A DNA stretch of 64,000 nt from Monocercomonoides exilis PA203 (taxonomy: Eukaryota; Protista; Preaxostyla). Below the pieces are notes generated by a model, which searched no databases, was not told where the DNA came from, and saw only the letters and a program-made list of their open reading frames with translations. The number at the start of each line of letters is the position of its first letter. Positions within the stretch are counted from its first letter, which is position 1. The stretch is from positions 992,001-1,056,000 of the forward strand of contig LSRY02000005.1 of assembly GCA_001643675.2 (NCBI GenBank). The letters are read 5' to 3'. The position numbers and the translations under genes are program-made. Shown in pieces: positions 1-64,000 of the stretch.

Positions 1-3000
1 AAAAGATATGACATTATGAAATTGTTTGCCAGATGACAAGAAATAATGAACTTAGAAGTATGATAAAGAGAGAAAGTGAAAGAAAGTTAGAGTTTGAGAA
101 TTATGTACAATCTTTGGAATGTTATCATTTGAAAGATCAAAAGAAAGCATCGATGTTTGCGGTAATATCGCACTGATATTATCGCCAAAACCACGATGCA
201 ACAGAAACAAATCACTTTAACATTTCTGATAAGCAGAATGAAATTTCTGTTCTGACTTGGAATAGTTGGAGTAATTTAACAATCTTTTTATAATCTTGTC
301 ATCTTATTTTTTATTTAACTTTTTTTTTACAAGGATTCATTTATTTTGAACTTTCAAAAATTGTTAGTGATATGAAATTTGATGAATTTGAATTATTATT
401 CAAGAAATTTAGACTAAAAGATTATTTGTGAATCAGTTATGAGTTGACAATTATCGAAAAGAATTGCGTAATTATTTCAAAGAGTTCCATCCATTTGCAA
501 CCGTTGAATAGAGAAGAGGTTTGTTCGAGTTGAAGTGAATTGAAAGAATGCAAAATGATAGATATTTTATTGAATGAACTTGGTGTTGTTTGAAGCTGCG
601 TGTTTAATATGTTTGAGACTTAACTTAGTTTCAAGCAATAACACACACGCAAACAAAGAAAATGAAAGTTAAATGTCAGCTTTGCTTGGAGTTTTATGCT
701 ATACAAAATTGACAAAGTTCCTATCAAACATTGAATTATATATGTCAAAGAATTTTATATCTCTTCAACTTAATTAATTTTAATTATTTTGTTTTATTTT
801 TGTTGATTATTGATTCTATAGAGAGAAAAAGTGGATCGAGCATATAACACGAGAATAATTCCATGGATAAAATTTGAAAATCGAAATAAAAAAGGTATTT
901 TACATAGAGATGCGACTTTTTACAAGTTAAAGCAGAAATGAAAGTATTTGCTGATTGTAATGAAACAAATTTATTTTATTTAAATTTTCTGCGAAAAGAA
1001 ACGAAGGGAATCTAACGCCACAGATAGAATTAAAATAAAACTTATGCTTTATTTTGATTTGTGAAAGTGGCATAATGCAATCCTTCAATATTTTTCTCCT
1101 GAACTTTTCATTTTTTCATATTTTGCTTTAATCTACAAGAAGTTTAGTATTTATCATTATTGTTATTAATGTTGTATTTATTTCTATTATTTAGTATTCT
1201 TTTATATTGTATTCAGAATACATTTACCGTTCATCATTTATCCATTTGCAGTATTCTTGAATGTAAGTTACTTGAGAAGGATGAGATAGAGCATGTGCAA
1301 AATTCATTGCTGAAAGAAGCGCTCACAAAATTGTATGTTTAACCGGGAAAAAAAGAGAAAGAGAAAAAGAAAAGAAAATGATGCTCACTATATTTACCAT
1401 AAGCGCTTGTTAATCTGAGTAGAAAAAGAAGATATTTTTGATTTAATGATACTTGGAAAGAAAAGGAATCAATTGCGTTTTCACTTTGTGTCTTTCTTTT
1501 ATTTGATGAGAAAGGCGCCATTCAACCACGCAAAGAATAAAAATCAAAGCAACTGAAAGAAATGCAACAGAGGCAAAAAATAGAATTTGCATTGCAAATC
1601 TATTTTTGTGGTGAAGTTGTTCATTCCAGTTGCTGACATTTGATATCATTTATTTTGAATTTTAAATAGATTCTTTTATTAATCATTTGAATTACTCATT
1701 TAAAATTTTTTTTGTGTTTTACAGCTTTGCTTATTTTAAACAGGGAGCATTTCTTTCATTGCTGTTTCACAGGAAAAGAATGAAACAACAAAGCAGCTGA
1801 TACATGCACTCGTTATAATCAACAATTTTAATCGAACCATTTAGGTTATTTTACAGTATGACGGGGATTTATCAAAAGAGAATGAGCGATCAATGCACTT
1901 ATTACAATTCAATGCTTTGGTCAATGGGCCTTGGATTAAAATAGGTGCCAGAAGTATTTGCGGTTTTTAATTCTTCAGAATAGGATTATTTTAAAATCAT
2001 AATTGATTTTTAACAATTTTTCCGATGACCTCTGTTGACAGTCACTGCGAATATTTTTATTTTTTGTTTATCAAAACTGCTTGATTCTTATGGTTTTCAA
2101 CAGCTTTTAATTCATATATAATTTTCTGATTATTTATGCATTGAATTAATATTTTGATTTATTTTAATAGACAAATATTCATATTTACGTAGAATTTGAA
2201 CTGATTTCAAAAATTTGCTAACAAGAGCGAGAAATATTTCAAGGCATTGATCAACATCTAACATTCTTAAGAAGATAAGGAAAAGGTGTGTATGGAGAGA
2301 GGATGAAAGACAACAGCGTGAAATAAAGGCATTTCCTTGTGAACAGAACGAGGATTGTGCTACATCGACACGCTAAAAGCAGAAAAAGAAGATAAAAACA
2401 CGTTTGCATACCAACCGCTTTGCGGATTATTCGATGCAGGCGAAAATAATCGTTTCTGACATTTTATTTGTATTATTGTTTTTTGGAAAGATGAACTCTT
2501 TTATATTATTTTAAATATTATTATTTTGTTTATTTCTATTTAATTTATTGTGATTCCCAGGTTTATTTTTAGCAGAGTGTTTCAAGAGGAGCTGTTGGGT
2601 ACTTATTTTCGGAAACGTGCAACACAATCGGAAAAAGTTAATCTTGAAAGTCATTATCAGGCGAATCACAAGAGAAAAATGCATAATAATTAAGGTTTGT
2701 TATCGAAAAGGGATTTGAAAAAAGAATCGTGTAAAATAAACGAATGAGAAAAGATAAGCACACCTCGTTAGAGCCGTAACTGGGTTTAATAATGTTTCTG
2801 CTCCTCCATTTTGTGTGCAATAATAACGTATTAGATTCAAACAATTTGAGCAATAATCAAATATTGCAGTGAAAAATTGGAGAATTTTATTTTCTTTTAC
2901 AACAGCCTTATTGTTCAAAAAAATAAAAACATAACAAATTTTTAAAGCTTTTCTATTGAATGAGAATTTGAAATTTATTTTTTTTTGAATATATTTTTTT

Positions 3001-3700
3001 GCTTTATTCATCTTTATCTTTTTCTGCATGTTTTTTTTCCTTCAGAATCAACGAAATCATTGAGCGAAGTTGTGGAGCTTCAACTGATAATGTGAATGGA
3101 TTGAAAACGGACAAATAGATATTTCCTTCAAAATAAAAATTTATTCATGCAATTTAAATAATATCAGAGAAAAAGAGGCATAATGAATGAATTGAGAAAA
3201 AAAATAACAGAAGAAGGTTTGCAAGTTTCCGAAAGAAAGTGAATGAAAGAAAGGAATATGAACAATTCAATGCGTGAATTTATAGTCTTTTGAGGATTGC
3301 TTCAATGAGAATAGACCTTTCCATGCACGCAAAGAAAGAAGAGATGTGGTCTTTATTGGCGATTCAAAATGAACCATTCTCAACTCACACCTCGATATTT
3401 ATTAGAAGTAGTTTTTAAGTATTTTTTAGAGCTTTTCCAGTTTTTATTTTTCTAAACATTTATTTTTTCACATTCATTTTTTCATTTTAATTTACCGTTT
3501 GATAAACTCTTTCATTACTCAATTTTTAATATTAGGTGAATAGCCTTATCATATTGATAGATTCCGCTTTCGATGCAATGAAGACTTTGAAGACAGAGGC
3601 CAATAAATTCATATTTTTGAGAAAGGTTTGCAAAGATCGAGAAGAGAAAGTTCAAATGAACAAACAAATTTTTATTTTATATGAAGGAAGGAATGCATTT
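1..3700 (+). pseudogene. Probable decayed multi-exon gene or mobile-element relic
   Basis: Purine-rich exon-like blocks bounded by AG/GT and T-rich intron-like tracts (about 333-518, 821-940, 1217-1332, 1724-1955, 2561-2735). They translate to protein-like pieces (GFIYFELSKIVSDMKFDEFELLF; GLCYIDTLKAEKEDKNTFAYQPLCGLFDAGENN) broken by in-frame stops and frameshifts. No clean gene model; boundaries approximate. Confidence 0.3.
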
Positions 3701-4505
3701 TCGGTAGTGTTTATGCTTACTAATGTGTAAATACCTTATAAAATGCAAAGAATACTGTGACACAACTGAGCCATTTATTTCAATAACATTAAAGATAACA
3801 TGGCATTATGATGTCACTACATGTCTTTAGTCATTATTTTTGAATGAATACTTTTTTCTTTTCTTTTCTTTTCTTCTTTCTTTCTTTTGTTTTTTAAATA
3901 TTATTAATTTTGTCGAATTTTGTACAGAAATTCTTTTAGATATTTTAAAGTTTTTCTTGATGAAGAATTATAACGCAATGAACAAATAGACAAAGGCAAA
4001 ATGATTACAATTGATGCCACTGTGCAATTTTCGAAGCTTTCAATGCTTTTTTTCTCAGATAATTTGTAGAATATAAATCTGTGATTTGCAACAAATGGTG
4101 AATTGATTATTAGTCAAAACTTCTGCTGTTTATAAAAGAGAGCTTTGTATTTTGCACTTGTTTCGAACAAGGCTAATTAATAAAGTTGGAATACGAAAAA
4201 TTCATTTTAATTTGTGCAATCTATATTTTAAGCTTTGAAATTTGTTAATCATGCTTTATTTTTCATTTTCCCTGTGAAAAATATGAACAAATAATTTTAT
4301 AAGTGTATTTTTTTCAGAAATTCAATTATTTTATAATTATAAACGATTTTCTTTGCTTTGCGCAAGTCAAAACAAATGCCACATTTATCATATAGATTCA
4401 AATGAAGAAATGGTTTTATAAACTGGATTAAATGACTTTTTTTGTTTGGAATGTGAAAGTCAAAAATTCAACTGAAGAATAATACCCATAATAAAAATTT
4501 CTGAA

Positions 4506-5870
4506 ATGGAATTTGAAACACTTGACTTTTCTGATCCTTTGTTTCCCGAAGAAGATCATGGGCGCAAGCAAGCCAACGAAAAAATACAAGAAATACGGAA
4601 AATGCCTCTTTTGAAGGTGATGAAACAACTTACTAAAGACAATCCGACAAAATCATCCAAAATGGCTTCAAAGCTTAAAACTAAAGTCTCAAAAGCTGAA
4701 AAGGGAGTAAACGAAGATGGAAAAGAGAGAGAAGAGTTGGATTTTGGAATGGGAGAAGAAGGCAGGGGAGTGTTGTCAGGATTGGAATTTAACCAGCCCG
4801 AAGACTATATCGAGAAAACAACAACGCTCATTCCAGACTCGAAGATAGCTTCCAATACAACTGTAAAAATTATTGATGGAGAGATTGTCGTGGAAATTGA
4901 AGAAGGAGAAGATGATGGAGAAGACGGTGGGGCTTGGGCAAGAGGAATCGAACACAAAACTGAAGAAAGCGAGGCAAAATTACGACATGTGACAGCAGCA
5001 ACGTGGGGCCATCGTGAAACCACAGAGAGGTGGCGTTCCGACGAACTTGCAAAGTTGTATGATGCACTGAGATTGTACGGTTTGTCGTGGGAGCAGATTA
5101 GTTCTGCCATCCCCAACCGATCAATTTCTCAGATCAAAAGACGATTTAATTATGAATCAAGAATCAATAAGAGCAAAGTGGATGCTGCACTTTCATGTAT
5201 GCATTTTCTTTATTCTCCAGTTCCTTCCTTTTTAAGAAACTAATTTTTTTGTTGGTTTTTTATTTCTCATTCTTTTTGCAATTAATCTCTCTCTCTTTTT
5301 TAATTTGTTGGAAAATATCCACGAATTGAAATGAATTTATTAATTTATTATTTGCTCCCACTTAAAGATAATTTGACGCAAGCAGAACAAGGAAATACGT
5401 TAGAACATTTGAAGCTGATGCTGGAAAAAATTAGGAAAGAAAAAGCAGAAAAACAAGCAATTGTGGACGCAGCAACAAAGGATGAAGAAAAAGAAAAAAA
5501 TAGTAACATGTCTAATGAAGAGAAGATTAGTGATGATAACGAGGAATTTAAAGAAATTGAAGAGAGAGAATCAAAAAGAATTGAACAAAACGAAAAAGAA
5601 CATTCAGGAGGAGAAGAACCAAAAAGGAAAATTAGGATTATTCCGGAAAATGAAGAAGATGAAGATGACAATGAAGAAGAAGAAAATGATGGAGAAATGA
5701 AAAAAGTGAAACAAAAAAGAATAGGGTCAAAGATAGAGGTTATGAAAGATGATATCGAAGATGAGAAGAAGCCTAGTTCTTCAGGCGTGAAGAGCGAAGA
5801 AACAAAAGATGAATTAGGAATTTTTGGAGGTTGGGGAGATGATATGGGAGACGTAGAATTTTTTTTCTGA
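4506..5870 (+). CDS. BDP1: TFIIIB subunit B''/Bdp1-like SANT (Myb-like) protein
   Basis: Exons 4506-5196 and 5368-5870 (GT..AG intron, frame preserved). WRSDELAKLYDALRLYGLSWEQISSAIPNRSISQIKRRFNYESRINKSKVDAAL fits the Bdp1 SANT pattern (W..E...FY.AL...G..F..I....P.R.R.QIK.KF..E...N...ID.AL), followed by an acidic low-complexity tail. Confidence 0.75.
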
Positions 5871-5874
5871 AGTT

Positions 5875-8800
5875 ATGGACAAAGAACTGGAGTTGTGTAA
5901 CAAGCAAGTGTGATGCTATTGATAATTATAACGTATTTACTTTGGAACACATGTATATGATTTCTGTATTTCGTTGATCGCGTTTTTTTGTTTATTTTTA
6001 ATATTCAATTTTTTAATTGCCAATGCTTGCAATTGTATTGGTGATTAAGATCAGCGTAAACCCTATGAATGAAAAGGCCCTTTATCATCGTGCGCAAGCA
6101 CTTTTTGGGCGTAGACAGTTCAGCGCTTGCTCTGAAGATGCAAAAAGATTGGAGGCGATCTCTCCAACTTCCAGCAAATATGTATTGTTGGAAGCACGAT
6201 CTTTGGAAGCTATGGGGAACAAGGAAGGGGTGTGTAATATTTTAGTACAACCTTCCTTGTTGGCAATATTTATTATTTTAAATTTATTTTTGAAATTTTA
6301 TGTAACCAAAAATGAATAAAAAAAATGAAATAAAAAATAAAAATGAAAAATTCAAATATATGAAATATCGTGTGCGCAATTAGGCCCTTGAGGCATATCG
6401 TCGTGCATGTTTTATTGGACCCGATGACAGGACAGCACAACTTACAGGAGGAGCGTTTATGGCTGCAGCAGGTCTTGATGAAGAAGCTCTGGAACATGTA
6501 CAGCGAGGCCTAGCACTAGATGAAGATTCTCAGCCTTGCGGTTTTGTAAGCGAGGAGGATACAGAATTTTTTGTTTGCAAAGGTTTGCGTTAAAAGAGCT
6601 TATGCAATCTGATTTTCTTTTTACCCGAATAAATTTTCTGCTATACGCATTTTACAACATGAAAATATTACGTGGAATGAATAGATCTTGGACGATTTGT
6701 GAAGCAGTCAAAGCATGCAAAAAAGATTGAGGAAATGTGTGAATTTATTATTTTGCTGACTTCTTGGGAATATATCCAAAAACCGCTTCCTTTAAATGCT
6801 TTAATTTTTCTTTGTGATATTGATTCAATTGAATTTTCGTTTGTTCTTATTGATAGGAAAGAGGAACTTGAAGAACAAATTAGACAAATGGCACGCTCAG
6901 CAATTTCTGCTTCGACTGCATCCTCGTGTGCAGTATTGGAACGCAAAGAAAAAGATATAAAACAAGAAGAGAAGGAATGACTTCCTAAAAGCGTCAGGGA
7001 ACATTGATAGAACAAATCAATTCTTCTTGGCCCATTGTAAAATATTTGAAATTTTTTTTTCTCAATGAGCATCATGGAACAGAGAACTGGACTTTGCGCA
7101 ATAAGAGTGGAACGTATGAATAAATGGATTAGAAGAACTCTCGAGGGATGGGAATTGCGACGTGTTCTGAAGGAAGAGCTTACAAAACCAAGTAAAACAA
7201 TTGAGGATATTGAGCGTTTTCTCCAGAGATTTTTTCTGACAAATCCAGCAGCTACAGCGCTACGAAACAAATTATTTTTGAAAGAAGATCATCTGGTTCA
7301 AACGCTATTGTATGAATAGTTTTTTTCTTTATTTTGAAAATTTTTTAAAAAATGCTAATAATAATGTTACAATTCGATTTTGCACATTCAACCCACACAA
7401 AACACCAATTATGCTATAACTTGTTAATTATATCAAATTGAAAATAAATATGAAAAATTCAATGGGGAAAATATTTGAAAATTTCATGATCCATTTCAAT
7501 ACTTTTCTTTGGAAACTTTACAACTTTTAGGATGCAAAACAGGATATTTGAAAGTTCATGCGCAAAGGTTCTTTGGGAATCAAGAGCGTTACTAAAGAAT
7601 GGTGACCGTAGCAGAAGTTCTTTACATCCTGTTCAGGTTTTAGATCTCAGAAAAATCGAATGCAAAGCTCAACTTTGCTCAGACATTTGTGTCGTTCATA
7701 AAAAGAACATCGAACATGAATCGGCAATGGAACTATGCGTTAGAGGGTCAAATGGAACGGATATTAATCAAAAACAAAAGAAAGATTTTGGAGCAGTTGT
7801 TCTTTTAGCGGAATGGCTAAAGAAAAGTCATAAAAAAAGAAAAAAGAAAATATTTTTTAAAGAAGCTCTTCCATTCTTTGAATCTGTCCAATCGTTTGCT
7901 GAAATAACTTGACTTTGAAACTTTCTAATTACTTTTCATTCATTTCCCTCAAACAAATGGCAATGTTTTTTAATCTTTGTGAAAGAACAGTCTATTTACA
8001 CGACGATGCATGATGACGCTGAGCTCATTATCAGTGGAGCTGAGGCATGCAGCATGCAAAGCAGGGCCAGTTAATTATGGAACTACGATTTTGGGGGTAA
8101 CTGGTTCATCAAGAGGCAGCTCAGGCTCCAGTAGCTCTTTGGTGTCGCTGTTCCTCTCCTTCCCGCCTGTGCAGTATGTCCCCCGGGCTGTACCATACGC
8201 GTCCACTGCGCAATCTTCTCCGCTGATTGGAACTGGGGGTCATTTGTACTCATCATTTGGATCAGGAAGTGCAGGAAAAGGTGTTGCGCTGTCTCAAAAA
8301 CCAGGTGCTGTGCGGTTTGGATGTGCTGGCCAGGAGCGTGTGTTTGATGTGGTGGATCTGTGGAATGCAATACAGTCAATTGTCAGCCCTAATTATGAAA
8401 AGTGTGCAATGATGTTTGAAATGGATTTTGTTTTGATAACTGAAATTGAAATAGAAATTTATGCTTTTTTGATTGAATGTTTTTTAAAGTTCTACAATTT
8501 TTTGCTTTGCTCCGTCAAACTGTTTTTTTATGTGGACTGTTGAAAATATTGATATATTAATTCATAGAAATAATTTTGTGAATACTTTAATGAGAGCTTT
8601 ATTGTTATCATTTTTTTTCGAAAGAAAATATTTGTGACATGACTGTGTTTTTATCATTTTTTTAATATTTGAATGATATGTTCATTTTGAATGAACTTTT
8701 GACTTTCAAGGCCAAAGGATAGCGGATCTTGCTTGCATTTTCGTTTGTCCGTGCCATCGTTGGCGGTGTTGAGGTCGCAGCTGTTAGACCTCGACCCTCA

Positions 8801-11318
8801 TGCAATGCACATCGGAGTGGATGACTTAACAGATTGCTCGTTTGCACAGGAGATGGCTCAGGTTTCAGGGAAAATTGTGAGATTAAAGTTTATTCCGCTG
8901 GTATGTTTGAGTCTTAGCGAATGAAAAATAAAGACGATGCAATTGAAACAGGGATATTTGGTGTTTGGAATAAATAGAGAGAATTCTTTGAAATTATTTA
9001 TCGATGATAGCGAAAGTTTTGTGTTTTTTTGAGAGAAATCTTTTCTTTTTTATTGGAATGACCAAGAACGAGCCTTTTATTTGGTTTCTTTTTTGTTGAG
9101 ATTGATGATTGAGCATATTAACATTTTCAATATTTATAAACCTTTTTTTAAATAATAACTTTTTTTTTCACACACAATGTGATTTTGACAGCTGAGACAG
9201 GTTGCAAAGCGAGGCTGCAGCCCGTCAGGAAGATGTGCTGTGTGGAAAGGGATTTTGGATGACAGAGGAAATGGGGTGTGTGTGATAACTGTTTGAGAAA
9301 TGAGCAGATTTGCTTTTTTTTTATGCTTTGAATATGATCAAAGATTGCTGAGTTAACAATATATATATATATTTTCGTTTCATAGTTTTATCTTTTGTTG
9401 TTGAATAATATCTTTTATTTTTTATATGACCTAACTGTTTTTATTCATTTTTGATTTAATTTATTTCGTAAAAAAAAAAATAACAGGAGAAGGCATTTGG
9501 GGTGATTGGAGAGAGCAGAAAGAAATGGACGCTGCTTGTTGATAGGCTTGCTGAAAGAGACGTTGGCTATTCGACTTGTGATGAACACTACTTCTTGTTT
9601 GAAAACGAAACATTTGAGATTGTCTCGGTATGTGTCAATAGGAATGAGCTAACTCTATTTGGATTGAGTGAACTGTGGGAGCAATATTTGTGTTTTCTCA
9701 TGCTTATATTCTTTTTTTGGTTTTTCTTTATGAACAATTTTAATATTTGCAATTATTAAGGTTAAGTCATCTTCATTTTACCTTATATTATTATTCAATG
9801 ATATATATTTATATATTTTTTTGTTTATTTTGCTAATGATCTATTGGAATTGCACTTTCTCATTTGATGAAAGACATTACTTCGCGACAAGACAGTAGCA
9901 GAATACGTTCATTCAGAAACTTTGGGAGAAGAAGGGAAAACTGGCGAGAAAGGGAATTGTGTGCTAACGATTTTATTTCAAAGAAAATGAAGTTATATTT
10001 GTTCTTCTTTGGGAATTATTGACTTTTTGTTGTTTGCAACTGAAAAATATGACGGTTGGGGTACAGACAAAACTGCTTCAGTTGAAATGTTCAGCCCATC
10101 TGGTGTGATTCCTTTTGTGGGAATTTCATTGCTCGCTGCCCCGTTGTTCTTTGTGACGAAGCAGAAGCACACTGCTTACGGACTGTTTCGGGGAATGTAC
10201 ACGAGGTGTGCTTTCAAGCAAGAAAAGATCAAATCATATCTAATGAAAACCAGAAAAATTGATAAATGTTAATGAATATGAAATTATTTGTGTTGTTTCA
10301 ATTGGAAACTTGATTCAATTTATAAGTTATTTTTAATTTTCTTTTAAAAAATTTGTTAATTTTGCGTTTTAAACCATTCATTGCATTCCATTCCCGTTTT
10401 CTATTTGTTTGATTTTAAACTTTTTAACCAGATATTGGTGGAAACTGAGCAGTCTTTCATCTCAACCTGAATGCTTAGCTTCATTGTGCTGTGCATTTGA
10501 AGAGTTTGCTCAAAAAATGGATGTATGTCTCTTTTTAACTTTGCAATTGTATTTTTCAATGATTCCATCATTTTCTGATATGCATTGAAATGTTCTGTCT
10601 TATCGGATGATTTTTGCTTGTTTTGTTATTTTTCCTGCTGATTGATTGGTAACAAAAAACAATGATACTCATCATTTCATCAGGCTGCTGCATATAACCA
10701 CTGCGTGAGGCTGGGAGTGCCTCCTCTTCTGATAGCGTTCCGATGGATGTGCACGGCATTTGCGGGATATCTGCATCCGCTGCAGGTTCTTTTACTGTGG
10801 GACAGAGTTATCTCATTTGACACGCTGATTATGTTGCCTCTACTCGCCGCAGCCATATTTGCATTTAGAAGCAGTAATGTTCTTGCTGCTCGTACACCTG
10901 AAGATATCAATGTATGAAGAGTGAGAGAGAAAGAGAGAAAGAGAGAAAGAGAGAAAGAGAAAGAAAAAGAAAAAGAAAAAGAAAACGAAAATCAGAGAAC
11001 GGAAACGGATTTGAATTTTCTGTGGAATGATTGTTGCATTCCACACACATTAAAATTTGAATACGAAAATAAAAAATATATTATTGTTGAATATTATTAT
11101 TCAATTGCACGATATAAATTGAAGTGAATTTGTTCTTTTTATTTATTTATCTTCTTTTCTCCTTGAATTTTCTTATTAATAATCTTTATTTATTTATTTT
11201 ATTATTTTAATTTGTATGATATCTGATATTATCTATCAATCTACAGAATATCTTTGTTACAATCACGAACATTGAAATTGTGCCTTTGCTTCAATTTTAC
11301 TTGTTTTCCACTGATTGA
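5875..11318 (+). CDS. TBC1D19: TBC1D19-like Rab-GAP/TBC-domain protein with N-terminal TPR repeats (multi-exon)
   Basis: 5' exons encode TPR-like helices (NPMNEKALYHRAQALFGRRQFSAC; ALEAYRRACFIGPDD; EEALEHVQRGLALDED). Later exons match TBC1D19 motifs: LLVDRLAERDV..CDEHYFLFE (9500s), SPSGVIPFVGISLLAAPL (10090s), IAFRWMCTAFAGYL..QVLLLWDRVISFDTL.MLPLLAAAIFAFR (10730-10870). Last exon IEIVPLLQFYLFSTD ends at TGA 11316-11318. Start codon and some exon joins are inferred. Confidence 0.75.
10920..10985 (+). repeat. (GAGAAA)/(GAAAAA)n purine microsatellite inside the last intron of the TBC gene
   Basis: Directly visible hexamer run. Confidence 0.85.
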
Positions 11319-12265
11319 AAGGACAAAAAAGAAAAGATGTTCACCCCATTCCAGTAATCAGAAATGTATTAAAATACACATGCCATTTCTTATGTGTGAT
11401 TGTTTACTACAAATCAAAGTTGAGAAAGGCTTTTGCAATTTGTCTAAATGATTCAATCCTTCACCATTCAGAATCGGAAAATCAACTTTTATTTTGGTAT
11501 CTGCATACAATTTTCGATTGTTCTCAATTTACTGTGCATTTGCTGCTAAAAATGTTATCATTAAATAAGATGTTGCAAGGAGATTGCTCGATTCAGGAAG
11601 ATAATTCATTCCCAATTAAAACGATACTCAAAAAAGGAGGAATTCATTTTTGACTTTACAAAAGATCAACCACGAAATATGTTGATGCATCTAAATATTT
11701 TCTTTGTACTTCATAATTATTTCTCGAGCACCAAAAAATGATTATTATATAATTATTAACTAAAATATGAATTTCAGCTGAGCAATTCTTTTTTGAAGAT
11801 TAAACATTTTCAAAACAGTTTGAATCATTTTTATTGTTGATGGAATCATATTAACGAGTACAATAATCTTTTATTCAATTAAATAACATTTATTCAAATG
11901 AAAAATATATATAGAAACATGTTTGATTGCTGATAAAAACTCTTGTGAATTCTGTTGGCCGAAGAAAATTTTTCCAATATTCTTATTCAATGAATATTGA
12001 ATTTTTGAAAATAATTGTTCATGATTGTTATTTTGCATATTCAAAAAAGAAGCATTTGAAGAATCATTCACATCAGTTGGTTTTCTAATAAGCAGATTTA
12101 TATAAAAAAATTGATGAAAACTATTTATGTTTGAAACAGAGAACTGAGATATTTTCATTATGCTTTAGATCAATCCCAATGTTATTCGGACTTGTGTTAT
12201 AATTTATGGTTCCCGTTTTACAGATCAATTAAGTTCTTGAATTTCAAGATTAATTGAAAACTAAA

Positions 12266-13306
12266 ATGTCCACATCACCTACACGCGCTGCAGTTGCAGC
12301 TAGATCTACGTCCATTTTCAGTCCTTCAGCCGGAAGTCCACTTTCTTCATCAACAAGAATTGGAAAGAAACCAGAATCAAAAAAGCCAACTAAGCCTCCG
12401 TCAGCTCAATCTATGACTCCAAGAGACCCTGGCCCAACAGAATTTAGAAGATTTTATGATCGAGGAGATCTTCCAATCGCATTAGAGCATAGAGCTGGCG
12501 AGAATTGCATTCATTGGAAATATGCTCCTGAAGAACTTGATTATCACCACTTTTTGCCCATATTTTTTGAAGGGCTACGTGAAACAATTGAGCCTTATCA
12601 GCTTCTTGCAAAGCAAGGTGTATATGATATGCTCACAAAAGGAGGTTCAAAAATTTTACCAGTGATTCCTCAGCTGATTTTACCGATAAAAAGTTTGATA
12701 TTCGAAGCGTTTCTTGCGTTTCTTCAATGAATATGTATTTTTATTAATATTTTTTAATTAATGTTTTCAGAAGCATTAAATACTAGAATGCCTGAGATTA
12801 TTTCGAAGACTTTGCTTGTTCTCCAAAAACTTGTTTTATCTGGGGAGATGATTGGAGGCATCTATTTTTTATATTATTAATTCGTCATTAGTTATTTGTT
12901 ATTTCGATTTGTTTTCTCTTTTATTTAGAAACGCTTGTTCCGTATTATCGTCAGATATTGCCAATTTTTAATCTTTTTAAAAGTTCTAATGGTTTGATAA
13001 GAATTTTAATAACAAAATTTTCACAACTGTATTGTTAAATTTACGAATTTACAGTTAATATTGGTGATTTAATGGAATACAGCCAAAGAAAAAGAATGAA
13101 TCTTGGTGATTTGATACAGGAAACACTCGAACTTTTTGAAATTTATGGAGGTTTGCTGAAGACATTCAAAATGCATTTCCTCAAATCTAATGGTGAATAT
13201 TTTGATATTGATTTGCTCTTTTTATTAATTGTGTTTATTAGGTCGAGACGCTTTTATTAACATTAAATACATGGTACCGACTTATGAAAGTGTTGTATCA
13301 TCTTAA
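12266..13306 (+). CDS. PACRG: Parkin co-regulated gene protein (axonemal inner-junction protein)
   Basis: Exons 12266-12692, 12771-12857, 12929-12991, 13055-13150, 13242-13306 join in frame. Hallmark motifs: [79 protein letters not shown]. Confidence 0.95.
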
Positions 13307-13805
13307 TTCCAAGACATTGTAGCTCATCTGCATTTCTAATCTATTATACTGTTTAATTCGAATCCTTAAGCTTTTGACTTGTACTTTAACTTTTTTAATA
13401 AATCACTTTCTTTTCTTTTCTATCTTGATTATGAAAAAATAATCATTCACCTCACCAACTCATAAAAAAGTTATCATTTATTTTTTTCAATGTACGTAAT
13501 TTCTCGTTTCTCTTATCACAATTCAAGCACTTTGATCCTTCTTACACATTGATGGAGATGTGTTTCATCAAAATTATTAACGAGCAATAATCATTTTTTC
13601 AAAAGTATTTTTATCATTTCAGTCTTTTATTTTAAATCGTGAAATGAAAATTTCTTACGACTGAACTCAATGGCGATAGAATTTTTCAATGTTTTATTGT
13701 GCCAGAAAAAAAAATGGGTATTCAGGAAAATGGATTCTGTTTTTCAGATTTTTCTTGCGACTTTTCGCTTGAAAAGTGCTATCACTCTTTTTATAATTAG
13801 ATATT

Positions 13806-16800
13806 ATGTCAGTGTCCTCGAAACAGGCAACAGCTGAGCAGAGCATTTCCGCTCAGCAAAGTTTAATCTTAGGTAAGCATTTATCAATTTAATAAAAAGT
13901 TATCAACTTCATTATTACTCTATATACTTTGAAGTTCGAAATCTTCTTAGAACAGCCATATCTTCTATCTCATATATCAGGCATTTATTCCCTGAAGATT
14001 GTTTCCAAGATCGTCTTCTTTCCGGATTAAATGTAAAGACTTTACTACCAACAACAAATGAAACAAAGTTAATAATTAATTGGCTTGAACATGGTGTTTT
14101 TGATGCACTTGAAAAGAAATATGTTTGAAAATTTTAAGTATTTTGTTATTGCTTAAAACTTTTTATTTAGCTTCGAAGTTTGGTGTTCGGAATGTATTTT
14201 GATCCTTCCAACGAATCCACCCTTATTGAAGCTTATACTTGTTTGCTGAGTTTTAAAATTTTTAATTTCATTTTGTTGAAATTTGTTTGACGATTCCACC
14301 AGTCAAAATATCATATGATCAAGAGGAATACAATCTTGATATCACAAGATCAAAAAAAGAGTATCAACAAACTCAAAAACTTATGACAAAAGATGGAATA
14401 AAGCAATCTACGATCGCTATGATTCGAACTTTAATTTCTTTGGCTCAAACTTTAACACCAATCCCCAGTATGACTTTTTGTCGTAAACTTTTCTTTTGAA
14501 AGTGATTTTTAACAACACAGAAAGCAGATATTTGGTAATGAAATTATTTTACTATGATGAGCGCACACCAATGGATTACGAACCTCAATTTTTCCGTCCT
14601 GCTTCGGATGGTATGAATTTAAATAAAAATATTTTCAAATTAATTTATTATAACTTATTTTGTGTTTAAGAGCCACCACCTTCGTTTCATTTTAAACCAC
14701 TTCGTTTGAACTTGGGAGGAGTAACAACGCCTTATCACGATATGTGTTTACAAATTAAAACAACTATAGATTGCGTTGATTCTCTAAAAGATGCATGGAT
14801 TGAAGGCAAAAGCAAGGTTCACTTTAACAGCTATTTATATTTTGTAAACGCAAAATTATACTTTATTGTTTAATTATTTTATTTTAGCCACGCCATCCAA
14901 TGAGCGAATTATTTGAAAGAGGCACAGCTGAAAAAGAAAAAGAAGCAGTGCAGGAACAGCGCGAACAAGAGAAAGAGAACAATGATTTGGATGAAAATGT
15001 ACAAGAAAACAATGAATTAAAACAAAAATTGGAAAAAGAAGAGCAATTCAGCAGTGAAGAAGAAGAAGAGGAGGAAGAAGAAATCAAAGTGAAAAAACGA
15101 ACATTAAAGCAAAGATACAACGAAAATGAAAACAAAGAAAACAAAAAATCTAGAGAGAAAGACGAACAAAAGCCTTCAACAAAAAATGACAATGAAATTA
15201 TCTCAAATGAAAAGATGCGCAAAAACACAACAAGCAAAAGGATGAAGCTTTCTATTGAAAAAGAAGGAGATCAAGAAATTGATGAAAAGAGTGGAGAACC
15301 TGAAGATGAAAGCACTTCTGCAAGTGAAACAGATGAAAAGGAATACGAAAAACCACCTTTAAAGAGCAACAACAAAATTCGACGTACGAGCAGCAGAGAA
15401 AATCCAATGCTATTCGTTTGATATTTATTTTTTGAATTTTTAAGATATTTCATTAAAAATTTTCGTTTTATGCATTCTCGAAATTTTCTATTTATCTTTA
15501 ATTGAACTTCAATTCCAAATGGAAATCAATGTTGATACCACTTTTGATAATAGTCGCCTTCTTTTTTGGCGAAGACCTCTGAGTTTATTTCGACATATCC
15601 ATTTCTGACACTTCCTCAGTTGAAGAGAATCACGACAATGAAGAAGAATGCAGCCGAAGCTTTGGTGAAAGAAATGCAAAAGAAAGGCATTCTTGGAACA
15701 AATACCGAAAAGGTTTACATATTTTTTTTTCATTTTTCAGAAAAGAATAATTGATAAAATAAAAATTTCATTTGAAATTGAAGGGCTATCCTGTACTTAT
15801 TCATAAAGATCCTACGAATGACCTTCAAGCTAAGGGCAAAGATGAATTGAAAGAACAAAGCAATAAAAAGCAAATTGTTGACGATGAGAAGGATAGTGAA
15901 AGATTTAAACATTCAGTCAAAGAAGATGAAAGTCAAGAAAAAGAAACTGAAATACACAATTTACCAACAAAGGATGTTGAAAAAGGCAAACCCAATCAGA
16001 AATCACGCCCAGCTCTTGACAAAGATTCAGAGCAAAAGGCAACAGAGAATGACATTAATAATCATCTTGAAGCAGAAGGTATTTATCCTGGATCAGCTGT
16101 TGCTTCACCTGATTTGATGAATCTTTCTTCCTCTGCGGTGTCTTCCTCTTTGCAAAGTTCTGAGCATCTATCTGATCAAAATTCATCAACGGATTCATCA
16201 TTGATGTCACAGCCTGAAGATCTGACACAATTTTCTTCATTGCAAACTCAACCTTCCCTCCTTTCTCCTTCTCTGCATTCTCAGCCTTATGCACTATCGC
16301 CAACATCTATCGTTGACTCCCAATTTACACACTCACGATCCAACACTTTTGGATATCCTTCTTCCTCCTATTCTGCTATTCCATCAGCAAACTCATCTTC
16401 AAAATTTGCAACATCAGATCTCTCATCATCCATTGCACCTTCAGTGTCTTTGTCTGCTTCCAGACTCTTTTCCACAATTGAAGCTCAGAATTCTGCAATT
16501 TCCAATCCGTTGGCTGCTCGGCAAGCGGCTTCAATAATGGCTTCTCTTTCTTCTCGTGCAATGAATGGCGCCAGAGATTTTCGTGGGGCGAGTAGTAATT
16601 ATTCAACTCATATCAACAGCACAGCTTCAGAAGCCAGCTTTTTGGATAAAAGAAGAGATGAATTTTCCGGTTCTGATGAGTCTGGAGCAATGAATACAGT
16701 TGAGGAAGATGCGAAACTTTCAAAGAAACAAATGATTCAAAATCAAAAAATTACTTCAAATGGTGGAGATTCATCACTCTTAGCAAGCTCTTCATCACTT

Positions 16801-17220
16801 CTCAACCAAATTTCAGTAGCTGAGAATTCTCTTGCTGCTGATTCTCAAATTCCATCTGAATCATCAGAATCTCAAAATTCGCGTCATTCGTCAAAGCGCC
16901 GGTCTTCAAAGCACAACAAGTGCAGTATCGTAAAGGATCCTTTGAAACAAGGACAATCTCCTATGACTCACTCAAAATTACGAGATCAGGAAAAAGACGA
17001 AGGAAGCACGCTAGGAGAAGAAAATGATGCATCCCCAACATCACTTTCACCTGATGTTGAATCAAATATTCAAAATAAAGACATTCAAGCAAATAGTGAA
17101 ATAAAAGCTGCAAGTGTTTCATTCGAAGCTAGTTCTGAGTTATCTGATAAACAACAACACTCTGTCACAAAAAAGAATCGGTTTTCAAGAGGAAAAAAGG
17201 CGAAAGTTGGAGAGGAGTAA
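13806..17220 (+). CDS. HOP1: Meiotic HORMA-domain axis protein Hop1/HORMAD; long form with winged-helix and Ser-rich tail (short form would end at 15421)
   Basis: HORMA domain spread over exons 13806-14816 (VRNLLRTAISSISYIRHLFPEDCF; WLEHGVFDALEKKYL; IEAYT; MIRTLISLAQTLTPIP; MKLFYYDERTPMDYEPQFF; LGGVTTPYH), then an acidic exon to 15415. Phase-0 GT..AG introns 15416-15553 and 15713-15783 join it in frame to ORFs 15566-15754 and 15772-17220. The HORMA part is high confidence; the extension is inferred. Confidence 0.8.
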
Positions 17221-17493
17221 TGGAAAAAGAAAATTCATTTTCAAATCCTTTTTCTCCATTTTGTTAAAATGCTAATGTGCGATAAAGCTATTTGATTGCA
17301 CGTTTTTCTCTTTCTTTTTCTCTCTTAACTCTTTTTTTCAACTCCACATCATTTCATTTAATTTCATGGGAAACCCTTAATCAAATTATTATTTTCAAAT
17401 ATTTTTATTAGTTAAAAGATAGAGCGCGAACAAGGCATTAATACTAAACGATAAAAGACTCATTTAATACTTTTTTTCAGTAGCATATAAATT

Positions 17494-20400
17494 ATGAGTA
17501 TTTTAGATAAAAGCTCACATCATGTTCCAGCAAAACAGCTTTCTTCAAGAAATGATAAGAATGTCTCTTTCAAAAAATCAAGTGAACCTCAATCTCGTAT
17601 CATTCAAGAAAAAAGTTATTTGGAATCTGATTTCCTCACTGGCGGAACTGCTTCATTCGCATTTCCTTCAGATTTTGGATTGCAAACACCTGCAATTTCT
17701 TCGTTCGCTTCTCCTTCCAAAAGTGTTGTTCCTTTGACGGAATACCATGAAAAGATCCGCAGAAAACAAATACAGCAACCAATAATATCAAGGGATTCTC
17801 CACATCCAAAAGCTGATGTAATCAACACAAGAGTAGTTTCGCCGCTCAGTTCTCTTGAAAAAAGAAACAAAAAAGAAATTCCTGTTTCTTTCACTCCTTC
17901 TCATTTACCTCCATCGCCTCTTAAAAGTATTGCACCTCCTCGAAAATTCGCTCCAGATTTTGGAAATCCTCAATTTGCAGTGGAAAAAACAACAGACATC
18001 TCTGACAGTTTTTTAAATCCAGAGAAAATCGCACCTCTACGAACAAACCAAAAGAAACTCCACTTCGAAACTGATGCATCATTGTTTCAGGATTCTTTCC
18101 ATTCTATTTTACCGAATCCAATTTCTGCATCTTCTCTTTTACTTGACAAGCCATTTTTCGATTCACAGGAAACAAATGATTCAATGAAAGTACCCTCAAC
18201 GATTTCACACCCAATATCAAGTAAATCAACAAAAGATTTTTCTGGTCCTTCTATTCTTCCAATTCAACAATCTTCACAACAACCACTTTCAAAAGATTCA
18301 ATCGAATCAAAATCGAGCGATATGTCGACATTTTCGTTTTTGCCATCGGATGTACAACTTCATTTTTCCAAGTCCAATAATCCTTCAAAAAGATTGCCCC
18401 TCTCAAATGATACCAATGCTTCGCGCTATTCATTCAATGAGACACGCTTGACTTCATCGCCTGTGTACCCTTCCTCAATGATATCTTCATTCCCAACAGA
18501 GTCACACCCTTCTATATCTTATTCAACGGGATCAGAACTTTTTAGCACAACTACAGTGCCATCTTCATCGTCTTTTCACACAACACTTTTTTCACATAAC
18601 ACACCTTCTTCAACATCTGAGGATCTGAAAGCTTTTCACATGATGGCAAAGATTTTCCGTTTTTGGAGAGCAGAAGCAACGAAAAGTGCAAAACGGAAAA
18701 GAGCCATAAATCGAAGACTTGCGAAAGAACAAAAGGCAGATAACTTCTTTTTAAGGAAAACAGGAAGACGGCTTTTAAAGCACTGGCTTTTTGAAGCAGT
18801 TCCAGCGTCGCAAAAGGAAAACGAAAAGCTTTTAATGGAAGCAGATAGGTTTAGAGAGGATGTTTTATTGGCAAAAGGCTTACGAGCATTAGCAATCAAC
18901 AAAGATTTACTGCAGAGGAAAAAGAAAGCAGAAAAGCTTGCGCTTTCATTTTTCACAAATAAGAGACAAGCGTTTTACTTTCATATTTGGAAAAATTGGG
19001 CAAAAGAGAAAAAGCCCGCTTTGCCTCTAACTCCAATGCAAATTATTTCATTATTTATGCTTATGGGTTTGCCAGTTGAACAGATTCTTCGAGTGTGTGT
19101 TGAATGCTTTGCAGATATTGTTCAGATCAACGAAGAGATACAAAAAAAGGAGGATAATGAAGAGGAAGTTGACAGTAGTTCATTTTCTTATCTATTACCA
19201 ATAATGAATAAATTACCAGAAAGAGCAATTGCTTATCCTTTCTTAAAGAAATCTTACGACTTTTCAAGCGTGCATTCTTGCTTCTTCAATTGTCATAATT
19301 CGAGTGAAAAATCAACACAAACATCATTATCATTGGCTCAAGCAACGCCTTATGACAAAAATACATCAGGCTCATCTTTTCAATTCAAAGTAGCTCGCCA
19401 GGAACAATCTTTGCAATTGTTCTTTTCTTCTCAAGATGAAACAACGAACTTTGATAATTCAGCATCTATGTTGGATCAATCAAAGCAAAATTGTCCAGAA
19501 GTTATTGACATTGTTTCGAGACTTTCAACTCATCTGACGCAGCCGCTTTATTTTTGCATTGAAGCGAATCGTTCACGAGCGATCAGAACACGAGACCAAT
19601 CTCCTTTTATTTTCTGTATCAGAAAATCAAAAGTTCTTCCACCTTTTCATTTGCTCTCCGTATCAACGTCATCTCCTTCACCGTCGTCATTTTCATCAGC
19701 TTCGTCTTTAGCTTTGCTTTCAATTGAGGCACAGAATAGAATTCCGATTTCTTTTTCTTTGCTTCCACAACGAATATGCCCATCATCTTCATTGCACAGA
19801 TTTCTTATTTCTTTAAAAATTTTGTCTTCTTCACTTCTCAGGCCTGTATTTAATCACTGGAGAAGAATCGCACACAAACGTGCATTATTCAAAGAAAGAC
19901 ATCTTCTTAGGATGAAAAAAATGATGTTTACTCAATGGAATGAAGCGTATGTTCAAGATTATTGCTATCAAAAGCGTGAAATAAGGCAGCGAGCCGAACT
20001 TGTAAGAAGAATGTGCTCAAACAAAGTAAAAAGAGCTGCATTTGGAGAATGGCTTGCAGCAACAGAAAAGAGAATGGATCTCAAAAATAGAAGAATGCAG
20101 CTAGAAAAGGATTTGTTGCTTAACAGAATGAAAAGTCAGCTTTATGAATGGAATATACTTGCATGGGAAAGAAAGGAAGAAAATAAAAACACTCAAAAAG
20201 CGCTTGCGCTATACTCAGCAACAATTTCCAGAAAGATACTGTGGGAATGGAATCTCATTGCCCGCGAACAGCAAGACCTTAGAGAGCTGCTGCAAAATGT
20301 GAGGGAACAAAGAGAATCAAAAGAGAGAACAACTTTGATGAGAGTTGCGTGGGATGTGTGGATTGAGAGCATGGAGAAACTTAGTGAAGAAAAAGAAAAG

Positions 20401-23400
20401 GCATTAACATGCATCGAGCATTGGGCCATGATTCGTTTGAAAGATGGATTTCACAAGCTGAAGATGAACTGTCTTATACGTAAGCAAAATCGAATAAATA
20501 AAGAACTTGCAAATAAGTTCATAACAACACAACGTCTGAGAAAATCTTTTAAAGCTCTAATTAATTGGTACAACGAAAAGCAATCTATTCTGTCAAAAAA
20601 GAAAATTGCCTTTTCATTTTATTCAAACTCCGCAAAGAAAAAATGTTTCGATTTGTGGAAAGAGAAGATTGATGGCATTCATCGTCAAAAGCAGAATATC
20701 AACATTTTGAATGACACGTTTCGGCATATCCTTTGCAGATGCGTGTTTAACTCCTGGAGGAATCATAATGCCCAGGTGAAACTTTTAAAAGAAGGAAGCA
20801 AAAAAATCGAAAATCTTCATAAAATTCTTACAATTAATAGTGCTTTCAATGGATGGAAGAAGTGTTATGAGCACGAAAATGGAAACAAAATGGAAGCAAA
20901 TGCTTTCCATAACAAAAAGATTCAATCGAAGGCTTTTTATTCTTTTAAGAAAGTTACAAAATATCAAATCAATACCAAAGATCTTTGCAATAAGTTGACA
21001 ATGCAAAGATTTGATTGCAAATCTGCTCCTCTAAAGCGCAGCGCTTTTGAGTGTTGGTTGAAGCTTGCGCTGCAAAAGAGGCGATTACTGCTTAGCGTTG
21101 TTTCATATATTTCAGAAAAGCGAAAACAAACGGTTAAAGCCATGTTTCAATGCTGGAAAGATCGTGTATTCAATAAACAAAGAATTAATTCTCTTCAAAT
21201 TTCGTTTGTTGAACAGAAATCAAAAGTAAAAGCGAGACAGATCCTTGTTGCTTGGCACGCTTTACAGGAACGGAGAGAAAAGCTGGCAATTTTGAGGGAC
21301 AAAGTTGAATTAATGTTCGTTCAAAGGACTCTTTATAAAACATTTACTGCTTGGAAACATAGGAGCTCTGTTTTTCATAAAGCAGAAGTTGCATTGGATT
21401 CGTTTAGAATGCAGAGAGCATTTGGAAAATGGAAAACTCTTCTTAAATGGAAGAAGATAACAGCTGAGACTAAAGAAAAGGAAAATCACAAATTACTTTC
21501 AAAATCATTTGAACAATGGAAAAATATTGCGAAGGAAAAAATTAATATCAGAAATCTGCTAATTCAACGGATTCAATCAAAAATTTCTAATTTTGCTGAA
21601 ACAGACGACTGGTTAGAAATAATTACTTCATTCGAATCGAAAAAGGACGATGTAACAGCTTTCCAAGAGTTAATGAATTCATTGAAATCACCAATGGATT
21701 TTTCATCCAAACTTAGTTGCAATAATTACTCAGAGAATAAGGCTAGTGCATCGCATTCAATTTCTTTTGACTCAAATAATGATTCTGATGTATTGCCAAA
21801 GCAGGAAAGAATTGTTCCTCCTTCACTTATTTCAAGAAAACTATCATTAAGACACTTGATTGAAAGTGAGAAGAAAGGTCGTAACATAAAATCAAACGAT
21901 TCTGATGCTTTTATCCAAATAGAAACAAGCATCGTTTCTTCCCAAGTCCAAGAACCTCCTATTTTTTCACTGTCTTCAAAAGCACTGCCATCTTATAAAC
22001 AGTGCAAATCAATGAAAAAGCCTGCATCACTTTCATTTCTTTCATCAATCTTGTCAAACGCTTCTTTAATTCAACGAGTTGCAGAAGCATTAAACAAGTA
22101 TCTTCGTCGATATCATGATGTTTCACAATCAGCTTCGTTATTTATTCAGATGAAAGATTCCATCAGAATAAAAAAATACTTTGAGAAATGGAGAGATTAT
22201 TCTGCAACGAGGAGTAGTGAATTGAAAGAAAGGGAGAACTGTTGGAATGATGGGAAAAGAAAATGGCTGATTGCACGAGCGTTGGATTGCTGGGGGAAAT
22301 GGATCGTTGACAGATATAAAAACGAAAGAAATAGCGAAATAGAAAGGAGGTATTTTGCGGCAAAATGCTTGAGGCTCTGGAACAGATTAACACAGCATAA
22401 GATACATTTATGTGAAATGCTGAAACAGAAGGAACTTGAAAAAGTTGATGTTATTTCAAAGAATTCATTTTATAAATGGAAAATACTTTGGGAGGAAATT
22501 GAAAATGGAAAGATAAAAAGAAGATTTTTAATCCTTTCACTTTATTTTGCACATTGGAAAAAAATTAGCACATATTTGCGAAGAAACAAAAATATAATAT
22601 CCACTGTTAGGCAATTACATGACAATAACACAAAAACAACAGTATTTCATGCACTTCAACTTCATGCGAAACAGCAGATGAGCATACGAACATTTCAACT
22701 TAACGTTGACTTAAAAGTGCTTAGAAAAGCATTTATTGAATGGAAAAGAAGAATTGCAGAAAAGAAAGAAAAGAATGCGAAAGTGGAACAATGGAAGAGA
22801 AACAGTAAAAGGGCAGTAAATGCAATTTGGGGAGGCATCCAGTCAGAAAGAAGTGTACCAATAAGAAGCAGAAGCAAAGCTTCTTTGAAAAGCTTAACTA
22901 GAAGTGAAATAGCTTACAATCCAACCAATGACTGGGATGAAATATGGACGCCAGCCGCCAACTTAGAAGCAAAAGATACAGAAAAAAAGGTGTCATTTGA
23001 ATTGCCCACTTTCACCCCGCAGGATGCATCACTGAGAAAAGTTAATGCGGTTTCAAGTTCTCCTTCACAAAGAAGAGTTTCAACATTTTCCTCTTCCTCA
23101 ACAGTACAGACTCCAACAGCTGAAAAGGGGGTCATGACATCTCCTATTACGCCATCAGGAAATAGGTACGATTCGTTGATGCCAAAACCAACAGTGCCAT
23201 TTTCTGAAGCATTACCCTTAAGCTCACGTTTGTCAGAAAAGAGTTCTCAAGATCATCACTCAAATCATTCGAGACAAGTCATTTCAACACCATCAAGACA
23301 GGTTCTCACAGAAACAAATTCAGCAAGAGAAGCAACTCAAAATTCAGAAAAACCACATTTCACAGATATTATTGCACCAGAAGAGTGTGAAATTTCTGCA

Positions 23401-26400
23401 GAGCCGAATGTCCAAACCGAATTTGTTCCGGAGTCTTCGGCTTCATCTTTTAAAGCGAAAAGTGAGTTGACACGTCGACAGATTGCTGAGAGAATGTCAG
23501 AACTGATGGCACCAACTCAAACTGCACAAGTTTCCAAAGAGACAAATTGTTTTCAAGCAACCAAAGAATTGCAAGATGGTCAAATGGAAGAAAGAACACC
23601 AAACAGAAGGAGAACAAGCGCTTCACCTCAACTTATTTCATTGAACGATTATCAGACCCCAAACAGACCACGTTCTCAATCAGCATCTCCAACTGCCATA
23701 AAATCCACACCAAAGTCTTTCTCAAAGTCAAAGAATGCTTCACCCAGAAGTCTAATTATTATTCCTCCAGATGAGAAAAACATGCATCAGTCACCTTCAT
23801 CAGAGAGGACATCTCTTTGTGAAACTCCGAAACAAGCAAAAAATAACATTTATTTTGACTTGAAAGAAAATAACAAAAACACAAGTATTCCTCGCATTCC
23901 TTTGTCGCCACTAAGAGATTATATCACTCCTTTTACTTCGGAGGATAAAGTTTTACCAACAACTTTCAAAGATGAAGATGATGAATATGAACAAAGCTCA
24001 AATGATGAAGATTCCTTAATTGAGCATGCAGAAAGTGAAGATGAAAGCCATAGCGGTTTTCCATTTTCGCTTCAGACGCCACATTCTTATCATCACTTAC
24101 ATCTTTCTCGGACAAAGCGTTCGACATACGGAAGTAATTTTCTTCTTGTTTCTGCTTATACGCACCCAATTGTCCCGCTCCAATCTTATCTTCATTACAT
24201 TCTAACATTCGGAATTGAAGATAATTCCCACCAAACAACTTTGTGTACGCGATTTATTCACCAACTAATTTCTCATTCATCAAAACAACAATCAAAAAAT
24301 TCTTCACAGAAACTTTCAGATTCATCAAAATCATCAGCTCATTCACAAAATATTTTTGTTTTAAATGAGACTTCTTTCCTCTGTTCATATTTTCTGTCTT
24401 GGATGGCGTACAGTCGCTATCATCAACATAAGCGTGCAATTCATCAGCACATTCGAACAATTCACAATCAAAATCTTCTTCTGCATTCGTTGTCTTCATT
24501 CAGATACAACGTGTTTCGCAACAAACAAAAATCACAAGCAATTGAAATGTCAAAACATAATACAAAATGGCATATGCTTCGCACTTGGAAAATCTTTTTG
24601 GAAGAACAAAAAACAAGAAAAACAATGAAAAGAAGTTCTGAAACTTTGGTTGCCTTTAGATTCTCTCAAAAAGCTTTCAGTTTATGGAAGGAAAAAACAT
24701 ATGAGCAAATCCACAACAAGAAGAATGAACAAAAATCAATTGAATTTTACGAAAAAAAGCAAATGACCAATTCTTTATTGCAATGGAAGAAATTTTCGCT
24801 GAATGAGAAAGAAATTGAAAACACGCTCGTGAATGAACAGATATCCAAGCATCTTTTTAGTCTTAAAAAAGACATCTTCCAAAAAATAAAGGCATATGCA
24901 CAGTTTCATTCAGAATTGAAATCAAAGCAAAGAAGTATTCGTAACGAGCTTGATAAGGAACGACTCCACCAATATTTCTTAGATTGGCTTGTTTGCTCTT
25001 TTAGAGTTCGATGCGATCGGATGCATGTTTTGCAGCCAATATTCAGAGTATGGAAAGCATGGGCAATGGAAAATCATGAAGAGCAGATGGCTAACGAGAA
25101 GAAATGTAATGAATACCTTTTTGCAAAGAAAAAAGCTTTGTTCCACGATTGGGCGTTAATGTCAAATGCACTGCAATTATTCAAAATAAAATCTGAATCA
25201 AAAATATTTTATGCGTGGAAGGACTTTGTTCAACATAGAACCGATTTGAAGCGCAAAATGGAGAAAAAGAAATTGAACAAAAAAATTAACGAAAAGAAAC
25301 AAATATTCACAAATTGGAGAGATACAGTTAAACAACAGCAGGAAGCAAAGCAGATGAGTCAAATACTGCTAAGCAACCGCGCAAAAGGCATTTTGCATAA
25401 ATGGCGAGACTTTGCTGGTAAACAGAAAGATCTTAAAGATCGCTTTGAATCATGCGGAACTATTGCGATTCGCCAAGAAAGGATGGTAAATGATGTTTTT
25501 CTTAAATGGAAAGATTTGATGAGCTCGAAACGAGTTGCAAAGATAAAGAAAGAATTGGATAAAAAGGTGAAAATGAGAATATTGGAGAGATGGCTTGATG
25601 AAGTTCAGAATGTTCAAAGGTGCAGAAATCTTCTGAAGCAACAAAGAGAGAAGAAAAATTTCGAAAGAAAACAAGAGACTTTACGAAATTGGCAAGATTT
25701 GGTACGATCACAGCAATTTTATTGCACAAATACAAAGAAGCAAATATTAATTGCTTTAAAGAGTGCTGTTAAAAAGCAAAAGCAGTGGAGAGAAGCAAAA
25801 GATGTCTATGGTATGCGTTTTAATGCATCTGTGTTAGCGAGGCATATGCATCAATGGATTGAATTATACAAGCGAAACAAAAGATACACAGAGATTCGTA
25901 AAGAAGAATGGAGATTGAAAATGGAGATGGAGGCTTTGGCACAAAAGCACAGCAAATTCTTGAAGAAAATACATTTTGTTTCGTGGAAAAAACGAATTGA
26001 AGAGAAGAGAGAGAAGAGAGAGAAAAGCAAAAGGATGCAAGAAAAGAATTTGCTTTCGAAAGCCATCAAAGGATGGGTCAACTTCCATAAAATGAAGCAA
26101 AAGCAAAAAAAGATCGAAGAGATTATTGCTCAAAAGAAGAAAAACGTGCTTTTGAAAAAATGTTTTGAAGCTCTACGGCAGTATTCGAACATTAAAGCTT
26201 ACAAAACTCGCGTTTTGCCAAAGCTTTTGCATGAAAAGGCTCTTGAACAACGTCAACGCTTATTTGTCGAATGGCGTTTATGTTTCCAAAATATTGAGCA
26301 CAGAAGAGAAATTGAAAACAAAGCAATGCATCATTTCAAAGAAAAGATAACTAGAACAGCTCTACGTGTGTGGCAGCAGGCTAATGCTGAGGCAGCGGAA

Positions 26401-28275
26401 AGGAAACGTCGAGCGGAGGCAATGCATATGCAGAAGACTGAAAAATTCATCCACAATATTTTTCAGAAATGGAAAGAATTTAGTTCACAGAGAACACTAA
26501 CAAGAAATGCGATCAATACCTTCCAAGAAATACAAAGGAAAAAACACGAAATTGTCACTCGCAAACTTGCAGCATCTGCATTCTCTGCTTGGAAAAACTT
26601 TTCGCGTGTACAGAATGCTGCATATCGGCTAAATGAAAAGCAAACAGTACGTATAACAAAAAATGTACTGCAAAAATGGCATCAACAATCACAGCATGTT
26701 GTTGCTTTAAGAGAATTGAAAAAGAAAGCGGATTCACGCTACAGATTGAAAGTTATGATGAGTTCATTTACTGGATGGAGAGATGCTCTCCAACAGACAA
26801 TTCAAGCACAAGAAAATAAAATTGCGGAAGCAGTTGGAAGACTGGAGGCAAATGAGCTTAGGCATTTGATTCATAATTGGAAGCTTTTCGTGATTCAGTG
26901 TAAGCGTCGCCAATCAGCAATCAAGCAAATGCAAACTTTCAGATTGACACAATTTTTCGCAAGATGGAAGCAATTTTCTTCGTTGCAACTGTCATACAAG
27001 CAAAAGATATGGCAGGTGCAGCGTTTTCACGATCAGTGCTTGCTTTCAAAAGCGTGGTTTGATTGGATCACGTATGCACAAGCAATGCGTGGTGGTGGGT
27101 TTACAGGCGCGTTGACAGGTGGTGCTGGCTCAATGCAACCATCTGCATCAAAAAGAAGCGAGATTGCTGTTGTTGTTGATGCTCGAGGTGCTCTTGGCGA
27201 TTCTCGATTTATTAATGTATTAGAAAACAAAAGTCAAAATGAAGCGAAGAGTCCAAGCATTATGAGATCTATTAATCTTACGCACAAAGCGGTATCAAAA
27301 AAGGAATCAGAAACAAAGGAATCAGAACTTGAAAATCAAAGAAATACTCCGCAATTGCATCGATCGAATTCATTAAATTTCCTTCTGAATTCATCGGAAA
27401 AGCAAGATGAAACAGAAGGTAATCATACAACAATGAATCAATACTCAGCGCTAAACACATTTAATCGTTTTTCTAAAAATGAAAGCGAAGACAGAAAATT
27501 TGAAGATAGAGTCACAAAAGCAGATTCAACTGTTAAAAAGGATTTAGATGGAGGATTTCAAGATTTGAGTAGGATATATCATTCGCCAACAATAGGAATA
27601 GGAAGGCCTCGTTCTTTATCTCTTCCATATACTTCAGCATCATCTCTGATGATTCCTTTGCCAACATCACCAAGAACACCAACACGCCCACTATTCTTCC
27701 ATCCTCATATTCCAATACATCAGCCAACTCCTTTGTCAGAGCATCTCTTCGCAAACTCGTCCAGTTCAACAGCATCTCCGTCGGAATCGATGCATTACTT
27801 AGCATCTAATACTTCAACTTCTCAACCACCTTCTCAGCCTTCTACTCCTCCAACTCATTTGCAAAGAACACCCAGAACAGTTAGATTCAACACAGACCTT
27901 GTTGTTGATTCTACCACCAAAATGGGTGAACATTTTACGCGAGTTCAACCAACTCATTCATTGCTATTTCGACAATCACCATTTCAATCACCTTCAACTC
28001 CTCTTTCACTTGATTCGCGCAACAACACATCACAAGCAGTTCTGTCAACTCCAGAAGTTGTTTCTTCATCTCAGCCATCAACGTCAACACCTTCTTCATC
28101 GGCTGTCCAGATTTCTTCCATTTTAACTCCTTTGTCTCCAACGATGCATTCAATTGGCGCAATTAGTCCAACAAATAGCAAAGGAGAAGCAGAAGGAACA
28201 TCCATTGAACGAAAAGAGGATTCAGAAGAAGTAGATAACAATATTGAAGATTTGCAGAAATTTTCTGATGAATAA
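17494..28275 (+). CDS. Giant Sfi1-repeat (centrin-binding) protein, 3593 aa, apparently intronless
   Basis: Single uninterrupted ORF with dozens of F/L-x-x-W-K/R motifs at roughly 23-35 aa spacing (AFNGWKK, SFEQWKN, IFQKWKE, FFARWKQ), the Sfi1 repeat signature. They form two large blocks separated and flanked by Ser/Pro/Thr-rich disordered regions. Confidence 0.75.
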   Translation: MSILDKSSHHVPAKQLSSRNDKNVSFKKSSEPQSRIIQEKSYLESDFLTGGTASFAFPSDFGLQTPAISSFASPSKSVVPLTEYHEKIRRKQIQQPIISRDSPHPKADVINTRVVSPLSSLEKRNKKEIPVSFTPSHLPPSPLKSIAPPRKFAPDFGNPQFAVEKTTDISDSFLNPEKIAPLRTNQKKLHFETDASLFQDSFHSILPNPISASSLLLDKPFFDSQETNDSMKVPSTISHPISSKSTKDFSGPSILPIQQSSQQPLSKDSIESKSSDMSTFSFLPSDVQLHFSKSNNPSKRLPLSNDTNASRYSFNETRLTSSPVYPSSMISSFPTESHPSISYSTGSELFSTTTVPSSSSFHTTLFSHNTPSSTSEDLKAFHMMAKIFRFWRAEATKSAKRKRAINRRLAKEQKADNFFLRKTGRRLLKHWLFEAVPASQKENEKLLMEADRFREDVLLAKGLRALAINKDLLQRKKKAEKLALSFFTNKRQAFYFHIWKNWAKEKKPALPLTPMQIISLFMLMGLPVEQILRVCVECFADIVQINEEIQKKEDNEEEVDSSSFSYLLPIMNKLPERAIAYPFLKKSYDFSSVHSCFFNCHNSSEKSTQTSLSLAQATPYDKNTSGSSFQFKVARQEQSLQLFFSSQDETTNFDNSASMLDQSKQNCPEVIDIVSRLSTHLTQPLYFCIEANRSRAIRTRDQSPFIFCIRKSKVLPPFHLLSVSTSSPSPSSFSSASSLALLSIEAQNRIPISFSLLPQRICPSSSLHRFLISLKILSSSLLRPVFNHWRRIAHKRALFKERHLLRMKKMMFTQWNEAYVQDYCYQKREIRQRAELVRRMCSNKVKRAAFGEWLAATEKRMDLKNRRMQLEKDLLLNRMKSQLYEWNILAWERKEENKNTQKALALYSATISRKILWEWNLIAREQQDLRELLQNVREQRESKERTTLMRVAWDVWIESMEKLSEEKEKALTCIEHWAMIRLKDGFHKLKMNCLIRKQNRINKELANKFITTQRLRKSFKALINWYNEKQSILSKKKIAFSFYSNSAKKKCFDLWKEKIDGIHRQKQNINILNDTFRHILCRCVFNSWRNHNAQVKLLKEGSKKIENLHKILTINSAFNGWKKCYEHENGNKMEANAFHNKKIQSKAFYSFKKVTKYQINTKDLCNKLTMQRFDCKSAPLKRSAFECWLKLALQKRRLLLSVVSYISEKRKQTVKAMFQCWKDRVFNKQRINSLQISFVEQKSKVKARQILVAWHALQERREKLAILRDKVELMFVQRTLYKTFTAWKHRSSVFHKAEVALDSFRMQRAFGKWKTLLKWKKITAETKEKENHKLLSKSFEQWKNIAKEKINIRNLLIQRIQSKISNFAETDDWLEIITSFESKKDDVTAFQELMNSLKSPMDFSSKLSCNNYSENKASASHSISFDSNNDSDVLPKQERIVPPSLISRKLSLRHLIESEKKGRNIKSNDSDAFIQIETSIVSSQVQEPPIFSLSSKALPSYKQCKSMKKPASLSFLSSILSNASLIQRVAEALNKYLRRYHDVSQSASLFIQMKDSIRIKKYFEKWRDYSATRSSELKERENCWNDGKRKWLIARALDCWGKWIVDRYKNERNSEIERRYFAAKCLRLWNRLTQHKIHLCEMLKQKELEKVDVISKNSFYKWKILWEEIENGKIKRRFLILSLYFAHWKKISTYLRRNKNIISTVRQLHDNNTKTTVFHALQLHAKQQMSIRTFQLNVDLKVLRKAFIEWKRRIAEKKEKNAKVEQWKRNSKRAVNAIWGGIQSERSVPIRSRSKASLKSLTRSEIAYNPTNDWDEIWTPAANLEAKDTEKKVSFELPTFTPQDASLRKVNAVSSSPSQRRVSTFSSSSTVQTPTAEKGVMTSPITPSGNRYDSLMPKPTVPFSEALPLSSRLSEKSSQDHHSNHSRQVISTPSRQVLTETNSAREATQNSEKPHFTDIIAPEECEISAEPNVQTEFVPESSASSFKAKSELTRRQIAERMSELMAPTQTAQVSKETNCFQATKELQDGQMEERTPNRRRTSASPQLISLNDYQTPNRPRSQSASPTAIKSTPKSFSKSKNASPRSLIIIPPDEKNMHQSPSSERTSLCETPKQAKNNIYFDLKENNKNTSIPRIPLSPLRDYITPFTSEDKVLPTTFKDEDDEYEQSSNDEDSLIEHAESEDESHSGFPFSLQTPHSYHHLHLSRTKRSTYGSNFLLVSAYTHPIVPLQSYLHYILTFGIEDNSHQTTLCTRFIHQLISHSSKQQSKNSSQKLSDSSKSSAHSQNIFVLNETSFLCSYFLSWMAYSRYHQHKRAIHQHIRTIHNQNLLLHSLSSFRYNVFRNKQKSQAIEMSKHNTKWHMLRTWKIFLEEQKTRKTMKRSSETLVAFRFSQKAFSLWKEKTYEQIHNKKNEQKSIEFYEKKQMTNSLLQWKKFSLNEKEIENTLVNEQISKHLFSLKKDIFQKIKAYAQFHSELKSKQRSIRNELDKERLHQYFLDWLVCSFRVRCDRMHVLQPIFRVWKAWAMENHEEQMANEKKCNEYLFAKKKALFHDWALMSNALQLFKIKSESKIFYAWKDFVQHRTDLKRKMEKKKLNKKINEKKQIFTNWRDTVKQQQEAKQMSQILLSNRAKGILHKWRDFAGKQKDLKDRFESCGTIAIRQERMVNDVFLKWKDLMSSKRVAKIKKELDKKVKMRILERWLDEVQNVQRCRNLLKQQREKKNFERKQETLRNWQDLVRSQQFYCTNTKKQILIALKSAVKKQKQWREAKDVYGMRFNASVLARHMHQWIELYKRNKRYTEIRKEEWRLKMEMEALAQKHSKFLKKIHFVSWKKRIEEKREKREKSKRMQEKNLLSKAIKGWVNFHKMKQKQKKIEEIIAQKKKNVLLKKCFEALRQYSNIKAYKTRVLPKLLHEKALEQRQRLFVEWRLCFQNIEHRREIENKAMHHFKEKITRTALRVWQQANAEAAERKRRAEAMHMQKTEKFIHNIFQKWKEFSSQRTLTRNAINTFQEIQRKKHEIVTRKLAASAFSAWKNFSRVQNAAYRLNEKQTVRITKNVLQKWHQQSQHVVALRELKKKADSRYRLKVMMSSFTGWRDALQQTIQAQENKIAEAVGRLEANELRHLIHNWKLFVIQCKRRQSAIKQMQTFRLTQFFARWKQFSSLQLSYKQKIWQVQRFHDQCLLSKAWFDWITYAQAMRGGGFTGALTGGAGSMQPSASKRSEIAVVVDARGALGDSRFINVLENKSQNEAKSPSIMRSINLTHKAVSKKESETKESELENQRNTPQLHRSNSLNFLLNSSEKQDETEGNHTTMNQYSALNTFNRFSKNESEDRKFEDRVTKADSTVKKDLDGGFQDLSRIYHSPTIGIGRPRSLSLPYTSASSLMIPLPTSPRTPTRPLFFHPHIPIHQPTPLSEHLFANSSSSTASPSESMHYLASNTSTSQPPSQPSTPPTHLQRTPRTVRFNTDLVVDSTTKMGEHFTRVQPTHSLLFRQSPFQSPSTPLSLDSRNNTSQAVLSTPEVVSSSQPSTSTPSSSAVQISSILTPLSPTMHSIGAISPTNSKGEAEGTSIERKEDSEEVDNNIEDLQKFSDE

Positions 28276-28644
28276 TAAAATAGAACACAAAAAAGAATCA
28301 ATAAACAATTTCTTTTTAGCATCGTAATAAATCGTTTTCTCTTGAATGTTTTCCATGAAAAAACGAATATTTCATCATTTTCAAATCATTTTTGAATGCA
28401 AAATATGCATTCCACTTCATATTTACAATAAATTATTTAAAATTATATAATTCACAAAAGAAAGTCAAGTCCAGGTGCATAATAATCAAAGATACAAATT
28501 TACCAACGAAACAAAAATGAGATAATTAAGAAAGAATCCAATCTAATAAAATATTGGTAATGATGTACATAAGATGATTGAACGCAAATTATGCTTTTAT
28601 TTTAACGAAAATACTAAGAAAATGAAAGAATTTCCAGTAATGCT

Positions 28645-30009
28645 TCATGGTGAGTAATCCGCTTCTGGTATTTGCAAGAGAGGAATGTTTGCTGGTGATT
28701 TTTCCGTTCTTCTGTCAAACATAATCACATCCAAATTAAAAGGAAGTTCAGAAGTTGACGATGGTGATGAGGATGACGATGAGGATGAGGAATGAAATGA
28801 AGAAGAAGGAGATGATGATGACGACGAGAATGCTGATGAAGTTGAAGCAGAAATATGATGTGAAGATTGTTGTGAAGAATCGGTGGAGTGAGTAGTTGAA
28901 GTGAGAGAAAGTGGGAGAAGACACGAGGGCAAAAAGCTAATCATTTGAACAGAGAACATTAAAATAAATTATCAATTGTCATTGAAAAAAAAGTGCATTC
29001 ATATAATTTCGATTGAAGATATAAAAGGAAAATGAAACAAGAAATCAAATTATAATATTTTAATCATGAACAACTGCATTTGCCATACCCTTTTTGTATG
29101 TCTGTGAGCACATTCTGATAGAACTTGGAATGGCTTGGTAAGAACGATTCATCGTCGTTCACAACAATTCCATCAGAGAAAAAGGACAAATAACATTCAA
29201 TTCGAGGCTTTGTTCCCTTTGTTGCATCTGTTTTTGGCTTTTTCCCTGAAATCGATGCAATCAAAGATCCTTCCCAATCTTGAGTAGGAAGTGGAAGAGG
29301 AGTTGAATCGAGAGATTGATCAAATCTTTTTTTGGCTTCTTCTTTTAATTGAATTCTTTTTTTCTCCTGACTTTCAATCTCTTCACTTGTAAGTCTTATC
29401 CTTTCAAAGAAATAACTCTCCGGAAAAAAACACAAAAAATTAGTAACAAACTGTGAACCCTTCCCAAGAAGCTTTTCTAGTTGTTCTTGTCTCGCTTGAG
29501 AGTGAGGTGACACTAAAAAGTTGTTCAAATTTGAAAAAAAGTGAAAAAAAAACATAGAATTTCAAACAATTCTGTTTTTGTTGGTGATGATGATGAATTT
29601 CTTGAAGTTTTCTTTCAAAAAAAAATTGTTATGATAAATGATTATAACGAAGCATACAACTTTGATTCCTTTTCACTTTGCTCTTGGAGAAGTTTTGCAG
29701 CTTTTTTTTGGAAAGAAAATGGTGACTTATTTTTTCTTTTAAATACTGAAAGCAAACCAAGTTTTTCTTCTTGTAAGCGCTTCTTTTTACGAAACCTTTC
29801 TAGTGCAGCGCTTCCTTCATCGAAATAAGTTTCAATTGCTCTCTTTAAATTGCAATGAAAATAAGTGTTGAACCATGAAAAATCCAATTATTTAAACAAA
29901 AACAAAATATTACCTGCAGATTTCCATTTGCAATTGTCAAAAAATCGCGAGCATCTTCTTCGCTTTGATTGGTAACGCTCATGAAGGACTCTACATCAGT
30001 TTCGCTCAT
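28645..30009 (-). CDS. p47/Shp1-like protein with N-terminal UBA-like and SEP domains, no UBX domain
   Basis: First exon MSETDVESFMSVTNQSEEDARDFLTIANGNLQ|RAIETYFD is a UBA-like (p47/DCN1-type) start. LSFFSDGIVVNDD...FYQNVLTDIQKG|FLPSCL...LDVIMFDRRTE matches SEP-domain motifs, with a Ser-rich insert. Multi-exon; stop at 28645. Confidence 0.6.
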
Positions 30010-30387
30010 CGATAATTTTTTCTTTGGGGAATGATGATCTTATCTGTTTTCATTTCTCATAACTCTTTCAAGCATTAGAAAGAAAATGCAAATGCAATAA
30101 ACAAACATTTAAAAAGTCATGCTTATGTTTGAATAATGATAAGAGGCTGGACAAAATAAGCGAAGTGTGAAATGAATTAAGAAAAAAAAATCGCACCTTG
30201 GTGGAATGGTAAAAAGAGAAAAATTAACTTTGAAGCGTTTTCTGTCGCACTCCACTTAATTTTGCTTCCAACCTCGGAATGCTGATCTTTGTGTTCTTTC
30301 AACTCTCCTTCGCTTCCCTGCTCAATCATCCTTAATACAAACAAACTCCAACCTATTACCACAGATATCGAGATGATTTCAGAACTT

Positions 30388-31949
30388 TTACTCTGCACCA
30401 ATACCACGATCCTTTGCGTAATATTCCTGAATGATCTTATCTGGAATTCTCTTCAACATATCTCTTGGGAAAGTCCTAAGAAGAGACCAGGCGAGATCCA
30501 AAGATTCGAAGATAGAACGAGATTCATAATAACCCTGTGAGATGAATTTCTTCTCGAATTTATCCAAGAATTCTAAATACAGCTTATCTTCTGGGGTCAT
30601 AGCTTCTTCTCCCACAACAGCCTTCATGGCAGCTGTATCCTTACCAATAGCATAGTTGGCATAAAGCTGGTTGGACACATCAGGATGGTCAACACGTGTC
30701 ATTCCTTGACCTACAGCAGACTTCATCAGACGAGAAAGAGAAGGAAGCACGTTGATAGGAGGTGAAATTTGCTTGTTGTGAAGTTGACGATCCACATAAA
30801 TCTGTCCCTCTGTGATATATCCAGTCAAATCTGGAATTGGATGTGTAATATCATCGTTAGGCATAGTCAGCACAGGGAATTGTGTGATTGAGCCAGATCT
30901 TCCTTCAACACGACCTGCGCGCTCGTAAATGGCTGCAAGATCTGTGTACATGTAACCTGGGTACCCACGACGCCCTGGCACTTCTTCTCTAGCAGCAGAG
31001 ACTTCACGAAGTGCATCAGCATAAGATGTCATATCAGTCAAAATAACAAGAACGTGCTTTCCGCATTCATAAGCAAGATATTCAGCAGCTGTGAGAGCAA
31101 TACGTGGAGTGACAATTCTTTCAATTGTTGGATCATTAGCCAAGTTCAAGAAAAGAGCGACTCTGCTCATGGAACCGTTTTCTTCGAAATCTTGCATGAA
31201 GAAACGAGCAGTTTCCTGGTTAACACCCATAGCAGCGAAAACAATAGCGAAGTTGTCATCTTTCTTGTCAGCTCTTTCTCCATGTTGCACCAAACCTGCC
31301 TGACGGCAAATTTGAGCAGCAATTTCGTTATGGGGAAGACCAGATGCAGAGAACAGTGGGATCTTTTGCCCTCTAGCAATACTGTTCATCACATCAATAG
31401 CAGAAATACCTGTTTGAATCATTTCCTTTGGATAAATTCTTTTGCAAGGATTGATAGCAGATCCATAAATATCCAAGAAATCTTCGGCAATAATTGGTGG
31501 TCCTTGATCTATTGGTTTTCCAGATCCATTGAAAACACGACCAAGAACATCTTCACTAACAGGGATCTTTTGAGTTTCACCTGTGAATTCAACATGTGTG
31601 AGTTTGTTGTCGATTCCAGATGTCCCTTCAAACACCTGTACAACAGCTTTCGATCCCGAAACTTCTAAAATTTGGCCGGTTCTAACTTCACCAGAGCCAA
31701 GAGTAATGTTTACAATTTCTGATGATTTTGGGAACTGAAATAAAGGCAAAAAATAAAGATAAAATATGAAAATAAAAATGTCTTCAATATGCCAAACCTT
31801 AACATGATCGAGAATAACCAGAGGACCATTCACGCTTTGCACAGTTCGGTAATCTAAATATCATCAAAAACAATACATTGAATTAAGGATTCGAGTGAAT
31901 TCATACCAATACGAGGGCGGACAATGCCAGAGACTCCAGTTGTGCTCAT
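30388..31949 (-). CDS. VMA2: V-type H+-ATPase V1 subunit B
   Basis: Highly conserved motifs [78 protein letters not shown] at 31949 ([14 protein letters not shown]|DYRTV), with two short 5' introns (second 31735-31797). Confidence 0.97.
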
Positions 31950-32121
31950 TGTATGTGATCAGAACACTCTAACAATGGTTATATAGATCTATCCCATACA
32001 CTTACTTGAAATTTTTCGAAAATCTTAACTGTTTTTATTTAACATTCAAGAAAAGCATTCATTTATTATTTGAATATTTTATAAATAATAACTATTAATT
32101 GCAACCATAATAATATTAACA

Positions 32122-35100
32122 ATGCCAAAGCAACAAAAAGAAAAGCATTGGAACACGCTTTCAGAGAAAAAAAAAGAGGATGAAGAGGAAATTGATGATG
32201 AAAATAGTTCAGAAGAATATTCTGAAGATGACGAGGAGTTAAACGATACGATCCCCACTGAAGTATGAACGAGATTTAATAAATGCAATTTTCTTTAACA
32301 ATTATTGCATTAATAAATTTATTTTCAAATTCTTTTCACAAGCGCACTGTTGCAAAAATACTTTTATCGCTTTCATCATTGGATGAACTTTCTGACGCAG
32401 TTGTTGATGCGATTCAGGATAGAATTGAAAGTGTTACGCCTCTGATTAAAAATTTGGGGGATGTTTCATCTGACCATCTTGCTCTCATAAGTGCTTTAAG
32501 GTTTATAGCAGAAGCCTTTTTTTGAGTTTTAATCTTTTAATTGAAGGGCCCTAACAACAAAATTTGGTGAGCAGTTATCCTGTGTAATTGTTGAAAGCAC
32601 ATTCCATCAAACATTGCTTTCTTTTTTGTTAACAGTTTGTTTATTAGTTTCTAATTTATGTTTATTAATCTTTCATTCTTGTTTCTGTGATCGAAGAATC
32701 TTCCACTTGCAAGACAATTATATTTAATGGTTGCGACTCAAAAAGAAGGGATTACCCAAGCAATAATTGAGCAAGGAAAATATTACCAGCAAATATTGGT
32801 TGATCTTTTATCAACTTTAGAAAACCTTAGCAAAAATTCAGATGACTTTACTGACGAATGTTTGAAAAATGAATCTCTGATAAACGAACTACTATTGAGT
32901 TTATACCCTGAGCGTGGCATTCCAAAGGAAATAACTCTCGCAACAGCAGAGCTTCTTTCAACGCTTACAGAGGACACTAAGGTTTGACGAATTTTGAGAT
33001 TTGATGTTTTTCGTCCTGTTAATAATGTGTGTTAATCATTTAATGCTTTGTTAAAAATATCTATTTTCTTTCTCTTCTAAAGATAACAACAAAGGACCAG
33101 ATAATGAGCGAGCTATACACCAGCCTCCCAAAGCAGCCGATGCGTGTGATTGTGGTGCTGTCTGGGTTTTTCCTCAACATCCGAGGGCGCTCGATGCTTC
33201 CCTTTGTGGCTGGCCCGCTTGTCACAGCGCTCTGCCCATTTCCTGCACCAGCGTCGCCTGCACAATTCGGTAGCATGTTGGGTTCTGTTGTGGCTGCCCT
33301 GAAGATGGTCATGAATGGCCTCTGGAGCAGATCAAGTCGGTCAAGCCAATCTGGCAGTGAGCACACGCCCTCCTCTCAGGCTGGCTCTGTGGCGCCTGTT
33401 GTGTTTGGAGTGAATGAAGGAGCAGCAAAAGACGAGTGGATCACAAAATATCCATTCAAATGCATACAATTCATGCCAGAGCCGCAGATTCCTGTTGAAA
33501 TTTCCCAGCCGGCTATGCCTCCAACAGCTCAATTGCCGTCTTCCTCAGCACTTTTGGCATCAACTGCTGCTTCGCCTGCTTTTGTGTCGCTGATCCCAGC
33601 TCTGAAGTATGCTCTTGCTGCAATCAGCGCATTCGTAGAAGCAATGGAGATATCTCACTCCGCCTGCGAAGTGCTGGCGAATGGCTGTCTGATAGAAAGC
33701 GACGAAGAAGAAGGAGAAGATGACGATGAAGATGAAGAAGAAGATGTTGATATGGGAAGTGGAATAGGAAGATCAGCAGGCTCTGGAATGAGCAGCATGT
33801 CATCTGGCCAATTGGGAGCTAAGCTGAGCGATGCAGAGCAAGCAGCAAAGGAAGAGAAAGAGAGAGAAGTCGATGCAAATGCCGCGAAAGCCATCATCAC
33901 ACACAAAATACCTGAAAAGCTGCTGGAGATCATCAACACCTCCATCACTAACACTCATTCTCCTTCTCCTTCTCCTTCTCCTTCTGCATCAACAGCCTCA
34001 ATTTCATCTTCATCTTCATTGCCAATGCAGATGCCTTCGCTGTCGTTGTTGTACAACGATCTCCTTCTTCTGACTCCTCTACTCGTCTCAGCACTCACAG
34101 ACGCTACGACAGCTGCGCCTGTGTCAGAGGCCGAGAAGAAAGCCGAGCAAAAAAGAAGAGAGAGGAAAGAGAAGAGAAGGAAGAGAAGAGAAGAGAAAGG
34201 GGGTGCAGCGATGGGCATGGAGCAGGACGCGGGGGAAGCGCTGGAGGAAGGCGAGGGGATGGCAGAAGACGACGACTCTTCGATGGAAGAGAGAGGGGGA
34301 GTGGGACAAGCACAGCGGCTTGTGTTTTCTGTTGAGAGCTGTCTGAACGACGAAGAAAAACAGCTTTCGATGAAGCTGCTGCAGTGTCTGGCAGATGAAA
34401 CACTGCAGAGCCAAGTCACGTCGCATCTGCCCCACAACATTAACACCCTCACAAACATTCTTTCTCTTCTTCTTTCCATTCAACTACCATCACCTGCTGC
34501 TGCTTCTTCTCTTTCTTCTTCTCCTTCTGCTGCTGCCCAATCGCCATACAGCCCAAGCGCCCTGGTTGCTTCAGGACTCGGCCCAGTTGCCTCGCAGCTG
34601 TGTCAGTCGTGTTCGCGAATGACTTTTTCTCTCCTCCACACCTTCTGCACGCACAACAACATCCCTCCCTTGGCTGCTGTTTCATCCGCACAGCCACTTG
34701 CATCAACAGGATTGAATGCATTTGTATCTGCTTCTATACCTGCTTCTGCATCTGCCACATCGTCTCCGCTGCTTCAGCAGGTCGTTGCGATGCTTTCAGC
34801 TTCTCCTGCAGCTGGTGCAACAGCAGTTACAACAACAGCAGCAGCACTGTCACCATCTCTTTCTGCTTCTTCAGCGTCTTCTCAACAATCCACCTCTGAA
34901 GTGTCGCTTGTGACCAATGACTCGATTGAGAGCTGCCTGCGGCTGTTTATCATTGCTGCCTCTACAATTTCTGATCTCTCTTCTCAGAACACCCCACAGC
35001 AGCCACACATCAACATGTCTCTGTTGCTTCCAGACATCACTCACATTGCTTTGCTCTTCTCGTTCTTCTTCAGACTTATCCACTACATTCTGCCTTCTTC

Positions 35101-35872
35101 TGCTGCTGATTCAACTTCTTCCTCATCTTCATCATCATCTTCTTCTTCTTCTTCTTTGAACTCAATTGTTGATGATGCTCTGATATCTTCCTCTTCATAT
35201 GCACAAAGCAGCGATGCCTCTGCAAGCGCTGTCATCGACCCCACAAACCTCAACCTTCTCTCCGCATTCCACTCCCTTCTCTCCATCGTCATATCTTCTC
35301 TCTATTCCACATTCACCTCTTCTCTCTCTCCGGCTCCTTCTCTTCCTTCTGCCTCTCTTTCAGCTTCTCCTTCATATCCCTCACAAAAGCCACTCATCAC
35401 CGTGCAATCGCTCCAAGGCACGCCCTTTTTGCTGTTCTACCAGCTGTTCTTTGAAGCTGAGCAGCTTCTTCTCAAAAGAGTCGGAGATGTTCTGCGGGTG
35501 TTTGTGTCATCGTCCACACTCGGCATCACCTTCACTGCGTCTGCGCTGTCCACGTCTGCACTCCCTGCCCTGCTTCATCTGGTCTCCTCTGGCTGTGACA
35601 GCGTCGGAGAGGCTCTTTCCCTTGTTGAGGCTGACAGCACTGCCACTAAACAGCTGGGTGCTGCCTGCTCAGCGCCGCTGCTGCCGCAGCTGGCGGAGAT
35701 ACAGGCGCTCCTGCAGCGGTCGAAGGGAGCTGTGAAGAAGAAGAAGAAGAGCGCGGGAAGAGGGCAGCAGATGGGAAGTGGGGATGGGTTTGGCGGGTTT
35801 AATAAAGAGAGCAGGATGTGCAGGAAGGATGTGGAAGATCTGATGAAGATGATTCAGATGATGGGGAAATGA
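32122..35872 (+). CDS. HEATR3/Syo1-like ARM/HEAT-repeat protein with long Ser/Ala-rich insertions
   Basis: Multi-exon 5' region starting MPKQQKEK. LATAELLSTLTED and ACEVLANGCLIESDEEEGEDDDEDEEED resemble the HEATR3/Syo1 TED motif and the helix before its acidic loop. Long final exon is ORF 33104-35872. Confidence 0.5.
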
Positions 35873-36088
35873 GATGGAGGAGAATGTGTTTGTGTATGTT
35901 TGTATGTGCTTTGATGGAAGAAAATGTCAAATTTCCGAATTTTGTGTTTGGAATGAAAAGTTTCTAAGGAAAGAAGTTACAAATATGTGCGTTTTTAACT
36001 TATGATAATAATCATTTTCACTTCGCTTTCACTTCCTGAATACAATCCATAATAAACTTTAAAATTCTTCGGATTGTTACACCAAAAA

Positions 36089-36907
36089 TAATTCTAATTC
36101 GAAAAAAAATAATTCAAATTCGAAAATTAATAATTCGAATTCGGAATTAATAATTCGAATTCGAAAAAAAATAATTCGATTTCGTAATTAATATTTCAAT
36201 TTCGAAAATTAATAATTTGAATTCGGAATTAATAATTCGAATTCGAAAAAAAATAATTCAATTTCGGAATTAATAATTCGAATTCGAAAAAAAATAATTC
36301 AAATTCGAAAATTAATAATTCGAATTCGGAATTAATAATTCGAATTCGAAAAAAATAATTCAAATTCGGAATTAATAATTCGAATTCGAAAAAAATAATT
36401 CAAATTCGAAAATTAATAATTCGAATTCGGAATTAATAATTCGAATTCGAAAAAAATAATTCAAATTCGAAAATTAATAATTCGAATTCGGAATTAATAA
36501 TTCGAATTCGAAAAAAATAATTCAAATTCGGAATTAATAATTCGAATTCGAAAAAAATAATTCAAATTCGAAAATTAATAATTCGAATTCGGAATTAATA
36601 ATTCGAATTCGAAAAAAATAATTCAAATTCGGAATTAATAATTCGAATTCGAAAAAAAATAATTCAAATTCGAAAATTAATAATTCGAATTCGGAATTAA
36701 TAATTCTAATTCGAAAAAAATAATTCAAATTCGAAAATTAATAATTCAAATTCGGAATTAATAATTCGAATTCGAAAAAAAATAATTCGATTTCGTAATT
36801 AATATTTCAATTTCGAAAATTAATAATTTGAATTCGGAATTAATAATTCGAATTCGTAATTTATTAATTCGATTTCGAAAAAGAATAATTCAATTTCGGA
36901 AATGAAT
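36089..36907. repeat. Minisatellite of 20-21 bp palindromic monomers (left arm of the foldback element)
   Basis: Monomers such as GAATTCGGAATTAATAATTC, GAATTCGAAAAAAATAATTC and AAATTCGAAAATTAATAATTC arranged in ~40- and ~61-bp higher-order units. Confidence 0.95.
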
Positions 36908-37421
36908 ATTTCAATTTCGAAATTCATTAAAAACGGAAATTTTTAATTTTTCTCGAGAATGGATTACAGAAAATTTCAAGATGTTTTTTAATCAATCAAA
37001 TATTATTCCTCAAATAACTGTTTTTTTTCAATAGTAATATGAATCTTATCAATTTTTAGAAATTTTTTTTCATTTTAGAAAATCATCACTGAAATGACAG
37101 AAATTTCAAAAAAATTCATTCTATTGAATTTCGAAATAAAATTAAAAAAAAAATTATCACGATTATTGAATTATTTCTTCACAATAATGTGATTGTTTCA
37201 TTGGCAAAATTTTGGATAATATCGGTTTTAAACATGAAAATGTATTTATTTCGTTTTCAAATTAACTTCAATCAATAAATCTTCATTCAAAATGAAAGAA
37301 AATTTTTTTATGAAAATGCATCATTTTTCTAATATTGATAAACAAAATATACTGATGAGATAAAAATTGAAAGAATTTAAAACCCCAAACACAAGTTATT
37401 CATTCCACAAATCAAAAAAAC

Positions 37422-37699
37422 ATTCATTTTCGAAATTGAATTATTCTTTTTCGAAATCGAATTAATAAATTACGAAATTGAATTATTAATTCCGAATTTG
37501 AATTATTTTTTTTCGATTTTGAATTATTAATTCCGAATTTGAATTATTTTTTTTCGATTTTGAATTATTAATTCCGAAATCGAATTATTTTTTTTCGAAT
37601 TCGAATTATTAATTCCGAATTTGAATTATTAATTTTCGAAATTGAAATATTAATTACGAAATTGAATTATTCTTTTTCGAATTTGAATTATTTTTGGTG
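37422..37699. repeat. Inverted, shorter copy of the same minisatellite (right arm)
   Basis: Reverse-complement monomers (GAATTATTAATTCCGAATT, GAATTATTTTTTTTCG). Confidence 0.9.
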
Positions 37700-37898
37700 T
37701 ATTTCATTTAAAAAATAAAAAATTGAAAATTTTTAAAATAAATAAAGGAATAAATATACAAACAAATAAAGATGAGATGGAAAGAATGTGAAATGTGAAT
37801 AAAGAAGAAGAAGAAATGAATTGTTAATTTAAAAAAAGCATTTTTCCAGCACAATTTATTTAAAAAAAATGAAAAATTGTAATTCTTTTAATCTTTTC

Positions 37899-39856
37899 TC
37901 ACTTAATTTCGTCATCGTCTTCTTCTATACGATCCTTAGAATCTTCCATCGAAACCACACAAAAGTCCATTTCTTTCTCATTTTTCTTCTTTTTCCCTCC
38001 AAAACTCATCAAGTCATCATCTTCTTCTTTTTCTCCTTCATCCTCCTCCTCCTCCTCTTCTTCTTCTTCTTCTCCCCTTCCAGCAGCTGATCTGCTTCTT
38101 ACCCCAACTTTGCCCACTTCACTCAGCTTCTTCTCGATTATTCTCTTCCAAATCGGATCGCGAATCAGAATGCGGTAGCGGTCTTTGAGCTGTGCGTCTG
38201 TCTTGCCCAAGTCAATCGTCTCATCTTTTGCTATCGCTGCCCAGCGTGTCCCGTGTTTGGAGATTCCTCGCAGAAGCAGCTTGTCTTCAACAGGCGTCCA
38301 GCGCTGTTTGTGAGAAAACATAAAAAATTTTTTATGATTGAAAAATTTGGAAATATTTTTAATAGAATTAATTAAAAAAATTTGTATATAATTTTAAAAA
38401 AGATCAGATGCAATGAACATTAAACTGAAAATTCATTTGAATTTCATTCATACTTTGCGATGTTCCACCTTTTCTTTGTTCCTTCCAGTCAACTTTTTTT
38501 CTGGAATCAATGTTTGAGGCATCTGCGAAACTGAAGAAAGAATTAAAATTTTAAAGAAATTAATATGTTTCAAATAATTACAGTTCAAAAATGTCAAAGA
38601 ATCGCAAATCCAAAATAAAGAAGATTATGTAATACAATCAAAATAATGGAGTATTTGGGTTTCAAACCTTTGACCATCGCGTTTTGCAGCGGTCCATCAA
38701 TGTCAAAATCAAAGTCAAATTCAAATTCGCTTTGTTTCTTTTCATTTTTTGGTTCTTGTTTGGTTTTTTCGTTTTCAGTTGTATTGCTTTGTTCCTTTCG
38801 GACTTTCTTTTCATCAGAATGTCTTTCCTTTTCTTTTTCTTTTTCTTTTTCTTTGATTTTGTTTATCTTTCTTTCTTTTTCTTTTTCGTTAATTTTTTCT
38901 ATTTTTCTTTCTTTTTCTTTTTCATTCATTCTGTTTCTATTAATTTCTCTTTCTTTTTCCTTTTCTCTTTGTGCACGCATCAACATTTCTTTGTTTATTC
39001 TTTGCTCTCTTTCTTTTCTAATGTTGTCTATCGGTTTTCGTCCATAGTACTTCATTGCCTGTATCCTCTCCTGTTTACTTACTAAATAAGGTTTAAATGT
39101 TTCCCCTTCAAATAGCTTTTGTGTTTCTTCCATTTTTTGAATCCAGTTATCTTCCTGTTCATCTTCTTTTTTATCATCTTTCATTTTATTGTCATCAGAC
39201 GAAGATTCTTCTTCTGAAACTCTCATTCTCTTTCTTGACTCAAAAGTTTTATTGCGTTTGTGATCTTTCTTTTGGCTTTGGATGGAAGCCTTTGTTAATT
39301 CAGACGAAAGAGACAAATCCGTTTCATCTTCGTATAAGCTTTCATCTGTAACAGATTCCTGATCTTCTTTTGAACTTTCGCTATCGTGATCATTTTCCTC
39401 ATCAATCAAAATTACTGAACGATCTGAAGAAGGGAATGATTGGCTTTTCCGAGTTTTCATATTGCTTTTAATTTGCTGTTGTTGTTTCACTTCTCTTGGA
39501 GTTGAGCTATTTGCACTTCTGTTTTGCAACTGTTCATTGTTGATTTTTGGTTGTTCAGAAACGGAAATGTCTTGGTGAACTTTTGGAGAACAAAGATTCG
39601 ATAATTCATCTCGATTTCTTTTTGCTTTTTCAGCTTGCATATCAGCAACGAGTATCTTATTTTCTTTGCTGTTTTCCAAAGTTGCTTGAAGATCTTCCTC
39701 GAGTTCGTTTAATATTGATTCGTCAATCATGATGGTTTCATTGTTCATCAGTTGCTCATCTTCTTTTGATTCTGATTTTTCTTCCACTTTTTCATTTAAT
39801 GTGGTTTCATCAACTTCTTCAATTTTTGACTTTCTTGTTTTTTTAGATTTTGGCAT
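37899..39856 (-). CDS. Telobox-type Myb protein (TRF-like) with long charged low-complexity N-terminus
   Basis: Large first exon (ORF 38594-39856, spliced near 38650), small middle exon about 38455-38530, and last exon RWTPVEDKLLLRGISKHGTRWAAIAKDETIDLGKTDAQLKDRYRIL. LKDRYR matches the telobox LKDKWRN motif of TRF1/2-type single-Myb proteins. Confidence 0.7.
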
Positions 39857-40166
39857 ATTTTTTTAAAAAACAATGCAAATACTAATGTAAAGTAAATACA
39901 ATATGTGAAAATTAAATATATAAATCACAGTCTCGTTGAAATAAAAAATAAACAGTCATACAACACTTAATAATTTAAATGATATTTGACATATATTTTT
40001 AGGGGAATTTTGATCATAAATCTATTTAACTTATATGTTCAAATAACATTCAACATTACAGCAACGCACTCGGCTTCAGCTTCATCAGAATTTTTCTCCT
40101 TCCATTATATAAAGTTGTAAAGTATTTTTGATATGTTTCCATGCTACAGTAATATTCTTGTTTTTA

Positions 40167-43100
40167 ATGAGCGCTGGAAAGTTTGAGGATCTTACAAAAG
40201 AACTTTCTGCTCTAGTTATAGAGCATAATTCTCATTTAAAAAGAAGAAAAACAGATTCTGAGAGAAACGACGTTTTTGATGTTATCGTGTGTGGAGGTGG
40301 AATAGGAGGATTAAGTGTTGCTTCTTTACTAGCACAGCTTGATCTTCATGTTTGCCTTCTTGAACAGACACAAAAACTTGGAGGTTTCGTCGGAAATGTG
40401 TGCTATTTGATGTTCAATTATGAGTTATTTTAATTTAAAAAAAGTTTACGAAAAGACTTAACATAAACGAACTTGGAGAAAAAGATTATACATTCGAGCA
40501 AACAACTCATTTTTTAACTCCAAATGCAGCTGTCGAGTTCATCAGAAAATACAATTCCGAAACGAAATCAATATTTTATACTCCTGAGAAATATTGCAAA
40601 GTTGTTGTCGGAAGCGGAGATAACTCCATAAGCATTGGGGATAATATTAAAAATGATCTTTCCAAAGCTTTTCCATATTTTGCCGTTTCTATTGAGAAAT
40701 TCATTTCTGCTTGCGATTCGAATGTAAAATTGTGGTCTCATATAATTACGTTTGCTTTTTAAAAGAAAAATGTTATTTATCAATGTTAATTTATTGTTAT
40801 ATTATTGTTATCTAATTTTTTTATCATTTTTTCACAAAAGAACAAGTTTGATCTGGGGCTTGTCAATGCTAGAGATTTTTTCAAAAGGTGTAGCTTCAGC
40901 ATCTTCCATGTTTAAATGGTTAAATGTGGAAGAATGGGCAAAGCCTTGGAGCGTTGCGTTGGAAAAATATTTTCCAACAAGTGGGTTGGATGAGCCAACT
41001 CTTGCTCAGCGTAAGCAGCTCATAACTGTATACTTGAAATTGTTAACGTTTAACTTAGTAAATAAATTTATATAAACAACTTATTTTTTATTAGTTTCTC
41101 AGCATTATTCCATCTATTGGAAACCTTCTTCCTCCAAGTCGTGTGGGTGCCTTGCAGGGACTGCTTTTCTTTGACTGCTGGTTGGGTGGCTTCAAGTGGA
41201 TTAAAGGAGGCACAGACGCTTTGATTCAGGAACTGAAAAATCCACTCAATAGAGGTCTGGTTGATTTTTTTTTTTTTTTCATTTTCCTTAAAAAAAAACT
41301 GTATTTCAAATTATTTCATTTTTTGAAATTTTTCAAATGAAAATAACTGACATGCACGACCATCCAAATGATCATCCTTTTCTGAACCAATTTTATGGAC
41401 TCGTCAGTCATTCCTGGATTAAGGAAACGCTACGGAAACATCAGGTTCGGATCTCATGTCGAACGAATTTTGATGGGTGAATTGAAGAAAAAGAAGAAGA
41501 AGAAGAAGAGAGATGATAAAGAGAAGAAAATGGAAAAAGCTGAAAGCTCTTGTTATCCTTCAAGCAGCGCGAATGGAGATGAAAGCGAAGGCGATGACAA
41601 AACAGTGAAGCAAAGAGCTATTGGCGTTGAATACGTGCAAACAACAGAAGACGAGAAAGGACACAAAAGTTTGAGATATTAAATAGTTTTCAATTATTAA
41701 TGCATTTTTTTCCTGTTATGTTCTTATTTCCTTCAAACAAATGGATAAATATGTTCATTTTCAAATACAAACATGGACCATCAACTGTTCCCTTTCTCCT
41801 CTCCTTCAACCTCTCCTTCCACTCTTCTTCCACTCTTCTTCCACTCTTCTTCCACTCTTCTTCCACTTTATTTCCTCATCGCCCAGCCACAACAACCCAC
41901 AAAGTGTATGGTTCCTGTGTAGTTTCCAATCTCACCATCCCTCGAACCATCGCTGCATGTGACTCGACTGATCCTTCCCAAATTGGCGAGTCCTTCAAAA
42001 AGCAGTGGAATTGGGACGAGACAGCCCAGCTGCCTCCGGTTCATGTAGACACAACGCCAATCGCCCCGACACACGGCTATTGCAAGCTGTTTATGGTGGC
42101 CAAGAGTCGGTTTGTGGGATAATAAATGTGATTTTAAAAAAAAAATATTTTTTATTAAGTATTCAATAATTAATAAAAGAAATTATTTTTCAAAAGTATT
42201 TTGATTTTTAATGTTCTTAATTCATTTTTTGGATAACAGTAACACTTTCTTTTCAAATTTTATATGGTAAATAATAAACCTTTTTTTTTTTTTGAATGTT
42301 TCGATTATTTGTGTGTTAAACAGCATTGAGCTCAGTGCATTGTTAGATGGATATCCTCAAGTCACTTTTGTCCGCTCAAGTGACTCTGAATCGTGGTTTA
42401 CCAAAGATCTTCAGTGGATTGTTCTATCTTGTCCTGATCTTGCAAAGGAAGCAGAGCAACCTCCTTCTTCTCTTTCTTCTTCTTCCACTTCTCCTTCATC
42501 TTCGTCGTCGTCGTCATCATCATCTTCTTCTTCTTCTTCAATTTCTTCCGATCCAGATTCCGATTCCCCCGTTTCTCTTTCTGCTCTGTTTGTCTGCCCA
42601 GAGGTCGATTTTTGCTCTCTTGCGCCTCCTTCCTCCGACGCCGAAGAAGCAACGCGCCCGCCAGAATACACAGAAGCCAAAGAGCAGATGTGCCAGCGCT
42701 GTCTCAACTGCCTGGAGAGCTTTGCCCCTGGCCTTAAAGCACAAGTGCAGTACTACGAAGGCGCCACGCCTGCCACGTTCCGCAGGATCTTCCACACGCC
42801 CCAGGGCTCGGCAATGGGGTTCCGGTCGCTGCCGGAGTCTTCCGTCGGGTTCCGCCCGTGCATTGCGCTGCCTCTGCACTCGCTATATGGCGTCGGCGCG
42901 TGGGGCCAGCCGGGGCCAGGGATTGGTTCGATCACAACAGGGAGCATTTTGTGTGCAACGGATATTGCAAAGAAATTCGCAGTGAGGTATTTCCCGCTCC
43001 CTGCGATTGAAGACGGGCAGGAAGAAGAAACGAAGAGCGATGAGCGGCTTGTGAAAAATGAATGTGACGATTTAGTCGATGAATCTGTTGCACAAAGTTC

Positions 43101-43311
43101 GCAAATTATTGCAATGGAAAATAAGGAGATGGAAGAAAAATCTTCAAAACTAGTTGAAAAAAGTGATGAAATGAAAAGAGAGAAAAGAGAGAATAAAAAT
43201 AAAATTTTTAATGATTTTTGTGAAGATGATGAAGCTGATGAGTCGGAAATTGATGAAAATGAACTAGATCGCGAATGGTGCGCTGCATATTTTGAAGATG
43301 AGGAAAGCTAA
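40167..43311 (+). CDS. FAD-dependent oxidoreductase of the phytoene desaturase (CrtI)/retinol saturase-like family
   Basis: Rossmann motif DVIVCGGGIGGLSVASLLAQ..VCLLEQ...GG; central WIKGGTDALIQEL; C-terminal GATPATFRRIFHTPQGSAMG and LYGVGAWGQPGPGIGSITTGS typical of the CrtI-like family. Multi-exon. Confidence 0.8.
41805..41868 (+). repeat. Short tandem repeat of ~CTCTTCTTCCA units, probably intronic in the oxidoreductase gene
   Basis: About five imperfect copies directly visible. Confidence 0.7.
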
Positions 43312-43792
43312 AACATTGATTGTTTTGTTTTGTTATTCTTGTTAATAATTTGATTATTTTTCATAATAAAAAGGAGTTTAAATAAAGCATTTAATCTTCT
43401 AAACAACTGAATTAATTTTGGTTGCAAAGATGGAGACAATATATATTTACATTTATTTCATAACAAAACAGGTAAATTATGACGCACAAATGATCTTTGT
43501 GGATATGCGTGTTGTTCATTTTGAAGCATTCTTTTTCATATTTTTTCAAAGAAATATAAATTTTTCGGTATTGAAAAAATGAGAATTTTTCTTTACCCAT
43601 TAAATTATTTTAAAAGTGTGTTTTGGGATTTATTGTTTTATGTGTTTAAAATTGATTTAAACTTTTAAATATATACGATCTCTTAATATACATGTTTTTT
43701 TCCTTTTATTATTAAAAATTTTTGAAATTATAGACTTCTCATTTGGAAGAAACATTAGTTTTTTCTGAATTTAAGAGTTGTTCGAAAGTTTC

Positions 43793-44399
43793 ATGAACGT
43801 TGTTGTGTCAATTCTTTACTTATTCATTGGAGTAATTATTGGATATGTTTTTACGGTAAAGTCAAAGCCTGCTCCCTCTCAGAATACAAATAAAGTGGAA
43901 GATGATAAAACACCAAAAAAATGCTCAAAAAAGGATTTTCCCCATTTCGATGCAAAAATGGTTTGTCATTGTTTGATTGTATTTTCTTCTAATTTTAGGC
44001 TTAAAGGTACTTGTTGCACGAAAAGATGTCAAAATGGATAGATCTCAAATTGGGGCTGAGTGTGGACGAGCGACACTTGAAACGTATCATTCAGCATCAG
44101 AAATAAGACCAAAATTGTTACATCAATGGAGGACTATTGCTCAAGCGAAAATTGTTTGTTCTGCATTTTCAGAACAGGAATTATTGGAATTATATAACGC
44201 TGCAAATGCTGATGAATTGCCAACTGGAATTGTGTATTCGTCTGATCCAACAAATTCTGCTCAAAAAATTCGTTTGTATTTTTGCTTTTGAATTCTTTAT
44301 TTCTTTTTCAAATTTTAATTTTTAGCAACGGTTATTGGTATTTTTGGACGAAATGACGAAGTTAATAAAATTACTGGAAAATTAAAGCTCTTTAATTAA
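43793..44399 (+). CDS. PTH2: Peptidyl-tRNA hydrolase 2 (Pth2/Bit1)-like protein with N-terminal membrane anchor; active site degenerate
   Basis: Exons 43793-43960, 44007-44271, 44326-44399. Hydrophobic N-terminus, then KMVLVARKDVKM, W....QAKIV and C-terminal PTVIGIFG...EVNKITGKLKLF, matching the Pth2 framework. Confidence 0.8.
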
Positions 44400-45693
44400 T
44401 GTTTAAAAGATTTCATTTAAGTGCCAATAAATATTCATTATTCCGATTTAATTCATAATTTTTGAGAAATGAGTTATCGAAAAAAGTTACAGACATGTCT
44501 CGTTTCTATTGATTATTCACTTTGCAGAAAACTCCTGAAACGTTATACTCAAAGTTTCAATCGCTGAATAAAGTATTTTCATGATTTTTGTTGTTTTTTT
44601 ACTTATTTAATTCAGAGCCATTGATTATGAAACTGTGAGGTTAACCAAAGTAGTAAATATTTTGTTCATTTCAATTTGATACAATAAATGATTATTCCCA
44701 GTGATTAAATGAATTTTGTTGTTTCAAATTGTTTTAACACATATTTTTAAATGATATAATAACGAAAATGAAGCGATGATGGTTTTAAGTCTGAATATGC
44801 TATCAAAAAAATGAATCTCATTTCAAGAGTCAAAAATCGCTCGCATAATTAAAAATGAATTCTTTCTTCAAATTTTCAAATTTTATATTTTCTTGTTTTT
44901 TCAAAAAAAATTTTATACTATTATTATAATTATTATTTTAAAGAAAATTTTATTACCTATTATAAATGGGTGATTAATTTTGAAATCATAACTTTTTTCG
45001 AGGCGTTGATTTTTCAAAGATTGTTTGTCAATGGGATGTGTTTTTGTATTCAGATGATAAAATTATCACAACAGTTTCAAAAACAAATGTTATAACCGAA
45101 TCAAAGATAAAAATGTCTTCAATATTCCTTTTCACTTTTCAATGTTCATTGGTTAATATTCAAGAGAAATTTTTGAACCGAATATTTTGAATGAAATAAT
45201 ATGGGACAAAATATTTGACTTCAGGCATTTTCATTGAAAAATTTTTCACTTTTCATTGACTTTTTGAGATAAAAAAACACAAAAAAAAAAAAAAGAGTCC
45301 GTTTTTTGGCATTTGTGAAATGTCACAAAACTTTATGTTTCGATTTCAACGATGTGTGTTTAAGGATATGAAAATCAAATTTGTTTCAAAATCTGATTAA
45401 GTTTAATAATGTTATGAGTGAAGCAATTTTTTTGTGCTTTGTGCAAAAAAAGCTTGAAAGTCCATATTTTCCCCCATATTCTTCAAAAATAATCACCCAA
45501 ATTGTCAATGAAATTTTTGAATGAAGTTAACACAAAAAAAGTTCAGAAAAAAATAGTATAATCACAACTTTGAAATCATGAGTTATTAACACTGCAATTC
45601 ATTCGTTAAAATTTGTCAGGTTTATATTTTAAAACTAGTTTCATAAAACCGCATAGGGGAAATTCAAAAAAACAAAACATTTTCCTTATTGGC

Positions 45694-46035
45694 ACTTTTA
45701 TTGTTTTGTTTATCAACAGTGAAAAGCATGTTATGGCTTTTAGCATTTTCATAAACATTTTTTATCTGTTAAATACTGCTTGTTGCTGATTCGTTTTTTC
45801 ATCACTGTTAATCATTTATCGAGTAAATGAGAAATTTTATTTTCTCAAACTTTCTTTTTTTGGTCAACAAAGCTTTTAAATAATATTTGTAATACACTTT
45901 CTTAAAATATGAATGATTAAAAGTGATTTGAAAAACGAATCAGCAACATGCAGTATTTGACTGATAAAAAATGTTTATGAAAATGCTGAAAGCCATAACA
46001 TGCTTTTCACTGTTGACAAACAAAACAATAAAAGT
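45694..46035. repeat. ~340-bp hairpin (MITE-like) with ~113-bp inverted arms
   Basis: 45694-45806 (ACTTTTATTGTTTTGTTTATCAACAGTGAAAAGCATGTTATGGC...ATCACT) is the near-perfect reverse complement of 45922-46035. Confidence 0.85.
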
Positions 46036-46038
46036 TTC

Positions 46039-46137
46039 AAAAAAGAAAAGAAAAGAAAAAAGAAAAAAGAAAAAAGAAAAAAGAAAAAAGAAAAAAGAAA
46101 AAAGAAAAAAAGAAGAAAAGAAAAGAAAAGAAAAAAA
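46039..46137 (+). repeat. (GAAAAAA)/(GAAAA)n purine tract
   Basis: Directly visible, immediately after the hairpin. Confidence 0.9.
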
Positions 46138-46425
46138 CGTTTCAATAAATAAGAAGACCAGTTAATCACATTTTCTTAAAAACATCATTTTTCTATTCAC
46201 AAATATATGGGTGATTATTTTTGAAATCATAACTTTTTTTTTAATTTTCATTTGCTAAATAATTAACATTCAAATGTCAAATGTTTATCAATCGTTTTTT
46301 TTTATAAACCGGTTGTAGGTGCAAATATTTGGAAGAGATATTTTTGGTTTGAGTTATCTCATGTCTGAGTTTTAAAACAAAAATCCAAAACGAAATTATG
46401 GAACCGAAATTTTTATTCCAAAAAA

Positions 46426-46490
46426 TACACCAAAAATATTTCAATTTCGAAAAAAAAAATGGATTTCGGAAATAATTATTCGAATTCATA
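46426..46490 (+). mobile_element. Degenerate terminus of the same foldback family
   Basis: TA|CACCAAAAATATTTCAATTTCGAAAAAA...ATTTCGGAAATAATTATTCGAATTC reproduces the 36078 terminus and a few decayed monomers. Confidence 0.5.
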
Positions 46491-48741
46491 TATGTCAAAA
46501 TTTTTTTGAAAAGTTCCTTTTTTTTATTTTCAAATAAAATAAAAATTTCATATTTCAATCAAATTTCTGTTTTCACTTACCATAATTCTTTGCCATGTAA
46601 ACAAAATCTTTGCAACGTTATAATTGACACACTGGTAAAAGTTGGTGAGTGGGAATAGAAATTTGATTAAAATATTTCATATTCATTTTCACCTGAGAAT
46701 TAAACAAAAGGAACTTTTCAAAAAAATTTTGCCATATTTTCGTTTTTCTTTTCATTCGGAAAAAAAATGTGTCGTCACATTCCAGAACAGATGTGTGACT
46801 ATTTTTGAAATCAGACTTTTTCTGTGAACAATTTCGGTATGAAAAAAAGCGAATAATGTTTTTTATGAATGCTGAAAAGTGGAAAAACAATAAAATAGAT
46901 TATTGTGTATTGTTTTTTTTTAAAAATCAGCGTTTGTCACAATTGAAAAGCATCCCTCTGTGACATGACAAGTTCGAAAAACATTTGTCTGTAACAAAAA
47001 AAAATGGTTTTATATTAAATAAAAACAAAATGATTGAAATAATAGCAAAAACTTTAAGAAAAATTATAAAGAGCTATGGTAAATATTTATTGATTTCATC
47101 TGAAATATCTGTCTTTTTTATCTTTTGTCAGTGACGGTCAATGACAAATTATGACAAAAAATTCCTCAACTGACATTTTTTTGTCAAAATAAAAAAAAAA
47201 TTGGGAACTTAATACATAAATAAAAATTTCTATTTTTTCAAGGGAATAAGTATTATTGATAAAGATTTTCAAATTAATTATTATTGCAATTAAGAATTAT
47301 GAAATCGGTTGAAATAACCATTTTTGACAAATCATAAATGTCGCGTCAGTCATAATGTCATCGTTTTAATTTTCTTTTGTTATATCACAGAGGAATATTG
47401 ATAAGCGTGAAACATTAGAATTGAAACTTTTGATCAAATGGCAGAAAACCAAGAAATCATTTACACTCCGAAAAAAATTAAGAACACGAAAATAATCTCA
47501 CAAATTAAACCTTGTTTGATAATTTTTGGTGATTAATTCATGACATTTCTCCACAATGCACATATCATCGAATCAAAAAGGTTTGTTTATTCTGATTTGC
47601 ATTGTGTTATTATTTGACGGATTAAAAGCAAATATTACAAAATGAAATTTAGTTTAATTTAACACGGATGTTAATCATTTGCGACTTTTCAAAAAGAATA
47701 ACTGATTTTAGTTCATACTCACAAAAATTAACATGAAAGGATATAAATATTCACAAATGTCATCATTTCTTTGAAATTAACATTCAAGAAAAACATGGTG
47801 AGAATTAACTGAAACAAAATCAGAATTCACGATTAAATTTTTCTAAATAGAAATTTTTCTTAAAGTTTCTACAAATATTTGTTTCTTAATATCAAGCTAT
47901 TTTTGAAAAGAAATTGAAAAGTTGATTGTTTCTCTTATTACCAGTCATCTTGATGAATAAATTAATTAATTTTTTTACCACAAATTATAAAAATTGTTTT
48001 CATCAAAACAAACAACTTTTTTGTTTTAGGATTTTTCAAAATAAGCAAATCTTTAAAAGACTGATGGTGTTTTTATTCAGTTATTCGCTTTCAAAAACTT
48101 ATATTTATAACAACGAAAAATAACAAACTCAAAAGAAACAAATTTTAATGATTAAAAATCAATGGTGTTTGAAAAATAAGATTATAAAGAATATCAGAGA
48201 TATCGTGCACAAATGAAAAAATTCAACATTTTGGAATTACACATATGAATGGAAAAGCAGAACAAAAAAGAGATAATAAGAGGAAATTCTCACAAAGTGG
48301 TGCTTTTAACAGGTGATGATATATAAAACAAAAAAGAAAAATCTTATAAAATAACAATGGATGAAGCAAAAAAACTTTAAATGTGCTTTAAAGCACAATT
48401 AACATAAAACTTGAAAATTGAATACACAGAAGAATATTCGACTCATTATAATTGATTTGCAATAACAGAAAACGTGAAATGTAAATGTTTGAATGAATTA
48501 AAAAGTCAATAAAAAGATATAAATATTTGAACAACAAGTATTGGCGATACTCAAACCACGCACAATACATTTTCTAATACAGACTAATTCATTTTATCGA
48601 TTTCCCACACAAACTCCTTCAGCCAGGACAACTCTTCAATTTCAATTTTCATATCCCCAATTCGCGGTTCCCCAACAAACTCTTCTTCCCATCGCACACA
48701 TTCTCTTTCCAGGCAGCCACCTCCCATCCCACTCCACTTCT

Positions 48742-51700
48742 TCACGTTGCAAAGTCTATCGCATCTGACACCGTCATAACCACTGCCTCTTTCGGGAAGT
48801 GCTGAATGAACACCCTCTTCAGCTCAACAACACTCAGCCTGGCTTCGCTTTCCCCTGCCCAGCAACCCTCCACTGCTTCTGCAAGATCCGATTCCATCAC
48901 ACCTTCCACACTCGGCCTCTCCCCATTCACAATCTTCTGCCCTGCCACCTCTGCCTCGTATTCTCCAAATGGGATTTGAAGGGTCAAACACTCCCACAGC
49001 ATCATCCCGATCGAAAACACAACAGATTCCTTTGTTGCTCCCATCTTCTTGTTCATCAGCAGCTCTGGTGCCTTCCACCGCATGCACTCATATCGATTGT
49101 CCTCATCATCCTCAAAAGCCGATGAAGGAAGAGAGTCACTTTCATCGTAACTTGCAGATGTCACAACAGTTGATGATGAGATTGACAATGAATCTGAACT
49201 ATCATCAGAAGAACAGTCTGAATGCATCGCAATGCAGATCACCATATGCTCCGAGAACAACACAATGTGAGGACTCAGATTGGCAAGCGAAGAAAGAGGA
49301 TTTTCCATTTCATCAAAAGAGTGGAGTGCGAGATTGGCCACCCAGAACAAGATTTGGGCAGCTGTCTGCTCCCTCTCTTTCAATGAGCCAATCACCATCT
49401 CTTTCTTCTCGTTCCTCCCATGCAACAACATGAACAGCGAATCCCTCAGATCCACAATCAGCTTCTCGTGAGGCGATGAGCAGGCCATCGCATCCACCAG
49501 ATTCGACATGGATGAGGTGGTTGGACACAGACTCTCCGATCGAACAAAAGTTGTATCTGTGTCTGAAGTGTCTGTGGTTGAAGTGGATGAAATAGATGGC
49601 GATGATGTTCTCTTTCTTGTCTCTTCATCATCATCTTCTTTCTCATCAACCTTTTCCAGCATCCATTGAGGGATCTTGTCTGAATCTCTTCCCAAAATGT
49701 ATTCAGTGGAACTACATTCACTCAGCAATTGCTCTGATGACTCCGAGTGACCCAAGCTTTTCTCATACACCCTCTTCTTTATCCTATCATCGTTCTTCTT
49801 CTCTGCCTCTCTTTCTGCTCTTCTCCACTGGCCTTCAGGTGACATCTCCATCGTCACCATTTCAATCAACTTCGGATCTTTTTTCACCGTATCGTTCACA
49901 ATCTCTTTCAGATCTTTATTTTCATTCTTTGCACTTCTCCATCGAACAGCCAGAACAATCGATACAATCAAAGCAATCAAGAATAAAATAATAAATATAA
50001 CAGCTATTATTAATGTCAATGATTTTCCTTCTTTTCCTCCTTCAACAATTCTTTCATCTCCTTTTGGCTCAATCTCACTTCTGTTCTTCAGAATGAATGA
50101 ATCAGTTGAGGCTGGAGATTCAGACCTTCCAAATAAGATTTTCACAGACACTTCTGTTGCCTCAGATGCAGTTGTAACAATTGATGCTGGAATGGCTGTG
50201 TGAATCTCTGTTTCGCCTGCAAACTCTTCTGCTTGCAGCGGATACACCTGCAGATTGTGAACCGAGCCATCGAAGGAATCAACCTGGAGGGACAAGCCAC
50301 AGGGCAGGAGCAAGGAGCCAGCAAGATCAATCGCAAGGGCGTTGCCTTGCTGGTGAGACTTCACTGAAGCCAGTTGCGGAATGAAGAACGGAGAGGCTCT
50401 TTCTGAAGCAATTCCAGAAAGATTGCATCCCAAGTTCAAAACCCAAAGTGATGAGTTCTCTTTTAAGCCATCTCCTTCTTTCAGACTCTGAATGTTCAGC
50501 ATCGCATGGTCTGAACAGACGATGTTGTTCCTCATGGATGGATAGCCTGCTGCATTCGGGCTGTTGTTGGCAAACAATCCAAACTGCACAGAAATGCTTC
50601 CACCTGACACAGACAGCCCTCCTTTCGATGAGTTGGCAACACTCGTGTCCATTATCCTTCCTGTGCAATTCTGAAGATCAACCATCGATCCGCTCCACTG
50701 GCACAGCTCTTCTGATCGCTCATCGTTCTCTCTCAACTCTGCCGCGCTTGCTGCTCCGTCAAACGCACAAGAAGACATGCAAACATCTGCCAAATCTGCC
50801 AACGCTGCAACGCTCCCTTTTTCAGATGGCGAAGCACACTTTTTGTTCGAGCAGTTCTCCAATTCCAGCAACAAAGACGAAGACGAAGCAGCCAAGCAGC
50901 ACGGGCCAAGCGAATCTCGGGTTATGTTTTGAAATGAAGACTGCTTCAAATGGAAGGCAGAAGCATTCGATGTCACGCTCACTGCACACCCATCCCCAAG
51001 CACTGTGTTTGAAACAGCCAAGAAATTCATTTCAATATCTGTATCTTGGCATTCAACAGAAACCAACGATTCACTTGAAACGCGAGTATCATCGAATTCC
51101 AAATGATTGCCCTGGATGTTTGAATGCCCTCCCGAACCATCTGAGGAAAGCACAATCATGTTTGATCCGCTCGGAGTGCCTCTCATCTGAATGTTCTGGA
51201 GCTGACAGTCTTTGCAGTTGCGAAGAATGAGGCCTGATCGCTGAGCGCTGCAATTGGATGCATGCACCTGCTGCATGGACAGCTTTGCCAGATCGTGGAA
51301 ATCCATCAGCACTCCAGAAATAACATCTGTGAAATTCAGAAATGCACACGAGAAATATTCACCACGACTTGCTGCCAGGCATGAAGAACTGAGATGGAGG
51401 CCAGCAAAAGCGCAGTCAGACATCGTCAATCTTCCACTGCTCATTTCAACAATCGAGCAATTCAGTTCAATTCCAGATCCTCCACCAGAAGCTTCTTGAG
51501 CAAAGATTGTGTCTGCAATCGACAAGTTGCCATCAGCAAGCGACAGAAACCTCAAATGTGAAGAAGAAAAAGCATTCCCAAACAGAATTGTAAGAAATTC
51601 CAGTTTCACTCTCGACGAGCACGTTACGAGACTGTCTGTCTTGCTCTCGACGAAGAAGTTCAGGTGGAGCACTCCTTTGTCGCTCTCCTGCTCCAGCGAC

Positions 51701-54700
51701 TTGATCGTCACATCGCGTGCACTTGCTTCGCCAGACGCCAGGGCACTTTTGTCAATCAGCAAATTGCTGTAAGCAGAGGGAATGATGTGTGATAAAGCAA
51801 CATTCAACGAAGAACATGGCCCGCTGATTGCACCACACTGGAGCGTGTCAGAGGCGTTATCAGCTGAAGAAGATGCAAATATTGTCTCGCTCTGATACCC
51901 AACAATCAGCTCCAACAAATCTTCCTCGTCATAATAATTCTGTGCTGTGCATCCCCACATGGCAAGATCCCGAACAAATGGAGGTCTGAAGTCCAGCTGG
52001 AAGAGCTCAATGCTGATTTGAGATTTGATATTTGTGCATCTCACATACAGATCTCGTCCTGTGAGCGCCTTGTTGTTCACAAAAGTTGTGTTTTCCAAGA
52101 GGAACGGCAAAGGACCATCGCTCGCGATCGATGAGCAATCCAGGAATATTGCGCCTCCCCTTCCACTTTCTGAGCAGAAACACTCCGAGATAGCAGAAAA
52201 ACGGCACTCGAAAAAGCCTCCTTCGCTCAGGCTCATGATCAGTCCTCCACCTTTCTCGCTTTCGCTGCTTCCACAGTTCTTCGTCGATGTGTTTTGCACA
52301 GACACGCTGCAAGGCTCGCTGCCAGTGCAGCTGATGATGGACGGCTCAGATGGTGCATTTTGGAGAAGCGAATGGAGCGTGCAGCATTTCAGTTGCACTG
52401 TTGGACTGCCACCTTCATTCAATCTCTGCGACTCGCCTCTCCACTCAGCCTGCGCCAACACTGTCACAAGGCTTTTGCCCATCAGTTCCATGTTGCTCAT
52501 CGAGACATTCGTCAAGTCAATGCTGCTCTCATGAGATGCCATCAGAATGTGACTTTTGCATTTGATGGATTGGAACGAGCAGAATGATATTTCGCATGTT
52601 CCAGTCAGGCAGGCAACAACACAATAAGGAATGGCTGCCTCAGAAGTGCTGGTAAATGAGCAGCTTTGAGCTGCAAAAGCGCTGCCAGCTGTGCTTATCA
52701 GCTTCGTCTGCTTCCATTCAGATCCATCCCCGCAGCAGATCTCAATGTTAATGAGAGTGCATGTGCCGGTGTTTGTTAGTACAGAATCGCTTTCTTCTTC
52801 CTTTCCCGCCTGAGGCGAAATGGCTGCTCCGAAGGTCAGGGCAGGGCGAGATTTGGCGACAACTGAAGTCACAGTGATGTTTGAAATGTCAACCTCGCTG
52901 CTCACCCGTGCTTCATCGACGATCAGAAAAGTGTTCATGTTTTGTTGCGCTGGCTCTTCCAAAGCACGAAAATGGTTCTGCCCAAACTCCATTGTTGCAC
53001 ACGGCTCTTCTGCACTCCCACACCGCAGAACATCCCACCCGCTGCTCTTGCTGAGATGGATTTCTTGAGAAGCAAATCCAATCAGAAATCGGCAAAGATC
53101 GAAGTTTGTCTTCGTGCTGTCGTTCCCCACAAACAGATTTGAATCTCCCGCTGTCTCGCTGACTTCAAATGCCAGTGTCTGCTTTGTGATGGAAACATTC
53201 AGGTCTGACGAAAGAAAGAACATGTTTTTCCCGTGTTTTGCAGAGCACTGATCGAAAGCTATCTGCTGGAAGGAGAATGCATTGGAAGCCGAGCAGTCGA
53301 AATAGACCCCTCCTCCTTTTCCACCTGTTTCACACTCTGCGCAGCATTTCGTGAATGTGGCGTTTTCCATCGTAAATTGCCCTTGCGCTTCAACAACAAC
53401 TTTCATTGCGCCTCCCTCCATGCTCTCAGCTCCTTTGGCATTCGTGATATTCCAATGCAAGCACTCAACTTGGCTTGAAATTAAGGACGAAATCAACACA
53501 GCGCTATTTGCATTGCCATTTGTTATCCCTTCAAAAGAGCATTGCGAAAGAGAGATAGCCTTGTCGCTCGTCGCACCATCATTCAATAGTTTGGATGTTG
53601 AAGATGTGATCACATGAATCAGAGGATAATCGCAAAGGATAAATCCATTCACTTTAAGAGAGATAACTGTCGGAGCAGCAGCACCATTATCGCTCACTGA
53701 AATAGGTGCTTGGCAGAGGCAATCTGAATCAATCTGGCAGTCATCAATATTGAGTATCCCTCCGCACATCCGAAGCAGCCAATAACTTATCTGGCTTGGC
53801 TCTCCCATTTGCGCCCCAAATACACACTTTGTCAACGACATGTTGCTCTCAGAAGTCAAGAATATCAACGTTTCTATCTCAGCATCTAACGAAGATGGTA
53901 GCAAAAAGTGGATTAATTCAACAGATACATTCCCCGTGGCTGCAATCACTTTTCCAGTCACAGCATTCAGCGACTTGGCACAGGTTACTCCAGCTCGCAA
54001 ATCATCTGATGATTTCAAGCTCACACTGTGAAGATTCATTTCGCTTTTTATTGTTGCTGATTTGATTACAGCAATCGTCTTAACATCCAATTCTGTCAGC
54101 CTCTCCACGCAATAATCAACCGATTGGCACTGATAATCTGAGAACCCACACACCACAGTATCAGCACCATCCTCGCTTCCCACATGGATTGTGCTTCCAA
54201 CTTCCTCCAGAAACAGAACCAACGGAATCGAATGCTCGTGATCATTTCCATGAAACCCACGCAAATCATCAAAGGAGCCATGCCCAAGCGCATAAGCAAA
54301 AGGAAGTGTTTCGTTTGTGATCGATTCCTTCAGGTCTGGCGATTGAACAAACAAGTCGTTTCCATGCTTCGCTTTGTTTGGCTTTTCTGACGAAAAAGAA
54401 GGAGATGTGATGGCAAATGCTGCATTCGAGCGCTCAAGATTCAGAAAGATCCCTCCCCCAAATCCCACTCGCGAATCAAAAGGCGCCTCGCATTCTTCGA
54501 AGGAGCATTCCAAAATTGTTGCTGAGCATGTGCTTGGCAGCGAGAGGAACAGCGCCCCACCTCCATTTCCATCACCAGAAACAACACAATGCTCAAAAGT
54601 GCATCCGCTTATTGAAGCACTGCAACCATCCTCTGCTCTTTCGCTCCACACTGCATTCATGCATCCTCCATTCTGCCCGCTCTCAACATCCCAGAATGAA

Positions 54701-56919
54701 GCATTGGCAAGAGAAATAGTCTTGCAATCTGACAAAGCAATTGCACAGCCTTGAGAAAAAGAAAATCCAGAGACATTCACAAATTCCATCGTCAATGAAC
54801 CTTCGTCAACCTGAATCAGGGATTTTGTTGATGGCTGAGTCGATTGGGCGTTTTTGGTGAAACTGCACAGCTCCAACTGAACTGAGCCTGAGGAGCCGAC
54901 TGCAATCGCAGATCGGTTGAACACACAAACATATTGAATCCTCTTTGCATTCAGCGAACCATTGCCGATGGAGATCAAGCAGTCATTTGACGAGGCTTCG
55001 TTGCACTTTATTGCAGATGAGTTGCTCTCTGTTCCAATGAGAACGATATTTCTCCAGTCGATATCAATCACGCCTTCTTTGAATTCTTCACTGGCCATAA
55101 AAACATTCTGCCCCAAATACGAATTCCATCTTGTCACTCCATATTCCACTGTTTGGCATTCCGAGCCTGTTCCTCCACAAGTGTCCACATTTCTACCAGA
55201 ATTGCTGATGTGTATTTCTGGCTGAGCTGTTGGTAGATATGAGTCATGTGCAACAGCTCTATCTCCGCATATCCCTGCATATTCGACGCATTGCACAACT
55301 TTTCTTGGAGCTGTTGAAAGTGTAAAACTCTGCAATATCTGAACTGTTTTATTTGTCAAGCCAAATCCCTTTCCAATAAAAATATCTGCTGCATGTGTCG
55401 GTTCATTCACTGTATTGTTTTCAAACAAGCAAAATTGGATTTTGAGGTTCTTATTGTGATCATTACTGGATGCATCAAATCCTCCTGCACCATTCTGAGC
55501 ATTTCCTTCAAACAAATAGCAATTCGATATCACAAAATTGAGTGGTGGACTGCCAAGAAATACAGTTCCAGCATACCAGAGTAATGCCCTGCTGCATTTG
55601 AATGCGGTATTGTAAATTGATCCACTTCCTCCAATATACCATCCGACACTTCCTCCATAAGCTGCTGAACAATTCTCAAAAGTGCAGCCAAGAATCAAAG
55701 AAAATTCATTTTTAATATGAGCAAATGCTCCTCCGATAGACTGATCCCCCGTTCCTTTGCAACAATTAAATAATGAATTTTCAATGTTGCAGTCACTTCC
55801 ATTGCTAAAAATTGCACCTCCATATCCATATTGACCATTATATGTATCGATGCATTCGGAAAATGTGCATTTGTCAACAGTGAGCTTGGCACTTTCGCTG
55901 ACAGCTATTGCTCCACCTTGAGTAGCGCTGCACTCGGTGAAGCTGCAATCTTCGAATTTAATTTCTCCTTCTGAAAATGATTGTGCTTCACTCGTGAAGT
56001 TTTGGTGAGAGATGGTGTTTCTCGAACGAATGAAAGAAGTGTTCGAGGAGCCAAAACCACATCCACAAGAGCCAGAAATGAGAACACCATAAAACGGGCA
56101 AACGCAATCAGCGGCCATGCAGCCTTCCATTTTGCTCTCCTGCAAAGAATGCTTTTGTGGCAAGTTTTTGTTGTTGCTCTGAACAGAAATGTTGTGGAAG
56201 CTGCAAAAAGAAGCTGAGGCAAATGACAAATCGGCATCTCCAATGAACGGATTCGCAAACGAGGCACAAAACGAAGAAAATGTGCAACACAAAACATGAA
56301 CACGTCCCGTCAAAGGTTGCGTGCAGGAGCTTGCTGAGACAAGAGATGGCCATGCCTGCTTCCGAAAAGTCCTTTGGAATGAAATATTCATCATTCTTAT
56401 CGTTCCTCCTGCACAGTCAAAAGGAGATAACTCCGTCTCTGTCACCGCATTTATGATGCAATTGCTTACAGACAATGTGGACAATTCATTCCTCACAGAA
56501 ATGGCAGATGTGCATCTTTGGTCAATTTTTATTCGCTCAACAGCCAACGATGCGTTCAGAACCATCATCCTGCTTCTAATCCAGCTCCACTCATTCCTGC
56601 CATCATTGAGTGCATATACAACAGAATTATGATTAAATTCCCTTTCTGCATCCACCGGCAATCGTTTTGAGTTTTTTTCTGTATTTGTCAACAAGCCAAA
56701 TGAATCCAAATCCTGCATCTCTTTATCATTAACCTTCTTGATTGCATACACATTGTGCGAGGAGAGCACAATTTTATTTGTTTTTTTGATGTTTCCTAAT
56801 CCTCCAATGCTATATTCCTGCAAATCGTTCTTTTTAGATTCATCTCCTTTCCAAGCGGTATCTCCTGTGCATAAAAGAGAGGAAATAATTATAAAGACAC
56901 TAACACTCGCGAAAAGCAT
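48742..56919 (-). CDS. Giant single-pass receptor-like protein: Cys-rich GGA/FxxC beta-helix (Pmp/pectin-lyase-like) ectodomain, TM helix, degenerate TKL kinase-like tail
   Basis: Signal peptide MLFASVSVFIIISSLLC (ATG 56919). Repeated GGAI/GGAL/GGGIF and FxxC/FxxN motifs with recurring CG....PC modules. TM helix LTLIIAVIFIILFLIALIVSIVLAV near 49945-50020. C-terminal MRWKAPE and VFSIGMMLWECLTLQIPF are kinase subdomains VIII-IX. Confidence 0.8.
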   Translation of the reverse strand: MLFASVSVFIIISSLLCTGDTAWKGDESKKNDLQEYSIGGLGNIKKTNKIVLSSHNVYAIKKVNDKEMQDLDSFGLLTNTEKNSKRLPVDAEREFNHNSVVYALNDGRNEWSWIRSRMMVLNASLAVERIKIDQRCTSAISVRNELSTLSVSNCIINAVTETELSPFDCAGGTIRMMNISFQRTFRKQAWPSLVSASSCTQPLTGRVHVLCCTFSSFCASFANPFIGDADLSFASASFCSFHNISVQSNNKNLPQKHSLQESKMEGCMAADCVCPFYGVLISGSCGCGFGSSNTSFIRSRNTISHQNFTSEAQSFSEGEIKFEDCSFTECSATQGGAIAVSESAKLTVDKCTFSECIDTYNGQYGYGGAIFSNGSDCNIENSLFNCCKGTGDQSIGGAFAHIKNEFSLILGCTFENCSAAYGGSVGWYIGGSGSIYNTAFKCSRALLWYAGTVFLGSPPLNFVISNCYLFEGNAQNGAGGFDASSNDHNKNLKIQFCLFENNTVNEPTHAADIFIGKGFGLTNKTVQILQSFTLSTAPRKVVQCVEYAGICGDRAVAHDSYLPTAQPEIHISNSGRNVDTCGGTGSECQTVEYGVTRWNSYLGQNVFMASEEFKEGVIDIDWRNIVLIGTESNSSAIKCNEASSNDCLISIGNGSLNAKRIQYVCVFNRSAIAVGSSGSVQLELCSFTKNAQSTQPSTKSLIQVDEGSLTMEFVNVSGFSFSQGCAIALSDCKTISLANASFWDVESGQNGGCMNAVWSERAEDGCSASISGCTFEHCVVSGDGNGGGALFLSLPSTCSATILECSFEECEAPFDSRVGFGGGIFLNLERSNAAFAITSPSFSSEKPNKAKHGNDLFVQSPDLKESITNETLPFAYALGHGSFDDLRGFHGNDHEHSIPLVLFLEEVGSTIHVGSEDGADTVVCGFSDYQCQSVDYCVERLTELDVKTIAVIKSATIKSEMNLHSVSLKSSDDLRAGVTCAKSLNAVTGKVIAATGNVSVELIHFLLPSSLDAEIETLIFLTSESNMSLTKCVFGAQMGEPSQISYWLLRMCGGILNIDDCQIDSDCLCQAPISVSDNGAAAPTVISLKVNGFILCDYPLIHVITSSTSKLLNDGATSDKAISLSQCSFEGITNGNANSAVLISSLISSQVECLHWNITNAKGAESMEGGAMKVVVEAQGQFTMENATFTKCCAECETGGKGGGVYFDCSASNAFSFQQIAFDQCSAKHGKNMFFLSSDLNVSITKQTLAFEVSETAGDSNLFVGNDSTKTNFDLCRFLIGFASQEIHLSKSSGWDVLRCGSAEEPCATMEFGQNHFRALEEPAQQNMNTFLIVDEARVSSEVDISNITVTSVVAKSRPALTFGAAISPQAGKEEESDSVLTNTGTCTLINIEICCGDGSEWKQTKLISTAGSAFAAQSCSFTSTSEAAIPYCVVACLTGTCEISFCSFQSIKCKSHILMASHESSIDLTNVSMSNMELMGKSLVTVLAQAEWRGESQRLNEGGSPTVQLKCCTLHSLLQNAPSEPSIISCTGSEPCSVSVQNTSTKNCGSSESEKGGGLIMSLSEGGFFECRFSAISECFCSESGRGGAIFLDCSSIASDGPLPFLLENTTFVNNKALTGRDLYVRCTNIKSQISIELFQLDFRPPFVRDLAMWGCTAQNYYDEEDLLELIVGYQSETIFASSSADNASDTLQCGAISGPCSSLNVALSHIIPSAYSNLLIDKSALASGEASARDVTIKSLEQESDKGVLHLNFFVESKTDSLVTCSSRVKLEFLTILFGNAFSSSHLRFLSLADGNLSIADTIFAQEASGGGSGIELNCSIVEMSSGRLTMSDCAFAGLHLSSSCLAASRGEYFSCAFLNFTDVISGVLMDFHDLAKLSMQQVHASNCSAQRSGLILRNCKDCQLQNIQMRGTPSGSNMIVLSSDGSGGHSNIQGNHLEFDDTRVSSESLVSVECQDTDIEMNFLAVSNTVLGDGCAVSVTSNASAFHLKQSSFQNITRDSLGPCCLAASSSSLLLELENCSNKKCASPSEKGSVAALADLADVCMSSCAFDGAASAAELRENDERSEELCQWSGSMVDLQNCTGRIMDTSVANSSKGGLSVSGGSISVQFGLFANNSPNAAGYPSMRNNIVCSDHAMLNIQSLKEGDGLKENSSLWVLNLGCNLSGIASERASPFFIPQLASVKSHQQGNALAIDLAGSLLLPCGLSLQVDSFDGSVHNLQVYPLQAEEFAGETEIHTAIPASIVTTASEATEVSVKILFGRSESPASTDSFILKNRSEIEPKGDERIVEGGKEGKSLTLIIAVIFIILFLIALIVSIVLAVRWRSAKNENKDLKEIVNDTVKKDPKLIEMVTMEMSPEGQWRRAEREAEKKNDDRIKKRVYEKSLGHSESSEQLLSECSSTEYILGRDSDKIPQWMLEKVDEKEDDDEETRKRTSSPSISSTSTTDTSDTDTTFVRSESLCPTTSSMSNLVDAMACSSPHEKLIVDLRDSLFMLLHGRNEKKEMVIGSLKEREQTAAQILFWVANLALHSFDEMENPLSSLANLSPHIVLFSEHMVICIAMHSDCSSDDSSDSLSISSSTVVTSASYDESDSLPSSAFEDDEDNRYECMRWKAPELLMNKKMGATKESVVFSIGMMLWECLTLQIPFGEYEAEVAGQKIVNGERPSVEGVMESDLAEAVEGCWAGESEARLSVVELKRVFIQHFPKEAVVMTVSDAIDFAT

Positions 56920-57496
56920 AGTTCCTGCTCTTCCTCTGAAACACAAAACAATGTTAAATTTCAAATTTAAATTTATTTTGTGTTTTGATCAATTTTTCAT
57001 AATGTTGGCTTTTGGATTGGATAACACATATTTATTTTTATTTCATTTTTTTAATTCAATTTTTATTTTATTTTATTTTATTTTTCTCGTTTTGGACGAG
57101 AGCGTGGGAATTATTATAAAAAGCAAAGAGAAAACGTTTGGAACAATTCATAGTTTTTTCATAAATGTTAAATTTTGCAACAATTCGGATAGTGGAAAAT
57201 ATTAATATTTGGACTTGAAGACTTATGCAACATTTATGTGAGTATATTTATTTTTAAAATAACAAAGCAGTCGCATATTACCACTTCTTCAAGAAACAAA
57301 AACTTTCACTCACAAAAAACATTCTTTATAATATTGTGAAAATAAAACGTTATTTTATTATTTGTTCAGAGATTTGTGACAAATAAAATATGTCATTGAT
57401 TTCACCAATAATTGACATTTGAATGGAGAAATAATTAAAAATTAAAACTGAAATCATTGATTCAATCTTAAAGTAATGGGATGATTGATCAATAAA

Positions 57497-60377
57497 ATGT
57501 TGCTATCTCTTTTTATTTTTATTTGTCAGTTTAGATGTGCCCCAGAAAATACTTGTTCTGTTAATGCTGGCGTTGCTTATGATAAAACTGTCGCTTCAAC
57601 TTGCTTAAAATATTTACCTGTATGATTTTATGCATTTTTTAAAAATATGCTTATTTCCAATTCAAATGAAATATAAGAAATACAATAAAGATTTAGACGA
57701 AGTTAAAAATCTTGTACCAAACATTATTAATTGGCTTGATGGCTATGCTTATCGAGATATGCTTTATGAAAATGATGGTGATCTTTCTGTAACGAAAGTT
57801 GATATAATCGAAAAACTCAAAAAATTGGTTGACAGCCCAAAAAACTATGAATACGTTTATGAATTTTATCAAGATGTTGCAAACACTATTGCGCAATTTG
57901 ATGACCCTAATCTCCAATATCATTTTCCATGTTCTGATTTGTTTTCAATTGGACTTCCATTTTGGTTTGAAATGAAAATGGTTGATAAATCAACAGGAGA
58001 TGGCCAAGAATGTCAAGTTATTGCAAAAGATTGGGAGCAGCATCCGAGAAACTGTTGGGGATTGACAGAGCGATATCTTAAAGATAACAATAAAGTTTCA
58101 CTCGAAAATAAGAAAATTACAGGATTCAAGATTGGGACAGAAGAGATGAATAAAAATCCTTGTAAAGCCCTTTCCGATTGGGCTGAAGCAAATGCTCGTG
58201 GAGGTTTTTCAAAAAGTTCAAAAATGGATATTGCTCTTTCCAGCGACTTTAGTTTTCGCCCATTGTGGAAGTACCCGATTCCAAGCGAAAAGTCAATTAC
58301 TGTAGAGTACGAATACTATGATGAAACAAAAAAGGAATTGATTCATGCTGAAAAGGAACTGCCATTTTACACATTTGTACACCATACAATTAGCAACAAT
58401 AAAGTTGAAGAATATTGCCCTCTACGTTCTAAGGCAAATGTGAACGCAATTCAAAATAACAAAGGAAGATTGAATCAAAGTATGGTGGCAGAAATAAAAG
58501 CGAAAGAGAAAGAAGCACAAGCTGTTAATAACATGGACGAAAAAACAAGAAGCCTTCACCAATATTTAGCTCAAAGTGGAGTTCACGAGCAAATTAAAGA
58601 AGAAGTGAAATACTCAGGTGCTATGGACACATTGTCTGCGAAAGGCCATTCAAAGACAAACGAACACAAATTGAAAGTGAGCAACGACGGAGATGCTCAA
58701 ATGGTGATTGATGGACAATTTGTGGATGGTGTGTTTTGGGGAAAGAAAGATCTTGCTCTCCTTGCAATCGAATCATTTGCCCCAAGTACGGATAGCATGA
58801 TCACCAGCTGGATTCAGAATGTTCGAGACATCATGATTGAATTCGTCAAACGCAACAAAACGAGACTGGTCCTTGATTTGCGCGGTAATGAAGGAGGAAG
58901 CGAAACTCTTGCTGGATATCTTTTGAGGATATTGTTCCCAACTGCATTCCCGTTCAATGGTCCACTCCGCACAGTCAAAGCAAAAGCCAACCAGATGATG
59001 ATGTCGAAGCTTGTGGATGGTAAAGTCAGGCTGATTATGAATCACACCAGCCTCCACATTATTCCCGAGCTGTTTGGCACAACGACAACAAAGAAAATCA
59101 CTCCTCCTTCTGGTGAGCGATCGCAGAACTGGACGTCAATTTTCTCAATCAACGGCGACAGGAATGATGCACTTCTGAAGTGGTATCAGAGCTGGGCAGA
59201 CCGCGACAAGCTGTCACTTACAGCACAGAATGTTGTTGTTGTTGTTGATGGGCGCTGCATGGGTGCCTGCGGGCAGTTTGCAAAGCACTTGGCAGAGAAG
59301 AAGCTTGCTCGTGTTGTGTCAATCGGAGGCGGAAACTCGTTCTGGGAGAGCAACTCTGCTGAGAAATGGGACATTGGAGGGTCATCTTCGGCATATGTTG
59401 TCCGATCTAGTACACTTGGTGCCACAGCATCGGCTGAAAGCAACGGAGAGTCGAATGCAGAGCCGAAGGCGTTTGACAGAACTGATTCGTACATTCAATA
59501 TTCGATGATGGATCCACTCTCATTTGAGAAAGGCAGTGAACAGAAGTCGCTGCAGTTCAAACGTGTGGAGCCATACGAACACAAGCGGATGTATTTGAAC
59601 TTGCTGAGCCATACGTCCCTTTCCGATTTTAATCTGCTTGGTGATGCCATGGAGAATTACTTCAACATTTGCATGAAAGGCGAGGTGAGGATTGATCCGA
59701 AGGACACGACGTGCTACGAAGGAGAAGACCACACACTCAAAGGGAGACCTTGCTCAGATGATAGAAAGTCGTGGAACACACAGACATGCGTTGTGGGAGG
59801 ATGTGTGCGTGGATACTACTTCAACAATGACGGGAAGTGTGTGGCAATCCCCAAAGTTTCTGAGCTTAAAGAAGAAGATAACGACAACAACAACACAGAT
59901 CCTAACCCCCGAATAAACAAGGCAATGGACAACTGGGTGCTTGTGCTCATTATTTGCCTGGGAGTGCTTTTGGTGGTCTCCGTTCTGGTGATCGTTGTTG
60001 TGTGTGCCACTCGCAAGAAGCCCGAGCAGAAGAAAGGAGCAGCTTTGCCAGGCAAAGATGTGATTGCAGGCGATGCACCAAATGTGAATGAATCGCTCAC
60101 CAGACGCAGCGACGGCGTGCTGGAAGAAGGGGAATACAAACGAGACCAGGCAAATGTGGCCTTTGCTTCTGATGCCAATGCAACAGTTGCTGTTGGACAG
60201 GCACCTTCTGTTTCTGTCAGTCTTTCTGATCCATCTCAGACTTCTCAGCCTAATATCTCTATCTCTGCTTCTGTTGATGTTGAACAAGCCAATGCTACAT
60301 ATCCAGCAGATCCTACGCAACAACAACAGAATGCTGCTACTCAACCTGGAGTGATGTATGAAGCTGTTTCAATGTAA
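57497..60377 (+). CDS. Membrane-anchored peptidase S41-like surface protein (catalytic Ser apparently replaced)
   Basis: Exon 1 57497-57619 (signal peptide MLLSLFIFICQFRCA), phase-0 intron, exon 2 from about 57678. S41 motif LVLDLRGNEGG and VVVVDGRCMGAC, a Cys-rich juxtamembrane module, and TM WVLVLIICLGVLLVVSVLVIVVVC. Confidence 0.7.
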
Positions 60378-60905
60378 GTTATTTGTTTATGTTCAAACAT
60401 TACTATAATTGTACATAATTTATTTACTGTGAAGTTTCTATAAAATTTGTTCCTTTTCGTTTCAAAGATTTTTTTTAACACGGTAATTTGAAACTATGAG
60501 ATCATGTTCGGTGTATGAATTGAGGACACGATAAAAATTTTGAGATTTTTATCCTATCCAATCGACGTTGAACATAAACTTATATAAACACTTACATTGA
60601 CTGTTAAAGCTGAAATCTTACTTATTTCCTTTTCACAACACTTTTTTTTAAAGAAAAAATATTAAGAGTTGTTATAATCTTATTTTAAAAATGAGTTCAA
60701 ATTGGATCATGATACTTGATTGTTTTATTAGTTTAAATGGGCGTGATCTCTTTTGATTATTGATCAATCGTTTTTCTTGAAAAGACGAACTCATAACGGA
60801 AGCTATCAGATATCATTGATTAATAATTGAAGCTAGTATTCCTTTTGTTAGATTTGATCTGCCTTTTGTGCAAAATTAGTCTTCAACTACAGTTTTTCAT
60901 CAATC

Positions 60906-63076
60906 ATGGCATCTCAACGTGACAGATCCGGAACAGGTCTTGGAAGTAGTTCAAAAACAACAAAACCTACACGTAAGGTTCGGAAGCCATCGGATAATAC
61001 CATCATATTTTTGGATTGGTTTGATTCAATTTTTATTTCACGTTTTTGCACTGGTTTTTCTCTTTTTTTTGGGAAATTTGTAATTGTTATTAACAATGAT
61101 ATGCTTAGGGACGATACATTGCTTGCAAGCAGCGTATTGTTATTGAATGAAATTACTCTTCAAACACCAATTGTTCCTAGAGAAATTGAACAACAATTTA
61201 TACCACTTCAGGAGCATGTCCTTAAGCTTTTTGACATTGCATATGAATACACGTCACATGTCTTTGTCGTTACAAATGCTGAGGTTTGCGAATATTTGAA
61301 TGCTAATTTTTTTTTAAAATTTATTATTGATTTAGCAAGGTTGGGTCGAACTGAGTGCCAAGAAATTTATGCCAAGGATCCACGAGCAAATTCACCGTTT
61401 GCACATAATATCAGCAAGAACAACATATCAAAACACTTTCCCAAATCAACCGAATATGGTTTGCTTCGCAAATTTTCTTTTGGAGGATAATATTTAAAAT
61501 TTTATCTTTTTGATTTAACGCATAATAGTGGAAAAGAACGGCATTCTTGGAGCGTATTCAAGCATGCTTCCCTTCAAAAGGATCATCATTTGTTTCATCG
61601 ACAACAACAGCTATTTCTGCAGCAATGGGAACAATTGTTTCTCCTTCATCTCATCATCCTACAAAACAAATAGGGCCAGACGATTTGAATGTTATTTCAT
61701 TGGGAGACAGCGAATGTGAACGTAACGCGCTTTTATCTATTGGAAGGCTGTGCTCTTCATCTGCTCGGCTCAAATCAATAAAGTTTGTCGAGCGGCCAAC
61801 AACAGAACAGCTGAAGCGGCAGCTACTTATGATCCAAGGCAACTTTCAGTTCATAGTGAAACACGAAGGCTCTCTTGACCTTATGCTGCAGATCTCGACG
61901 CTCCAATGCCCCAACTCAGACGGCGAAGACAGCGGCGACCAGACACCTGCGGACGGGGCCAAGACGCCTGGAGGAAGCGAGAAGGCTGGGAGTGCTGGAG
62001 CTGGTGCTGGTGGAAGAGGGAAAGCAAGCGACAGAGCTGGCGAATCTGGAGGCAAAGGAGGCCTTATGAAAAGTGGGATCGGCGGGATTTCTGAGCTTCG
62101 TGGGCTGACGCAGAATTTGACAGACCCAAATGCTGATGTACCGTATAACTCACCAGATGGGCGGATATCAGGGCCTGCGATATCGTCACCTTCACATCGC
62201 ACACTGCCTTCTTCTTCCTCCTCCTCCTCCTCCTCATCTCCTTCGTTAGGCACAGGCGCTTCATCTGCTTCTACCCTGATCACTCCGACTTCGCCGCCTC
62301 CGTCGCATCTTTCGCCAACTCAACTATCTTCACTGTCGTCGTCTTCATCTCGACAATCTGCAATTTCAACACCAACATCTCATCATTCACAGACACGAAC
62401 ACATTTGTCTCAATCTTCTTCCTCTTCCTCCTCTTCCACATCTCCATCATCATCTTCTTCACAATCATCACTGTCATTATCCTCATCAACTTCTTCCTCC
62501 TCTTCTTCATCGCTCACTCGTTCTTTGACGCCTTTGTCATCTCCATCTGGCTCGCCTATCAACACGCCAGTTCGATCACCTTTCCATTCGCCGTCTTCTG
62601 TCTTGTCTTCGCTGCCAACGATATCAACTGCAGCGTCTCCATCATCCCTATACTCTTCTAAACTGACTCATGCTTCTTCTTCCCCTGCCTATTATTCAAC
62701 ATCATCTTCTTCCTCATCTTCCTCCTCCTCCTCCTCTTCTTCTTCTTCTTCTTCCACACGCACACCACAGTCAACCTCCTCATTCCGTTCCGGAACGTCT
62801 CGCACAGCGGCATCTGCAACCGCATCTTCTGCCGCATCTCTTTCGTCGCTGACTGCTTCTGTTCGCAGAACTTCCCTCACTCCGCCTTCATCACTCAGAG
62901 GCGCCTCTTCAACACCATCGCAATCATCTTCGTTGTCTGCATCTACACTGTGTGTATCGTCTCCTCCGCTTTCTGCAATGACTTCGAGCTTTGGCTCTTC
63001 AACTGTTGTTCCTTCATCTCGTTTGACTGTTGGAGGGAGGAAAGATGACAGCGACCGTAGCAGAAGGAAAGTTTGA
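60906..63076 (+). CDS. HAD-like family protein (DWDDTL type) with very Ser-rich C-terminal tail
   Basis: Splicing 61019-61108 restores IIFLDWDDTLL (HAD motif I). Further motifs VFVVTNAE|GWVELSA, IISAR, WKKNGI/WKRTAF region, NVISLGDSECER and KSIKFVERP, followed by a poly-Ser tail to 63076. Confidence 0.75.
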
Positions 63077-63621
63077 CATGACTTATTCTTGAATACAAGA
63101 ATATATACATAGTTGTGAGCGTTCACATAAGTAATTGTTTTCTATTTCGGTTTAGCTGCTTTTTTTAAGTAACTTTTTGTTTCTTCTTGCAAGAGTTGGG
63201 GCTTTTATGAAATGTTTATTATATCGTCTCTTCATCATATATGTTTTGTTCGTCCAGATTGTTTTGATTATATGTTATATGTTTTATTCAGTAGCAAATG
63301 AAATCTTTGCTTTCTATTTTAGATGCTTTTTTTTCATTTGCTGACTTTTCAGACAAAATAATTTGCATGAAATAAAAAAATTCATCTCACATTTCATTAA
63401 GAAATTTCGTTGTTTAATAATGAAGTGCAAAATCGTTTGTGAGTAAGTTATTTTATTTTATTTTTTCTCCCATCATTAACGTTAACAACAATTGCAAAGA
63501 TTTATATGTGATAAAATTTTTGAATTGTCTTTAAAAACAATTCACATTCCTTTTGCATTTCAACGAATGTGCTTCCCTTTTTTACATTCCAAAAAGCATG
63601 CAAAGAGCATTTGTGCAAAAA

Positions 63622-64000
63622 CTAACATTTTCGAAGGGCATCACGCTGCTGTTGTGGAGTCAAACTTGCTCCATTATTTCTGCATTCTCTTGGAACAAAG
63701 CTGTTTCTGCGACTTGTTCCACTCGAAGGTGCTGTTTGCGAAGATGTCTGTTTGGTAGAGGATTCGCAAGGTGAAGCTGCTTTTGAATTTCCAGGTTTTT
63801 GACAATTTGATTTCGCCATTTCATTTTCTTTTGCACAAGGATCAGCTGGCTTACCAAAAGGGCCTGCCATAGGGGGGATAGAAAATGGCTGAGGCTTTGT
63901 ATCAAAAGCAGCCTTGGAAGGAGTTCCTTCGCTTCCAAAAATTGATGAAGGATTACCCAAATTTCCACCACAAAGACTTCCAATGTCATACTCAGCCAAT
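63622..64000 (-). CDS. 3' part of an unidentified gene running off the window
   Basis: Open frame of at least 125 aa from the window edge to the stop at 63622, with coding-like composition and no recognisable domain. Confidence 0.45.
   Translation of the reverse strand, partial: LAEYDIGSLCGGNLGNPSSIFGSEGTPSKAAFDTKPQPFSIPPMAGPFGKPADPCAKENEMAKSNCQKPGNSKAASPCESSTKQTSSQTAPSSGTSRRNSFVPRECRNNGASLTPQQQRDALRKC

Follow-up and report, generated by a model that had tools for sequence, protein, structure and literature searches.

A foldback-type mobile element with repeat-built arms in Monocercomonoides exilis and its probable Tc1/IS630-type transposase

A gene-less, TA-flanked element between two convergent genes

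We analysed a 64,000-bp stretch of the genome of Monocercomonoides exilis (hereafter the window, whose positions are used throughout unless a contig or locus is named), in which two genes converge on a gap of 2 kb. The upstream gene is a 922-amino-acid open reading frame (ORF) on the plus strand (33104–35872) that matched no Pfam family, and the downstream gene is a 140-amino-acid ORF on the minus strand (37899–38321) that encodes a Myb domain (PF00249, E = 2.6e-12). Their stop codons lie 208 bp before and 198 bp after a 1.6-kb sequence that occupies most of the gap. This sequence (36080–37699, or C47:1,028,080–1,029,699 in the genome, the flanking TAs excluded) is a real mobile element that carries no genes. 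It is bounded by two copies of a TA target-site duplication (36078–36079 and 37700–37701) and by two 15-base tips, the right one (37685–37699, minus strand) being the exact reverse complement of the left one (36080–36094, plus strand). A 17-base query composed of the TA and the tip matched both ends of the element, compared with a chance expectation of 0.02 matches per window. The same query has one further match in the window, with one mismatch, at 46426.

Between the tips we distinguish a left arm (36095–36928, plus strand), a non-coding core (36929–37420) and an inverted right arm (37421–37684, minus strand). The core is 492 bp of unique, AT-rich DNA that is conserved in the family described below, and neither the core nor the element interior as a whole contains an ORF longer than 64 amino acids. 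A search of the element found no tRNA, and its Rfam matches, all of which are located in the arms, fall far under the gathering scores.

Both arms are tandem arrays. Tandem Repeats Finder detected an array with periods of 20, 41 and 61 bp on the left (36087–36924) and one with a period of 41 bp on the right (37427–37692). With the conserved 3′ box taken as the boundary between units, the left arm (about 849 bp) resolved into the tip and 41 monomers, and the right arm (about 279 bp) into the tip and 13 monomers, counts that may be off by a few units given the nanopore-based assembly. All monomers are 20 or 21 bp long; they begin with a conserved xAxTTCG and finish with AATAATTC, and the stretch between the two is variable. 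As the tip is made of CACC and the 3′ 11 bases of a monomer, the array reaches to 4 bases from the end of the element; each end is therefore CACC followed directly by head-to-tail 20/21-bp monomers. Both the outermost and the innermost units correspond between the arms, with left monomers 38–41 resembling right monomers 11–13, and the inner arm ends form an inverted pair (I3; 36695–36911 and 37418–37634) that is 88% complementary, as is the pair formed by the outer arm ends (I2). The surplus of roughly 560 bp in the left arm corresponds to monomers 10–33, which are exact copies of two- and three-monomer units, and it looks like a local expansion.

The element is also dense in short palindromes. 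It contains 21 of the 44 GAATTC sites and 49 of the 76 TTCGAA sites in the window, together with all 19 window copies of the 10-bp palindrome AATTCGAATT, which are located at monomer junctions. The monomers are self-complementary at 14 of their 20–21 positions. An earlier note on this DNA, made from its letters alone, had described matching TA-bounded termini, unequal arms of about 830 and 280 bp with matching inner ends, a non-coding core, insertion between convergent genes and monomers dense in GAATTC and TTCGAA, and the features and arm lengths given above bear out each of these points. Its description of the monomers as palindromic needs to be narrowed: they are palindromic only in part, and the true palindrome is the 10-bp sequence at their junctions.

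A family of about 300 copies with variable arms

We searched the 82.3-Mb genome (101 contigs) with the 15-base tip, allowing at most one mismatch, and obtained 328 forward and 339 reverse matches (667 in total), whereas the reversed tip, used as a control, gave 6 forward and 7 reverse matches (13 in total). The tip matches often form plus/minus pairs 0.4–1.5 kb apart, and we estimate that the family comprises about 300 copies, with arrays additional to these; the census is based on 65 loci together with coordinate-only searches. In the loci that we read, TA lies just outside 56 of 60 distinct tips, compared with a background TA frequency of 8.7% in the same flanks, and 18 of 19 distinct complete elements have TA on both sides. 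The target sequence beyond the TA is enriched in A at positions −3 to −8 and in T at positions −10 to −12, an AT-rich palindromic context when it is read from both ends.

The 492-bp core has at least 40 matches in the genome, at 78–92% identity, and the closest relative of the window copy is 92% identical. Pairwise identities between cores range from 68 to 95%, with a median of 79%, which indicates that the family is old and diversified; at this age, current activity is doubtful. The arms are far less constant in length. Around one shared core they measure 27 to 845 bp when tip and core coordinates are combined, and in the sampled loci an arm contains 0 to 48 monomers. The copies share their consensus monomers. 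Total lengths are 0.57–1.6 kb, with one case of 13 kb, and sharp ends are kept even by some nearly armless copies whose full length is 573 bp. The termini thus recur throughout the genome with sharp TA-bounded ends, and the arms are modular and variable in length, both as the earlier note had anticipated.

To look for insertion sites without the element, we joined the flanks of elements by script and searched the resulting sequences against the sampled loci, which returned two junction-spanning matches. The flanks of a 4,952-bp transposase-bearing element (L057:2659–7610; the second of the contig C16 elements described below) are contiguous in a paralogous repeat (L013, 76% identity), and those of a 748-bp copy (L018:1501–2248) are contiguous in its paralogue L017 (78% identity). 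At 76–78% identity, these paralogous empty sites place the junction to within 1–2 bases. L017 has an independent insertion of its own about 50 bp away. For the window copy, the assembly contains no paralogous empty site: the left flank (35650–36079) matches only itself, and the right flank has only its self-match at the junction, its other matches being codon-repeat low complexity in the Myb gene. The earlier note had proposed a search for empty sites with a single TA; contiguous flanks were found in paralogues of two other copies, but not for the window copy in this assembly.

Autonomous relatives encode a DD34E transposase

A genome scan with the Pfam DDE_3 profile yielded 108 matches, and the best six all have a tip of this family about 1 kb away. 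Three complete transposase-bearing elements, all TA-flanked, could be delimited: an 8,498-bp element with 8 and 17 monomers in its arms and an uninterrupted ORF of 530 amino acids (C91:1632945–1641442), and two elements of 5,191 bp (C16:240604–245794; 15 and 18 monomers) and 4,952 bp (C16:557658–562609; 6 and 15 monomers) whose monomers belong to a different 21-bp type. Arms of autonomous copies therefore contain 6–18 monomers. The C91 element has a tip identical to that of the window copy and monomers exactly of the window type. In the C16 sister lineage the 15-base tip is identical as well and the transposase is intact, but the monomer is different; the transposases of the two lineages are 59–60% identical. 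A further copy, on contig C7, is 92% identical to the C91 element at the DNA level and shares its monomer type, unlike the C16 elements, and the only break in its ORF comes from an additional A in a run of eight.

The transposase matches DDE_3 at 2.6e-22. An alignment with 17 homologues shows little or no variation at D257, D341 and E376. The second aspartate and the glutamate are separated by 34 residues, which is the spacing found in Tc1/IS630 transposases. A search of solved structures with the single sequence gave no match, and only the alignment profile reached the Mos1 transposase (4.8e-9) and the catalytic domain of Sleeping Beauty (SB100X; 9.2e-8). Profile positions 78–184 match the paired domains of Pax6, Pax5 and Pax8 (E values of 7e-7 to 9e-6), and they also match the DNA-binding subdomains of Sleeping Beauty. 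By sequence comparison, then, the family combines a TA target, a DD34E-type enzyme, a paired-like region and ends in common with an autonomous copy, as would be expected of the Tc1/mariner superfamily, and its enzyme and target place it in the Tc1/IS630 branch; the DD34E assignment concerns the autonomous partner, as the window copy encodes nothing. The earlier note had taken the TA duplication as pointing to a Tc1/mariner-class enzyme and had suggested looking for copies that encode a transposase. The C91 and C16 elements, which have the same tips, are such copies, and the partner enzyme is of the DD34E Tc1/IS630 type.

Other origins and partners were considered and rejected. When the core was compared with the interiors of the C91, C16 and C7 elements by sensitive BLAST, only arm monomers matched, and we therefore do not regard the core as a deletion derivative of an autonomous element. 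Since the core is unlike the autonomous interior, it is through the arms and tips only that the window copy is linked to this transposase. Many pairs of MITE and transposase share only their ends. An abundant family of 424-amino-acid Tc1-like proteins was dismissed as the partner because its loci are without the family tip, and so were mariner-type (PF01359) transposases, for which we found four weak matches, none with the tip at one mismatch or fewer. One PF01359 locus (L054) carries a look-alike of the tip with two mismatches.

The same design in other taxa

A homologue from Blattamonas nauphoetae, with a transposase 40% identical, lies within a 2,306-bp element (L066:6598–8903) that begins with CAG after a TA and ends with CTG before a TA. 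Each of its arms is a 9-base tip followed by 11 monomers that alternate between 21 and 20 bp. Complementarity between the two arms is 97%, and their monomers bear no sequence relationship to those of M. exilis. This element sits in the arm of another copy, and the string that is left when the element and one TA are subtracted recurs exactly, 34 bp further along in the host arm. The exact single-TA empty-site string shows that the TA duplication is precise in this relative. On a metagenomic contig (L068), a 50%-identical transposase is accompanied by nine 20/21-bp monomers, then a tip and then TA, and this tip shares 12 of its 15 bases with that of M. exilis. A Streblomastix homologue showed no clear monomer array on its one short contig of 3.7 kb. 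Different transposase lineages have different monomer sequences, which is true of the species compared and also of the C16 and C91 elements of M. exilis. The presence of the design in the Blattamonas and metagenomic homologues indicates that repeat-built ends are an inherited trait of this transposase clade.

Arm expansion and hairpin potential

When the expansion in the left arm was used as a genome query, it led to a copy on contig C21. Its left tip, at 1073046, is exact and is followed by arm matches on the same strand that are contiguous to 1080980 and resume from 1084711 to 1085706, then by the family core at 1085701–1086195 and a normal right arm of about 310 bp. On the basis of these coordinates, its left arm is at least 8 kb, and possibly 12.6 kb, in length. 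This copy bears out the proposal in the earlier note that the element could seed satellite arrays. The family offers a natural series from near-armless MITEs to an arm of more than 8 kb, and it illustrates how satellites may originate from transposon ends.

The predicted single-stranded DNA fold of the inner kilobase of the window copy pairs the two arms, with a minimum free energy of −235 kcal/mol compared with −131 ± 7 kcal/mol for shuffled sequences (z = −14.7). By this prediction the hairpin potential is strong, in agreement with the cruciform-forming potential that had been suggested. Variable arms composed of short tandem sub-repeats and a predicted long hairpin give the element the structure of a foldback transposon. 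Hairpin-forming copies between convergent genes could yield double-stranded RNA or trigger rearrangements.

A model for the family and its alternatives

Taken together, these data support the earlier interpretation of the element overall. We consider it highly probable that 36080–37699 belongs to a Tc1/IS630 (DD34E) family as a non-autonomous copy of the foldback type, which inserted at a TA between the convergent genes, was mobilised through a transposase that binds the monomers and has arms that drift in length. According to this model, a transposase of the C91 type, or a close relative, would recognise the monomers as iterated binding sites. Each monomer has two conserved boxes separated by about one helical turn, a spacing that a bipartite PAI-RED domain could accommodate. 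After pairing the ends, the enzyme would cut at the CACC tips, and the excised element would re-insert at a TA, which would be duplicated. Both the binding of the monomers and the movement of the window element by this enzyme are what we infer from sequence relationships. The number of monomers would change in place, by unequal exchange or replication slippage, and such changes could explain the 41 versus 13 monomers of the window copy, the spread of arm lengths between 27 bp and over 8 kb and the growth of satellite-like arrays. Judging from its divergence from other copies, the window copy is probably an old and now static insertion that would still be able to form a long hairpin or cruciform.

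Instead of being transposase-binding sites, the arrays may be a neutral by-product of slippage in partly palindromic, AT-rich ends of which the outermost tip alone is recognised, and this we regard as possible but somewhat doubtful. The range of 0 to 48 monomers per arm, with more than 8 kb in one case, implies that a high number is not required; almost armless copies keep sharp ends; and the repeats that make up the left-arm expansion are exact, the pattern that recent slippage would leave. Against this, the same order of tip and then 20/21-bp monomers is found in both arms around transposases that are 40–60% identical, in three taxa with differing monomer sequences, and arrays have been retained in every autonomous copy. 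Within a single genome, moreover, the monomers differ by transposase lineage while the tip is constant, and a period of about two helical turns would suit a bipartite paired-like domain. It is also conceivable, if unlikely, that the element was mobilised by, or descends from, the C16 sister lineage or some other transposase rather than one of the C91 type. Among Tc1/mariner MITEs, shared tips commonly allow mobilisation by the transposase of another element, and the C16 lineage has both the identical tip and an intact transposase, but the window monomers are of the C91/C7 type and not of the C16 type.

Two further alternatives concern the reality of the element. The right arm, or the arm lengths, might have been created by the assembly, which is nanopore-based (PMC8767320), contains 100%-identical inverted duplications that are possibly artefacts and has a homopolymer-length difference that disrupts one transposase copy. 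We consider such an origin very improbable, as the arms of the window copy are 88% rather than 100% complementary and differ in monomer order, and as the two-armed layout is present in dozens of independent copies and in another species and a metagenome that were assembled separately. Scarcely any weight can be given to the idea that the locus is an immobile local satellite or minisatellite with inverted ends that arose by chance. About 70% of the element is tandem repeat, which RepeatMasker-type tools would call low complexity; a satellite of this kind is nevertheless contradicted by 667 tips compared with 13 for the control, by a unique core conserved in at least 40 copies and by a transposase-encoding partner, and sharp TA boundaries next to unrelated flanks and flanks of other copies that are contiguous in paralogues also speak against it.

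Beyond the window copy, the monomer-binding model leads to a wider proposition, for and against which we find the arguments about equally balanced. Oxymonads may carry an undescribed DD34E Tc1/IS630 clade whose ends have, instead of the customary two or three binding sites, a helically phased series of 20/21-bp units that start 4–9 bases from the cut and co-evolve with the transposase. The number of units would drift from one to hundreds, so that the same ends would serve as transposon termini, hairpin palindromes and a source of satellites. If this is true, the presence of an autonomous copy makes the family a foldback system that is open to direct tests of what repeat-built arms do.

Relation to known transposons

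The window element is both real and well explained, and it belongs to an oxymonad Tc1/IS630 clade with foldback-type ends for which autonomous copies are in hand. Foldback elements are usually found without their transposase, and for that reason the role of their repeat-built arms has been conjectural. In this family, three apparently intact transposase genes lie within repeat-armed elements and the design is kept across genera, which makes binding and transposition assays feasible. The M. exilis genome paper gives class totals only, with 3.7 Mb of DNA transposons and 28.9 Mb of unclassified repeats, the latter about 35% of the assembly (PMC8767320). We found no description of the family in the papers that we searched, and it is probably undescribed, as the earlier note had supposed. 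Its roughly 300 copies and its arrays can now be annotated and linked to their transposase.

In structure, the family resembles the Drosophila elements Foldback (FB), Tetris and Galileo, which likewise have long, asymmetric, length-variable inverted arms of tandem sub-repeats, a small non-coding middle and mostly defective copies. Those elements generate duplications of 7–10 bp, and the tandem repeats of Galileo carry additional transposase-binding sites (PMC4079207, PMC3688188, PMC3573991). FB and Tetris belong to the Mutator superfamily, with 8–10-bp duplications, and Galileo to the P superfamily (PMC4079207), whereas the M. exilis family has a TA duplication and a DD34E Tc1/IS630 transposase. 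The arms of Tetris are similarly able to grow into satellite-like arrays, but its monomers are about 220 bp long, compared with 20/21 bp here, and no autonomous copy has been found for Tetris, in contrast to the M. exilis family. The term foldback-type used in the earlier note is thus apt as a structural label but does not extend to the Drosophila FB/Tetris lineage, as neither the 8–10-bp duplication nor the Mutator-type transposase of that lineage is found here.

The nearest functional analogue of the family is the IR-DR group of Tc1 elements, which includes Sleeping Beauty, Bari, Minos, Paris and S (PMC4120734, PMC5224488). Each end in this group is about 250 bp long and contains two or three direct repeats that are separated from one another (PMC4120734). 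The two share a DD34E-type transposase, a paired-like region, a TA target and long inverted ends with repeats, which in IR-DR elements bind the transposase. The M. exilis family does not have IR-DR ends of about 250 bp with separated repeats: its arrays are contiguous, with 20/21-bp units running head to tail from a point 4 bases away from the cut site, and the number of units, from 0 to 48 and far more once, varies between copies and between the arms of one copy.

Within the wider Tc/mariner group, a fold-back element is already represented by Tc4 of Caenorhabditis elegans (Yuan et al. 1991, as cited in PMC11071193). Tc4 elements have a DDD triad, a CTNAG target and a TNA duplication (PMC11071193), in contrast to the DD34E triad and TA duplication of the M. 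exilis family, which therefore lies outside the Tc4 group. The non-coding copies are also similar to Stowaway-like and other Tc1/mariner MITEs in that they are TA-flanked, number in the hundreds, lie near genes and have only their ends in common with the autonomous element (PMC3814204). Typical MITEs, however, are short elements with simple inverted ends of tens of bases, whereas the copies described here are longer and the arms of this family are modular and built from repeats.

Solo end and neighbouring repeats

The window holds a further piece of the Tc1/IS630 foldback family, a solo left end at window positions 46426-46490, which we recognized by a TA followed by the family tip (one mismatch) and then two or three decayed monomers. 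This solo end directly abuts a repeat of another, also palindromic, family (window ~46490-46745), which has matches in both orientations at loci L006, L002 and L060. A further tip-like string at window 47517-47531, which is followed by AT, is probably a chance occurrence.

Elsewhere in the genome, many family copies adjoin a second abundant palindromic repeat of ~300 bp, which matches itself in both orientations and was found in the flanks of the copies at L003, L025, L020, L002 and L015. This frequent adjacency suggests repeat-rich islands in which MITEs nest.

Duplicated and composite copies

Two inverted duplications, each with 100%-identical units, span either an entire copy of the family or one half of a copy, together with its flanks. 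At L064, the repeated units are 2407 nt long and separated by a spacer of 157 nt (G000:C42:196860-199266 and 199424-201830); at L062, they are 1368 nt long with a spacer of 2859 nt (G000:C25:2122187-2123554 and 2126414-2127781). Either these palindromes were duplicated very recently, or the assembly of the nanopore reads created them artificially. We also found a 3.4-kb, TA-flanked composite family element (L065:188-3554, equivalent to G000:C47:107687-111053), which has arms of 48 and 22 monomers and contains two near-identical cores in opposite orientation. Two family copies may have joined head to head as a dimer, or a single copy may have undergone an internal inverted duplication.

Transposase-bearing copies

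The transposase copy on contig C7 (L058:6252-7845) is 92% identical to the C91 copy at the DNA level but is split into two overlapping ORFs by the insertion of a single A into an A8 run. The additional A could be a genuine frameshift or a homopolymer error left in the assembly. Because the transposase ORFs on C91 and C16 are single and intact, a programmed -1 frameshift is unlikely to be required in this family. The expected place of the left part of this copy is occupied by a pogo-like element (L058:3700-5756), which has 42-nt inverted ends and a 403-aa DDE_1 ORF. A second copy of the pogo-like element, with 87% identity, contains the left flank of the family copy at L010.

The autonomous elements on C16 and C91 carry 2.5-5 kb of additional DNA that includes three ORFs: one of 458 aa in the C16 element (L056:3558-4934) and two, of 157 and 221 aa, in the C91 element (L055:951-1424 and 2086-2751). 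None of the three ORFs matched a Pfam family. One half of the 458-aa ORF is Ser/Pro-rich, and its C terminus is Cys/Gly-rich and repeat-like. These sequences could represent cargo, fragments captured from the host, or nested debris.

The transposase homologues of Streblomastix strix (P0011 and P0016) are ~800 aa long and have a DDE_3 domain fused to a C-terminal OTU (deubiquitinase-like) domain.
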